From the NCBI GenBank assembly GCA_030390025.1, contig CM059432.1, positions 29,700,001-29,764,000 of the forward strand: a DNA stretch of 64,000 bases, given 5' to 3'. A program made the position numbers and the translations under genes. The DNA is from Squalus acanthias. Its lineage: Eukaryota. Position 1 is the first letter of the stretch. Each line of letters begins with the position of its first letter. The notes below the pieces were generated by a model, which made no database searches, was not told the DNA's origin, and was given only the letters and a program-made list of their open reading frames with translations. Below, piece by piece: positions 1 to 64,000 of this stretch.

Positions 1-402
1 CTCAGACGCAAGAACGCCAGCACCAAGCCAAGGCTGACAGCTCAATCTATTAGAATATATCTATTACAAAACATGGATTATTTAAATGGAATAGATTTTT
101 CTTTGTGTAGTTCAGTGCCTATTTTTATATTTGTGGCCATGCAGGAGCAGGAGATGAGCAGAAGACATCAGTCCAAAATATTGAGAATTTAGTTGTACAT
201 AACAATATGTGAACTAAATGGTACAATTTTAAAGGGAGTTCCAAAACAGAGAGACCTGTTTTCTTTTCATTTATTCATACACGGGAAGGCCAACATTTAT
301 TGCCCATCTCTAATTGCCCTTGAGAAGGTGGTAGTGAGTAGCCTTCTTGAACTGCCAGTCGTGTGGTGAAGGTACTCTCACAGTGCTGTTAGGTAGGAAG
401 TT

Positions 403-881
403 GGTTACCGCCGCCGCTAACCTCCCGCTGAATTTCGCAGGAGGCGTCGGCGGCACCGCGCCCGGGCACTAGTTACCTTGCGTCCCGTTAGCACCTTGTT
501 AGGGCGCCGCCGGCGATGACGTCATCGCCATGCGCAGCACCCCGCTCGCTGCCTACTTGAGTACTGGGCTCTTTTGCCGGCACACCGATCCCTGGTGGCC
601 CAGCTGGGCCTCGGGTCGTGCTGCGCAAGGCCCCTCCCCTTTAAGAAGGGGAGGAAGGCCTGCAGTACTGCAGCGCGACGTGCCACAGCGCGTAGCGCCA
701 CGATATTCCCTCGCAGCGCCCCAAGAGGGAGGCGGGGCGCATCCAGTAGCGCCCCGTTTCCCTCTTGGGGTGCTACCAATGAATTTTGGCCGCGGGGGGT
801 GCTAATCTTTTTTGGGGGCACTAAAGGTAGCGCCCCGGCAAAGTTAGCGCCCCAAAGGGGGCGCGACTCAATTATTCCCCC
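403..881. mobile_element. GC/CpG-rich non-autonomous DNA-transposon fragment (Harbinger-like), left end truncated
   Basis: CpG-rich block interrupting LINE 3' sequence; ends AATTATTCCCCC, resembling the GGGGGTGAAATT-type termini of other elements in the window. Confidence 0.5.
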
Positions 882-2332
882 TAAATGTTTAAGGTGGTGG
901 ATGGGGCACCATTCAAGCAGATTGCTTTATCCTGGATGCTGTCAAGCTTCTTGAGTGTTGTTGGAGGTGTACTCATCCAGGCAAGTGGAGAGTTTTTATT
1001 TATTCGTTCATGGGATGTGGGCGTCGCTGGCAAGGCCAGCATTTATTGCTCATCCCTAATTGCCCTTGAGGAGGTGCTGGTGAGCCGCCATCTTGAACCG
1101 TTGCTGTACGTGTGGTGAAGGTACTCCCACAGTGCTGTCAGGGAGGAAGTTCCAGGAATTTGGCACAGCGACGATGAAGGAAAAGCGATATATTTCCAAG
1201 TCAGGAAGGTGTGTAACTTGGAGAGGAACTTGGAGGTGGTGGTTTTTCCCATGCGCCTGCTGCCCTTGTCCTTCTAGGTGGAAGAGGTCACAGGTTTGGG
1301 AGGTGCTGCCGAAGAAGCCTTGACAAGCTGCTGCAGTGCATCTTGTAGATGGTACATACTGCAGCCACGGTGCGCTGGTGGTGGAGGGAGTGAATGTTTA
1401 AAGTGGTGGATGAGGTGCCAATCAAGCAGCTGCTTTGTCCTGGATGGTGTCGAGCTTCTTGAGTGTTATTGGAGCTGCAAGTGGAGGTGAGAGTGACTGC
1501 CCTTGACATCAAGGTATGACTCCAGCCAGTGGAGAGTTTTCTCCTTGAATCCCACTGACTTCAATTTTACTAGGACTCCTTGATGCCACACTCAGTCAAA
1601 TGCTGCCTTGATGTCAAGGGCAGTCACTCTCATCTCACCTCTGGAATTCAGCTCTTTTTGTCCATGTTTGGACCAAGGCTGTAATGAGGTCTGGAAATGA
1701 GTGGTCCTGGTGGTACCCAAACTGAGCATCAGTGAGCAGGTTATTGGTGAGTAAGTGCCACTGATAGCACTATCGATGACTCCTTCCATCATATTGCTGA
1801 TGATTGAGAGTATACAGATGGGGCGGTAATTGGCCAGATTGGATTTGTCCTGCTTTTTGTGGTCAAGACATACCTGGGCAATCTTCTACTTTGTCGGGTA
1901 GATGCCAGTGTTGTAGCTGTACTGGAACAGCTTGGCTCGAGATGCAGCTAGCTCTGGAGCACAGGTCTTCAGCACGACAGCTGGGATGTTGTCGGGGCCT
2001 ATAGCCTTTGCTGTATCCAGTGCGCTCAGCCATTTCTTGATATCATGTGGAGTGAATCGAAATGGCTGAAGACTGGCTTCTGTGATGGTGGGGACCTCAG
2101 AAGGAGGCAGAGATGAATAATCCCCTTGGCACTTCTGGCTGAAGATGGTTGCAAATGCTTCAGCCTTGTCTTTTGCACTCACTTGCTGTGCTCTGCTATC
2201 ATTGAGGATGGGAATGTTCATGGAGCCTCCACCTCCCGTTAGTTTTTTAATTGTCCACCACCATTCACGACTGGATGTGGCAGGACTGCAGAGCTTTGAT
2301 CTGATCCGTTGGTTGTGGGATCGCTTAACTCT
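882..2332 (-). mobile_element. Nested fragments of a non-LTR retrotransposon (CR1/Jockey-group LINE): RT region and 3' ends
   Basis: ORF 1886-2221 (KAEAFATIF...KAIGPDNIPAVVLKTCAPEL) and ORF 1592-1792 (ALDIKAAFD, RT motif); the same 3' tail recurs near 270, 1000, 5600, 14150, 30280, 53510 and 55120. Confidence 0.85.
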
Positions 2333-2532
2333 GGTTAAATAGTTAAATTATGAAGACAGGTTGCATAAAGTTGGATTGTATACCCTTGAATATAGAATAT
2401 TGAGGGGTGATCTGATTGAGGTGTTTAAAATATTAAAGGGATTCAATAGGGTAGATACAGAGAAACTATTTCCTCTGGTGGGGGAATCAAATACACGGAG
2501 ACATAGTCATGCAATTAGAGTTAGGCCATTTC

Positions 2533-5500
2533 ATAGAATCATAGAATGATACAGCACAGATGGAGGCTATTTGGCCCATCGTGCCTGTTCTGGCTCTTTG
2601 AAAGAGCTATCCAATTAGTCCCACTCGCCGGCTCTTTCGCCATAGCCCTGCAAATTTACCCCTTCAAATCCAATTCCCTTTTGAAAGTTATTATTGAATC
2701 TGCTTCCACCACCCTTTCAGGCAGTGCATTCCAGATCATAACAACTCACTATGTAAAAAATATTTCCTCATATCACCTCTGGGTCTTTTGCCCATCACCT
2801 TAAATCTGTGTCCTCTGGTTAGCAACTACTCTCCCACTGGAAACAGTGGCCACGAAATTAAATGTTATAGCGCTGGCAGTTAAGGCCAATTTTGTTGAAA
2901 AAATGGCGGGCGCCTCACTTCCACCAGCTTCCGCCACGGACATGGTGGCCAACCACTTTGGAGAGGTCAGCAGTGATGCCGTTGCCTGCGCTTGCCGCCC
3001 ACTTGTAAATTATGCAGATCGTTACGTCAATCGGCACCTGAATTGACGCACAACTGCTATTTTGAGGGCCGCCGCTCTCCGTACAGCCCTCTGCTAACCG
3101 TGCACGGAAGAACAAGCGTGCAGCAGTTGTACAGAGACGCTGTCAGCACTTCTTAAAGGGACACACACATCTTCCAGGTATGTTTTGATTTCAGCTTTTG
3201 CATTATTGTGGTTTATTTATACTTTATTGGAGTGGTGGCTTGGTGCAATACATTTAAAAAGTTGTTAAAGTGTGCAGGAAGTGCAGGGAGTGCTGCTCTA
3301 CACTTGCAAGGCTTTGGATGTTAAAGGAAGGCCTCTGAGAAGACCACTTGCTCCCAGTCCTGGGGCTCTAATTGCAGTCCCCCTTGGGCTGCAACATCAC
3401 ATGGAGATGAAGCAGAGGCAGCAAAGGGGACAAGCTGCTTGCAGTGGGAAGAGGAAGAAGCAGAAGAGGACAACGCAGAAAAGGAAGAAGTAGAAGAGGA
3501 TGAAGCGGAAGGAAGGAGGCAACCCAGACAGTCCCTTTCTGACCAGGATATCTGGGATCGAATCATCCATCTGTGGTACCAGTGACCACAATCCCAATTC
3601 CCCTTTCAACATTTGTCCCACACCTTACCTTCCCTCTGTCACTGACCATCACAGCGTCCTCTTGGCCACAATGCTTAAATAAAAGCCACCACAAAGCAAA
3701 CTTTCCAATCCAACTTTATACATCTATCCATCCAATGTGACATCAAGAAATCAACTAATCACCCTTATGCATTCCCTTAGTGACAGTCTTATGTGTGCCT
3801 TCGCCTATCCTAGTGATGTCATGCAGTGCTACCCCAGTGGCTGCAGCATGGCTGGTGGAAGGCTGCTGACTTTCAGTGGGGGACACTGCAGACGGCCTTG
3901 CAGGACGGCCTCGAGGAGCTGGTGGCTGGGAGTGTGAATTCTTCTTCCTCTTCTACTTCTTCTTTTTCTTTTTCTTCTTCTTCTTCTTCTTCGTCGTCAA
4001 CCACTGGCTGGGCAGGCTGGATTTCTTGGGTGTCTGAATTAAGGAAGGCACAAGGGTAGGTTTGTGGTGAGGGGAGGGCAGGAAAGCAAGAGGAGCACGC
4101 TGACACCCTGTGCAGCGTGTACATCAGCAGATATTGTGGGGTGAGGTGGAAGTGGGAAGAGAGAAGAGGATAACGTATTAGGATACCGGCATCTTGTATT
4201 CTTTCAGCCCTGCCACTGGCCAAGGCTCAGCTATGCCCCTGCCAAGAATGGCCAGCACCATCTCCTCCAAGGGGGTGAGGTGAAGCTAGGAATATGAGAT
4301 GTGCATCATGTTTGGTAGAGATTGTTGGTAGGTGAGTGATTGGGGGTGCAGGGTATCATGCATTGAGCAGTGTGTGAGGCTAGTGGTGCACTTGGTAGGA
4401 GACGGCTTTGAAGATGCATTCACTGACCTTGACCATTCGTCTGATTTCATGAAACTTCTTTGGACACTGGAGCCAGGTCCTAGGGGCGACACAGCTGGCA
4501 CTGGTCCCACATCCTTCTTTCTGGAGGGTCTCCTGGCCCCCTGTGGGAAGAGGACCACAGTGTTGACCACCTGCACAAAGCTGGAGTACTGTGTGCGAGA
4601 CCCTGGGTGCCTTTTCCCTGGCATGTTGAGCCATTTGTGTTAGTGCTGAAGCACCTTTACCATTTTTTACATGCAGAAGGCAGTTCAGCTTCAGGAGCTG
4701 AAGACTGCCTAGTTTGGAATGATTTTTAATGTTTTTTTTGCAGAAAACCTTTAAGGGCTCGAGACTACTTTCAAATGTGAAAGCCTTGCTTTAAGAGAAT
4801 GCAGAGTCGCTACAGCAACGCGACTTTGGGCCTCCTGCTGAGCACACAGCTTGAAGCAGCGTCTTTGTCGTTGGGCTGTGCGCTAAAATCATTCAAATTA
4901 GCAGGCAGCAAAAAATAACGTGCTGCTTGTGCTTTCTAAATGGGCGTGAGCAAATCTCGCCCCGCAGTGCCACTGCCCATTTTTGGGCCTTATCGAATTT
5001 CACCCCCAGTAGCTCCTTATTTACTCAAAACCCTTCATGATTTTGAACACCTCTATCTAATCTCCTTAACCATCTTTGCTCTAAGGAGAACAACGCCAGT
5101 TTCTCTAGTCTCTCCACATAACTGAAGACTTTCATCTCTGGTACCATTCTAGCAAATTTCCTCTGCACGCTCGTTAAGGCCTTGACATCCTTCCTAAAGT
5201 TTGGTGCCCAGAATTGGCCATAATACTCCGGCTGAGGCCTAACCAGTGTTTTATAAATGTTTAGCATATGTCCTTGCTTTTGTACTCTATGCCTCTATTT
5301 ATAAAGTCAAGGACCCGTATGGTTTTTAACAGCCGTCTCAACTTGTCCTGCCACCTTCAAAGACTTGTGTACATACACCAAACCTGCGACCTCTACCACC
5401 TAGAAGTACAAGGGCAGTAGATGCATGGGAACACCACCACCTCCAAGTTCCCCTCCAAGTCACACAACATCCTGCTTGGAAATATATCGGCGTTCCTTCA

Positions 5501-7175
5501 TCATCACTGGCTCAAAATCCTGGAACTTCCTACCTACAGCACTGTGGGAGTACCTTAATCACACAACTGCAGCAGTTCAAGAAGTCGGCTCAGTACCACC
5601 TTCTCAAGAACAATTAGGGATGGGCAATAAATGTTGGCCTTACCAGCGACGCCCACGTCCTGTGAATGAATAAGTGTAAAAGAAACAGGTCTCTCTGTTC
5701 CTGCACCCCCTTTAAAATTGTACCATTTAGTTTATATTGCCTCTCCTCATTCTTCCTACCAAAATGAATTACTTCATACTTCTCTGCGTTAAATTTCATT
5801 TGCCATGTGTATACCCATTTCACCAGTCTGTCTATGCCCTCCTGGAGTCTGGTACTATCTTTCTTACTGTTTACTATATTTCTGAGTTTCGTGTCATTTG
5901 CAAACTTTGAAATTATGCCTTGTATACCCAAGTCTAAATCATTAATATATATCAAAAATAGCAATCCAATTTATCTACTACCTCCTCCTTTACTGTGACA
6001 TTAGCAGCATCCTCTTCTTTAGTGAAGACGGATGTGTACTTAGTACCTCAGCTATGCCCTCTGCCTCCAAAAGATCTCCTTTTTGGTCCCTAATCGGTCC
6101 CACCATTCCTTTGACTACTCTTTTACTATTTATATGTTTATAAAAGACTTTTGGGTTCCCTTTTATGTTACTCATTAATCTATTTTCATATACTCTCTTT
6201 GCCCCTCTTATTTCCTTTTTCAGTTCTCCCCTGTACATTTTATATTCAGCATTATGAACCTAACATTTATCATAAGCCTCCTTTTTCTGTTTAATTTTAA
6301 TCTCTATATCTTTAATCATTCAGAGAGCTTTGGGTGCCCTTCCTTTCCCCCTCACGGGAATGTATCTAGTCTGTATCCAAACTATCTCCTCTTTGAAGGC
6401 CTCCAATTGCTTATTTACTGTTTTACCCGCCAATCTTTGATTCCAATCCACCTGGGCCAGATTCCTTTTCAACTCACTGAAATTACACCAGTTGAGTAGT
6501 TTCACATTTGGTTTTTTTCCTTGTCCTTTTCCATAACTACTCTAAACCTAATGATATTGTGATCACTGTTGCCCAAATACTCCCCTACTGAAACATGCTC
6601 TACTTGCCCAACTTCATTCCCGAGAACTAGATCTAGCACTGCTTCCTTCCTTGTTGGGCTAGAAACATATTGATCAAGAAAGTTCTTTTGTACACATTTC
6701 AGGAATTCCTCCCCCTGTTTGCCCTTTACACTGTTACTATCCCAGTCTATATTAGGATAATTGAAGACCCCCATTATCACTTCTCTAAAGTTCTTGTATT
6801 TTTCCTGCAAATTTGCTCCTTTATATTCTGCTCACTATTTGGTGGTCTATAGTATACACCCAGCAGCATAATTGCACCTCAATTGTTCCTTAATTCTAAC
6901 TAAATAGATTCTGTCTTTGAACCCTCAAGCACATCATCCCTTTCTAGCACTGTAACAGAATCCATGATCAATACTGGCTCCTCCCTGCTTCCCCCTCTTT
7001 TGTTCCTTCCCTATCTTGTAGCCAGGTCTCATGTATCATAATCCCACGTGGTTACTTGTGCCTGCAGCTCACCAGCCTTAGTTACCACGCTCCGTGCATT
7101 TACTCCAAACCCATCTTACTCTGCTTTGCATTTCCCCCGTCTGATCCCTCCTATTTCTGAACTACTCTTTATTCC
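2533..7175 (-). mobile_element. CR1 LINE, fragmented; interrupted by Harbinger element A and another LINE tail
   Basis: ORFs 5025-5267, 5614-5964 (FLIYINDL, KFANDTK), 5990-6238 and 6502-6810 (endonuclease: LDLVL, LGNSDHNII); CATAGAAT-type tail at 2533. Confidence 0.9.
2848..5007. mobile_element. Harbinger-type non-autonomous element A (Myb remnant on - strand, transposase N-terminal stub on + strand)
   Basis: Termini GGCCACGAAATT / AATTTCACCCCC; 3-bp TSD AGT at 2845-2847 and 5008-5010; CR1 sequence rejoins across it; ends match element D; Myb-like RTWLQCPKKFHEI in ORF 4380-4634. Confidence 0.85.
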
Positions 7176-7179
7176 AATA

Positions 7180-7460
7180 GGAGGGAAATCGGGAAGCAGT
7201 TTTTCACACAAAGGGTAGTCGAAAACTGGAATTTTCAAACAAAGGGTAGTAGAAAACTGGAATTCTCTCCTCAAAATGCTGTGGATGCTGAGACAATTGG
7301 AGCTTTCAAGACTGAACTCGATAAATTTTTGTTAAGGGTATCAAGGGATATGGAGCTAAGGCGGGTAAATGAGTTGAGGCACAGATCAGACATGATCTAA
7401 TTGAATGACGGAGCAGGCTCGAGGGGCTGAATGGCCTACTCCTGTTCTTATGTTCCTATG
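7180..7460 (+). mobile_element. CR1 LINE 3' end
   Basis: ...GGGCTGAATGGCCTACTCCTGTTCTTATGTTCCTATG tail. Confidence 0.8.
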
Positions 7461-7822
7461 TTTTCTGTCACTCCCAGTTTCCTGGTTTCTTTCTCTCTCA
7501 GTTTACTACAAAGTAGTTCCCCAAGCCGAAAGCACTTCACAGGCATGTCACAAGTGACAAACTAATTTGCTCTTGGCAGTCTATCACACACATCTAATTC
7601 CTCCTGACACCATTCAGCTGCTGACTGCACTAACTGTCAAAGCCAATTAGCCAGTGAGTAAGCATCACAAACAGTTTATGGGTGCGAAAATCAGCCTTCA
7701 ATTCAAAAGCAAGTGAGATATAAAAAAACCACTTAACTCTTTTGATTCCAACACCAAATCACAAGATCGTTTACAGATGAGGGAGGCAATTTGGCCCATC
7801 TGAGCTCATCTATCCTGAATGA

Positions 7823-8340
7823 GTCAGCAATGGCTCAGTGGATAGCACTCTTGCCTCTGAGTCAGAAGGTTGGGGTTCAAGATTCCCACTCCATAAGACT
7901 TGAGCACAAAATCTAGGCTGACATTCCAGTGCAGTACTGAGGGAGTGCTGCACTGTTGGTAGATGCTGACTTTCAGATGAGACAGTAAACTGAGGCCCTG
8001 TCTGCTGTCTCAGGTGGACATAAAAGATCCCTTGGCACTATTTGAAGAAGAGCAGGGGAGTTATCTCCAGTGTCCTGGCCAATATTTATCCCTCAATCAA
8101 CATTATTAAAAAAAAACACATTACCTAGTCATTATCACATTGCTGTTTGTGGGATCTTGCAGTGCGCAAATTGGCTGCCGGATTTCCGACATTCTTTCTT
8201 TTAGAATGACCCTAAAGTCCCTCGATTGCTACATTGTAACAATAGCTGCACTTCAAAAGTACTTCATAGGTTGGAAAGCACTTTGGGTCGTCATGAGATC
8301 AAGAAAGGCGCCATATAAATGCAAGTCTTTTTTTTCTTTC
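7823..8340 (+). mobile_element. tRNA-derived Deu-domain SINE (SacSINE1-like)
   Basis: A box TGGCTCAGTGG, B box GGTTCAAG; body shared with copies at 21486, 31685 and 56334; L2-like tail ATATAAATGCAAGT. Confidence 0.8.
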
Positions 8341-8589
8341 AAAAGGTCTCAATACAGGAATACAGGTGCCACTTGTGACATCTTGGACCTAAGATTTAAG
8401 GCTGAAGCTGTCCTGAAAGGGCTATCATAGGCAAACAAGAGAAGCATGAAATTATGTATGGCGGTTGCTTTGCACAGATCCCAAATAATAGATCATTCAT
8501 TAGCAATGTCGAGTAATTTAGGCGACATCTAGCACCTTGGTGTTGAAAAATGTATTTGATCTCTGCAAGTTTTTGCAGAGAGTCTTTTA

Positions 8590-9175
8590 AATAATGAACA
8601 TAGGTACCAGAAGGCAGTAGAAAGGTAGGAGACAGAGACTAGCGATGAAGGGAGCATTCTCTGATTGGCGGAATGTGACAAGTGGTGAGCTATACTGGGA
8701 CCTCAGCTTTTCATCATATATATTAATGACTTGGATAAAAGAATAGAGAGTTGTATATGCAAGTTTGCAGATGACACTAAGTTAGGAGCCACAGTAAATT
8801 GTGTCGATGGAAGCAGAAAGTTACAAAGGGACATAGACAGATTAAGTAAGTGGACAAAACTGTGGCAGATGGAGTTCAATGTGGGGAAGTGTGAGGTCAT
8901 CCATTTTGGATCAAGAAAGACAAGTCAGAATAGTTTCTTAACAGTAAGAGAGTAGAAACAAAGGGATTTGGGTGTCTATGTGCACAAATCACTAAAAGCT
9001 AGTATACAGGTACAAAAAGCAATCAAAAAGGCTAATGAAATGCTGGCCTTTACCTCAAGGGGGGGTTGGAAAACAAAAGTGAGGAAGTGATGTGTCAGCT
9101 GTACAGAGCCTTGGTCAGACTCCATCTCAAGTACTGCGTTCAGTTTTGGGTTCCGCACCTCAGGAAAGATATGTT
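8590..9175 (+). mobile_element. CR1 LINE RT fragment (continues at 13772-13910 after Harbinger E)
   Basis: ORF 8731-8955 CKFADDTKLG...WQMEFNVGKC and ORF 9066 YCVQFWVPHLRKD. Confidence 0.9.
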
Positions 9176-12100
9176 GGCCCAGAAAGTCGGCCGCGCAGCG
9201 TCCATTTTTCGAACATTAATCGGCCTCCTAACATTTCAATATGGCGGGCAGGAAGCTGAGCATATTTCCAGTGGGAAGTGCGCTGCCTGCCGTGTTGGGA
9301 AAGGTGGATGCCTTGGCAGCAGGAGCGCACGATCCGAGTATATAAATGGAAGAATATTTTATTTAAATTAGGGGGCTGGGCTTCTTGCAGGACCCGTTTT
9401 GGTCTGCCCCAGCGCATGTGCTGAACTCGCACAGCAGCATGTGGCACTAACCGTCAGGAAGGACCCCTTACCATCGCTGTTTAAAGGGATCACGCAGTAT
9501 TTACAGGTTAGTTGGTGGTTTGTGCTGGTTAACTTCTGGATGTTTTTTGGTGTGTTTTATCACTCTGAAAAGTTTATTTCGTCTAAACAGAGCATGATTT
9601 TGCTGGTGGGTTGCACTGTTGTTGTCTGTCTCAGAGATAGTTTGACTGCAGTCATGGGTGATCTCATAGGGCTGCCGTCGGGTCTGGAGAATGAGGGAAA
9701 GTGGCAAGGGAGACACCAGGGAGAAGAAGAAGCGTTGGTGGTACCTCGCCAGTGCTTTGAGGTGCCTGCTGTACATGGTCCATGTCTCTGAGGCATACAG
9801 CAGGGCGGGTATCACTGCTGCTCTGTAGACCATGAGTTTAGTGCCGGGTTTGAGGTCCTGGTCTTCAAACACTCTCTTCCTCAGGCAACCGAAGGCTGCA
9901 CTGGCACACTGAAGACGGTGTTGGACTTTGTCATCGACGTCTGCCCTTGTTGACAGTAGGCTCCCGAGGTATGGAAAGTGGTCCACATTGTCCAAGGTCT
10001 TGTCGTGGATTTTGATAATCGGGGGGCAGTACTGTGTGGCGGGGGCAGGTTGGTAGAGGACCTTTGTCTTACGGATGTTTAGTGTAAGGCCCATGCTCTC
10101 GTAAGCTTTGGTGAAGCTGTTGATGATGGTTTGGAGTTCGACCTCCGAGTGTGCGCAGACACAAGCGTCGTCTGCATACTGTAATTCGACGACAGAGGAT
10201 GGGACAACCTTGGATCTGGACTGGAGGCGGCAGAGGTTGAACAGTTTCCTGTTTGTTCTGTAAATTAGCTCCACTCCAGCGGGGAGCTTACTGAGGGTGA
10301 GATGGAGCATTGCAGCAAGGAAGATCGAAAATAGTGTTGGTGCGATGACACAGCCTTGCTTGACCCCAGTCCGTACGTGAATTGGGTCTGTGGTGGAACC
10401 GTTGGTCAGGATCACAGCTTGCATGTTGTCGTGAAACAGGCGGAGGATGGTGACAAAATTTTGAGGGCACTCCATAATCCTTCATGGTTGACAGTGCCGA
10501 AGACCTTTGTGAGGTCAAAGAAGGCCATGTACAGCGGTTGGTGCTGTTCCCTGCATTTCTCTTGTAATTGACGCATGGTGAAGATCATGTCCATTGTGCC
10601 CCTTAGTGGGCGGAATCTGCATTGCGACTCTGGTAGGAGCTCTTCAGCCACTGGGAGAAGGCGATTGAGGAGGATTCTTGCGATGACTTTCCCTGTGGCA
10701 GACAGCAGGGAAACTCCTCTGTAATTACCGCAATCGGACTTGTCACCTTTCTTGAAGATGGTCACAATTACGACGTCTCTGAGATCCCCTGGCATGCTCT
10801 CCTCCTTCCAGATAAGAGAAATGAGTTCATGAATTCGTGCCAGTAGTGCTTCTCCACCATGCTTTAGTGCCTCGGCAGCGATTCCATCTGCTCCTGAGGC
10901 GTGGTTGTTCTTCAGTTGTCGGATGGCCTTTTCAACCTCTTGCTGGGCTGGGATTGTGCTTAGGTGGTGGCGGGTAGCCTGCTGCGGGATGGAGTTGAGG
11001 ACACTCGCGTCGAAGACAGAGTCTCGGTTAAGGAGATCTTCGAAGTGCTCCTTCCAGCGGGCACTGACTGCCTCTCTGTCCTTGATGAGTACCTCTCCGT
11101 TCTTGGCCCGCAGTGGGATAGGACCTTGGGTGCTTGGGCTGTAGATGGTCTTGACTGCGCTAAAGAATCCATGCACGTCGTGGTTCTCGGCTAGCTGCTG
11201 GATCTCCTGCGCTTTCTCCACCCACCATCTGTTCTTTAGGTCGCGAGTTTTTTGTTGAACCTCGGCCTTCAGGCGTCTGTAGAGCTGCTTTCTTGCTCTC
11301 GAGTTCTGTTGCTGTTTCCAGATCAGGAATGCCTTGCGCTTGCGGCTTATTAGCTCCTGGTCATTCTCGTCGAACCAGTCTTGGTATTTCCTGGTCGAGT
11401 GACCGAGCGTCTCTTCACAGGTGCTGATTATGGAGGCCTTGAGTGCAGACCAGGCGCTGTGGACACTCTGTGTCTCTACATCACTGGGAGTCGTCAGGTT
11501 GTTTGTGAGGCGCAGGCTGAATAGGGCTTTCTTAGTGGGGTCTTTGAGTGCTCCATCGTTGATTTTCCTGCGGCATTATTTCTGTTGTCACCGCTGTTTT
11601 GGGGCTACATTGATGGAGATGACAGAGCGGATTAGGCGGTGGTCTGTCCAGCAGTCGTCAGCTCCTGTCATGGCGCGGGTGATGCGGACGTCCTTGCGGT
11701 CCCTCGCTCGGACGATGACGTAGTCCAGCAGATGCCAGTGCTTGGAGCGAGGGTGCTGCCATGAAACCTTGTACTTGTCTCTCTGATGGAACAAGGTGTT
11801 GGTTATGACAAGGCCCTGTTATAAGCATTTCGTCAGGAGGAGGGTACCGTTGGAGTTGGCTTTCCCTACCCCCTCTCTACCGATCACACCTCCCCAGAGG
11901 TCTGTGTCCTTTCCAACTCTGGCGTTAAAGTCGTCAAGGAAGATCAGCTTGTTGCCAGTCTGGCTCAGCTGACTGTGTGGTACTAGCAAGGACACTGATG
12001 GCTGCCTCTCCCATGGGACTGCGCCTCAGCACTCCAACGTCTCTGCGTGATATCAGAATGCAGGAGGGATGTGATGGTCTGGAAGCCCATGTCAACACTG

Positions 12101-13771
12101 GCTCCCCTGAGCCAAAATGGCAGCCATCTGAGCTTCCACAGCATCTATGAGAGCTGTTAGGAGAGGCTCCACGGGGTGTACCACTGTGGTATTAATGGGT
12201 TGATCACTCAGTCCATGTTGGACAGAATAGTCTCCATGTTCCGCACGAAGCTTTGAGACAAGCTGGAGCTGGACTCCTCCCTGCTCTGCAACATTGTGCG
12301 CTAGCTCTCTGGCAGGCTACGCAGTGCACTTAGCATTTTCTGGTGTATGCCCATCAGGGCTCATTGGTAGCCTGGGCCCTCATGTCAGCGTCTAAGTGTT
12401 CTGCCACTGAACTAGTATGTGATCTCTCCTTTCAGCGAGCTGGCACCTGTGGCATCCTGTCCCCCTGCCCTAGCTCCTGCGCACTTGTGCCCGATGAGTA
12501 GACACTTCCTCTAACCTAGCTGCTAAAGTCCATGTGGTGCCAGTATTTGAGCTAGTGCTTGCAAGAGTCATCGAGTGCCGGTGCATCTTCAGGAAGGCTG
12601 GTCTCCTCTTCCTCAATTGGCAGGGGGGCTTCCAAACATTTAGCAGCTGAAATGAAAGAGAGGGAGAGGGGTTAACTTGTGCTGTGAAAGGAGAGAAGAG
12701 AGCGAGAAGTGGGTGGTTAAAGCATGTGCAGCTTGTCACGCAGCGTGTGTGGAGTGGGGTAGAAGTCAGAAGAGAAAAAGAGAATGAAGTGTGAAGAAAC
12801 CCTGCATGACATCTCCTCCAATGTTGCCAGTCGCCATGGCTGCGACTCTCACCCCCCAACCCCCCCCCCCCCACCCCCCGCCCATGATGGCCAGCACACT
12901 TCCTTCGAAAGGGGACAAGGTGTGCAGTTGGGCCCTTCCTCCTCCAGTGCCAGCCTGCTGTCTGGAATTGTGTGCAACCTTCTCCTGCAAGAAAAAAGGG
13001 AGTGTGTTCGTGCGGTGTTTGGAAATGTACCTGTCTTGTGTCGTGTTTGCAAATGTACCTGGCATGGTCGGAGAACTGGTAGTCAGTGTATCAGATGTGA
13101 GTTGTGGGTGTCAGGGTTTTAATAGTGGTGAGTGTGTGAGTGTAAGGAGAAGTAGGTGCAATGAAGTGTGGTGCTGTGATTGTAGGACATTGAAGGGAAG
13201 CAGGGGAGGGGAGTCTTGTGAATAGTGAGGCTGTAGGTGGTGGAGATGTGAGCAGAGAATAAGAGAGCACTATTCTAACTCTGACAACTCTAGTGATGTC
13301 ATTGAACTTTTTCCAGCATTGCAGCCATTTCCTGGGTGCTAGGCTGTTGGCATTGACATGCTCTGTGATCTCTTCCCATTGCTGGAGTTGATGCCAAGAG
13401 GGCTTCCAGCCTACTGAGGAGATAGGAAGGGGGAAGAGGATACCCCCCTCCTGTCCACTGCCTGCAGCATGGCCTCCAAGGTAGCGTCAAAGAGCCTTGG
13501 TGCTTCCTCAGCACTTGTTACAGCCATTTCATTATTGTTTAGAGTTTCCTTCATTCTGCAGCCAAAGTGCACTTCCTCTTTAAGAGGTGCTGACTGCCTT
13601 TAAATGGCATCAGAGACACCCAATAGCCAGATCCCCTAATAGGTGTGCAACCAATGAGTAGCAAGGGTAGCTATCATATTGCCTGCTACCTGAGTCAACA
13701 CTAACAAGTGCGTGTAATGTGCAGCCCGCCCCCGGTGCACTCGTTTCCGGGCACGATCGGCTTTCTAGGCC
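9176..13771. mobile_element. Harbinger-type element E with internal RTE insertion
   Basis: TIRs GGCCCAGAAAGTCGGCCG / revcomp GGCCTAGAAAGCCGATCG; flanks GTT / ATT; CR1 rejoins across it; Myb-gene exons on - strand (about 13527-13280, and EKVAHNSRQQAGTGGG near 12988). Confidence 0.8.
9732..11957 (-). mobile_element. RTE (BovB-like) LINE, truncated at both ends, frameshifted
   Basis: ORF 11588-11794 (endonuclease: LLDYVIV, WTDHRL), ORF 10412-11221 (KKGDKSDCGNYRGVSLL) and ORF 9501-10475 (GVKQGCVIAPTLF, LQYADD). Confidence 0.95.
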
Positions 13772-15249
13772 ATTGTTCTTGGACAGGGTACAGTGCAGAA
13801 TCCATAGAATGATACCGGGACTTAAAGGGTTAAATTATGAGGACAGGCTGCATAAACTTGGTTTGCATTACCTTGCGTTGGAAGGTTGAGGGGCAATCTA
13901 ATAGACGTGGCATTCTTTTTTTAAATGGGAAGGCTAGGTGAAGCGCCAAAGCCCATGTACTGTAGGACATCACTGAGGTTCAAAATATCAGGAAAGATGA
14001 TATGTTAGGACCCCTACCACCAATAAGGGCAAAAGCAGCAATGTTGTGGGAATACCATCACTTCCAAGTTCCCCTCCAAGTCACACACCATCCTGATCTG
14101 GACTATATCACCATTCTATCATTGTCACTGGGTCGGGGATGGCCAATAAATGCCGGCCTTACCAGCAACGCCGACTTCATGAGAATGATTTTTTAAAACA
14201 TTCCCTACCTAATGCCATTGTGAAAACACTAACACCAGAAGGACTGCAGCAATTCAAGAAAAAGGCCCACTACCACCTTCTCGGAGCAACTAAGAAAGGG
14301 CAATAAATGTGACCTTGCCAGTGTAACCTATATGTCAAGAACATTTTTTTTAAAGCCTTGAGATTGAAATAGCAAGAGAAGACTGAGGGAGCTAAAGAGT
14401 CCCACAGTTCTGAGGTGTAGAGTAGAAGACTATGCAATGTGCATTGATTTCAACACAATGAGGATTGCAGGAAGGTGAAAGAAAATGTCGGACATATTTG
14501 GACTTTTGCAGGAACAGAGAGGAAAATTCAGAGAAGTACTAACCATAGTAGTATCAATACAATATAGAAAGAGACATGAATAGTTGTGACAGGAAGAAAG
14601 AGGTTGGAGGCCACATAGGTTGGAAGCATTCCCTTGTATCCTATTCAGGAGTGTGAGAAAGGTGTTAGAAGCCACTGTTTTAGGCATCTGACATATTAAA
14701 AAGTGGTAGTTGTGTTGTTAATGAAGAGGCACACATTAACCATCTCTCATGACTACATAAAGCACAAGTGACAGGAAAAGCAAAGCCAGGAGTAGCTGGC
14801 AGACAGACGAGTTGTTCATTGGCAATGAGGAGGCTGGGCATGACTTCATCACTGATTGTTGAGCTTGGCACACTTCTTAGGAATGCGAGACTCACAACGC
14901 TGTCAGGGATGAGATGAATGATCTGTAATCCTTGCACACTAATGAGGAAATTACTATTCTCCTATGCCTTAAGGTTACAACAATTACAGCAATAATTGAT
15001 GTTATACAGAGGGAGTTATGAGAAGACAGTAAACAAGGATTACTACAATGTTGATAAGGAATACTCTAGTCTACAAACATTGTGTGCTGGTGTGCCATGG
15101 ATCACTAACATGAAATAAGTTTTGCTTAAGTTTCTCATTGACAACATAACAATGGTCACTACACTCCAAAAATATTATTGATTATATAGAACACACTGAC
15201 ATGTTTTGAAGTGAAGGGTGCTATATAAATGGAAGTATTATTATTATTG

Positions 15250-15592
15250 TTAGAAAGAAAGAACTCCCATTTTTATACTGCCTTTCACAACCTCAGGATG
15301 TCCCAAAGCGCTTTACAGCTAATGAAGTACTTTTTAAAATGTCGTCACTGTTGTAGTGTAGGGAACGTGGCAGCCAATTTGCACACAGCAATGTCCCACA
15401 AACAACAATGAAATAAATGACCAGATAATCTGTTTTTTGGTGATGTTGGTTGAGGAATAAATATTGGCCATGACACCGGGGAGAATTCCCCTGCTCCTCT
15501 TCGAAATAGTGCTGTAGGCCCATCTGAGAGGGCAGACGGGGCCTCAGTTTAATGTCTTATCCGAAAGACGGCACCTCTAACAGTGCAGCACT
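15250..15592 (-). mobile_element. Deu-SINE (SacSINE1-like), 5'-truncated
   Basis: Reverse complement of body and tail of the 7823 copy. Confidence 0.75.
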
Positions 15593-15951
15593 CATTAATA
15601 TTATTATAGCAGCAATTTTACACTGGGAATAATTCACTCATGTAATAGATAACCATTTACTACAGGGAATCCTGTTCTAAACAGCATAAAGTGCTACCCA
15701 GAGCAGTGACTGCAGACTCAGTTAGAAAGCGCTGACACTTGGTACAGTGAAAATGCACATTAGAATAGACTGTGATAGAGGAGCGTGTATCAGATGCTGG
15801 GGGAGAGGGGAATTGCTTTCTGTAGAGGACATAACCCAGAGTGAAAAGAGTAAAAGAGATGGGATCAGTCAAAAAGTAATAGTTAAGTGAGAGTAAGCTT
15901 AGGTGTTAAAAGCTGTTAGATTATAAGAGGAAGGAAAGACTGAAGGATAAG

Positions 15952-16136
15952 GGGGGTGAAATTAATCTTGGGCAGATGAGCAAAATGGGCGACAGCACCC
16001 CTGCAGCCTGTTTTACGTTTCGCCTCATCTTCTTTTCTACTGAATTCAATGCAAAAGAAAATTGGGCGTGTGTAAAATGGGCTGCCGATGTGTTATTGCC
16101 CGTCTTGCACAATTGCCCAAGACAAGTTTCACCCCC
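15952..16136. mobile_element. Harbinger-like MITE
   Basis: TIRs GGGGGTGAAATTAATCTTGGGCA / revcomp GGGGGTGAAACTTGTCTTGGGCA; TSD AAG at 15949-15951 and 16137-16139. Confidence 0.8.
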
Positions 16137-16359
16137 AAGGAGATCTCGCAGTTTTGAGCACCTGGGAAAGAATGAATCAGATTGGAGACTGAGAGTCTTC
16201 CAGACCATGCACTCGTAGGATGGAATATTTGGAGTTCAGAAGGAAGAAGAGGCGGAGCACCGATCATAATGGAATTGATAAGAGAGAAAAACAAGAGGGG
16301 TTGCGACAGAGAAAGGTTATGAGCCTAGAGGTGAGTGAATGATCACAGATCAGTCTACA

Positions 16360-18370
16360 TCAGACTAATTAACATTGGCGCAGCACTAAACTCACTGTGC
16401 AAGGCTGGTTTTCAGGCGGTAGTCTCAGCAGGAGGCCCAATATAGCGTGGCCGTAGCATCCCTGGAGCAAGAACAGCCTTCTCTTAAAGCAAGCTTATCA
16501 TTTTAGAAAGCAGTGTCTTAAAGGGAAAAAAATTTAAATTATTTTAAAATAGGCAGTTTTTAGCCCTTACAACTCAACTGATTTACTGAAAAAAAAGTAA
16601 ACATTAAAAAGCATTCCCAAATGGCAGTCTTCGGCTCTTAAAGCTGAATTTAAAAAATAGGAAAAGTGCTTCAGCATTAAAACAAATGGCTCAGCAAGCC
16701 AGGGAAGGGGCACCCAGGGACTCGCACGCAAGACAGGTCCTCTACCCACAGGGGTCAGGAGGCCCTCAAGAAAGAAGGATGTGGGACCAGATCACCGAGG
16801 CCGTCACTGCCAGCAGTGTCGCCCCCACCACCTGGCTCCAGTGCTGAATGAAGCTTCATGACCTCAGACCACTGGTCAAGGTCAGTGAATGCATCTTCAA
16901 AAGCCGTCTCCTACCAACTGCACCACCAGCCTCACACAATGCTCAATGCACAACTCTCCATCCCCAATCACTCACCTACCAACAATCTGTACCAAACACG
17001 ATGCACAGCTCCCATTCCTAACTTCACCTCACCCCCTTGGAGGAGATGGTGCTGGCCATTCTTGTCAGGGGCATGGCTGAGCCCTTGGCCAGCGGCAGAG
17101 CTGAAAGGATACAAGATGCTGGTACCCTCATGCATTATCCTCTTTCTCTCATGCACCTCTTGCTTTCCTGCCCTCCCCTCACCTCAACTCCACCCTTGTG
17201 CCTTCCTCATTTCACACACCCAAGAAATGCAGCCTGCTCAACAGTGATTGACCAAGAAGAGGGAGAGGAGAGTGAAGAAGAAGAAGAAGAAGAAGAACCG
17301 TCACTCAATTTCACACTCCCAGCCACCAGCTCCTCAACATCGACCTGCAAGGCTATTTGCAGTGTCCCCCACTGAAAGTCAGCAGCCTTCCACCACCCAT
17401 GCTGCAGCCACTGGGGTAGCACTGTGTGACATCAATAGGATAGGTAAAGGTACAAACAAGACAGTCACTAAGCAAATCCATAAGGGTGATTAGTTGGTTT
17501 CTTGATGTCATATTGGATGGATAGATGTATAAAGTTGGATTGGAAAACTTTATGGTGGCTTTTATTTCAGCATTGAGGTTAAGAGGATACTATGATGGTC
17601 AGTAACAGAGGGAAGGTAAGGTGTGGGACGAATGTTTAAAGGGGAATTGGGGTTGTGGTCACTGGTACTGCAGATGGATGATTCCACCCCGGATATCCCA
17701 GTCAGAAAGGGGCTGTCTGGTTGCATCCTTCCTTCTGCTTCCTCATTCTCTGCTTCTTCCTCTTCTGCGTCTTCTTCTTCCCTCTGCAAGTGAATGCTGG
17801 AAATCTGAAACAAAAGCAGAAAATGCCGTAAATACTCAGCAGGTCAGGCAGCATCTCAATCTAAGACGTGAACTCTGTTTCTCTCTCCACGGTGCTGCCT
17901 GACCTGCTGAGTATTTCCAGCATTTTCTGTCTTCTCAGAGGCCTTCCTTTACATCCGAGGCCTTGCATGCATCCAGCAGCACTCCCTGCACACTTTAAAA
18001 ACTTTTAACATCTATTGCACCAAGCCACTACTGCAATAAAATATTAAAAATCCAGGCCAAAAGCTTAAATGCAAACTTACCTGAAAGATGTGTGTGTCCC
18101 TTTAAGTAGCACTGACAGCGTCTCTGTAGGTCTGCTGCACGCTCGCTTTTCTGCGCGAGCTTAGGACCCAGCATTAAACTCAGCGCAAAAGTCCAAGTTC
18201 GCAGATTTGCATGTCTAAGGCCAGCGCTGCTAACAGCAGCGCTATAGTCCTCACCAAAATGGCGGCTGGCGAGTCCCACACTAGAGGTGGGCGGAAGTGA
18301 GGCAGCCGCCATTCTTATTCACAAAACGGGTGATACCAGGTGGCGGGTAAGTACCCGAATTTCCAGCCCC
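16360..18370. mobile_element. Harbinger-type non-autonomous element B (inverted relative of A), left end truncated
   Basis: Colinear reverse-complement similarity to about 2900-4900 (same peptide MLPQWLQHGWWKAADFQWGTLQ in both); ends GAATTTCCAGCCCC. Confidence 0.8.
17792..17929. mobile_element. Penelope-like inverted pLTR remnant (second family) inside element B
   Basis: 37-bp inverted arms 17817-17853 / 17893-17929 (35/37 identical); absent from element A; related relic near 26160. Confidence 0.6.
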
Positions 18371-19004
18371 ATGGAGTCTAATATCATTGTCTATTGATAC
18401 ATCAGTTCAATTCATTAGCCCCTGAGCTCTTTCCCATTACAGCATTGTTCTGAGTGACATTCCTTTCATGAGTCCAGCAGACATCCAGGGTTTAAATCCA
18501 ACGTAAAACCACCAGAGACGCTGAAGCTGCCTCAGCAGTTACATATGGAGACCCTCGTGATAGTGGAACCTCCAGGAGTGAGACAACAACATTCTAATTG
18601 TCTCAGTCCTGGGGAGTAAGACAACAACTAGAATGTCGTTTCATTCCTGGAGTAAAGTAGCGAAGGAGTGTCACACATGTTAATACGTTTGTTCATTATA
18701 CTGCACAGTGCAATTTCAACCTCTAAGTCTATAGAAAAAGACTTCAAAAATGGTGTCTTTTTACATTATAACAATGTAGATTACAGTGCAATTTGATAGA
18801 TGTGTTAAAAATTCTGAAAGGATGGGACAGGGTAGATAGAAGGAGACTGTTTCCAGTAGTTGACGGGTCAAGAATGAGGAGCCATAGATACAAGATTAAC
18901 TGTAAAGAGATTTAGAACAGAGGCCAGGGGAAACTCCTTCATGCAGAGAGTTGTGAGACTGTGGAATTTACTTCCAGGGTTATGATTGAGGCAGAAACTG
19001 TAGC

Positions 19005-19115
19005 CAGGAAATTCCTCAGAGCTGCTCCTGCTCTGCTGGCATTACTTTGTTGTGGGGAAACGGGGTTTCCAGTGAAGTAATGGCGGTGGATCAGAAACAG
19101 CTCCGAAGAATTTCC
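19005..19115. mobile_element. Short hairpin MITE
   Basis: Imperfect inverted arms GGAAATTCCTCAGAGCTG...CATTACTT / AAGTAATG...CAGCTCCGAAGAATTTCC. Confidence 0.55.
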
Positions 19116-21108
19116 CAGTCTTTTTCAACATTAGTTTGTATAGGTGAATGAAGGAAAAGGAGTTTAAGGGATACATAAGCCGGGTGAGTAGGAACAGAGG
19201 AACATAGGAACAGGAGGAGGTCATTCAGCCCCTCGAGCCTGTTCCGCCATTCAATTAGATCATGGCTGATCTGTATCTTAACGTCATTTACCCACCTTGG
19301 CTCCATATCTCTTAATACCCTTACCTAACAAAAATCTATCAATCTCAATTTTGACATTTTCAATTGAACTAGCCTTAACAGCTTTTTGGGTTAGAGAGTT
19401 TCAGGGTAAATGTGATTAGAACTATTTGCTTGAGTGGAGGGTAAATGCCCACACGGACTGGTTGGGTCGATTGCCGCCTGTTTCCATCTTGTAACTTCTA
19501 TGCATTTTCCTATTTTTTAATTTCCACATATGTTAACAAAAATAACCACTCCCCTTCTGACCCATTTTTCATTGACCCAACGTATAAGTTACACTTGGGT
19601 CCGGGTGAGCCCATTCAGAGTTGTGTTACATTTCTACGAGAGAGACAACAATTGAGTCACCCAACAAGAGCATCATTGGTCTGATTTGAGGGCACTTTAG
19701 CTGCCATGATCCATCAACAATAGAACCTAAATTATTGAGTACAGCAGCCTAATGGTACACTGTAAATGTCTGCTCACATAGGAAAGCTGTCCTTTACACA
19801 GCACAACAGAATGAAACAATTGCCACAACATATTAATAGTAAACTGCAATATCCATTTTTCTTTTGGTCTTTACAATCTTATTCTGCCCTTAATCTAACA
19901 GTACATTTCCCTGAATTCCAAGAGATAATGGATCAATTAAGAAAGCTTATTGTATTTGAATTGGCTCCTTTAAATTTTACTGTTGCAAATCATAGGTTCT
20001 CTGTTACGTTCACGCGACCAGTTCTGCCTAATGATGTAATTTAATGATAGAAGAATGGCTGAGGTTCAACTTAAGACGTCATCAATGGAATAGTCTGTTG
20101 TAGGGTAAGGGAGGGGAAGTGAGACTCCAATTATACAGAGTAGCTGGTAAGACCTTATTTTGGAATATGTGTTCTATTCTGTGTGCCCCACCTTAGGAAG
20201 AATACACTGGCCTTGGACAAAGGGATGATACCTGGGACTCAGCTATGATGAGAGACTGCAGAATCTTTGGTAATATTCCCTGGAGTTGAGAACATTAACG
20301 GGCAATCTAATGGAAGCGGTTAAATAATGAAGGAAGTTGGTAGAGTAGATAGGGAACGACTCTTCCCTCTATTATAGGAATCCAGAACAAGGGGGCATAA
20401 TTTTAGGATTCAAATTTAGCTGGTTAAAATTGAGTCCAGGAAAAATGTATTCACACAAAAGGTTGTGAGAATGTTGAACACAGCAACCCAGAAGATCAGA
20501 GATGCCAAGTCAACTGCTGGTTAAAAGGAAGATAGATAATTAGTCAGCAATTAAAGATATCAAAGGATATGGAGAAAAGGCAGGGAAGTGGGATTTAAAA
20601 GATATAAAGCTTCTGTAGCAAACAAAATGACAGAGAAAGTTCCTATGAGACAGGTAAACAAACATTGACAAGCATCAAAGGTGAATATTCTGGGTTTGTA
20701 ACCTTCAAGCAGATTAAATGTTTCAATGAACCCTTTCTATACATCTCCAAGCTCATGACAAGTGCACTGCCCAGTAGAGAACAGAGACATGCAAAGCAGG
20801 AAGATCCCAGGTTCCATCTGTGTTGTGGGTTAGCTGATCTGAGGCAAGATGGTGGTAAGAGGCACTGGAGCCAGAGAAAGGAACAATCAGCAATGGTTCC
20901 TGCTCCTGAACACAAATCAGTGACCTCCGCTGGAAAGTTTATGTGTGTGAACATTGAGTGGGACGCTCCCCAATATTTGAGTAGTTGTGTGTATGCCATT
21001 GACTTCAATAGAAAAGCAAATCAGGCGAGGTGTACAATAATTAAAAATAAACTATTGAACAGTGAGTAAGGAGGAATAAAACTCCAGTTTATTTCACCAC
21101 ACGTACAC

Positions 21109-21315
21109 CTTCTGAGAAGAGGATTCTGAATGAGATGTTCAATCGTCTTAAAAGTGTGGTTTTCATCTCCCAGTCAAACAAAGGCCATGTTGTATATATA
21201 CTGGCTGCTGTAATACAACTTCTTTTCTCTGCGTTGTCAGAAGATGATGAGGACAGTATCTTCTGGGAGTTGCTCACTGTGAAACATGAAAGCTCCATCA
21301 GAGATGTATTGGGTT
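21109..21315 (-). other. Weak candidate exon (207 nt, phase 1-1), product unknown
   Basis: Unique sequence; ttttccttccag acceptor; open frame PNTSLMELSCF...RILFSE; weak donor; no homology recognised. Confidence 0.15.
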
Positions 21316-21485
21316 CTGGAAGGAAAATCAATGCAGATCTGAATCACACAGAAGGAATGAGCTCGAATCCAAAATAAAAGCTGTCCAGGCTGGCAGCATC
21401 TGATCTGAGGCAGGCGATCAGACTAGGGGAGCTTTATTTTATTCGAATTATTCCAAACTCTCCCGGCTGGGCAGACAATTGAAGT

Positions 21486-21952
21486 GTCAGCCCTAGCTCA
21501 GTGGGTACCATTCTCGCTTCTGATTCAGTATGGTCGTGGGTTCAAGTCCCACTCCAGAAACTTGAGCACAAAATCTAGGCTGACACTCCAATGCAGTACT
21601 GAGGGAGTGCTGCACTGTCGGAGGTGCTGACTTTTGGATGAGACGTTAAACCGAGGCCCTGTCTGCCCTCTCAGGTGGACTTAAAAGAGTCCACGGCACT
21701 ATTTGAAGAAGAGTAGGGGGGTTCACCTGGCGTCCTGGCCAAGATTTATCCGTCAACCAGGATCACTAAAACAAATTATCTGGTTATTATCACATTGCTG
21801 TTTGGTGGACCTTACTGTGCGCAAACTGGCTGCTGCATTTCCTACATTACAGCAGAGACTACACTTCAAAAGAATTTAATTGGCTGTAAGGTGCTTTGGG
21901 ACGTTCTGGGGTCATGAACGGTGCTATATAAATGCAAGCTTTTCTTCTTTCT
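21486..21952 (+). mobile_element. Deu-SINE (SacSINE1-like), full length
   Basis: tRNA-like head with A/B boxes, shared body, L2-like tail. Confidence 0.8.
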
Positions 21953-22081
21953 TACTATAGTGAAAGAAACACTAGGTGGTGAATAGCAATGTGCAGAAGA
22001 TTTGTGTCATTTATACTGCACACGCAATCCAGGAGCTGTGGAGATAATTTTGAGATCAGCATAGTTTTAATATCATTTGAA

Positions 22082-22795
22082 AACAACAACAACAACAACT
22101 TGTATTTATATAGTGCCTTTAACGTAGTAAAACGTCCCAAGGCGCTTCACAGGAGTATTAAAAGAAAAAAAATTTGACACCGAGCCACATAAGGATAAAT
22201 TAGGGCAGGTGACCAAAAGCTTGGTCAAAGAGGTAGCGTCTTAAAGGAGGAAAGAGAGGTAGCGAGGCGGACAGGTTTAGGCAGGGAATTCCAGAGCTTA
22301 GGGCCGAGGCAACAAGAGGCACGGCCACCAAAGGTTGAGCGATTATAATCAGGGATGCTCAAGAGGGCAGAATTAGAGGAGCGCAGATATCTCGGGGGGT
22401 TGTGGGGCTGGAGTAGATTACAGAGATAGGGAGGGGCGAGGCCATGGAGGGATTTGAAAACAAGGATGAGAATTTTGAAATCGAGGCACTGCTTAACCGG
22501 GAGCCAATGTAGGTCAGCGAGCACAGGGGTGATGGGCAAACTGGACTTGGTGCGAGTTAGGACACGGGCAGCCGAGTTTTGGATGGAATGTGGGAGGCCA
22601 GCCAGGAGTGCGTTGGAATAGTCAAGTCTAGAGGTAACAAAGGCATGGATCAGGGTTTCAGCAGCGGATGAGCTGAGGCAAGGGCAGAGACGGGCGATAT
22701 TACGGAGGTGGAAGTAGGCGGTCTTTGTTATGCTGCGGATATGTGGTCGGAAACTCATTTCAGGGTCAAATATGACACCAAGGTTGCGAACATTA
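22082..22795 (-). mobile_element. L2 LINE 3' end
   Basis: ORF 22225-22833 (VRNLGVIFD...LIHAFVTSRLDYSNALL...LHWLPV); (CAA)n tail. Confidence 0.92.
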
Positions 22796-22839
22796 AACTG
22801 AAAAAAACTGGAGGGGACTCTTGTACTCAGCAAAGTAAT

Positions 22840-23017
22840 GGGGGTAAATTTTCATCTTCGCCGCCTGGGTGGTAATCCGGAGGAGCAGATGGCTCACCCA
22901 TTGTAGTATCCTGCCTGATTTTCATTAACTTGACATCAATGTGATGAAGACAGGATGGACTTTATATATGCTCCACTTGATTACAACCCAGGTAATGAAG
23001 AGGAAAATGTAAACCCC
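22840..23017. mobile_element. Degenerate Harbinger-like MITE
   Basis: GGGGGTAAATTTTCATCTTC ... GAAGAGGAAAATGTAAACCCC inverted ends. Confidence 0.55.
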
Positions 23018-23039
23018 TCATATCATGGTTGGCAATGCA

Positions 23040-23370
23040 AAGAAGAAACTTGCATTTATATAGCGCCTTTCATTACCTTAGTACGTCCCAAAGTGCTTTA
23101 CAGCTAATGAATTACTTTTTGAAGTGTAGTCACTGTTGTAATGTAGGAAACGCGGCAGCCAATTGTGCACAGCAAGGTCCTACAAACAGCAATGAAATAC
23201 TGACCAGCTAAGCTGTTTTAGTGACGTTGGTTGAGGGATAAATATTGGCCAAGACACTAGGGAGAAATACCCTGCTCTTCTTCAAATAGTGCTGTGAGCT
23301 CCTTTACGTCCATCAGAGAGGACAGATGGGGCCTCGGTTTAACATCTTTGAAGGACTGATGCAGCACTTC
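23040..23370 (-). mobile_element. Deu-SINE, 5'-truncated
   Basis: Matches the 15250 copy. Confidence 0.7.
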
Positions 23371-23915
23371 TCCAACCTATACGTCCAGTATTACCAATTT
23401 GTACTCTCAAGCTAGAGGGTATAGCTTCCTCTCAATCATCATCATGTCAGGTGCAGCATAGGTCAGATGCAGAGTATACAGAGGAATAGTAGACCCTCTA
23501 TATTACATTACATAGGATTACATAGGATATACAGCACAGAAACAGGCCATTCGGCCCAACAAGTCCATGCAGGCATTTATGCTCCACTCGAGCCTCCTCC
23601 CGTCTTTCCTCATCTAACATTATCAGCATAACCCTCTATTCCCTTCTCCCTAATATGCTTATCTAGCTTCCCCTTAAATGCATCTATATAATTTGCTTCA
23701 ACCACTCCCTGTGGTAGCGAGTTCCACATTCTCACCACTCTCTGGGTAAAGAAGTTTCTTCTGAATTCCCTATTTGATTTCTTGGTGACTATCTTATAAC
23801 GATGGCCTTCAGTTTTGCTCTTCCCCACAAGTGGAAACACTCTCTCTGTGTCTACTCTATTGAAATCTTTCATGATTTTAAAGACCTCTATTAGGTCTCA
23901 GCCTTCTCTTTTCAA

Positions 23916-24005
23916 ATGTGAGAAGTCGCACAACACCAGGTTATAGTCCAACAGCTTTATTTGAAATCACAAGCTTTCGGAGCGCTGCTCCTTCGTCAGG
24001 TGAAG
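23916..24005 (-). mobile_element. Solo Penelope-like pLTR fragment, 90 bp
   Basis: Near-identical to part of the 44-kb arms; flanked by 11-bp duplication TCTCTTTTCAA (23905-23915, 24006-24016). Confidence 0.8.
23967..24003 (-). ncRNA. Minimal type I hammerhead ribozyme motif
   Basis: UCAC-CUGACGA-A-GGAGC(AGC)GCUCC-GAAAGCUU-GUGA: catalytic core boxes, stems I and II, palindromic AGCU in place of stem III. Confidence 0.75.
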
Positions 24006-24124
24006 TCTCTTTTCAAGACCCAGCCTGTATATATTAAGCGATAGTCAGTCCTGTATGTATTATTATACGGGAAGCATAGATCCTGTATATACTATAGGAG
24101 GTAGCAGACGAATAGTAGATCTAC

Positions 24125-24440
24125 GGGCAACATGATGGCATAGTGGTTAGCACTGTTACCTCACAGCGCCAGGGACCTGGGTTCGAATCCGGCCCCGGGT
24201 GACTGTCTGTGTGGAGTTTGCACATTCTCCCCGTGTCTGCGTGGGTTTCCTCCGGGTGCTCCGGTTTCCTCCCACAGTCCAAAGATGTGCGGGTTAGGTT
24301 GATTTGGCTATGATAAATTGACCCTTAGTGTTAGGGGGATAAATACGTGGGGTTACGGGGATAGGGTGGGGTATGTGTCGGTGCAGGCTCGATGGGCCGA
24401 AATGGCCTCTATCTGCACTGTGGGGATTCTGTGATTCTAT
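24125..24440 (+). mobile_element. V-SINE (HE1-like elasmobranch SINE)
   Basis: tRNA head (TGGCATAGTGG, GGTTCGAATCC); V-domain GTGTGGAGTTTGCACATTCTCCCCGTGTCTGCGTGGGTTTCCTCCGGGTGCTCCGGTTTCCTCCCACAGTCCAAAGA; CR1-like tail. Confidence 0.9.
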
Positions 24441-24689
24441 ATATCATAAGAATAATAAATCCTGTATACATTATACAGAATAGCAAACTGTGCTGTATAT
24501 ATTTTAGAGAATAGCAGACCTTGTATATAGTATAAGGAGTAGCTGAACTCATATATATTATAGTTTAAAATATTATACATTATTTATTATAATGGCAGAC
24601 ACTGTAAATACTATAGGGCAAAGCACACTCTATATGTAAGTTGTAGCGGATGCTACATCCTCAGCACTGCTTGGCCGGAGTTGGGAAAA

Positions 24690-24920
24690 ATTAACCGAGT
24701 TCCTGTTCCTGATCATTATCCAGTAACCCCTGCTGGAGTTGGGCCTGTATAGATGTTGGATAAGGACAAGTTCAGGCTTGATTCTGGTGCCCTCCATGGT
24801 CAAATAGCACATCGCCGCACATTGTCCAGGCTCATGCATGAAAAATGGCCACTTAGGTGAGTGACCTGAGTATGACTGGTACCCTGCACAAATCAACACC
24901 TTCGAAAGAGGAAAAGCCAA
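24690..24920 (+). repeat. Old dispersed repeat (probable SINE family); further copies near 20790, 26390(-), 26690, 45870(-) and 60555
   Basis: Shared core similar to TTCCTGYTCYTGRTCAYYATCCAGTRACC...GCTGGA. Confidence 0.6.
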
Positions 24921-26159
24921 CTGCAATGTAATGACCTCCGGCACAGAGTATTAAAGGAATGGGGCTGGGCTCACTCTCACACGCCAGCCATGCACAGGAG
25001 AATCAGGATACGGTTTCACAGCTGTAGCAGTTAATTGAAAGCAGCCGGTGCAAATTCTGAAACTCTTTGAAGAGCCGTCCGTGTTGTGTTACTTGTTTCC
25101 ACTAGGGTAGATAATTAACTGACAACTGATCAGGTTTAGGAAAAAACAAAGAGCGAGAGAGAGAGAGAGAAAGAAGGAGAGCTTTCGCCATCCTCTTCCA
25201 AGTATGCAGACAAAAGGAACTGAGAAAATTGATACAGGCAAATTGTACACTGTGACCAAAAGGTTTAAAAATCAGGGAACACAGGTTAACAATTAGGAGC
25301 AACAACTTTCATTTATGTAATACCATTAGCACAGGAAAATATCCCAAGGTGCTACACAGTCGTGTAAGGAAGAAATGAATCCCAAGCCAAAGAAGGCGAT
25401 AGCAGGTCAGTAAGATGGGAAGTCAGGGTAAGAGATGCAGAATAAGTTACCATTGAATTGGGCAATCAGAATGGATTCAGGAGACAATTGGCTGCGTTTC
25501 TGCAGGGAGAAGGGATTGAGGGATGTGTGGGGATGGTTTCTGTCACCACGAGTAGTGGCATGGTAAATAAGCGCGTTCTAAATTAGTGCGCCTGCAGTTT
25601 CACGGGAAGTACCAGAGGAAATCTTTGTGCCATTGTTTAAGCTTCTGCGTAATCAGCCCCAGACTCTCCAATGGCAAGAAAGGCCTTGATCTCAGAAAAA
25701 GGGATGAGCTTGTTGTGCCTAATGGCCTTTCCCTGTTCGTAAAATTTCTCTTGTGCTTTAAGCTGCGGTCTAGTCAGTACAAACTGGAGGGAGTGGAGAC
25801 AGAGGGGGGAAGGAAACCTCAGCAATAATTCATCACAACACAAACAACCTGCTCAACGACAAAGCTGCCCACAGTTAAAACAAACTAAAATTTCCTTCTG
25901 CTCATGAAAGATTCAAGCGAGGCTCTTGTCAAAGTTAATTGGGGGAAACTTGACTAGCTGTCGGTCGACACAGTCTGTTGGTTTTCGTTTAAATGCCTTA
26001 AAAAATCAGCTGCCGAAAATTTCTGTTTTCCTTCAGGAGTGATGGTTACGGTGTGACACCCGAGACCTTATACAGTTGGTGGGAGGAGGGTACAACCTAC
26101 AGGGAGGTTTAAGGCATTTTACCCGAGGAATCGTTCTCGTCCCTCGTAAAGAGCAGCTT

Positions 26160-26260
26160 TTTGAAGAAGGGTCTCACCTGGGACATCAATTTATCTGTTC
26201 TTCCCACAGATGTTGACTGACTTGCTGTGTGTTTGCAGCAGTTTCTGGTTTTGTTGCAGC
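26160..26260 (+). mobile_element. Degenerate Penelope-like pLTR relic
   Basis: TGAAGAAGGGTC...CCACAGATGTTGACTGACTTGCTG similar to the 17893 arm; hammerhead core decayed. Confidence 0.45.
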
Positions 26261-27142
26261 ATTGTATTTCTGCTTGTTATTTTTCTCCCCAGGTGTTTTC
26301 CATCCTAATCCTGAGGCATTGGTTTCTGGGGTTTGGTTCCACGGGCCCTCTCCTGTACTCAGTTGTGGCATTGTGGAGAGGACCCCCAAGTGTTCATTAT
26401 TCATATGAGTGTCAGTAGATGATTCGACCCTGATGGTATCACTGTGGACCCAATCCTATCCTCACCCAACATCTGCATACACATCAGGGTTGATTTTTGA
26501 AATGGCCATCGGTTGTCATTTGGCAGTTTAAGTGATCAATGTACTGGTGTATATCTTCTTAGTATGGCTAGTATCGCTACAAGGTGTTATTAAATGTAAT
26601 GGTTCTGTGCTGTTGGCCAATTTCAACCAGGTCAGTTGTAGGGATGCCGGAATTGGTCACAGCACCCCTGGATTAGAGAGGGGAGAAACAGGCAGGGTTC
26701 CTGCTCTTGGTCACCATCCAGTGACCCTCTCCTCCCTTGCTGGAAAAAGCAGATACGTGGATGTTGGACAAGGGCAGGATTGGGTTCAGCTGTGATGTCC
26801 GACATAGTCAAATAGCTGTGAAAAGAAGCAGGGTTTGAGGCGTGATGGGAATACATCCCAATAAACCCCTTCAAAAAAGAAAACTTTTGTTGCCAAATGT
26901 GAAGATGAAAAGATTGGAGGTACTTTTCACCTTCACCCCGCTTGAGCAGTTAACTGCTGGAGCTGCCCACATGCCCATTGTACAACCTGCCTGACCTTCA
27001 AGTCCATTAAGTCCAATATTAGGAAAATCAAGTAAGCTCAATAACGGGCGGACAAACCATTCTGCTAGTTTATTGGCCAAGCGGTGAAGGTAAAACATCT
27101 CCCACTGAACAAGAACATCTGGAAAACAGAAAGAGGTAGGAA

Positions 27143-27780
27143 CATAGGAGTGTAGGAACAGGAGTAGGCCAATTCAGTCTCTCGAGCTAGTTGTGAGTTT
27201 GTTCTGCCATCCAATTAGATCATGATCTGTACTGCAATTCCATTTACCTGCCTTAGCTCCTTGATATCCTCACCGAACAAAAATCTATCAATTTCAATTT
27301 TGAAAGCTCCAATTGACCCAGCATCCACAGCCTTTTGGGGGAGAGAATGGCCTTACACTAATTTTAAGATTATGTCTGCTCGTTCTCGACTCCCCCACCA
27401 GAGGAGTTTCTCCGTATCTACCCTATCAAATCCTTTTAACATTTTAAACACCTCAATTAGAGTACCCTTCAATCTGCTGTACTCAAGGGAATACAAGCCA
27501 AGTTTATTCAACCTGTCCTCATAATTTCACCCCCTATGCCCGGTATCAATCTGGTGAATCTGCGCTGCACCCCCTCCAAGGCCAATATATGTTTCCTGAA
27601 TTATGGGGCCCAAAACTGAACACAGTACTCTAGATGGGATCTGACCAAGGCTCAGTACAACTGAAGTATAGCCTCCTCCCCTTTGTATTCTAGCCCCCTT
27701 GAGATAAAGGCCAACATTTCATTAGCCTTTTTGATTGCTTGTTGAACCTATCTATTAGCTTTAAATGATTTGTGTATTTG
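27143..27780 (-). mobile_element. CR1 LINE 3' fragment
   Basis: Similar to other CR1 3' ends in the window. Confidence 0.8.
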
Positions 27781-29269
27781 TGTACTTGAACTGTACATTG
27801 AAGTCCTTGTGTACTTGACTTCAATGGAAAGAAAAATCAGGAGAGCTAGAAAATGGGCTGCTGACTCGCTATTACCTGTTTTACATTATTGCACAAAGTC
27901 AAAAACCACCCCAGAATCTATCATTGATAGTTAGGAAGCAGCTTGACATTTTATCGAAGGATTTTATTTTGATGTGTTTTCTTTTTACTCATTAGCGTGA
28001 ATGAAAGGTATTAGTGCTGAGGAATGGGACACTTTGACAGTCTATGGAACCATCGTAGCATCAAGCACTCCCAGATAATGTTAAATTGGTAACTGGTCAA
28101 ATGCTGTACAAATGCTAATATATAACACTGAGCAGACAGAAGTTCCATCTATACAGCCCCAACAAGCCCTCCAAGTTTACACACAGGCCCAGCTGCCCAC
28201 CCAATCCGGCTGTGAAGATCCCCGGGCCTCATTGAAATAGTACTGATGTGCTGCAGGCACCAAACGGGTGTCCTGATGCAGCTTGCTATTTTGGGACGGT
28301 GCAATACAGAGCAGCCTGGAGGTCACCTGGCCAGCAGCAAGACAAGGGCTATGGGGAAGTTCTCATAATTGAGGATGGGAGGAGCCCAGGGCGGCACTCC
28401 TGCTCCTCCTGAAAATTTAAAACTTACCTTTTTGGGCCTCTTCGGCGGCACCGCCAATAAAACTAGTCGGAGAGTGCGTGGTTACACGTTCCGACCAGTT
28501 CTGTCCTAAAATGGCAATCCTATGCCCGTCATAGTTCCCCAATTTGGGCCGACCACCTAAAACAGGCGAGCGCTTCGGCCACCCAGCGTTTGGCACCTGT
28601 AAAATGGCAGCGGCTAAAGCACCGGTGTTAACGGGAGAGTAAGTCTACCGACTCCATCTTGAGGCCGTTACTAACTAAATTAACGCCAATTTCACCGAGT
28701 TAAAATCAATCCCATGTAACGGTTTAGATACAGAGTAAAGCTCCCTCTGATACTCATCATATGGCAAGAAAGCCACATATGACCCAGCTTCCTCTCATGT
28801 GTGGTCCTCAGAGTAAGCTATCTAGACCTCTATTCACAGCCTGTCAGCACTGCGATGTTGCTCGAGTTGAGATTCAGGGGGTGAGTGAATGGAGGGGGAT
28901 GGGGAAGAGAGAATGCAGCATTGCAAATTTTTTTCATTAATTGATTTTGCACTATTTAAATGTGCGCAATTCATGGAGATGGAAGAGAGAGACAAATTTT
29001 CTCTTCCTTCTATGCCTGTGAATCATGATCATTAAAGAATACTGCAAAATCAATAAATTGTTAATGAAATCGCCGAGTGCTGGCAACACTGCAATGATAG
29101 AGAAAGTGTTTAGAGAAAATGTAAGCACTAGAATTACTTCACGGTAGTTCTGTGAGAGTCGCCCTTCAGCAAGTCACTGCTCAGGATTGTGGCTTTAGAT
29201 AAAACGCTCACTGAGTACCCCTACTATATAATGATTCACCAAATGCTCCCTATCTCTGCAACCCACTCC

Positions 29270-29575
29270 AAGAACTTTGCGTTCCTTCAGCTCTGGCCTC
29301 GTGCATCCCCCACTCCCTTCACTCCACCATTAGCAGCCATGCCTTCAACTGTTCAGCTCTGCAATTCCCTCCCTAAACCTCACTGCTTCTCCACCTCTCT
29401 CTCCTTCTTTAAGACCCTCCTTAAAACCTCCCTTTTTCAACCAAGTTATTAGTCACCCGTCATACTATCTCCTTCTTTGGCTTGGTGTCAACTTTTGGCT
29501 AATTCCACTCCTGCGAAACAGCTTGGGATGTTTTCCTACATTAAAGGCACTATATAAATGCAAGTTGTTGTTGTT
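29270..29575 (+). mobile_element. L2 LINE 3' end
   Basis: NSLPKP...FKTLLKTSLF; tail TATATAAATGCAAGTTGTTG. Confidence 0.8.
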
Positions 29576-29959
29576 GAAGTATATCACATGTTAAAGACAA
29601 ACGAAAACCCCTCTACTCCTCCCCAACCATATTTCCTAACCTCAACCTCAGAGCATCCCTTACTGGACCATAGGAACATAAGAACAGGAGTAGGCTATTT
29701 AGCCCCTCGAGCCTGTTCTGCCATTCAATGAGATCTTACCTGAACTGTGACCTAACTCCATATACCCATATTCACATTCGCCAATGCAATATTTCCATTT
29801 CCTACACCAGAAACCCTTGTGCTATCTCAAAGTAATATTCACAATTGATTGACACTGACTGTTCCATTCCATAGCACTAACGTCCCTCAGACCCCCACCT
29901 CCTAAAAAATATTTTAAAATCTGGCCACCATGTTGAAGACAGTTCTGCAATTGACTTTG

Positions 29960-30140
29960 TTGGGTGAGACTCGACCTTTCACTCTGAGACCTATGTTCAA
30001 ATCCAGCTCAAACTGATAGAGGAGTTACCTTTCTTTGCTGACGGTAAAGCTCCTATGTGATATGAATTTGTACCGTCTCAATCCAATTGCTAGTCAATAG
30101 GCCCAAAGCACAAAACTGCTTCTAACTGGCAATATCATTC
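29960..30140 (+). mobile_element. LF-SINE-like ancient SINE relic
   Basis: CCTTTCACTCTG..GTTCAAATCCAGCTCA..CCTATGTGATATGAAT..TCTCAATCCAATTGCTAGT..CACAAAAC resembles the LF-SINE consensus as I recall it. Confidence 0.5.
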
Positions 30141-30271
30141 AGTGGTCAGTGGTGTTGAATTATGTAAAAATTAAATGGCTTACATGGCTTACCACATGGA
30201 ATGCAATTAATGGACTTTATTGATGCACTTTATCCTCCCCCAGCTGATTGTACCAGGATTCTCAGTTTTTC

Positions 30272-30695
30272 TTCTTTTTTTATTCATCAACAGGATATGG
30301 GCATCACTGGCAAGGCCAGCATTTATTGCACATCCCAAATTGCTTCTTAAACCACAGTCCATTTTCGTAGCGGTTTGGTACAACTGAATGGCTTGCTCGG
30401 CCATTTCAGAGGGCAGTTAAGAGTCAACCACATTGTTGTGGGTCTGGAGTCACATATAGGCCAGTCCAGGTAAGGACGGCAGATTTCCTTCCCTAAAGGA
30501 CATTAGTGAACCAGATGGGCTTTTACGACAATCTGGTAGTTTCATGGTCACCATTACTGATACTAGCTTTTTTAATCCAGAGTTATTTAATTAACTGAAT
30601 TTAAATTCCCCAGCTGCCGTGGTGGGAATTGAACTCACGTCTCCGGATAATTAGTCCAGGCCTCTGGATTACTAGTCCAGTAACATAACCGGTGG
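30272..30695 (-). mobile_element. tRNA-headed SINE sharing its 3' tail with the 882-2332 LINE family
   Basis: Head GGTTATGTTACTGGACTAGTAATCCAG...GAGTTCAATTCCC; second copy at 54815-55180. Confidence 0.7.
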
Positions 30696-31684
30696 CATGG
30701 GGCCCTTAGAGCTACTATGGGCACCACAGCTCTGCAGCAGTGATTTTTCAGCCTCCAGCGTGGTGGGCTGTCCCGTGCAGGTGGAAATCCTACTGGGAGC
30801 TCGCCCTTGGGAAATTTGCCATTGTCAGCTGCACAAAGCCCACACTGCCACATTAATGCCAATGATCCTGGCTATAGTAAAATCCAGATCAGACTAAGTT
30901 TAAGAGCATATACGTCACACACTGTCACCTAGGGGAAGCACTGTGGAAGCAAGCACTGGACACTTACCCACAACCCTGTTATTTAATTAAAATTCTGCCA
31001 GCACTGATGTTGATGCGTGTACTTGCAAAGGTTTGGGAGCAGGTTTCATCAGGTGAAAAATACAAGGTCTGTAACTGAAGACATTTGTGCAGTGCCTGGG
31101 AAAGGTGTGAATAGGACTGTTAACGCTGTAGCCACCTTTCCAAGGGAAGGGAAGGTGTGCTGTATGAGAACTTCATGAATAATATGTGCAGCTGTCATCA
31201 GGATCTGCTCTTTAGCCTCTTCAAGTCCCTCCTTGTAATCTCTTTGATGTGCCCGTTGGCTTTCCTGCTCAGGAGTTTCCATTATGGGTCAAATATTGGT
31301 GGGACAGTAGATGCCTTAAAATTAAAGCATCGTGACAGCTGCCTGGGAAGCCAGCATTGACTTATGGAAGTCATTGCAATGGCCCAAATCAAACTGAACA
31401 TTGAGAGACTGGAATCCTTTTCCTGTTCATGCTCATAGTGGCATTCAGCAAGGGAGCTCACGAGGCCACATGAATACAATTAATAACCCCCTACTGGGCC
31501 TTCAGGGATCCTGCCACTCTATAGAATTGTACAGCATTCTTATCCTGCCGTTAGTTGTCCACTGGAAGGAGATGGAATTGCTTAATTAAGCAAACAAGGC
31601 ATTGGCAGGCAGAAATGATCCCAAAGCATAAAAGTAAGGACCGTGATCACTTTGACAGCCACTGTCAGAGGAGAAGTTTGCCAA

Positions 31685-32050
31685 GTGTCAGCTTGTCTCA
31701 GTTTGCAGCACTTATCACTGAGTCAGAAAGCTGTGGGTTCAAGCCCCACTCCAGGACTTCACTATACAGTATAATGTAGAATGACACTTCAGCATTGTTT
31801 GAGGTACCATCATTTGGATGAGGCATTAAATTGAGGCCCCATTTCCCTGTTCAGATGGATGTAAAAATGCCATTACAGTATTCAAAGAAGAGCAGGAAGT
31901 TCTCCTGGTGTTCTGGCCAGCATTCATCCTTCAAGCAATTCTATTAGAACTAATTATCTGGTCATTATTCTCATTTGATGTTTGTGGGACCTTGCTGTGT
32001 GTAAATTGACTGCCATGTTTTTCTACAAAACAACAGTGACTACACTTCAA
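31685..32050 (+). mobile_element. Deu-SINE, diverged
   Basis: Colinear with the 21486 copy. Confidence 0.7.
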
Positions 32051-32057
32051 ACATCAA

Positions 32058-32500
32058 ATAACGACAACTTGCATTTATAAAGCGCCTTTAACATAGTAAA
32101 ACGTTCCAAGGTGCTTCACAGAAGTGTAATCAGACAAAAATCGGCACCGAACCAAGGAGATATTAAGTCAGGTGATCAAAAGCTTGGTCAAAGACGTAGG
32201 TTTTAAGGAGCTTCTTAAAGGAGGAGAGAGAGGTGGAGATATTTAGGGAGGGAATTCCAGAGCTTAGGGCTGAAGGCACGGCAGCCAATGGTGGGGTGCA
32301 GGAAGTCGGGGATGAGCAAGAGGCTAGAATTGGAGGAGTGCAGAGTCCCCAGAGGGCTGTAGGGCTGGAGAAGATGATAGAGAGAGGCAAGGCCCTGAAT
32401 GGATTTGGACCCAAGGATGAGAATTTTAAATTTGAGTCATTGGTGGACCGGAAGCCAATGTAGGTTAGTGAGCACTGGGGTGAATGGGACTTGGTGCACA
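32058..32500 (-). mobile_element. L2 LINE 3' end
   Basis: FKKLLKTYVFDQAF; matches the 22082 copy. Confidence 0.82.
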
Positions 32501-33384
32501 ACAATTGCCACATAGGCTCATGAAAACCTAAGTGACAATATAAAAAAAAAATTAGGGAAGAAATTGTTCTCTTTAAATAAACTTCCATGTACTCAGTCCC
32601 TAGCAACCTTGGGTACCCAGTTTATATGCAACCAGTGCAATGCTGTCAAAAATACCATTGCATCACTTTGGTCCAATTTACATGCATCCGTCCACAAACT
32701 GGCAGTACTTCCTCAGGCCATTTAAAATGTGATCACGAGGCTGGGCAGGATGAAAAATGGGCAAAGATCCAGCATAACACTCGCACTCAAAAATCGGATG
32801 TTAGTGATCGGAAAATCTACCCAAGGTATGCAACTGATAATTTTCCTCTTCCTTGGGCTTTAAACTGAAGCTACAAAAAAATTCATCCAATAAGATCTAC
32901 ACTTGATCTTAGCCAGATGTCTGAGTAGCTATAGAGTGAGTCCCAGAGGGATCTGACTGAACCAATGGGCCTTGACTGGGATCGGCTTCCATGCTAGCCC
33001 AAGGCAATGCCAGTTGCCTGAGGACCATTTTCATGGACCTATATCAGCCAACTAAAGGCTGGCATCAGCAAAATCATGGGATCAAGTCTCCAGGTCGCCC
33101 TCAGCTAGGAGAGCAGCAGCTGGAAGAAGTCAAAAATAAAATACCATTGAATTAGTATTAGCACCAATGTATGCAATGGTTACAAAATCTCATGCACTGC
33201 ACAAAGATGAGGAGATAGCCCATGCTGGTCTTGCGACATTCTGTGCCATGGATCAGTAAGTCACAGCCACTGAAATGCTCCCACTTCCCCTGAGACTGAT
33301 TGTCTGCCTTGAGTGCCCTGCCGAGATCACAGGGAAAAAAGTATGGATACGAACCATGTACCAACACTTAGTGGATGCAATTAC

Positions 33385-34910
33385 AATCATAGAAACTTAC
33401 AGCACAGAAGGAGGCCATTCGGCCCATCGTGCCAGTGCTGGCTGGTTGAAAGAGCAGTCGTGCTTAGACCCACACCTCCGCTTTTTGTCCGTAACCCTGT
33501 AAGTTCCTCATCCTCAAGTACCTGTCTAACTCCCTTTTAAAATTATTTATGGAATCAGCTTCACCACCTTTTCAGGTACAGCGTTCTAGATCCCGACAAC
33601 TCTCCGTGTAAAAATATTTCTCCTCATCGCCTGTCTAGATCTTTTGCCAATGATTTTAAATCTAAGACCTCTGGTTATTGACCCACTCGCCAGAGGGAAT
33701 AGTTTTTCTCTATCTACTCTATCAAAACCTCTCATCATCTTGAAAACCTCTATTAGGTCACCTCTTAAACGTCTCTGTTCCAAGGAGAACAGTCCTAACT
33801 TTTTCAACCTCTCCTCAACTGAAGTCCCTCATCCCTGGTAACATCCTGGGAAACCTCCTCTGTACCCTTTCTAAGGCCTTTACATCTTTCCTGAAGTGTG
33901 CTGCCCAGAATTGTTCACAATACTCCAGTGATTTATAAAGTTCTAGTATGATCTCTTTGTTTTTATAAGCTATGCCTCTATTTATAAACCCAAGTAACCC
34001 ATGTGCTTTTTTAACCACCTTATCAACTTGCCCTGCCACCTTTAAGGTTTTATGTATATGGTCACCAAGGTCTCTCTGCTCATCTACACTTTTCAAAATT
34101 GTGCCATTTATAGTATACTGTCTTTCCACATTAGTCCTCCCAAAGTGCATCACTTCACCCTTCTCCACATTGAACTTCATCTGCCATGCTTCTGACTATT
34201 TCATCATCCTGTCTGTCATCCTGAAGTCTATAATTATCCTCATCACTATCTATTACATTGCAATTTTCGTATCATCTGAAAACTTTATAATGCTGCTCTC
34301 TACACCCGAGTCTAAGACGTTTATAAAAATTGAAATGAGTAATTGACCCAAAACTGACCCTTGGGGAACAGCACTGCAAGCTACCTCCCAGTCTGAAAAA
34401 CATCCATCCACCACCACCCCCTACTTCCTGTCACTGAGCCAATTTCGTATCCATACTGCCAGTTTCCCCTTAATTCCACGTGCTTCCATCTTCTTAACAA
34501 GCGTCTTGTGTGGTACTTTGTCGAATGCCTTCCAAAAGTCCATATATACAACACCTACTTCACTACCTTGATCAACCTTCTCTGTTAACTCATCAAAGAA
34601 TTCAATCAAGTTAGTCAGACACGATTTGCCTTTAGCAAATCCATGCTGGCTGTCCTTGATTAACCTATGCCTTTCCAATTGCAAGTTTATTTGTCCCTGA
34701 TAATGGTTTCAAATAACTTCCCCACCACCAATGTTAGGCTGACTGGCATGTAGTTTCCCGATTTATCCCTCTCCCCTTTCTTGAATAGTGGAATAACATT
34801 AGCAACCCTCCAGTCATCCAGCACTGCTCCTGTATCCAATGAGGATTGAAAGATTGTGACCAATATCTCTGCTCTTTCTACCTTTGCTTCTTTCAGCAAC
34901 CTAGGATCAG
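33385..34910 (-). mobile_element. CR1 LINE, RT region to 3' end
   Basis: ORFs 34687-34965, 34421-34684 (QHGF, VYMDFWKAFDKVPH), 33815-34180 and 33586-33807. Confidence 0.93.
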
Positions 34911-35096
34911 CAATACAATCAGTGACATTTTTTAATATAATAGAGTTGATACATTTTTCAATCAACTTTATTTGTGCACTCCAAACAATTCACTAGCAAA
35001 CACAAGAACATTTTCATTTAATAAGTGATACAGGTATTTGACCAACTACCTTATATTTAGGAATATTTGCTTGTGGCAGTCCAGACCTGATATTAC

Positions 35097-35271
35097 TTGT
35101 CTACTTTTGGTTCCATTGGCGGAAATATAAATCTGACCCGTGATACAACCTCTAAAATATTTCTCAGGAAGATGACCTCCTCTGAGAGAGAGATCATAAA
35201 TAATTCACAATGCTTCTGTCCTGAATGTATGTCAAACTTAACTGCACTTAAGAATTCACCCCATGCGTTTC
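35097..35271 (-). other. Weak candidate exon (175 nt), product unknown
   Basis: Pyrimidine-rich acceptor cacttatccag; donor AA/gtaata; one open frame NAWGEFLSAVKF...MEPKVD. Confidence 0.18.
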
Positions 35272-36576
35272 CTGGATAAGTGATGGAGGGGAGTACATGA
35301 GGAATATAGATTTTTAATTCAAGTACTTTTCTACAATTCTCCACATTAAACGTTCATTTATCACAGGGTATCTCTGACAATGCTTCATGTTCCTGATTGT
35401 ATTTTGTTTTTATCTGTTCTATTTTTTCCTCGGTTTTCTCTCTTCCATCCCCACTGACAATTACTTACTCCCCTCCTTGATGCTGCATGGCCCAGTCTTC
35501 CAAATGAACCTCAGTGGCTCTCTTCAACATATCTGATCGTAGGGGTCGCTCTCACGCATCTGTATCATCCAAGCCTTGCGATATTATTCTCCTTAGTTTC
35601 CTTTTTAGAACTGCAAAAAGAAATCAGGTGAGATTACCTGCTTTATACAGAATAACAGATAGTTTCTGCTGCGGGGGCTCATTGAGGCTGGCCCCCATAT
35701 GTATTTTGCATGTGACCATTACACGTATGAAGTTAATGGTCTTGAGAGGCCCTCTCTCTCCCCACTCCGGTGTTTAATTCTGTCACTTGCCCTCCCCACT
35801 TTCTCAGTTAATGCTGCCACTCTCTTTCCTCCCGTATTCCAAAGTGCCACTGGCAGCTTCTTTTCTTTTTTCTCCCACAAAGCACGGCTCGCAGCTTCTG
35901 CTTCTTCCCATCTCCCGTTTCCCTCTCTGCTTCATTGCCATCCCGTTCCCTCAGCCCTTCATTTCCTTTCTTCCCTCTCCCCTTCATCACCATCCAAATC
36001 CCTTTGCCTTTTCCTATCACTGCAAACTCTATCGCCCTCCCCTTTTGCCAACCCTATCATTGCCATCCATTTCCCTCCCTTACCCGCTCCAACATATCTG
36101 TTCCTATCTGAGTCCTGCTGCTAATCGAAGTGATTCTGGCTGCTACATGTCATAATCAGGAGCTCCTGTTCTCAAGAGGGCTGCTGGGATTCCATTAGTA
36201 GCCGGGCTCCTGTAGGTGAAGCACTGAGGGGAGGAGGGGCCTGTGCTTATTTTTATCAGAAAAATCCTGACTAGGCCCCCTAAGTGCCGATGTCAGTGTC
36301 AAACGCTGATGGTTGGCAGTTATGTTACATCAAGGAGACCTTTGATGCATTTTTCGCAGGGCCAACAACAACTTCATCACTTTCTGTACTGACTAAGATT
36401 GTAAAGACAGGCTGAGCCCTAAAGAATATGGTTTTTTTCAGTTAGTTTTCTGTATGAAGAGAGAACGAAACATGTGTGATAAATCCCCTCAGGTCTCGGC
36501 CTAATGTAGTTGCACTGTATGATGTATATTGTATGTGGGTCTCTGGTGACTAGCCCAGTTCTCTCCAACTCTTCAC

Positions 36577-36629
36577 CTGCAGCCAGTGTAATACAAACAT
36601 TCCACCCCATGGACACGACCCTTTGACTC
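36577..36629 (-). other. Weak candidate exon (53 nt), phase-compatible with 35097-35271
   Basis: Acceptor ctcttctgcttgatttcag; donor CAG/gtgaag; reads SQRVVSMGWNVCITLAA. Confidence 0.18.
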
Positions 36630-37194
36630 CTGAAATCAAGCAGAAGAGTGAGATTATCAAATAAACTTTGCCTGAGCTGCTCGGCTCCCTTGATGCAAGC
36701 TGTGTTAATGCCGAATAACTCTGCAGCTTTTCTTTTGCTCAAATCACTACTCAACATTGAAAGTAGAAACAGACTTAAGGTGGCTGGTAGGGAGGGACAG
36801 AGAGGTTCGCAGATGACTGGGAGTCAGGTGAACAGATAATAGGGAATTATATAGGGTAGGGGATGTTTCAGCTTTTTGACTTTATGGGCCACGTAGGTGA
36901 ATACCATGGAGTCTCAGGAGTCACATATAAAGTTTAAATCTATCTTCCCATTAACTTGCATATGTCGTAAGTTGCTTATACTAATGGATCTTGATGTTGT
37001 GATTTAGAATTTATCTAATAATGGGGCAGCAGATCAAAAAATAGCCCTTTCCAAACCTCCAGGCCCACAACATTCAAACAAGAAAAACCAGCAAGTAAAT
37101 AAATACAAAAAGGACTGAGTTCCATGTGCTTCAAGGATCAGATTTGGGGGTGGTGGGGGGGGGGGGGGGGGGTCAAGGGCCCGAAGGCCTTGGG

Positions 37195-37693
37195 TTGGAC
37201 ATTCCTGGCATGAGGATGGTTGGCATCAGGTTAATATAGGAATGTAAGGCCCATCAACCTGCTTCTTTCCACAGACCATGTACGATTTGCCTTACTGTAG
37301 CCACTATCCAACTGTTTCAATCTTCAAAGTATAAATAGATCTTGATCCCCCAAAGGTAATCAAGCAAAATTGCACATCTCCAATATTCAACCCTGGCTGA
37401 CTGCTCCCCACTGACAGCATTCTCTCCCTCCCTCTTCCCCAGTCCCCCACCAACAGATGAACTACCATGTCCTGTGTCCAATGGATGGGAGTCCAACATT
37501 ATTCCAAAAGAGCCACAGGGTAATGACACTGACCAAAGCCAAGACTTTTTGATGGATATCCAATACTCTAATGGCACCCATCACTTGGACATTCCTGGCA
37601 TGTGGATGGTTGGCATCAGGTTAATATAAGAATGTAAGGCCCATCAACCTGCTTCTTTCCACAGACCATGTACAATCCGCCTTACTGTAGCCA
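37195..37693. repeat. 109-bp direct repeat pair (37195-37303 and 37585-37693)
   Basis: 5 mismatches in 109 bp; 281-bp spacer. Confidence 0.9.
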
Positions 37694-38289
37694 TAGTGAT
37701 TTCGCCATGGCCTGGTACTGTAGAGGTTAAGGCCTCCATGTTAATTCAGACCAACACTGGTGTAAAGTCTCATTAGAAGATGGATTATCCATTTTATGCA
37801 TTCTGACTGCCTGGCCAGCAGGCACTAATTCCCAGTAGGCTCCAGCATTCTGGCAGTGCTTTTCGAAGAATACTATTTGAAAGTGAAGGAGGTACAAAGT
37901 AGAATCTAAATCTAATGGCTTGTAAGTGCGCTTTTATTGTAAAATTTCATTGGTGCCAAGGTAAATCAGGAAGATTGCTTCAAATTAAGATAGAAAGTAA
38001 CACAATGGCCATGATTTCGCCTGCCTGGGCGGCTTCAAGGCGGGAGAGGTCGGCGGCGGGGGGCGACCCCGCTGCTGCGTGGATCCCGTCGATAAATCGA
38101 ACCTTGTTAGGCCAGCCCTGCGCGTATCCCGGCCCTATTAAAGGGTGCAGGTCTGGTGACGATACCGGATGATGCGATTATTGCCGGTTTATTTAAAGGG
38201 GCCATGTCCCCAGTTACTGTCAGTTGCAAATTGATAGCATTCAGTGCTGTCAGTGTTTGAGTCCCTGCACTATGAGCTTGCAGCGCCAA

Positions 38290-39399
38290 CGAGCAGCGCC
38301 TTGCTTCACAGATGAGTCCCTCCATCATCTTGTGGAGGGAGTGAGAGCACGTAGGGCGGTTCTCTTCCCTGCGGATAGCAGGAAGAGGCCTCCCTAGCAG
38401 ACAAAGGCAGCGCGGCTGCAGATATCGCAGGAGGTTACGGGGCTGTCAGTGGTGGTTCGCACCTGGGTGCAGTGCTGCAAGAAGTTCAATGATCTGGTAA
38501 GATCAGGAAAAGTGAGTATTAAGCCACAATTACCTTGATGCTGCTGTACGTCTCATCACATTCGCACCATTCTACATTGCCACCCCTACTCCTGCACAAC
38601 GCTACACAGCCCAACATCCCTTGTACCTCCATCCATCCCTCTAACTCTATCTATATTATCAGGTCGCCATCTTACTATGCAGCCCTCACACTGAGCCTCA
38701 TCGTTATGCAATTACAGCAACTAACAACACAAAAGGAGGCAACTTGGTATTGCCAACCCACTCCATCAAATTGTCAGCATGAGCAACATCGTGGTGCAGT
38801 CACTGGCAACTATAGCTTCCTCCATGGATAGGATGGCCACCTGCATGGAGGAGACACGGCGCCAGTCGCATGAGAACATGGTTTCTCTTCAAAATAGATG
38901 CTCATCTATGGAGAAGAGATGAAGAAAAATGGAGGAGAGATAGGCATCTATGGAGGAGAGAAATATCCTCATAGACATCCTTTGTAGGATGGATGTCAGT
39001 ATAGAGGTGGGCCCTCATGGCGCTACTTAAGTACAGCAAGATGTTCTCCAGCTACTTGCTAGCAGGGAAGTACGGGTGGCCCATGAGAGGGATGATGGTG
39101 GGAGGGGACATGGAAATGGGGGCTCCGCTCCAAGCGCTTTGACTTCCACCCCCTTGCCAATCCCTCAGTCAGAGCCCCAGATGCCTCCCCGGACAGCGAT
39201 GGCCGAGTCTGTGCATGCACAGTCGCAGGAGGAGCAGACTTTGGCGGAGCCATCAGTGGCTCCAAAACCCAGAGGGCGACCGCCAAAGGCATCTAAGCAG
39301 GCACAGCACAGAGATGAGGAGGCTGCCTCTACCTCTGCTGAAGCCGCAGGGGTAGCACGACATAGAAGCACCCAGAAAAGAAAGATCCCACACAAATAG
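38290..39399 (+). pseudogene. Harbinger Myb/SANT-like partner gene remnant
   Basis: FTDESLHHLVEGVRARRAVLF...RTWVQCCKKFNDLVRSGK followed by donor gtgagt at 38511; in-frame stop; C-terminal ORF 39076-39399 with KPRGRPPK (AT-hook-like) and basic tail. Confidence 0.75.
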
Positions 39400-39684
39400 T
39401 CACAAGGCTAGACACTCGGGTGTGTCTTTCTTTATCAATGTCATGTTAGTATTCTATGAAGTGCTGTTAATAAATCATCTAATTGTCACACTTGGAGGTC
39501 GTTGGCAAATTTGTGTGATCGAATAGAAGTGGCAGAGTGAAGGGTCAGGGCTCATTTCACACCCAGCAATGGTGGTGAGAGTCAAAACAAGGGAGGAATC
39601 ATTGTTTGACTGCTGCATGGTGTTGGTGTGGGGTGATGCAACCTGCGTACGTGGGTGGCAGCCACATCTATGAGCTGCATGAAG

Positions 39685-40925
39685 TTATTGAAATCTGCCA
39701 TTGATAAGGGTATCCCTGGCGTGACGGGCAGCAACGTGCTCGTGTACTGGTCGCAATGGGACCGCCGGCTCGTCCAGGTGTTCCTCATCCTCGTGACCAA
39801 CCTCATGGTGAGCCACATCCTCCTCATCCTCCGATGAGGCTCTGCACTCAGCAGCTTCTTCCTCATCCAGTACTAATCCTCGCTGCTGCTTTATGTTGTG
39901 CAGGGCACAGCAGACGATGACTATTCGATAGACTCTAGCTGGTGTGTACTGAAGGGCTCCTCCAGATCTGTCGAGGCATCTGAAGCGCATTTTGAGCAAG
40001 CCTATTGTCTGCTCGATGACACTTCTCGTGGAGATGAGGCTTTGATTATGACGTCCCTCAGGCTCGTTGGTTGGCCTCCTCAAAGGTGTCATGAGCCACG
40101 TCTTCAGGGGATAGCCCTCGTCTCCAAGCAGCCAGCCGCCAAGACTGTTTGGCGGTGCAAAGAGCTGAGGGATGGTGGAATGGTGCAGGATGTACGAGTC
40201 ATGGCAGCTGCCAGGGAACTTAGCGCACACATGGATGATAATCTTCCTATGGTTGCAGACCAGCTGAACATTGAGGGATTGGAAGCCCTTGCGGTTAACA
40301 AATGCTACTGGGTTGTGATGGCCACATGTGTACAGTCGATGACTCCCTGCACCCATGGGAAGCCAGCTAGAGCGGCAAAGCCAAGCGCATGTTCATTGAC
40401 AGTGGCTTTATCAGTGGCAAAATGTATATAATTTGTGGACTTGTTAAAGAGGGCATCGGTTACCTGTGCGATGTATCTGTGTGCAGCCAACTGCGAGATG
40501 CCGCAAAGGTCTGCTGCAGATGCCTGGAAGGAGCCTGAGGTGAAGAAGTTGAGGGCAAGGGTGAGTTTGACAGCCATTGGTAAGGAGTGTCCACCCCTTC
40601 CTCTGGGCTGCAGGTCTTGCTCCAGTAAGGTGCAAATGCTGGCGACGACCTGGCGCGATAGCCTGAGCCTCCTTTGGCACTGCTGCACTGTCATGTTGAG
40701 GAAGCTCATCCTCTGCCTGTATACCCTGTGTTGGGGGTATGGCCTCCGATGCGGTCCAGCCCTGCGCTGATGCCCTATGCTCTGTGCAGCATCAGGTGGT
40801 TGAGGAGAAGGTTGGCGCTCTTGTTGTTGCTGCTGCTGCTGGTGTGGCTGGTTCTGCTGCTGCTGCTGCGGCTGATCATCATCAGATTCGGAGGACCAAG
40901 GTGACAGAGCATAAATCGTGCCCAT
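39685..40925 (-). pseudogene. Harbinger (HARBI1-like) DDE transposase with a single frameshift
   Basis: ORFs 40305-40925 and 39685-40356: [70 protein letters not shown]. Confidence 0.95.
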
Positions 40926-41317
40926 TCTGATGATTCATATGGCAGGTGAAGTTCAGATGACAGAACCAATCTATCAAGGGTTAGATATGATGTTGCAAGG
41001 AGGTGACAGTGAATAGAGAGTTTACTGCAAACACTTCCCAAATGCATAAAGCTTAAAAACTGTTCCAAATACTCAAGCCTGAAGCTTCTGAGAGTGGAAA
41101 GTGACCAGCTGTAAAATGGCAGGTTTTAAACCACTTTTGCAGCTGTCACCTATTGAAAGAAATGGAGAGTTGTTCAGAACCCGACATACTTACCTGGCTT
41201 GATCCCCGCGTGACGGGAACCTCGTGGAAAACTTGGGAAAATACTTTGTGCCTACTAAAATGGTGAGTAAATTGGTTTAAGCACCCTCTCATTAACTTGC
41301 TGCTCAGTATCCACTAC

Positions 41318-41695
41318 TAGAATCATAGAATCATTCAGCACAGAAGAAGGCCATTCGGCCCATCATGCCTGTGCGGGCTCTTTGAAAGAGCTGTCCAATT
41401 AGCCCCACTCCACTGCTCTTTCTCCATAGCCCTGCAATTTTTTTCCCCTTCAAGTCTTTATCCGATTCCCTTTTGGAAGTTATTATTGAATCTGCTTCCA
41501 CCACCCTTTCAGGCAATGCATTCCAGATCACAGCAACTCGCTGTGTAAAAAAATGTTTCCTAATGTCGCCCCTGGTTCTTTTGATAAAAACATTAAATTT
41601 GTGTCCTCTGGTTACTGACCCTCCTGCCAGTGGAAACAGTTTCCCCCTATTTACTCTATCAAAACCCCTCATAATATTGAACACCTCTATTAAAT
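41318..41695 (-). mobile_element. CR1 LINE 3' end
   Basis: KHFFTQRVAVIWNALP; AGAATCAT tail. Confidence 0.85.
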
Positions 41696-42077
41696 ATTCA
41701 TAATTTACAATATGAATGTAAAAATGAAAGAAGGATTTGCAGACGTTCATTTAATTGATTTGTCTGGTTGGACTGTTTTTGCAGAATTTAAACTTAAGGG
41801 AATAATAAGTGTTCCAGCGTTCCCGGCGGAGAGCTGTGGTCAAAGGTAGTGCTACAGTGTTGTAGCTTCGAACCATGCTCCCTTCAAGCACACCTCCCTG
41901 TTGAAGTGCAGGATCACTGAATTTATCCTTTAATGAGAAGATGGCATTTAACCTGTATGAAGAGTTATAAAAGGAGCTTGAGGATAATAATCAAGATTAT
42001 CACTACTCGATTGCTATGCAAATGACACTTAGAGACTCTACTTGGAGCCAGCATGAGCATTAATAAATCAGCAACAT

Positions 42078-42146
42078 CCAAAACCATTTCTTAAGATACA
42101 GGAACTATTTTGATCAACAGAACCTGTATCTTGAGAAATGGTTTGG
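42078..42146 (+). repeat. Isolated hairpin (22-bp stem, 20-nt loop)
   Basis: AAACCATTTCTTAAGATACAGG (42081-42102) pairs with CCTGTATCTTGAGAAATGGTTT (42123-42144), with one G-U pair. Confidence 0.85.
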
Positions 42147-44037
42147 TATATTGAGATGTCAATGGTAAATATTATGGAAAATGAACTTTTCTCTTCTTGG
42201 TACTCTAACATTCCTAGTTTAGATCATTAGCTTGTGAGTCGATGCAGAATAATAGAGGTATAATAACGAACACCAACAGCATTTCAATATTCCCTGAAAA
42301 TACATTAACCAGTTATAGTGGTATATAAAAAATACCACAGTCCACAAAGAGAAAAGTTGCTCTGTGATCATTGTCATTATGTAAACCTTCACAATGCTTT
42401 TCAATTTCCCACTGAATACCATGCAGATTTATTTACAGTAACAATGGTTTCAGAGATGTTTGATAAAGATTGCAAGTTACCACCTCTATTTTGTTTGCAC
42501 GCAAATGTCATAGAGTCATAGAGTTATACAGCACAGAAAGAGGCCCTTCGGCCCATCGTGTCTGCGCCGGCCATCAAGCCCTGTCTATTCTAATCCCATT
42601 TTCCAGCACTTGGTCCATAGTCTTGTATGCTATGGCATTTCAAGTGCTCATCTAAATGCTTCTTGAATGTTGTGAGGGTTCCTGCCTCTACTACCCTTTC
42701 AGGCAGTGAGTTCCAGATTCCAACCACCCTCTGGGTGAAAAAGTTTTTCCTCAAATCCCCTCGAAACCGCCTACCCCTTACCTTGAAACTATGCCCCCTG
42801 GTTATTGATCCCTCTACTAAGGGGAAAAGTTCCTTTCTATCTACCCTATCTATGCCCCTCATAATTTTGTACACTTCAATCAGGTCCCCCCCCAGCCTTC
42901 TCTGCTCTAAGGAAAACAACCCCAGCCTGTCCAGTCTCTCTTCATAGCTGAAGCGCTCCAGCCCAGGTAACATCCTGGTGAATCTCTTCTGCACCCTCTC
43001 CAATGCAGTCACATCCCTCCTATAGTGTGGTGACCAGAACTGCACACAGTATTCCAGCTGTGGCCTAACTAACGTTTTGTACAGCTCCATCATAACCTCC
43101 CTGCTCTTATATTCTATGCCTCGGCTAATGAAGGCAAGTATCCCATATGCCTTTTTAACCACCTTATCTACCTGTCCTGCTGCCTTCAGGGATCTATGTA
43201 CATGCACACCAAGGTCCCTCTGATCCTCTAACCTTCCAAGGATCCTACCATTCATTGTGTATTCCCTTGCCTTGTTTGTCCTCCCAAAATGCATCACCTC
43301 ACACTTTTCAGGGTTAAATTCCATTTGCCACTGTTCTGCCCATCTAACCATCCCGTCTATATCGCCCTGTAGCCTGAGGCTTCCTCCTCGCTATTTACCA
43401 CTCCACCAATTTTCGTGTCATCTGCGAACTTACTGATCATACCTCCTACATTCCTATCTAAATCATTAATGTACACTACAAACAGCAAAGGACCCAGCAC
43501 CGATCCCTGCGGTATACCACTGGACACAGGCTTCCAGTCACAAAAACAACCTTCGACCATCACCCTCTGCCTCCTGCCACTAAGCCAATTTTGGATCCAA
43601 TGTGCCAAATTGCCCTGGATCCCATGGGCTCTTACCTTCTTGACCAATCTCCCATGTGGGACTTTGTCAAAAGCCTTACTGAAGTCCATGTAGACTACAT
43701 CAACTGCACTACCCTCATCCACACACCTAGTTACCCCCTCGAAAAATTCAATCAAATTGGTCAGACATGATCTCCCCCTGACAAAGCCATGCTGACTATC
43801 CCTGATTAATCCCTGCCTCTCCAAGTGGAGACTAATTCTGTCCCTCAGAATTTTTTCCAATAATTTCCCTACCACTGATGTCAGGCTCACTGGCCTGTAA
43901 TTCCCTGGTTTATCCCTACTACCCTTCTTGAACAATGGTACTACGTTAGCTGTTCTCCAGTCCTCTGGCACCTCCCCTGTGGACAAAATTGAGAGGTCGC
44001 ACAACACCAGGTTATAGTCCAACAGTTTTATTTGAAA

Positions 44038-44075
44038 TCACAAGCTTTCGGAGCTATCGCTCCTTCCTCAGGTGA
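44038..44075 (-). ncRNA. Minimal hammerhead ribozyme motif (left arm)
   Basis: Exact reverse complement of 44337-44374. Confidence 0.75.
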
Positions 44076-44336
44076 AGTAAATTGGATACAGAATCGCCAG
44101 AGCATATATAGATGGAAAAAAAAGCATGTGTACTTTACAATTGCAGACCAATAAATTAAATCATCCTGACTATCTGCCGAGGTGTGATAAAGTTAATTAA
44201 GTCAGCCAGGAAGGTACCACATCAAAAGACATAGCAAGATAGTCAGGATGATTTAATTTATTGGTCTGCAATTGTAAAGTACACATGCTTTTTTTTCCAT
44301 CTATATATGCTCTGGCGATTCTGTATCCAATTTACT

Positions 44337-44374
44337 TCACCTGAGGAAGGAGCGATAGCTCCGAAAGCTTGTGA
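44337..44374 (+). ncRNA. Minimal hammerhead ribozyme motif (right arm)
   Basis: UCAC-CUGAGGA-A-GGAGC(GAUA)GCUCC-GAAAGCUU-GUGA. Confidence 0.75.
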
Positions 44375-45395
44375 TTTCAAATAAAACTGTTGGACTATAA
44401 CCTGGTGTTGTGCGACCTCTCAATTTTGTCCACCCCAGTCCAACACCGGCATCTCCGCATCATGACCTCCCCTGTGGCCAGAGAGGTTCTGAAAATTTGT
44501 GTCAGAGCCCCTGCAATCTCCTCCCTTGCCTCACACAGCCTGGGGATTTATCCACTTTTAAGCCCGCTAAAACCGCTAGTACCTCCTCCCTCTCAATACT
44601 AATTTGTTCAAGTATATCACAATCCCCCTGCCTGATTTCTATGCCTACATCGTCCTTCTCCATCGTGAACACAGATGCAAAATATTCATTTAAAACCTCA
44701 CCTACATCTTCCGGCTCTACACACAGATTGCCACTTTGGTCCCGAATGGGCCCTACTCTTTCCCTGGTTATCCTCTTGCCCTTCTGTGTTTGCCCTGGAA
44801 GTCCATAATCTGTACAAACTCCTTTACTTATTCAGTAGAGCACCGTGGGACATTTTGTTGGATACAATGTGCTACAAGTTGTTGTTCTTTCTGTTGAGAA
44901 AAAGTTGCTGCATAGAATTATAGAATCTAACAGCAAAAAAGGAGGCCATTCGGCCCATTGTGCCTGTGCCTGCTCTTTGAAAGAGCTATCCAACTCAGCT
45001 AGGAGTTTACCCGTTTAATCAGTTCTGTCACCATAGTAATTGACAGAGGCTTAGGAGAAGGTCAGCACTTTATGGTTAGGGAAATCAGCAAAGAGAAAAT
45101 AGAAGAGGATTTTATTTTATCAGAAATATAAATGGAGATGCCTATAGATTCCCTAGCTCATTTGTCCCCTCTTGTTCTGATGTTTCAAACTCTGAAGGGA
45201 ATGGTCTCCCTGACATGACATTGTACCTATGCTGCCTAAGGTCACACGCTAGGTAATGAATCAAGGTCTCCTGGCATATCTGCTGCTGCACAAGCTTGCC
45301 ACTGACATCATTGTAAGCCTCGTAGGAGCTGAATTCTTCAGATGAAGCATACCCAGAGGCTTAACCTGGCTGCTGAAACTCCCCCACTGTACTAA

Positions 45396-45690
45396 ATGTG
45401 CGGGTTAGGTTGATTTGGCTATGATAAATTGACCCTTAGTGTTAGGGGGGGATTAAATATGTGGGGTTACAGGGATAGGATGGGATATGTAAGGGGGAAT
45501 TAAATACGTGGGGTTACGGGGATAGGGTGGGATATGTGTCGGTGCAGGCTCGATGGGGATTCTGTGTGAGAAAGCAGGGACAGGGTACGGGATTTGGATG
45601 ATCAGCCATGATCGTATTGAATGGTGGAGCAGGCTCGACGGGCCGAATGGCCTACTCCTGCTCCTAGTTTCTATGTTTCTATGTTTCTAT
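45396..45690 (+). mobile_element. V-SINE 3' half with internal tandem duplication, followed by a CR1 tail
   Basis: Matches 24285-24395; segment GGGG..TAAATAYGTGGGGTTAC..GGGATATGT occurs twice; (TTTCTATG)n tail. Confidence 0.75.
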
Positions 45691-48600
45691 CTCTGAGAAC
45701 AGACGCCTTGTGTAGGATTTCTCTCACCTCCCTTCCCCCAAACATGTAATGACATCATAGATAGGAAGACGTCATAAATGTCTGCTTCTAGACTGCCCTA
45801 AACCAGCAAAGATTGTTTATTGTTCATACTGGGGCACAGTTCCTACAGTGCCGGCCACGTTCCACATCTGGCTCCAAAAGACCATTCTTTGTATGTGAGG
45901 CTAGACAGTGAGTGTCAGCAAGCTATTCAACTACCAGAGCATCACAGCTGAGCCTGACAGTGTCCTCACCCACATATGCCCACCGTCCATCAGGAGCTAT
46001 CAGATAGCAATAATAGCAGAAACCCTGGTTGACTCTTGCCGTACACCTCAGGGCAGTAGTTTTCATTCATAAAGCACTAGAATGGTGCATGTTCAGTTAT
46101 GCAGTAATTCAGATGAACAAGGTTTCCCTTTAAATATCAGATTGTTTATTTTCGTTTTAATTACATGGATGGAAATTAATTAGTTGTCCACCCTCATAAA
46201 ACTGACAGGAAGGACCTTATCCCTTTGATCTGATGCTTTTTTTTATTGCACATCACTCATTGGGGTGAATGTGTGTTCAAATGATTGGGATGTTTCACTG
46301 TATATCTCTTCGCCTGGTTAGAAATTCTACATTTAACTGATGTTGCTATTGATGGCCAGTTTGGTAATTAGTACAAAAGGAAAGATAATGATTCAAAGCC
46401 ATTCCACAGCGGCTGCTGACTTGGCCAGCCTCGCCCAACCATCTCAGGCCGTCTTACTGCTGGGTGCTGCATTCTATGAATATTTCCTGAATGTAAGCTT
46501 GATGTTCTGTAACTTAAAAGTAACATTGTAGTCAAGAGGTTAAGACAATCCTTTGAGGAGGCATGTTTTGTCAGCCTTGGCTCAGCGGTAGCACTCTCAC
46601 GTCTCAGTCAGAAGATTGTGGGTTCAAAATGCGACCACAATGCCAGATATAGCTAAGTCCCCTTGCTTGCTTTAGACTGACTCTGAGCTGAGCCTATGCT
46701 GCCCACTATATGTCCAGAATCAGATGCTCTGAGCCACAGAGCTGTCTGTCAAAAGGACTACAAAGGATCATTGTTCCTGCCGCCCGCCCCCCCCCCGCCC
46801 CCCAGACATGCCCAACCCACATCTTCACCTCAGACACAGTAGTTCATCAAATCCACTACCCCAAGTATGCCGATCACTTAGGATTTTTGAAATTGAATGA
46901 AATGGCTTGGCTCATTGATCTGTGCCAGATATTTTGAATTACTTGATGGAATGTTTTCCCCATCTGGGTATAATATGAACGACCAAATCACGCATACCAA
47001 GAACTTGCAGAGCTATGCCAGTCTTAGCCTTTGCTCTGAGGTGCGAATTTTGCTGGACTGTAATTCTATTCAGCTTGCAGAAATAGCTAGCAGTAACTGA
47101 CTTTAATCCTAGGCATGTGTTGAGGCCAGCAACAAAGAATCCAATCGATCATTTAACAAACTCAAAAACGCTTCATTTATGTCATCAGGGCATCACAGTC
47201 ATTCCTGAGCTCGCCTGAAGTCCATTCATCATTAGGTGCAGAAACCATGGTTACATTTTTTTCCTTTCTATTGCTGAGACCAATTGTAGTGTGGGGCTGA
47301 AATCAGCTAATTTAGCACAAATGGTGGGTCAAACATGGGATCTTCCTGATCTGTGTGTCTTAGTTCCATACTGGGCAGTGCATTTTCCAATGTGTCATCA
47401 GGACAGGTAGTGCATTCCATACGTGTAAATAATGGGTATCTAATATATCTATTTTTTTAAATGATTTCTCACAGGCAAGATGAGAAGGAATTTATTTCCC
47501 CGTGGAATAGTGGATATGTAGAATATATTCCCAATTGAAGCAGTTGTTTCTTGGGTTAGTTTGCACCTTGAAACAAAAGCACTCGGACAAACACCTGCAG
47601 ATGAACAGGATCGAGAGTTATAAAGATGAGGACAATAGAGGTAATCAAAGCCTGTGAGGAGCTAAACTGCTGTGGAATGGAACCATCAGAGCGAGAATGT
47701 GAAGGATGAATATTGTAGGGTGTAAGGTTAGATAGAAATTCTACAATTGATGGGTAGGGAAGATAGTCACTGATCATGTCTTCAGGAAACTAAATGAGTG
47801 GCATAAGGTCCACAATCAGACGGATCTCCTGTGGGGAAAAAAACTAGGCTCAATGCATTAAATAGGCCAATACTTTTTTTATGCATTGTTTGCCAAATAA
47901 CAGTGACTGCCCTTCTTAGCAATTCATTGTATATGAAGCACTTTGAGACAGTTCTGAGGGACAGGAGAAGATGATACATTAAGGCCAGGCTTCTTTCTTT
48001 ATGAGTGATTAGTCAGATTCCACCTTGTGGTCTGTCCACAGGTCTGACCACCCAATCACAGAAGAGAGATTATTGCCATTGAAAAGGTACAGAAGGGGCA
48101 ACAAAGATGATACTGGAATTTAGCTAATGAAGAAAGGTTAAGAAAATTGGCCTTGCTTTTCTCTCGAAAAGAGGAGACTTTGAGGTGACTGCATTAAAGT
48201 TTTCAAGAAAGAAAACTAGATTATTCCCTAAGTGAAATACTTAGTGACATATCTAAAAGTGGAGAAGTAAGAAGGGGAAGTCAAGCAAAATTTTATAAGA
48301 CAGAGCAATAGCATTTTGGAATAAGTTACCAGGCATGGTTACAGAAACAGACACTATCATGGGTTTAAGAGATGATTAGATGTGTTTCTGGACAGAGAAC
48401 AAATTGAGGAATATGATGAAAAGGTGGGTAGATGGGCTGGTTTATGAAAAAGGGCAGGGCCTGCTTGGGCTTATTAACCTTTTCCTGTTCCTAAGTTTTC
48501 TTAGGTTCCTATGTTAGCATTGTCCCTTTAAATGAGTTGCATTTGGACAGTGAATACCAGCCCCTTGCTCTGTCTTAAGTCTCAGTAATCAGCCAATAAA

Positions 48601-49087
48601 TATTTAAAAAGAAAATACATAAATGAAAAATGGCGAGTGCTTGATTTATTGATGAGTGTAGCTCACCTGGGACTGGCAAGGTAACATCTCTGCCATATGC
48701 TCTCAGGCCAGGTGTTTCAGCGGGTGTAGTTTTACTCAGGGCAATTGAGCAGAATATGATTTGGAGGATTGTGTGGCAGTCTCTCTATTAATGTGTGCTT
48801 GAGTGTGTGTCATCGATCCATGTGCATCTCTGGTACGTGATATGATAACCACGGTAATTCGTTTCGCTCCCTTCACATTCCCATATGTCTGTGTGAAACA
48901 GCCGATTCAGGGATAGGGCCAGTAACTGAGTCCTTCCCTGTTTAAAGTCACACTTTTCATGATTTGTATCTGTTTGGGAGTATTGTCCATCAGACAGTCA
49001 TTGGTAATGGGATGCTGGCTTGCCCCGAAAACAGTTAACATCAGCTGAGTCTCGCTTCCTTCATAACTGCCGTTGTGGGGGTATGCG

Positions 49088-49486
49088 CTCACTGACCTAT
49101 ATTGGCTCCCAATTTCAAAATTCTCATCCTTGTTTTCAAATTATTCCATGGCCTCACCTCTCCCTATCTCTGTAACCTCCTCTAACCCTACAGTCCTCTG
49201 AGATCTCAGCGCTCCTCCAATTCTGGGCTCTTGCGCATCCCCTATTTTAATCGCTCCACCATTGGCGGCCGTGCCTAACCCTAACCCTAACCCGTCAGCT
49301 GCCTAGGCCTTAGGCTCTGGAATTCCCTCCTTAAACCTATCTGCCTCTCTCTCCTCCTTTAACCAAGCTTTCGTTCATTTGTCCTAATATGTGGCTCGGT
49401 GTCAAACTTTGTTTGATAATGGCTTCTGTGAAGCGCCTTGGGACGTTTTACTACATTAAAGGCTATGTTGTTGTTGTTGTTGTTGT
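49088..49486 (+). mobile_element. L2 LINE 3' end
   Basis: Colinear with the 22082 copy; (GTT)n tail. Confidence 0.88.
49274..49293. repeat. Short interstitial telomeric repeat (CCCTAA)n
   Basis: CCTAACCCTAACCCTAACCC interrupting L2 sequence GTGCCT|TCAGCTGCC. Confidence 0.75.
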
Positions 49487-49693
49487 CGGGTGCGCCGACC
49501 GCTTTGGGCCTCCCACAACCTGTGCCCGCTCCCCCTTTAAAATCGGGGCTCAAATATTGTAGCAATTTTTAAAATATTTCTCCTTAGTGAGACCGGCACT
49601 GTATTTTCTATGTCTCTGAATTTTTTTATGGCATTAGAATCTGTTACATTAAAAAAAGAAAATCTTCCACAATTGCATTTTCTTAAACGTGGT

Positions 49694-50443
49694 GGCCTGG
49701 AGTTTGGGGCATAATCAACGATCAGGGCGCAAATTGCACCCAAAATTGCGCTAGTTTCGAGAATTGGGTTTTTTTCTCACAAATTTCTGCTCAAACTGAT
49801 TAGCAGATTGCCGAACATAAAATCTGATATGACCCAGTGCAATCGGGCAGCGTTTTAGATTGAAATGTTTTTTTTAAAATGTGCTTTAAAAAATATTCCT
49901 TGATATATTTAAGAGTGGTAACTTGGTGCAGTTTGATTAACACAGCAGAAAATAAAACACAAATAATAAGCATTTCAATCACAGTGTCAATCCACCACCT
50001 GTGAGTAAGCCAATTTTAAATTACAGAAAATCACATTTAAAAAACTATACAGAACCATTTACTAGTTATATTGGTGTACAGCAGTCCGTTTCTTTGTCAA
50101 TTAAAAAAAAAATTATATTCAAAAGCTTATAAAACGTGCCTTTTAGTGACTTTGCACCCAAAAGAACCAGCCTAATTTTTAGAGCCTCCTCGAAGGCCTG
50201 CAAACGACCACGTTTAGCGGAAACTCCCAATGATGTTTAATTCACGCTGGGGACGTGGCCAGTTTTGTGGGCGGGGCCGGTTCTAGCGCAACATTTTTTA
50301 AACTAGCGCAAGAGATCGCGGAAACTCGATTTGCACTGAATGTAATTTGCGCTTAAAACTCTGTGATCTTTTGCGCTGGTTTGGCCCGTTTCATGTGAAT
50401 TGTACCGAAAAAAACTGCACAACTGAGCAGAAACTCCAGTAAA
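49694..50443. mobile_element. Probable non-autonomous Harbinger-like element
   Basis: Ends GGCCTGGAGTTT / AAACTCCAG; CpG-containing subterminal regions. Confidence 0.45.
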
Positions 50444-50888
50444 TGATGGTTTGAAGACTTCAAACTTTAATTTTCATAACATCAGTAAGAGAAAGAGGGA
50501 CTTAAAGAAGCAAGATGGTGTTTGTAGCGCGCTTTCCTCAGTTAAAGTGCAGTGTGTATTTTTGGGTGCCCCGTTATAGAAAGGATATTAAAGCCATAGG
50601 GGCTAAATTGGATAAGGCCTGAAAACGGGCGCGGGGATCGCGATGCGTGATCTGCCCGCTTACGTTGAAAATAGTGCAGGCAGTACGCGAAATTCGTGCT
50701 GCCTGCTCATTACGATGATTGCAGCGCTAAACGCACTGCTGGTTGGCTCAGCACTCAACAGGGGGCCCAATATCATGTGGAGTCTGCTTTCTAGTTAAAG
50801 GTTGCCTGCAGAGTGAAAGGCTGTCTGCACTTCTTAAAGGGGAGGTTCTTTGTTACAGAAGTTCCTCATTGTGACTGGAGCTGGAGCA

Positions 50889-53600
50889 ATGTCAAAACAG
50901 GGGGGAGAAAGGGCAGCTTGGTTCGCCGATGCAGCACTGGAGGCCTTGGTGCAGGAGGCCTACAGGAGACAGGTCCTCTACCCGCAGGGGGGGCAGGAGG
51001 CCTTCCAGACACACTGTGCGAAGGCTTTGGGAGGAGATCGTAGAAGCCATCAGTGCAACCAGTCTTGCCTCCAGGACATGGATCCAGTGCCGGAAGAAGT
51101 TTAATGACCTCACACGAGTGGTCAAGGTGAGTGAATGGATTTTCAAATGCCATATCCCACCAACTGCACCACTAGCCGTACACCCTGCTCAATGCACCAT
51201 ACCCCCATCACTCACCTACCAGCAATCTCTAGCAATCATGACTCATACTTCACAATAATAGCTTCACCTCACCCTCACATACTTACCACTGCTGCAAGCT
51301 TCATACCCACATCTCACACCATGCCAGCTATTCAACCATGACAGGCACATCACCCAAACACATTGCACCACACTCACTGACACACATCCCTTTCTCATGC
51401 GGGCCAAGGTGGCTCACAACCGGCGTGAGCAGGAACAAACCGGCAGGGGGGCAAGCATGGCTGCAGAACCTGGCTCTGCTGGAGTAGACTGTGCTGGAGA
51501 TCATTGGAGGGGCCGTCACTGAGGCCGTGGCAATTGGCAAGGCTGAAAGCATTGATGATGACGGTATTCTCATACCTAATCCTTCTTCTCACATCCCATT
51601 TCTCCCTCATCCCACAATCTCTTCTCACTTACACGCTGCTGATTGTATACAAATGCACATCTTGCTGTCACCCCCTCCCCTCAGCACAACCTGACACTTG
51701 TGCCTTTCTCCTTTCAGATATCCAGGAACTGCCAGCCCCGCCTATGCAGGAAGAAGTAGAGGAGGAGAGTGATGGAGAAGAAGAGGTACCATCACTCAAT
51801 CTGACACTCCCAGGCACCAGCTCAGAAAATGGCACTGCGCGAACTTTAGAGGGTAGTATAGAGGCAGGATCTACACGCGGTGAGTCACCGGGCACAAGTG
51901 GGCTGCAGCCAGGGAGGGGGAAAGGGTAGCTCAGGTACCTGCTCCCCGGAGGACAAGGTCGCATACATGCTCTGCTCCACAGGACTCAGAGGAGGACTTT
52001 GATGGGGTGGCCTTCAGAAGAAGGGTGATGGGCACAGAATTGCTTAGTGCAGCGGTTCCCAACCTGTGGTCCGCGGACCACCAGTGGTCTGCGAGGGTAC
52101 TGCAGGTGGTCCGTGAAAAAAAATAATTATGATACTGTAATAATAATATCATCACGTGTACCTTGTATGTATCATATTCGATATTACATTATTATTCGCA
52201 ATGTAATATGCTTCACAAACATCCTTGTGATTCTCTGAATTTTAATAGTGTGGCGCTTTTGCGTGACGTCAATGTGAACCGACGCTCTTAGAAAATTCGA
52301 CGGTTAGAGCGCGGGAATCAAAAAATGGATCGGTGGCTTTTATCTGGCATGCGTAAGCAAACTCTCTACTGTGGTCAAAATGACAGTGAGACATCAGCAA
52401 ATGAAACTCAGCACAACAAAAGTAAGTGAAAAGTGAGGAGAAAATACAGCAGTGAATACTTAAAACTGGGATTTACTTACACTGGAACTGAGAACGAACC
52501 GTTACCAGTATGTGTCGTGCGCTATGATGTTCTGTCGGATGAAAGCCTAAAGCCCGCTAATCTTCGCCGTCATCTTGAGACTAAGCATGGGGAATACGTG
52601 TCCAAGCCAATTGGATTTTTTTACAACCAGCTCAAAGAATTTCAACGTAGCAAGACAATTATGGAATGCACATCTAAAGGCAGTGATAATGCTAAGGCGG
52701 TGGAGGCCTCGTACCGGGTAGCTAGGCTCATAGCAAAGACAGGGAAGCCGCACACAATTGGGGAGGAGTTGATATTACCAGCGGCTAAGGAGATGGTGGG
52801 TGTTATGCTGGGAGAGGGAGCCTGCAAGCAAATTAACATGATTTCATTGCGTTTTTAATACCTGTTGATATATAAGTTTGACTCCCGTCAGCCATAGGCT
52901 ATGTTAAAAATGTTTTAACCGGCTAGTGGTCCGCAAAAGCTTTTGATGACGATGTAGTGGTCTGCATAAAGGAAAAGGTTGGGAACCACTGGCTTAGTGC
53001 AATGGCAGGCCTGCCAGACAGCCTCTTGTCACTGTCAAGGAGCATGGAGGAGTCCGGCTCCAACATTGCACGGGGCTTTGTGCGGAGCTTGAAGCCAATG
53101 TTCCCTATAATATTTTTTGGGTGCGTGGCCTGTTTAAGGGGCTTTTTGGCCCATTCAAAATACCATGCATGCGCGGTTCTTCCTATTTAAAAGCAGGTGA
53201 GCCGACTGCGAGGGAGCTGCAGAGAGCTGTGCAGCCACGCAGCTTAAAGACAACATTGCTTGGAGCCCATGATTTCCAGGATGGAAGTGATGGGCAACTC
53301 CATGAGAGCACTTGTGGACCCAGCCATGATGCTGGGTGTAATGGGCGCTCTCACAGTTTCCATTGCAGCACAAGCGGAAGCGACCCAATGTCTGAGTGCT
53401 GCAGTGGAAGCTCAGACTTCTGTCATGCAGGCTCAGCTTGCTGCCATGCAAGCTCAGACTGCTGCCATCGTGGCTGGGTTTACGAGTGTGGAAAGGGGCT
53501 TTTTTTTTAAATTCATTTATGGGATGTGGGCGTCGCTGGCAAGGCCAGCATTTATTGCCCATCCCTTGCAGGGTCTCACAGAAGTTCAGCAAGCTGTGAG
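50889..53600 (+). pseudogene. Spliced Myb/SANT-like partner gene of element D, disrupted
   Basis: MSKQGGERAAWFADAALEALVQE...LWEEIVEAISATSLASRTWIQCRKKFNDLTRVVK then donor gtgagt at 51127; next exon AKVAHNRREQ; acidic exon after ctttcag at about 51718; frameshifts and hAT insertion. Confidence 0.8.
52050..52991 (+). mobile_element. Internally deleted hAT transposon, Buster/SPIN/Charlie type
   Basis: 16-bp TIR CAGYGGTTCCCAACCT (15/16); 8-bp TSD GCTTAGTG (52042-52049, 52992-52999); ORF 52433-52858 RKYSSEYLKLGF...KPANLRRHLETKH...KPHTIGEELILPAA. Confidence 0.95.
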
Positions 53601-54814
53601 TCCTCCTCCCCACCTCCTCCTCCTCCTTCTGCGAGCAGCTTGTCTTTGCTGCCTCCGCTCCATCTCCCTGTCATGCTGCAGCGCGAGGGGGACTGCAAGT
53701 ACAGCCCCATGACTGGGAGCAAGTGGTGTAGTCAGAGGCCTTCCAGTAGGAGCCAACGCCTTCCCAAAGTCCAGCAGTACCCCCTGCACACTTTAACAAC
53801 TTTATAAATGTCTTCCAGCAAGCCAGTATTGATGTAAGCTCTGCAAAAGCCAGTACAAGAGAAAAAATCAATTTACCTTTAAGTTGGATGTATCCCTTTA
53901 AATAGCGCTGGTGGGGGGTCCCTCGTGCAGCTGAACGCTGTGCTTGTTTAGGAGAGGCCATTGTTCGGAACGGCGACGTCCAAAATGGCAGGTCGTGGGT
54001 CAATTTAGCGTTGCATGCAGACTGACGTCATGATCTGCCAACTCTGCATACGTCCCGCCCGTGCTATCACCCTCACCAAGATGGCGACCAGTGCAGGCCG
54101 TACCAGAAATGGGTGGAAGCGAGGTGGCCACAACATTTTTTTCTGAAAACAGCCACCATTATTTTTTCCTAAACCAGCCTTAAGTGCCGACACTAAGATG
54201 CCCAATTTCGCGCCATAAAGTGCACAGCATACCTTCACCAGAGGGGGAGAAAATAATTTTCAGAGTGAAAAACAAAGGTTCACACCCTCACAAAGACAAT
54301 AAATAGCAGGATTTTTAATTTTAAAAAGGCTTCAAAGTGGCTGTCATTAAATATTTTGAACTGTTTTTAGTTTTTCCGATTACAACTCCCACTCCAATAT
54401 GAAATTCCCAGATGAAGAAAGGACAATCATAAGGGTCTTTACTGCACTCCTTTGTGTCTCGGTGAGCAGAGATTGACATTGTACTCAAGGTGTGGTCTAA
54501 CCAGCGTACAATGCAGTTTAAGTATAACTTCCTCAGACATACCCTACCATTTTTGCTATACAGTTTAGTTTTTTATTTGCTTTCTTGATTGCTACTCCGC
54601 AATGATTGGGCACGTTCTATCAAAAATGACAAGGGAAATGGGACACAGCAACCAAATAGGAGCAGGCATATTCAATGTAGACAGTAGTAATCCAGTGACA
54701 TCATAGTCACAGTTCCTGTCATAATCGCCATAGTGACAATACACAAAAGTGATGCCAACATGTTATTTGCGGCCAGTGTTGCTAAATCTGGGGGACAGTC
54801 CTTTCAGATTTAAA

Positions 54815-55182
54815 TGGAGTACGGTAGCGCAACGGTTATATTACTGAACCAGTAATCCAGCAGCCTCAACTAATAATCCAGAGAACATGAGTTCAAAATC
54901 CACCGTGGCAGTTTAAGAATTTGAATTCAGTTTTTTAAAAACCTAGAAATAAAAAAATGCTGGTATCGGTAAAAGTGACCATTTTTAGGGAAGGAAACCT
55001 GCTGAAATTTACCCGTCTGGCCTATCTGTGACTCTATTCCCCACACCTGCATAGTTACATCTTAACTGAAATGGCCTAGCAAACCACTCAGGTACCACCA
55101 TCTGCTCAGGCCTACTAAGGATGGCCAATAAATGCTGGACTTGCCAATGACCCCCACATCCTGAGAATGAATTAAAAAAAAA
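54815..55182 (+). mobile_element. tRNA-headed SINE (same family as 30272)
   Basis: Shared head and LINE-derived tail GGCCAATAAATGCTGG...GAATGAATTAAAA. Confidence 0.7.
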
Positions 55183-55404
55183 TAGCAAATACCCCCCACT
55201 AGAAGTAGAATCAATCACAAGCAATTGATTCACTCCTTGCCGCTCCCTCCTTCCCCGGCTGTACAGCTCTCCAGGCAGCTAGCTGCTGCAGATTCCTGAG
55301 GCCTGCAGTAGCCATTTTGAATCTCCCCTCTGAGGCGAGTTCCCTGGACGCAGGAAGCCCGCCTGAAAAATGATGAGGCTGACCCTAGGAAGATTAAAAA
55401 GACT

Positions 55405-55670
55405 GCCAAGGAAAGAGACAGAGTAATCAGAGAGAAGCAGAGACAGAAAGAGGGAGATAGAGACTGAGGCAAATAAGAAGGTAGAGAGAAAAGAACAGAG
55501 AAAAAAGAAAGGGCGGCAGTGAAAGAGACACAGAGAAGTACCGAGTAACAGAGAAAGACAAAAAGATGGACAGAGAGATATAGAGAGGCAGAAACAGGGC
55601 AAGACAGATGGACAGAAACAGAAATGCACAGAGAGATTCAGAGGGGCAGAGTTTTCCAGACAGCAGAGAT
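55405..55670. repeat. Degenerate GA-rich simple repeat
   Basis: AGAGAC/AGAAA low-complexity tract. Confidence 0.85.
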
Positions 55671-56333
55671 ATGACGATAGTGTCACGAGCACCCACTGCC
55701 CCACACTAATCAAGTGCCCTCCCATTGATTCCATAAACTTGGGTGAGGTCAGCACAGGAGGGCCCACACCTGACGGTTACGCTGGGATCGCGACCTGAGG
55801 ATATTTAGGGCCTTAGGCCTGCCTGCCCTCTGGACCACAGGAGACAGGATTTTCTGCAGCAATTGCATCGCTTTAGGAACATAGGAACAGGAATCGGCCA
55901 TTTAGCCCCTCAAGCCTGTTCCACCATTCAATGAGATCATGGTTGATCTGCAACCTAACTCCATGTACCCGCCTTTGCCCCATTTCCCTTAATACCTTTG
56001 GTTAACAAAAATCTATCTTTAACAGTGTTAATGGGGCTGACAGGGGTGGGAAATCAGCTGTATTTTATAGAATCATACAGCACAGAAGGAGGCCACTTGG
56101 CCCATTGTGCCTGTGCCGCTCTCTGAAAGAGTTATCGATTAGTCCCACCCCCCCGCTCTTTCCCCATAGCCCTGCAAATTTTGACTTTTTAAGTATATAC
56201 ACAATTCCCTTCTGCCAGCCAGTAATGAGAAATGTCAAATACGAACACCCAAATATAGACAGGCAATTCAAATACCTATTGTAAGTAGGAGAGAATGACA
56301 GAGTGATATCATCATCACATTTCCTATCATTAT

Positions 56334-56772
56334 GTCAGCTGTGGCTCAGTGCTAGCAGTCTCGCCTCTCAGTTAGAAAGTTTGGGGATCAAGTTCCACTC
56401 CAGCGACTTGAGCACAAAATCTAGGCTGACACTCCAGTACTGAGGTGCACTGTCGGAGGTGCCATCCTTCGGTTGAGGCATTAAAACGAGGCCCCGTCTC
56501 CCCTCTCAAGTGGATGTAAAAGATTCCAGAGCACTATTTCGAAAAGCAGGGGAGTTCTCCCAGGTGTCCTGGCCAATTTTATCCCACAAACAACATTACT
56601 AAAAAAAACAGATTATCTGGTCAGCATCGCATTGCTGTTTGTGGGAGCTTGCTATGCGCAAATTGGTTGCCGCGTTCCCTACATTACTGCATTGACTACA
56701 CCTCAAAAGTGCTTCATTGGCTGTCCTGAGGTCGTGAAAGCGGCTATATAAATTCAAGACTTCCTTTCTTTC
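56334..56772 (+). mobile_element. Deu-SINE (SacSINE1-like)
   Basis: Colinear with the 21486 copy. Confidence 0.8.
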
Positions 56773-56914
56773 TGTTACTATCTCCATAGCAACGGCAAAC
56801 ACCAGCATGCCCAGTATCACTAAGTGGCAGGGCAAGGCCCTTTAAAAGTTCAGATTCCAGCCTGCAGGAGATTAGGGTGAGATGCACAATATATATGTTA
56901 ACAGCAGCTTTTCA

Positions 56915-57476
56915 GCCATCACATTGTTACCTCTGCTGACCTCCTGAGGTCATTAAAACTCATCCTGCATTGGAGAGGGGTCCTGAGGTTTACAGCGTTC
57001 CCACCTGCTGTCGGTGTCACTTTCTTCCTAGCTGCTGTATTGTTAGGGGCCTTGCCATCCACTCCCACTATTCCATTCTCCAAACCTCCCACCACCACCC
57101 CCCCCGACCCCCCAAAACCCATGCCTAATTTCAGTCAGAATCATAAATACATAACTCTTTGAGAAATTTCAGGCTGTCTTCCTGGTTCCTTTTTGATCTG
57201 TAGTTTGAAATTGCTGTTTAAGAGCAGGCAGCCCTTAAGTGCAACTCCTCCACCTTTACAAGGCCTTCCACCGCCTTGCCCCTTCCCCAAACAAATTTTT
57301 TAGGCCTCCTGCCGTAATTGGGGAGTTGCTGGTGGGACGTGCACTTTTGTCCTGATCAGCAAGAGTTAGATTTGCTGACCTCTGGAATTTAGGACAGGGT
57401 CAGCATTGGACAGTTTCGGCAGGTGGATATCCTGAGCCACCACGTTCACAGCAGTGAGACTTTGAATTTAGGGGCC
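56915..57476 (-). mobile_element. Old Harbinger-like fragment with Myb remnant
   Basis: RTPLQCRMSFNDLRR in ORF 56919-57122; terminus GAATTTAGGGGCC. Confidence 0.5.
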
Positions 57477-57599
57477 AGAGAGCTCACTGGGCTGGAGTTT
57501 GCTTTAATAGGCGACACCACCCTGACCTTGACACATTACCCTGGGTCCAGGGTAATTTTTTATACGGGGGTCGGGGTGGGGGGGGGTGGGGGGGGAAAC

Positions 57600-57984
57600 T
57601 AGGGTTACCAACCCTCCAGGATTGACCTGGAGTCTCCAGGAATTGAAGTTTAATCTCCGCGACACTGCTGCGAGCAACCAGGGAGAAAAATCATCGAGGC
57701 TTTAATAAAAATTGTATTTTTTTTCATTGTTTTTGAAGACTTTCAATTAATAGTTATAAAAATATTGGGGATGGGTAAAAAAGGCTGTTTGACTGAGATT
57801 CAAGAATCGTCCAATCGGGTTACGAAGACTCGGTTCAGTTCCCAATCAGTGTGGGAAGGCGGTGCGCTGTGAGGATGGGCGTGTCGAGCGACCAATGGCA
57901 GAAGCCTGGGGACAGGGCGGTTGGAGGCAGGAGGTCATGTGATGAAATCTCCAGGAGTACGTCCAAGCAGAGTTGGCAACCCTA
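57600..57984. mobile_element. hAT-type MITE
   Basis: TIR TAGGGTTRCCAAC; imperfect 8-bp TSD GGGGAAAC / GGGGCACC; right end repeated at about 63600-63648. Confidence 0.75.
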
Positions 57985-59189
57985 GGGGCACCAAGAGAGA
58001 GCCCAGCCAGTGGCCCGACGGCAGATCCCGGCGATGCTGCAGTGCAATCGCCACCACAGCACCGCGAGAGGCAGGAGCGGCGTTCAAAGGGGGTAAAAGA
58101 ACCCCGAAGATTGGAAGAACCGTCTCACCGCAGCCTCAGCCGAGATCGAGGCCTTCAGCAGGTGATTGCTGGGAGTGAAATGGAGCCGTTGCAAGGCCCT
58201 CTGACTCTATCAGGCAACGTTGGCAGCATTCCCATGACTTCCCGGGCCTACCACCACCTTCCATATGGCAGCCCTGGGAAGCCGATGGTAAGGTGGGAAA
58301 TCCAGCAGGGATCCAGGCCCCATAACCTTGTCCGCACCGTTTCCATGGAGCGGTCGGGGGTGGCGGGGGGGGGGGGAGCCGGCAGAATGAGGTTGTGTAG
58401 GAAGGGGGAGGCGAATGCAGGTCCGGCCCGACCTTTCCCTCATTCCCCACGTCGATTTCAGGCAGAATAGCGGAGAAGAATCCGGCCCCATACCTCCCCG
58501 GGACCTCCTTTCACCTTTGCTTTCTTGAACAATATTCAGTGTTTTTAAGCGAAAACCTGGTGTCACCTAATCACTATTTCACAAGGTAACTCGTCTCTTC
58601 TTCTGCTGTTTTCAACCTTGGTGATGTGCTATGCTATTGGCCCTGATCCTTCGCCACAGTTTCTCAATTCATTAAAAAAAACTCATGCCCGGTACAGTCA
58701 GCAGCTGGTAAGAGGCGCCTCTCCAAAGCAAACATGAATCAAGTTTACAGTGCTTTTTTAAAAAAAGGTAATTAATAATTTATCCATAATTGCTGCACAA
58801 TGATTATAAAAGGTTTTGTAAGGTTTGTTGCAGGAGCTACTTATCTCTGTTTCTCAGAGTATCTTGTCTCTGGCTTCCTCCCTGCATCACAGAGGCGATC
58901 AGTTAACCCCCCTCACGGGACACTACCTCAAGGAGATGGTATCAGAATGTAGGTAACTATTTCCTCTGCTTCCACTCTTGCTAGAAATTTAGCAGAGAGT
59001 TCTTGTCAGGAAAGTATAAGGAAGTGCCTGTCACTTTGCCCGGCAAGAGTAAACCAAAGTCATAATTTTTACATTACTAGTGGATCTCCTCTGGCATTGC
59101 TCATAGCAAGTTAAGAAATGCTGGGGTAGCTCTTGATTTTATGCAATAGTCTAAGACAGGTAATAACGAGTTGGCAGCCTGATTGCTGC

Positions 59190-59822
59190 TCCCGGCCCCA
59201 CCCACCAATCACCACTGCCACCGCACCCACCCCTCCCCCACCCCTCCCCATCACTGCCGCTCCTGACCTGATCCCTGATCCTCGGCCCCGATCTCCCCTT
59301 TGCTCCCGACCCAAGCACCGCCATTCCCAACACCTGACACCAACCGCAGTGGTCCCAGGTGCCAACACCCATGATCCCCGACCCCCTGACTCTGACCCAG
59401 GGCCTGGCCCCATCCTGATCCCCGAACCAGGCCCCCAACCTGATCTCTGACCCAGGTCTCTATCCCTGATCCTCAACCCAGGCCCTGGTTCCCCAATCCC
59501 TGATCGCCGACCCAGCCCCTGAGCCCCAACCCAGGCCCCCAACCAAATCTCCGACCCAGGCCCTCATCCCGATCCCCAACCCAGGCATTGAACCCCAATC
59601 CCTGATCGCCGACCCAGGCCCTGAGCCCCGACCCAGGCCCTGAGACCCGACCCATGCCACCATCCTGATCACCGAACCAGGTCCCGACGCCCGACCCAGG
59701 CTCCCAACCAGATCTCCGACCCAGGCCCCCATCCCCGATCCTCAACCCAGTCCCCAAATCCCAATCCCCGATCCCCGACCCAGGCCCTGACCCGCTCCAG
59801 GCCTGAACCTGATCGCCGACCT
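59190..59822. repeat. C-rich degenerate minisatellite
   Basis: Reiterated CCGACCCAGGCCC / CCTGATC / CCCCAATC units. Confidence 0.85.
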
Positions 59823-61254
59823 CCGAAAGCACTTACCTGAGGGCTGCTGCAACGCTAGCAGCGGTCCAAACTTGGAGTCCTCTTCACTGGCAGGCTCTTC
59901 ACGTTTTTGCCAGCAATATTGAAATGAGGCCCGACGCCCAATATCTGAAGAGCCTTGGGCCTCAGCATTCAGAAGGAAAGGGGCAAGAACTATTCCTCCT
60001 GCTTGCCCAAAAATGATCACTGCACAATTTCTGGGATTCTATGTGCATGTCCCCTGAGGAGGTAACCGGACATGAGAAAACCAGCAATATTCAATGAATG
60101 GGACCTGCTGTGGAACTGACACTTTCAGATTAATAAGGCACCCAGCCTTTCTTAACTGTTTAACAAAATGTCAGGACAATTTCATTCTTTTCCATAGACT
60201 CTTGAATAGGCAGTGCTGGGGGGGTGGGAAAAGGAACAAAGTCTGATTATAATCTGGGAACACTAAAAATAACAGGGACGCACATCAATATAAGTATTTA
60301 CCGTTCATGGGAGTTATCCCCAGAGTTCCCCCATCTCCTATAAGGAGATGACAAGATACAAAGTACAATGACAGTAATGAGCCACAACCCATGCAGCTGT
60401 CAAGAGAATGGACATATTTGAGGCAATGTAGCCCTCCTACCCACCCACCCCCCACCCCACCCCCAAAGCCTCGGCCTACTATTTTAAAAGTGGCAAATAA
60501 TATACAAACACACTTTAAAGGAGGGAGGGGGGAGAAATAAAATGAGCTCATGATTCGTGCTCTTGGTCACTATCCAGTCACTCCTTCACTTCTCCCCTCC
60601 ATTGGAAAGCGTGCATCTATGGATGTCAGATGAGGGCATTAATCTTGGGCTTGGTTGTGATGGCCTACCATGGTGGAATAGCTCGTTGATACTCGGGCCA
60701 GAGTTTACTGTTTTGGGAGACTCCCGGCGAAGCTCCAGTGGGGCCTGGAATGTAGCCCTCCCAACGGCCGTCCCAACGGCCTGATCCCAGACGGTTTTCC
60801 TGGGGTTAGGGTAGCTTGCATTTTCTTGGTGGGCAGATGGCTGGGATCCCCGCCTCTGTTGGAGGGAGGGAAATTGGTGCAGCAGGCCTCGGGGGCCAGC
60901 TTCAGAGTATCGGGGCTGGCTGCCTGCGGGAGCAGCTAAAGAGGATGTATCATTAATTTCATGGAGCGGAGGGGGCAGGGGGGGGGGCGCGGTGGATGGG
61001 GGAAGTTGAACAAATTGCCCCCAAAGAACTAAAGAATTTTTTAAATTTAATTCCTCCGCATCCCACCTGATGCCAGAAGGGCACAGGCATTCCAAACACC
61101 CATCGGGGCGGGGCAACTACAGCGAATACCTGTTCCCATCATTTGCTTGTCCTTTGAATGTGCCCACCCATATTTGGGCAGACCACGCCCATCCATCATG
61201 TATTTCAAATGAGAGGATAAACAGAGGCATCTGTCTGCCCTCTCAGATGACACC

Positions 61255-62270
61255 AACACCAATAACTTGCATTTATATAGCGCCTTTAACATAGTAAAAG
61301 TCCCAAGGTGCTTCACAGGAGCCTTATTAAACAAAATTTGACACCGAGACTCGTAAAGAAATATTAGGGCAGATGGCCAAAAGCTTGGTCAAAGAGGTAG
61401 GTTTTAAGGAGCGTCTTAAAGGAGGAGAGAGAGGTAGAGAGGTGGAGAGGTTCAGGGAGGGAATTCCAGAGCTCAGGGTCTTGGCAGCTGAAGCCACATG
61501 GTGGAATAATTAAAATCGGGGATGCGCAAGTGGCCAGAATTAGAGAAGCACTGATATCTCGGAGGATTGTAGGGCTGGAGGAGGTTACGAAGATAGGGCT
61601 GGGCAAGGCCATGTAGGGATTTGAAAACAAGGATGAGAATTTTTAAATCGAGGCGTTGTTTAACTGGGAGCCACTGTAGGTCAGCGAGCACAGGGGTGAT
61701 GGGTGAACGGGACTTGGTGTGAGTTAGGACAGGAGCAGCAGAGTTTTGGATGACCTCAGGTTTACGGAGGGTGGAAGATGGGAGGCCGGCCAGGAGTGCG
61801 TTGGAACAGTCTAGAGGTGACAAAGGCATGGATGAGGGTTTCAGCAGCAGATGACCTGAGGCAGGGGCGGAGTCGGGCGATGTTATGGAGGTGGAAATAG
61901 GCGGTCTTAGTGATGGCGCATTATGTTTTTGCAAGCTCATCTCGGGGTCAAATACGACACCAAGCTTGCGAACAGTCTGGTTCAGCCTCAGACAGTTGGC
62001 AGGGAGAGGGATGGAGTCGGTGGCTACGGAGCGGAGTTTGTGGCGGGGACACAGGACAACGGCTTCGGTCTTCCCAATATTTTGTTGGAGGAAATTTCTG
62101 CTCATCCTGTACTGGATGTCGGACAAGCAGTCTGACAATTTAGAGACAGTGGAAGGGTTGAGAGAGGTGATGGCGAGGTAAACTCGGGTGTCCTCAGCCT
62201 ACATGTGGAACCTGACGTTGTGTTTTCGAATGAAGTCACCGAGGGGCAGTATGTAGATGAGAAATAGGAG
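61255..62270 (-). mobile_element. L2 LINE, RT C-terminus to 3' end
   Basis: ORFs 61473-62138 (NIGKTE, RKLGVVFD, LQWLPV) and 61364-61630. Confidence 0.92.
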
Positions 62271-63649
62271 AAAGCAGATTATCTGCCATTTATTTCATTG
62301 CTGTTTGTGGGAGCTTGCTCTGCACAAATTGGCTTCCACGTTTCACCACATTACAACAGTGACTACACTTCAAAATATGTTTCGTTGGCTGTGAAGCGCT
62401 TTGGGACTTCCTGAGGTCATGAAAGGCAACTTTTGTCTTTCACTTCAGGTGGAAAATCCCAGAACTGGCAGCAGCGGGGTAGGGGCGTGGGAGCAATGTT
62501 CTGGAGATCCCGCAGTAGCTCACCGGCTTTTAAATGGACGAAACCGCGCATGCGCGGAATTTTGAATGGACCGCGCAGCCCGTTAAACGGACCGTGCGGC
62601 CCAAAAAATAAATTAGAGGGAACATTGTGTGGGACACAGACCGAGTAGAAATCCTGCCCTCACGCTCAGCTTTCACATGAAGAATGGCTACATTAGTGAG
62701 GTACAAATGAGCAGCGGGCAAGCCACAGCAGCAGATCCCGTGATGGGTGGGCATTCAAGAGAAGGGGAGAGAAAACTCCAGGTGGGGAGAACTTTAAAAA
62801 AGCAGCAAAAACAAACTGAGCCAGAATAATTAACTGAGAGCACGCATAATGGGATCATACAATCGTAGAATTATACTGTACAGGAGAAGGCCATTCGTGC
62901 TGTAACTTTCTATGATTCTATACCCCTGAAAGTCTAGCAGGTGGTGCTCTCATAATAGAGAGTGAAAATAATTTGTTTTACTGGTTAGTAAAAATGTTAA
63001 TTTTCTTACTGCCATAGAGGCCCTTGAGTCTCAGCTAGGCCGCTCTAGTGGAATCACTGGCCAAGAGCCATCCCCTTGCATTCTGGACTGGCTCCATAGG
63101 TTAACAGTAGAGGCTCCAGCTTTTACTGGGGCCTCAGCATGAATGTAGGTTTCCGATAGGAAATAGTGGCAGCAGCTTTTGTGCTTTTTCCTGAGGACTG
63201 AGCCTTCCCTCCCTGAGCTTCAGTGGTGGGGTGTGGGAGTCAATGAATTGAATTAGGTGTGGTTTTGACTTTATGATTATTTTAACTTGCTGCGTATTGT
63301 AAAATTGCACAAAAACTTTAGTTCAAAGTTACTTATATCGATGATGTTTTTGTTGAATCAGTGGTATTCACCTGTGTTTCTCATTGTGGTCAATACTGTA
63401 GAAACATCACAGAAGTAGTTTTTATTTAAACATTATTTATCCCGAAATCTTTCTATTCTTTTGTGTTTTATCTTTGATTTATAAATTATGTTATTCATCT
63501 CACTATAAAAAAAAGTCAAATATTTTATTTGGGGCTTGGTGATACTAAGACACTCAACTAAGGTAAATGCAGTAATATTTTCAAAAAGTGGACAGATGTC
63601 ACGTGATCAAATCTCCAGGAATACGTCAAACTAGAGTTGCCAACCCTAG

Positions 63650-63930
63650 GCAGACCAGTGTGGTGGGAGGAAGGTGGTGGGCAAGTCAGAGGACCTTCGA
63701 GTGGGGCTGCTCCTGGGCCTCATTAAGGCAGCAATTCACAGGTCCAGGATGGACATGGCCCAAGGTAGGGGGGGAGGAGGGGGTCGCTCTGGCTGCCTGC
63801 CCCTCTTCTGCGGACTTGTCCACGCCTGGGTGGCCCTGGAGAAGGAGCACGCGGTGTCCACTGGTACGCTTCAGGCCTTCCACGACCGGTTGGCACCACA
63901 GAGAATAAAGTGTCTGAGAGACACAGGAAA
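63650..63930 (+). mobile_element. L1/Tx1-like LINE ORF2 C-terminal fragment
   Basis: LLLGLIKAAIHRSR...LEKEHAVSTGTLQAF resembles Tx1-type ORF2 C-termini. Confidence 0.55.
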
Positions 63931-64000
63931 TAACAATTAGCCCAGATTTTGCAGTCGGTATTCTGAGAGTACGCCATCATACCACCTTTGAAATGAACAA

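Follow-up and report, generated by a model that had tools for sequence, protein, structure and literature searches.

The 64-kb window analysed here (the whole stretch from Squalus acanthias, all positions being counted from its first letter) carries on its minus strand a 5'-truncated LINE reduced to the 3' half of ORF2, which we take, from the character of its sequence, to be of the CR1 type and which is interrupted by a palindromic insert (Table 1). The reverse transcriptase frame of this host LINE is intact (RVT_1, E 3.4e-29) and sibling copies are found inside the window. The preliminary description of the locus, made from the letters alone, had called this host a young CR1, a view that agrees with the intact frame but not with two frame breaks, one near 43360-43390 and the other close to 44540, nor with the minority base present in this copy at 5 of 38 listed flank positions (from 40 of 62 rows, the other letter exceeding 80% of the depth in run X1). 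The host LINE is a dead copy that looks recent.

Table 1. Positions of the insert, its component parts, its host LINE and the second copy present in the window
Feature	Positions	Strand	Basis and remarks
Host 5'-truncated CR1-type LINE, 3' half of ORF2	42509..44790	-	RVT_1 match, translations; ends approximate
Left TSD	43970..43982	.	At most 13 bp; 43979-43982 ambiguous, target or arm
Left arm: shorter, inverted PLE end, 5'-truncated and without tail	43979..44175	-	Element 3' end faces left; unambiguous part 43983-44175
Left-arm minimal type I hammerhead motif	44038..44075	-	Descriptor; predicted cut after 44042
Spacer, 61 nt, additional 5' stretch of the sense copy, the longer of the two	44176..44236	+	Difference in truncation length; presumed to adjoin the right arm in other copies too
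Right arm: PLE end in sense orientation (AT-rich 3' region, hammerhead, 3' part of the pLTR)	44237..44433	+	Arm comparison
TATA-like heptamer	44302..44308	+	Precedes helix I by about 30 nt; mirror copy at 44104-44110; weak candidate pLTR promoter
Right-arm minimal type I hammerhead motif	44337..44374	+	Descriptor, folding; predicted cut after 44370
Parts of the right-arm motif	44337-40/44371-74; 44341-47; 44348; 44349-53/44358-62; 44363-66		Helix I; core; extra A; helix II; GAAA
PLE tail, 31 nt, ending in ATG	44434..44464	+	Same tail after the arm end in other contigs
Right TSD	44465..44477	.	Repeat comparison
Second copy of the PLE end, unpaired, tail-less	23913..24006	-	91.6% identity over 95 columns; core CUGACGA, 3-nt loop II

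The two arms of the insert are complementary at 197 of 197 positions, the complementarity does not extend outwards, and they constitute the longest pair, and the sole one at 100%, among the 25 longest of the 40 inverted pairs found in the window at distances of at most 1500 nt. Only the right arm is followed by a tail. The direct repeat that bounds the whole is identical at 13 of 13 positions, and GTGG makes up both the last four bases of its left copy and the first four of the left arm. Therefore, the locus has either a TSD of 13 bp with an arm of 193 bp or a TSD of 9 bp with an arm of 197 bp, never the longer value of both. The in silico deletion of the insert with one copy of the repeat yields an uninterrupted CR1 ORF2 frame on the minus strand. 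Furthermore, an empty-site continuation from 43982 into the sequence beyond the right repeat is present in 29, 19 and 61 contigs from three DNA-type runs (X1, X5 and X12, respectively). The arms, the 61-bp spacer, the 31-nt tail and the 13-bp TSD ending in GTGG, all initially noticed from the letters alone, are thus borne out. No contig bridging the junctions of the locus 43970-44477 was found among the 32 listed pieces out of about 66,670, and the palindrome was seen in the window only. In total, the insert amounts to a sense copy of 289 nt, including the tail, and an inverted copy of 193-197 nt; the spacer possibly starts at 44173, with a 3-nt TCT microhomology. Nine nucleotides of the tail pair with 44388-44396, in a hairpin that is no more stable than those of shuffled sequences (z -1.23, not significant; 27 of 200 shuffles equally good).

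The 64 kb were scanned with our own descriptor of the minimal type I hammerhead, with 20 block-wise base shuffles as a control. Three matches were obtained (C3 at 44341 on the plus strand and at 44071 and 23999 on the minus strand), and none in any of the 20 shuffles. Two of them lie in the arms, one per strand, 270 bp apart, and display helix I UCAC/GUGA, the core CUGAGGA, an extra A, a helix II of 5 bp, GAAA, the palindromic AGCU and a CUU triplet. The proposal that each arm holds a minimal hammerhead with AGCU and CUU is therefore upheld. Both arm motifs agree with the consensus of PLE minimal hammerheads (PMC4209133, Fig. S3; like the other publications used here, cited for the portions of its text available) at every listed feature. 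The third motif has the core CUGACGA and an altered loop II and keeps both helices; a change at a free core position together with kept helices would be the pattern of a conserved motif, as judged from two sequences. A search of positions 43000-45500 against Rfam, up to E 10, retrieved six chance-level matches and no hammerhead family, a result that would be expected for a motif devoid of helix III. TATA-like motifs are described in pLTRs in the portion of PMC3846280 available; the heptamer present here, TATATAT, has 19 matches in the window and is thus not specific.

The distribution of these sequences in public contigs was surveyed in four runs (X1, X5, X8 and X12) of the 24 listed, for the stretch 43500-44236; summed depths, which are not equivalent to copy numbers, served only to show the shape of the profile. 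In X1, the summed depth is 5-6 million at 44000-44049, i.e. at the 3' end of the element, and about 0.6-1.2 million over the inner arm and the spacer (edge bin excluded). Summed depths are similarly high over the inner arm and the spacer in two samples of organism A; in organism C, coverage is confined to 43975-44099, and both regions have zero or near-zero depth. This profile indicates that the spacer belongs to the repeat family of the inner arm rather than being captured unique DNA, and that the part extending from the hammerhead to the end is shared more widely. Directly after the arm end, the same tail is read in 52 contigs of X1, 48 of X5 and 8 of X8. No listed run is recorded as RNA; X8 was guessed to be an RNA run, and its family sequence is no evidence for transcription of the locus 43970-44477. 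Tail-less ends are also encountered: four listed junctions with other parts of the LINE have them at 43983, 43989, 43992 and 43996. In addition, X12 and X5 include fold-back joints that differ in length and centre from the locus. Globally, the pattern in public contigs is that of a single high-copy family comprising spacer, arm and tail. The second copy found in the window, which adjoins another CR1-type fragment, is flanked by an 11-bp TSD (23905-23915/24006-24016), and its 3' end lies at about the equivalent of 43984.

With a probability of about 85%, the insert stems from a single insertion of an abundant Penelope-like element (PLE) of the endonuclease-bearing type, truncated from its 5' side until only the pLTR was left. 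It is assigned to this class by its anatomy, i.e. by four structural features: the tail, the head-to-head copy, the TSD and the hammerhead consensus. Indeed, the available text of PMC8557442 describes an inverted 5'-truncated copy and a tail of 30-40 bp, and that of PMC3846280 an inverted shorter pLTR beside a direct one, a 31-bp tail on one end and TSDs of 8-10 bp. At the locus, the optional tail at one end is present with 31 nt, an inverted 5'-truncated copy lies at the 5' end of the direct copy (the orientation being given by the hammerhead strand and the tail), and a TSD of 13 bp, or 9 bp if 4 bp are attributed to the arm, surrounds the whole unit. Pairs of minimal hammerheads on opposite strands, 100-700 bp apart, were reported as early as 2014 (PMC4209133, in the portion available). 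The arrangement is therefore an ordinary instance of a published type of PLE insertion, and the PLE-type end recognized in the preliminary description, with its tail, TSD and minimal hammerheads, matches the anatomy of such insertions. Conversely, the distinct mini-element that was also proposed there is not supported, since the same end occurs unpaired and tail-less in the second copy, with its own TSD, and since fold-backs of other lengths exist elsewhere, as would be expected of truncation products.

The trait that defines the class is a terminal repeat linked to an ORF with a PLE-type RT and a GIY-YIG endonuclease. The insert contains no ORF and is, as supposed, non-coding, and no GIY-YIG family was found in any of the 41 ORFs of at least 120 aa of the window, which also has 219 ORFs of 70-119 aa. 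A protein search with the frame running into the ATG of the tail (a 40-aa query including 10 flank residues) gave three candidates, none at E ≤ 1. The sole match among 1.84 billion representatives, a repetitive horsehair worm protein of 4818 aa, was rejected as a chance match, its 11 identities out of 26 being summed over repeats and the protein having neither RT nor GIY-YIG. Five pattern scans for the hammerhead core or the 3' motif in three collections (metagenome_contigs, viral_contigs and genome_contigs) retrieved 0 loci; these collections are microbial or viral and are mute on novelty. A description of this PLE family in sharks was not found in the papers searched, and the family may already bear a name in Repbase or Dfam. 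The very recent age initially assigned to the insert is not retained: the absence of mismatches in 193 pairs allows up to 1.1e7 generations (95% bound), if the rate of 7e-10 per site per generation given for another shark species, the epaulette shark, in the portion of PMC10587355 available, applies.

Folding predictions suggest that these hammerheads would have little opportunity to act in read-through RNA. In a read-through transcript (MFE -373.7 kcal/mol), the pairing probability of helix II is 0.0, versus 0.99 without the antisense part, which agrees with the idea that long dsRNA prevails over the cleavage fold. Likewise, helix II pairs with a probability of at least 0.99 in five transcripts that end at or before 44464 and lack the antisense helix II, and of 0.0 as soon as the left arm is present in full. 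Helix I forms chiefly in short transcripts that begin near 44333 (probability 0.66-0.80), and both helices are lost (0.26 and 0.0) in a longer transcript extending to 44600. On either strand, transcription would pass through the antisense arm first and then through the sense hammerhead. The earlier statement that either strand gives one hammerhead plus its antisense is thus correct for read-through but not for a transcript started inside an arm, which would lack the antisense. As the two motifs are carried by different strands, no tandem dimer can form in cis; in the nearest-neighbour model, the active double hammerhead reaches -23.3 kcal/mol, versus -25.8 for two monomers. According to the available parts of the relevant papers, no cleavage was seen for a monomer and a low level for dimers (PMC4209133), and none was seen without the PLE protein, insertion in vitro not requiring cleavage (PMC11167929). 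Since read-through RNA buries the hammerhead in dsRNA and since the motifs never share a strand, the locus is probably a catalytically silent remnant. It was most likely dead on arrival and, if it is read through, could at best supply dsRNA.

The portion of PMC8557442 available calls the origin of the inverted repeats and tails of PLEs undefined. A purified PLE protein, that of PAc, a Poseidon-type PLE from Anolis carolinensis, cuts and extends both strands of its target, and its reverse transcription starts internally, at one site on either side of the tail (Frangieh et al. 2024, PMC11167929, available portion); the two kinds of 3' end found in the contigs and the second copy match these two start sites. 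The insertion could have begun with a PLE protein cutting the two strands of the CR1 copy at positions 13 nt from each other. Synthesis of cDNA would have been primed by the nick on the right, at the distal start site, i.e. at the end of the tail, and 289 nt would have been copied.

The left half could then have arisen by two routes. Along the first, to which we give slightly better than even odds, the second nick would prime 31-35 nt further upstream, at the proximal start site, aided by a 4-nt pairing (GTGG/CCAC), and the two cDNAs would be joined head to head. This scheme is analogous to the twin priming of L1. Along the other route, quite conceivable at odds below even, the first cDNA would fold back on a short microhomology and copy itself over 193-197 nt, the left end of the target being captured through the same 4 nt; this follows the self-priming idea put forward in PMC3846280 (available portion). 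The 4-nt microhomology, whose chance probability is about 1 in 256, fits both routes, and the existence of a tail-less end without a palindrome, in the unpaired copy, favours two-sided priming. Whatever the route, the spacer would correspond to the difference in length between the two copies, and the hammerheads would be passengers. The base composition of the target counts against the proposed origin, as it has about 69% G+C, versus the AT-rich site preferred by the Anolis protein (PMC11167929, available portion).

Other explanations of the palindrome were weighed against this truncated insertion. It is improbable that the insert is a defined non-autonomous palindromic mini-element of about 490 bp, transcribed and mobilised whole by a PLE protein in trans. 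Such an element would be non-coding, bounded by a TSD and made of identical arms, as is the case here, and non-autonomous PLE derivatives do exist (bioRxiv 10.64898/2026.07.22.740005; PMC8557442; available portions of both). Moreover, one X5 contig joins 44025 to 44173 by an inverted junction that enters the sense copy at most 3 nt from the central junction of the locus (the shorter side having 20 letters), with a depth of 101.9, versus 12-28 for other single joints; this entry at 44173 hints at a preferred 5' boundary rather than a random truncation. However, the other side of the same contig stops at 44025, which makes its arm about 150 nt shorter and places its centre elsewhere, the fold-backs of X12 and X5 have several centres, and the unpaired copy has a TSD of its own. 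Furthermore, a 197-bp duplex RNA would be a poor template, and the published non-autonomous forms are head-to-tail. A further version, whose probability is similarly low, would make the palindrome a member of a PLE-derived, non-autonomous family whose 5' start is fixed near 44173, acting as a context switch between a free hammerhead with tail and a silencing duplex. If this were true, transcripts from the two divergent TATA-like sites would carry the free hammerhead and the tail needed for mobilisation, read-through would produce a 197-bp duplex, silencing the ribozyme and giving rise to small RNAs directed against the whole PLE family, and the two short microhomologies would testify that PLE inverted repeats originate by cDNA fold-back.

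The great abundance of the family could also bring two independent PLE insertions together, and a simple insertion could be rearranged later by breakage and fold-back repair or by gene conversion, which could keep the arms identical; the microhomologies at the left and probably at the central junction would fit end joining. These scenarios appear very improbable, as a single TSD surrounds both copies, the removal of the insert restores the host frame without any loss of flank, and this layout is the usual primary product in other species (PMC8557442 and PMC3846280, available portions). Still less credence is given to an artefact of the library or the assembly, in which a fold-back chimera would have been collapsed into the assembly. 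The 100% identity of the arms, the lack of a bridging contig among those listed and the recovery of 0.85 of the sampled words in the best run would be in keeping with it, but the asymmetric tail, the exact 13-bp TSD, the unique central junction and the restored empty-site frame are unlike a chimera; in addition, an independent sample holds 0.83 of the words, and similar fold-backs occur in the contigs of other runs. Two further classes were considered and rejected. MITEs and fold-back DNA transposons have inverted repeats that reach both ends, move as a whole unit and generate TSDs of fixed length. Here, the tail is found on one side only, a half-arm occurs alone with a TSD of 11 bp versus 13 bp, and ends and centres vary. 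A non-LTR retrozyme was discarded as there is one motif per strand, in a head-to-head arrangement, and no direct repeat of the arm nearby.

The truncated PLE insertion retained here adds one member to a family that is very abundant, and its layout was published between 2013 and 2021. The locus alone matters little, and its use is that of a clean specimen. A genome containing many such short insertions would offer a computational test of two-sided priming versus cDNA fold-back. Furthermore, these hairpins, if read through, could be a self-made source of dsRNA acting against the family.

Compared with known systems, each taken from the available portion of its source, the locus resembles first of all Pen2a_Av and its relatives (PMC3846280, and the scheme given in PMC8557442), with which it shares a shorter copy placed head to head, a 31-nt tail at one end and a single TSD, as well as the insertion into a non-LTR retrotransposon and the TATA-like motif in the repeat (PMC3846280). 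Unlike Pen2a_Av, it has no ORF between the two copies, both of which retain no more than about 290 nt from the 3' end, its TSD has 13 (or 9) bp instead of 8-10, and a central loop of 61 nt takes the place of a short palindrome or overlap. Its hammerheads are similar to those of PMC4209133 by CUGANGA, one extra base, G10.1-C11.1, GAAA, a palindromic 15.2-16.2, UH and a short helix I, and by their U-rich and AU-rich flanks. The G C U U that follows GAAA is that of the Chrysemys row, and helix I UCAC/GUGA that of the Petromyzon Poseidon row; the supplement, in its available part, gave 0 matches for 'shark' or 'Callorhinchus'.

Like PAc (PMC11167929), the family has two alternative 3' ends that bracket the tail, with the hammerhead upstream, and the cutting and extension of both target strands by PAc in vitro provides a route to head-to-head copies. 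The ORF of PAc starts at helix II, whereas at the locus all frames from helix II meet stops, which leaves the ATG at the end of the tail as the only, putative, start; PAc also differs by its preference for AT-rich targets, and inverted copies do not figure in the available portion of that paper. Lastly, the insert is, like the non-LTR retrozymes (bioRxiv 10.64898/2026.07.22.740005), short and non-coding, with a type I hammerhead and a kinship to PLE pLTRs, but these elements form head-to-tail arrays with at least two hammerheads on the same strand, whereas the locus is organised head to head, with one hammerhead per strand.

Apart from the main insert (43970-44477), in which truncated ends of a Penelope-like element (PLE) lie head to head in a CR1-type LINE, the window carries one further copy of the same PLE end, which is unpaired and tail-less and adjoins another CR1-type fragment (23616-23912); both PLE copies of the window lie in or beside CR1-type sequence. 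At the 3' end of this second copy, the target-site duplication (TSD) overlaps the element by about 3 nt, and the TSD is likewise overlapped in the main insert. Among the joints listed for public contigs over 43500-43982, i.e. points where a contig switches from one window position to another, four connect the PLE end to other positions of the host LINE family (43588, 43640, 43641 and 43708), which indicates that they are further independent PLE insertions in LINE copies.

Mobile-element domains are the only Pfam matches among the 41 ORFs of at least 120 aa in the whole window, and this search, which addresses long ORFs and not short exons, recognised no host gene. The overlapping frames with RVT_1 matches presumably belong to an RTE-like LINE, and we take the decayed LINE 3' regions, which are copies of one region, to be L2-like. 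A fragment at 13091-13486 (-) resembles the Harbinger-like or Myb/SANT-like pieces and lacks a Pfam match. None of the four short inverted repeats tabulated carries a hammerhead motif, and the one at 17817-17929 may represent a fold-back that belongs to a different repeat family.

Features of the window outside the main insert
Position	Strand	Feature	Details
1484-1636		Short inverted repeat	31 nt, 97%
9501-11575	-	Two overlapping frames	387 + 326 aa; RVT_1
15952-16136		Short inverted repeat	65 nt, 75%
17817-17929		Short inverted repeat	37 nt, 95%
22083-22851, 32066-32496, 61250-62198		Decayed LINE 3' regions	75-80% alike
23913-24006		Second PLE copy	11-bp TSD
39685-40934, 50875-51258	-, +	Harbinger-like transposase pieces and Myb/SANT-like fragment	Transposase: DDE_Tnp_4, E 6.7e-32
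42072-42153		Short inverted repeat	38 nt, 82%

Judging from the aligned contigs, the PLE end comprises subfamilies that differ in loop II, which closes hammerhead helix II (window 44054-44059). The 4-nt loop II of the main locus is near-universal in the organism A contigs aligned there; the 3-nt loop II, as in the hammerhead of the second copy (at 23999), is found in loose ends in X5, one of the runs of contigs aligned to 43500-44236, and predominates in organism C.
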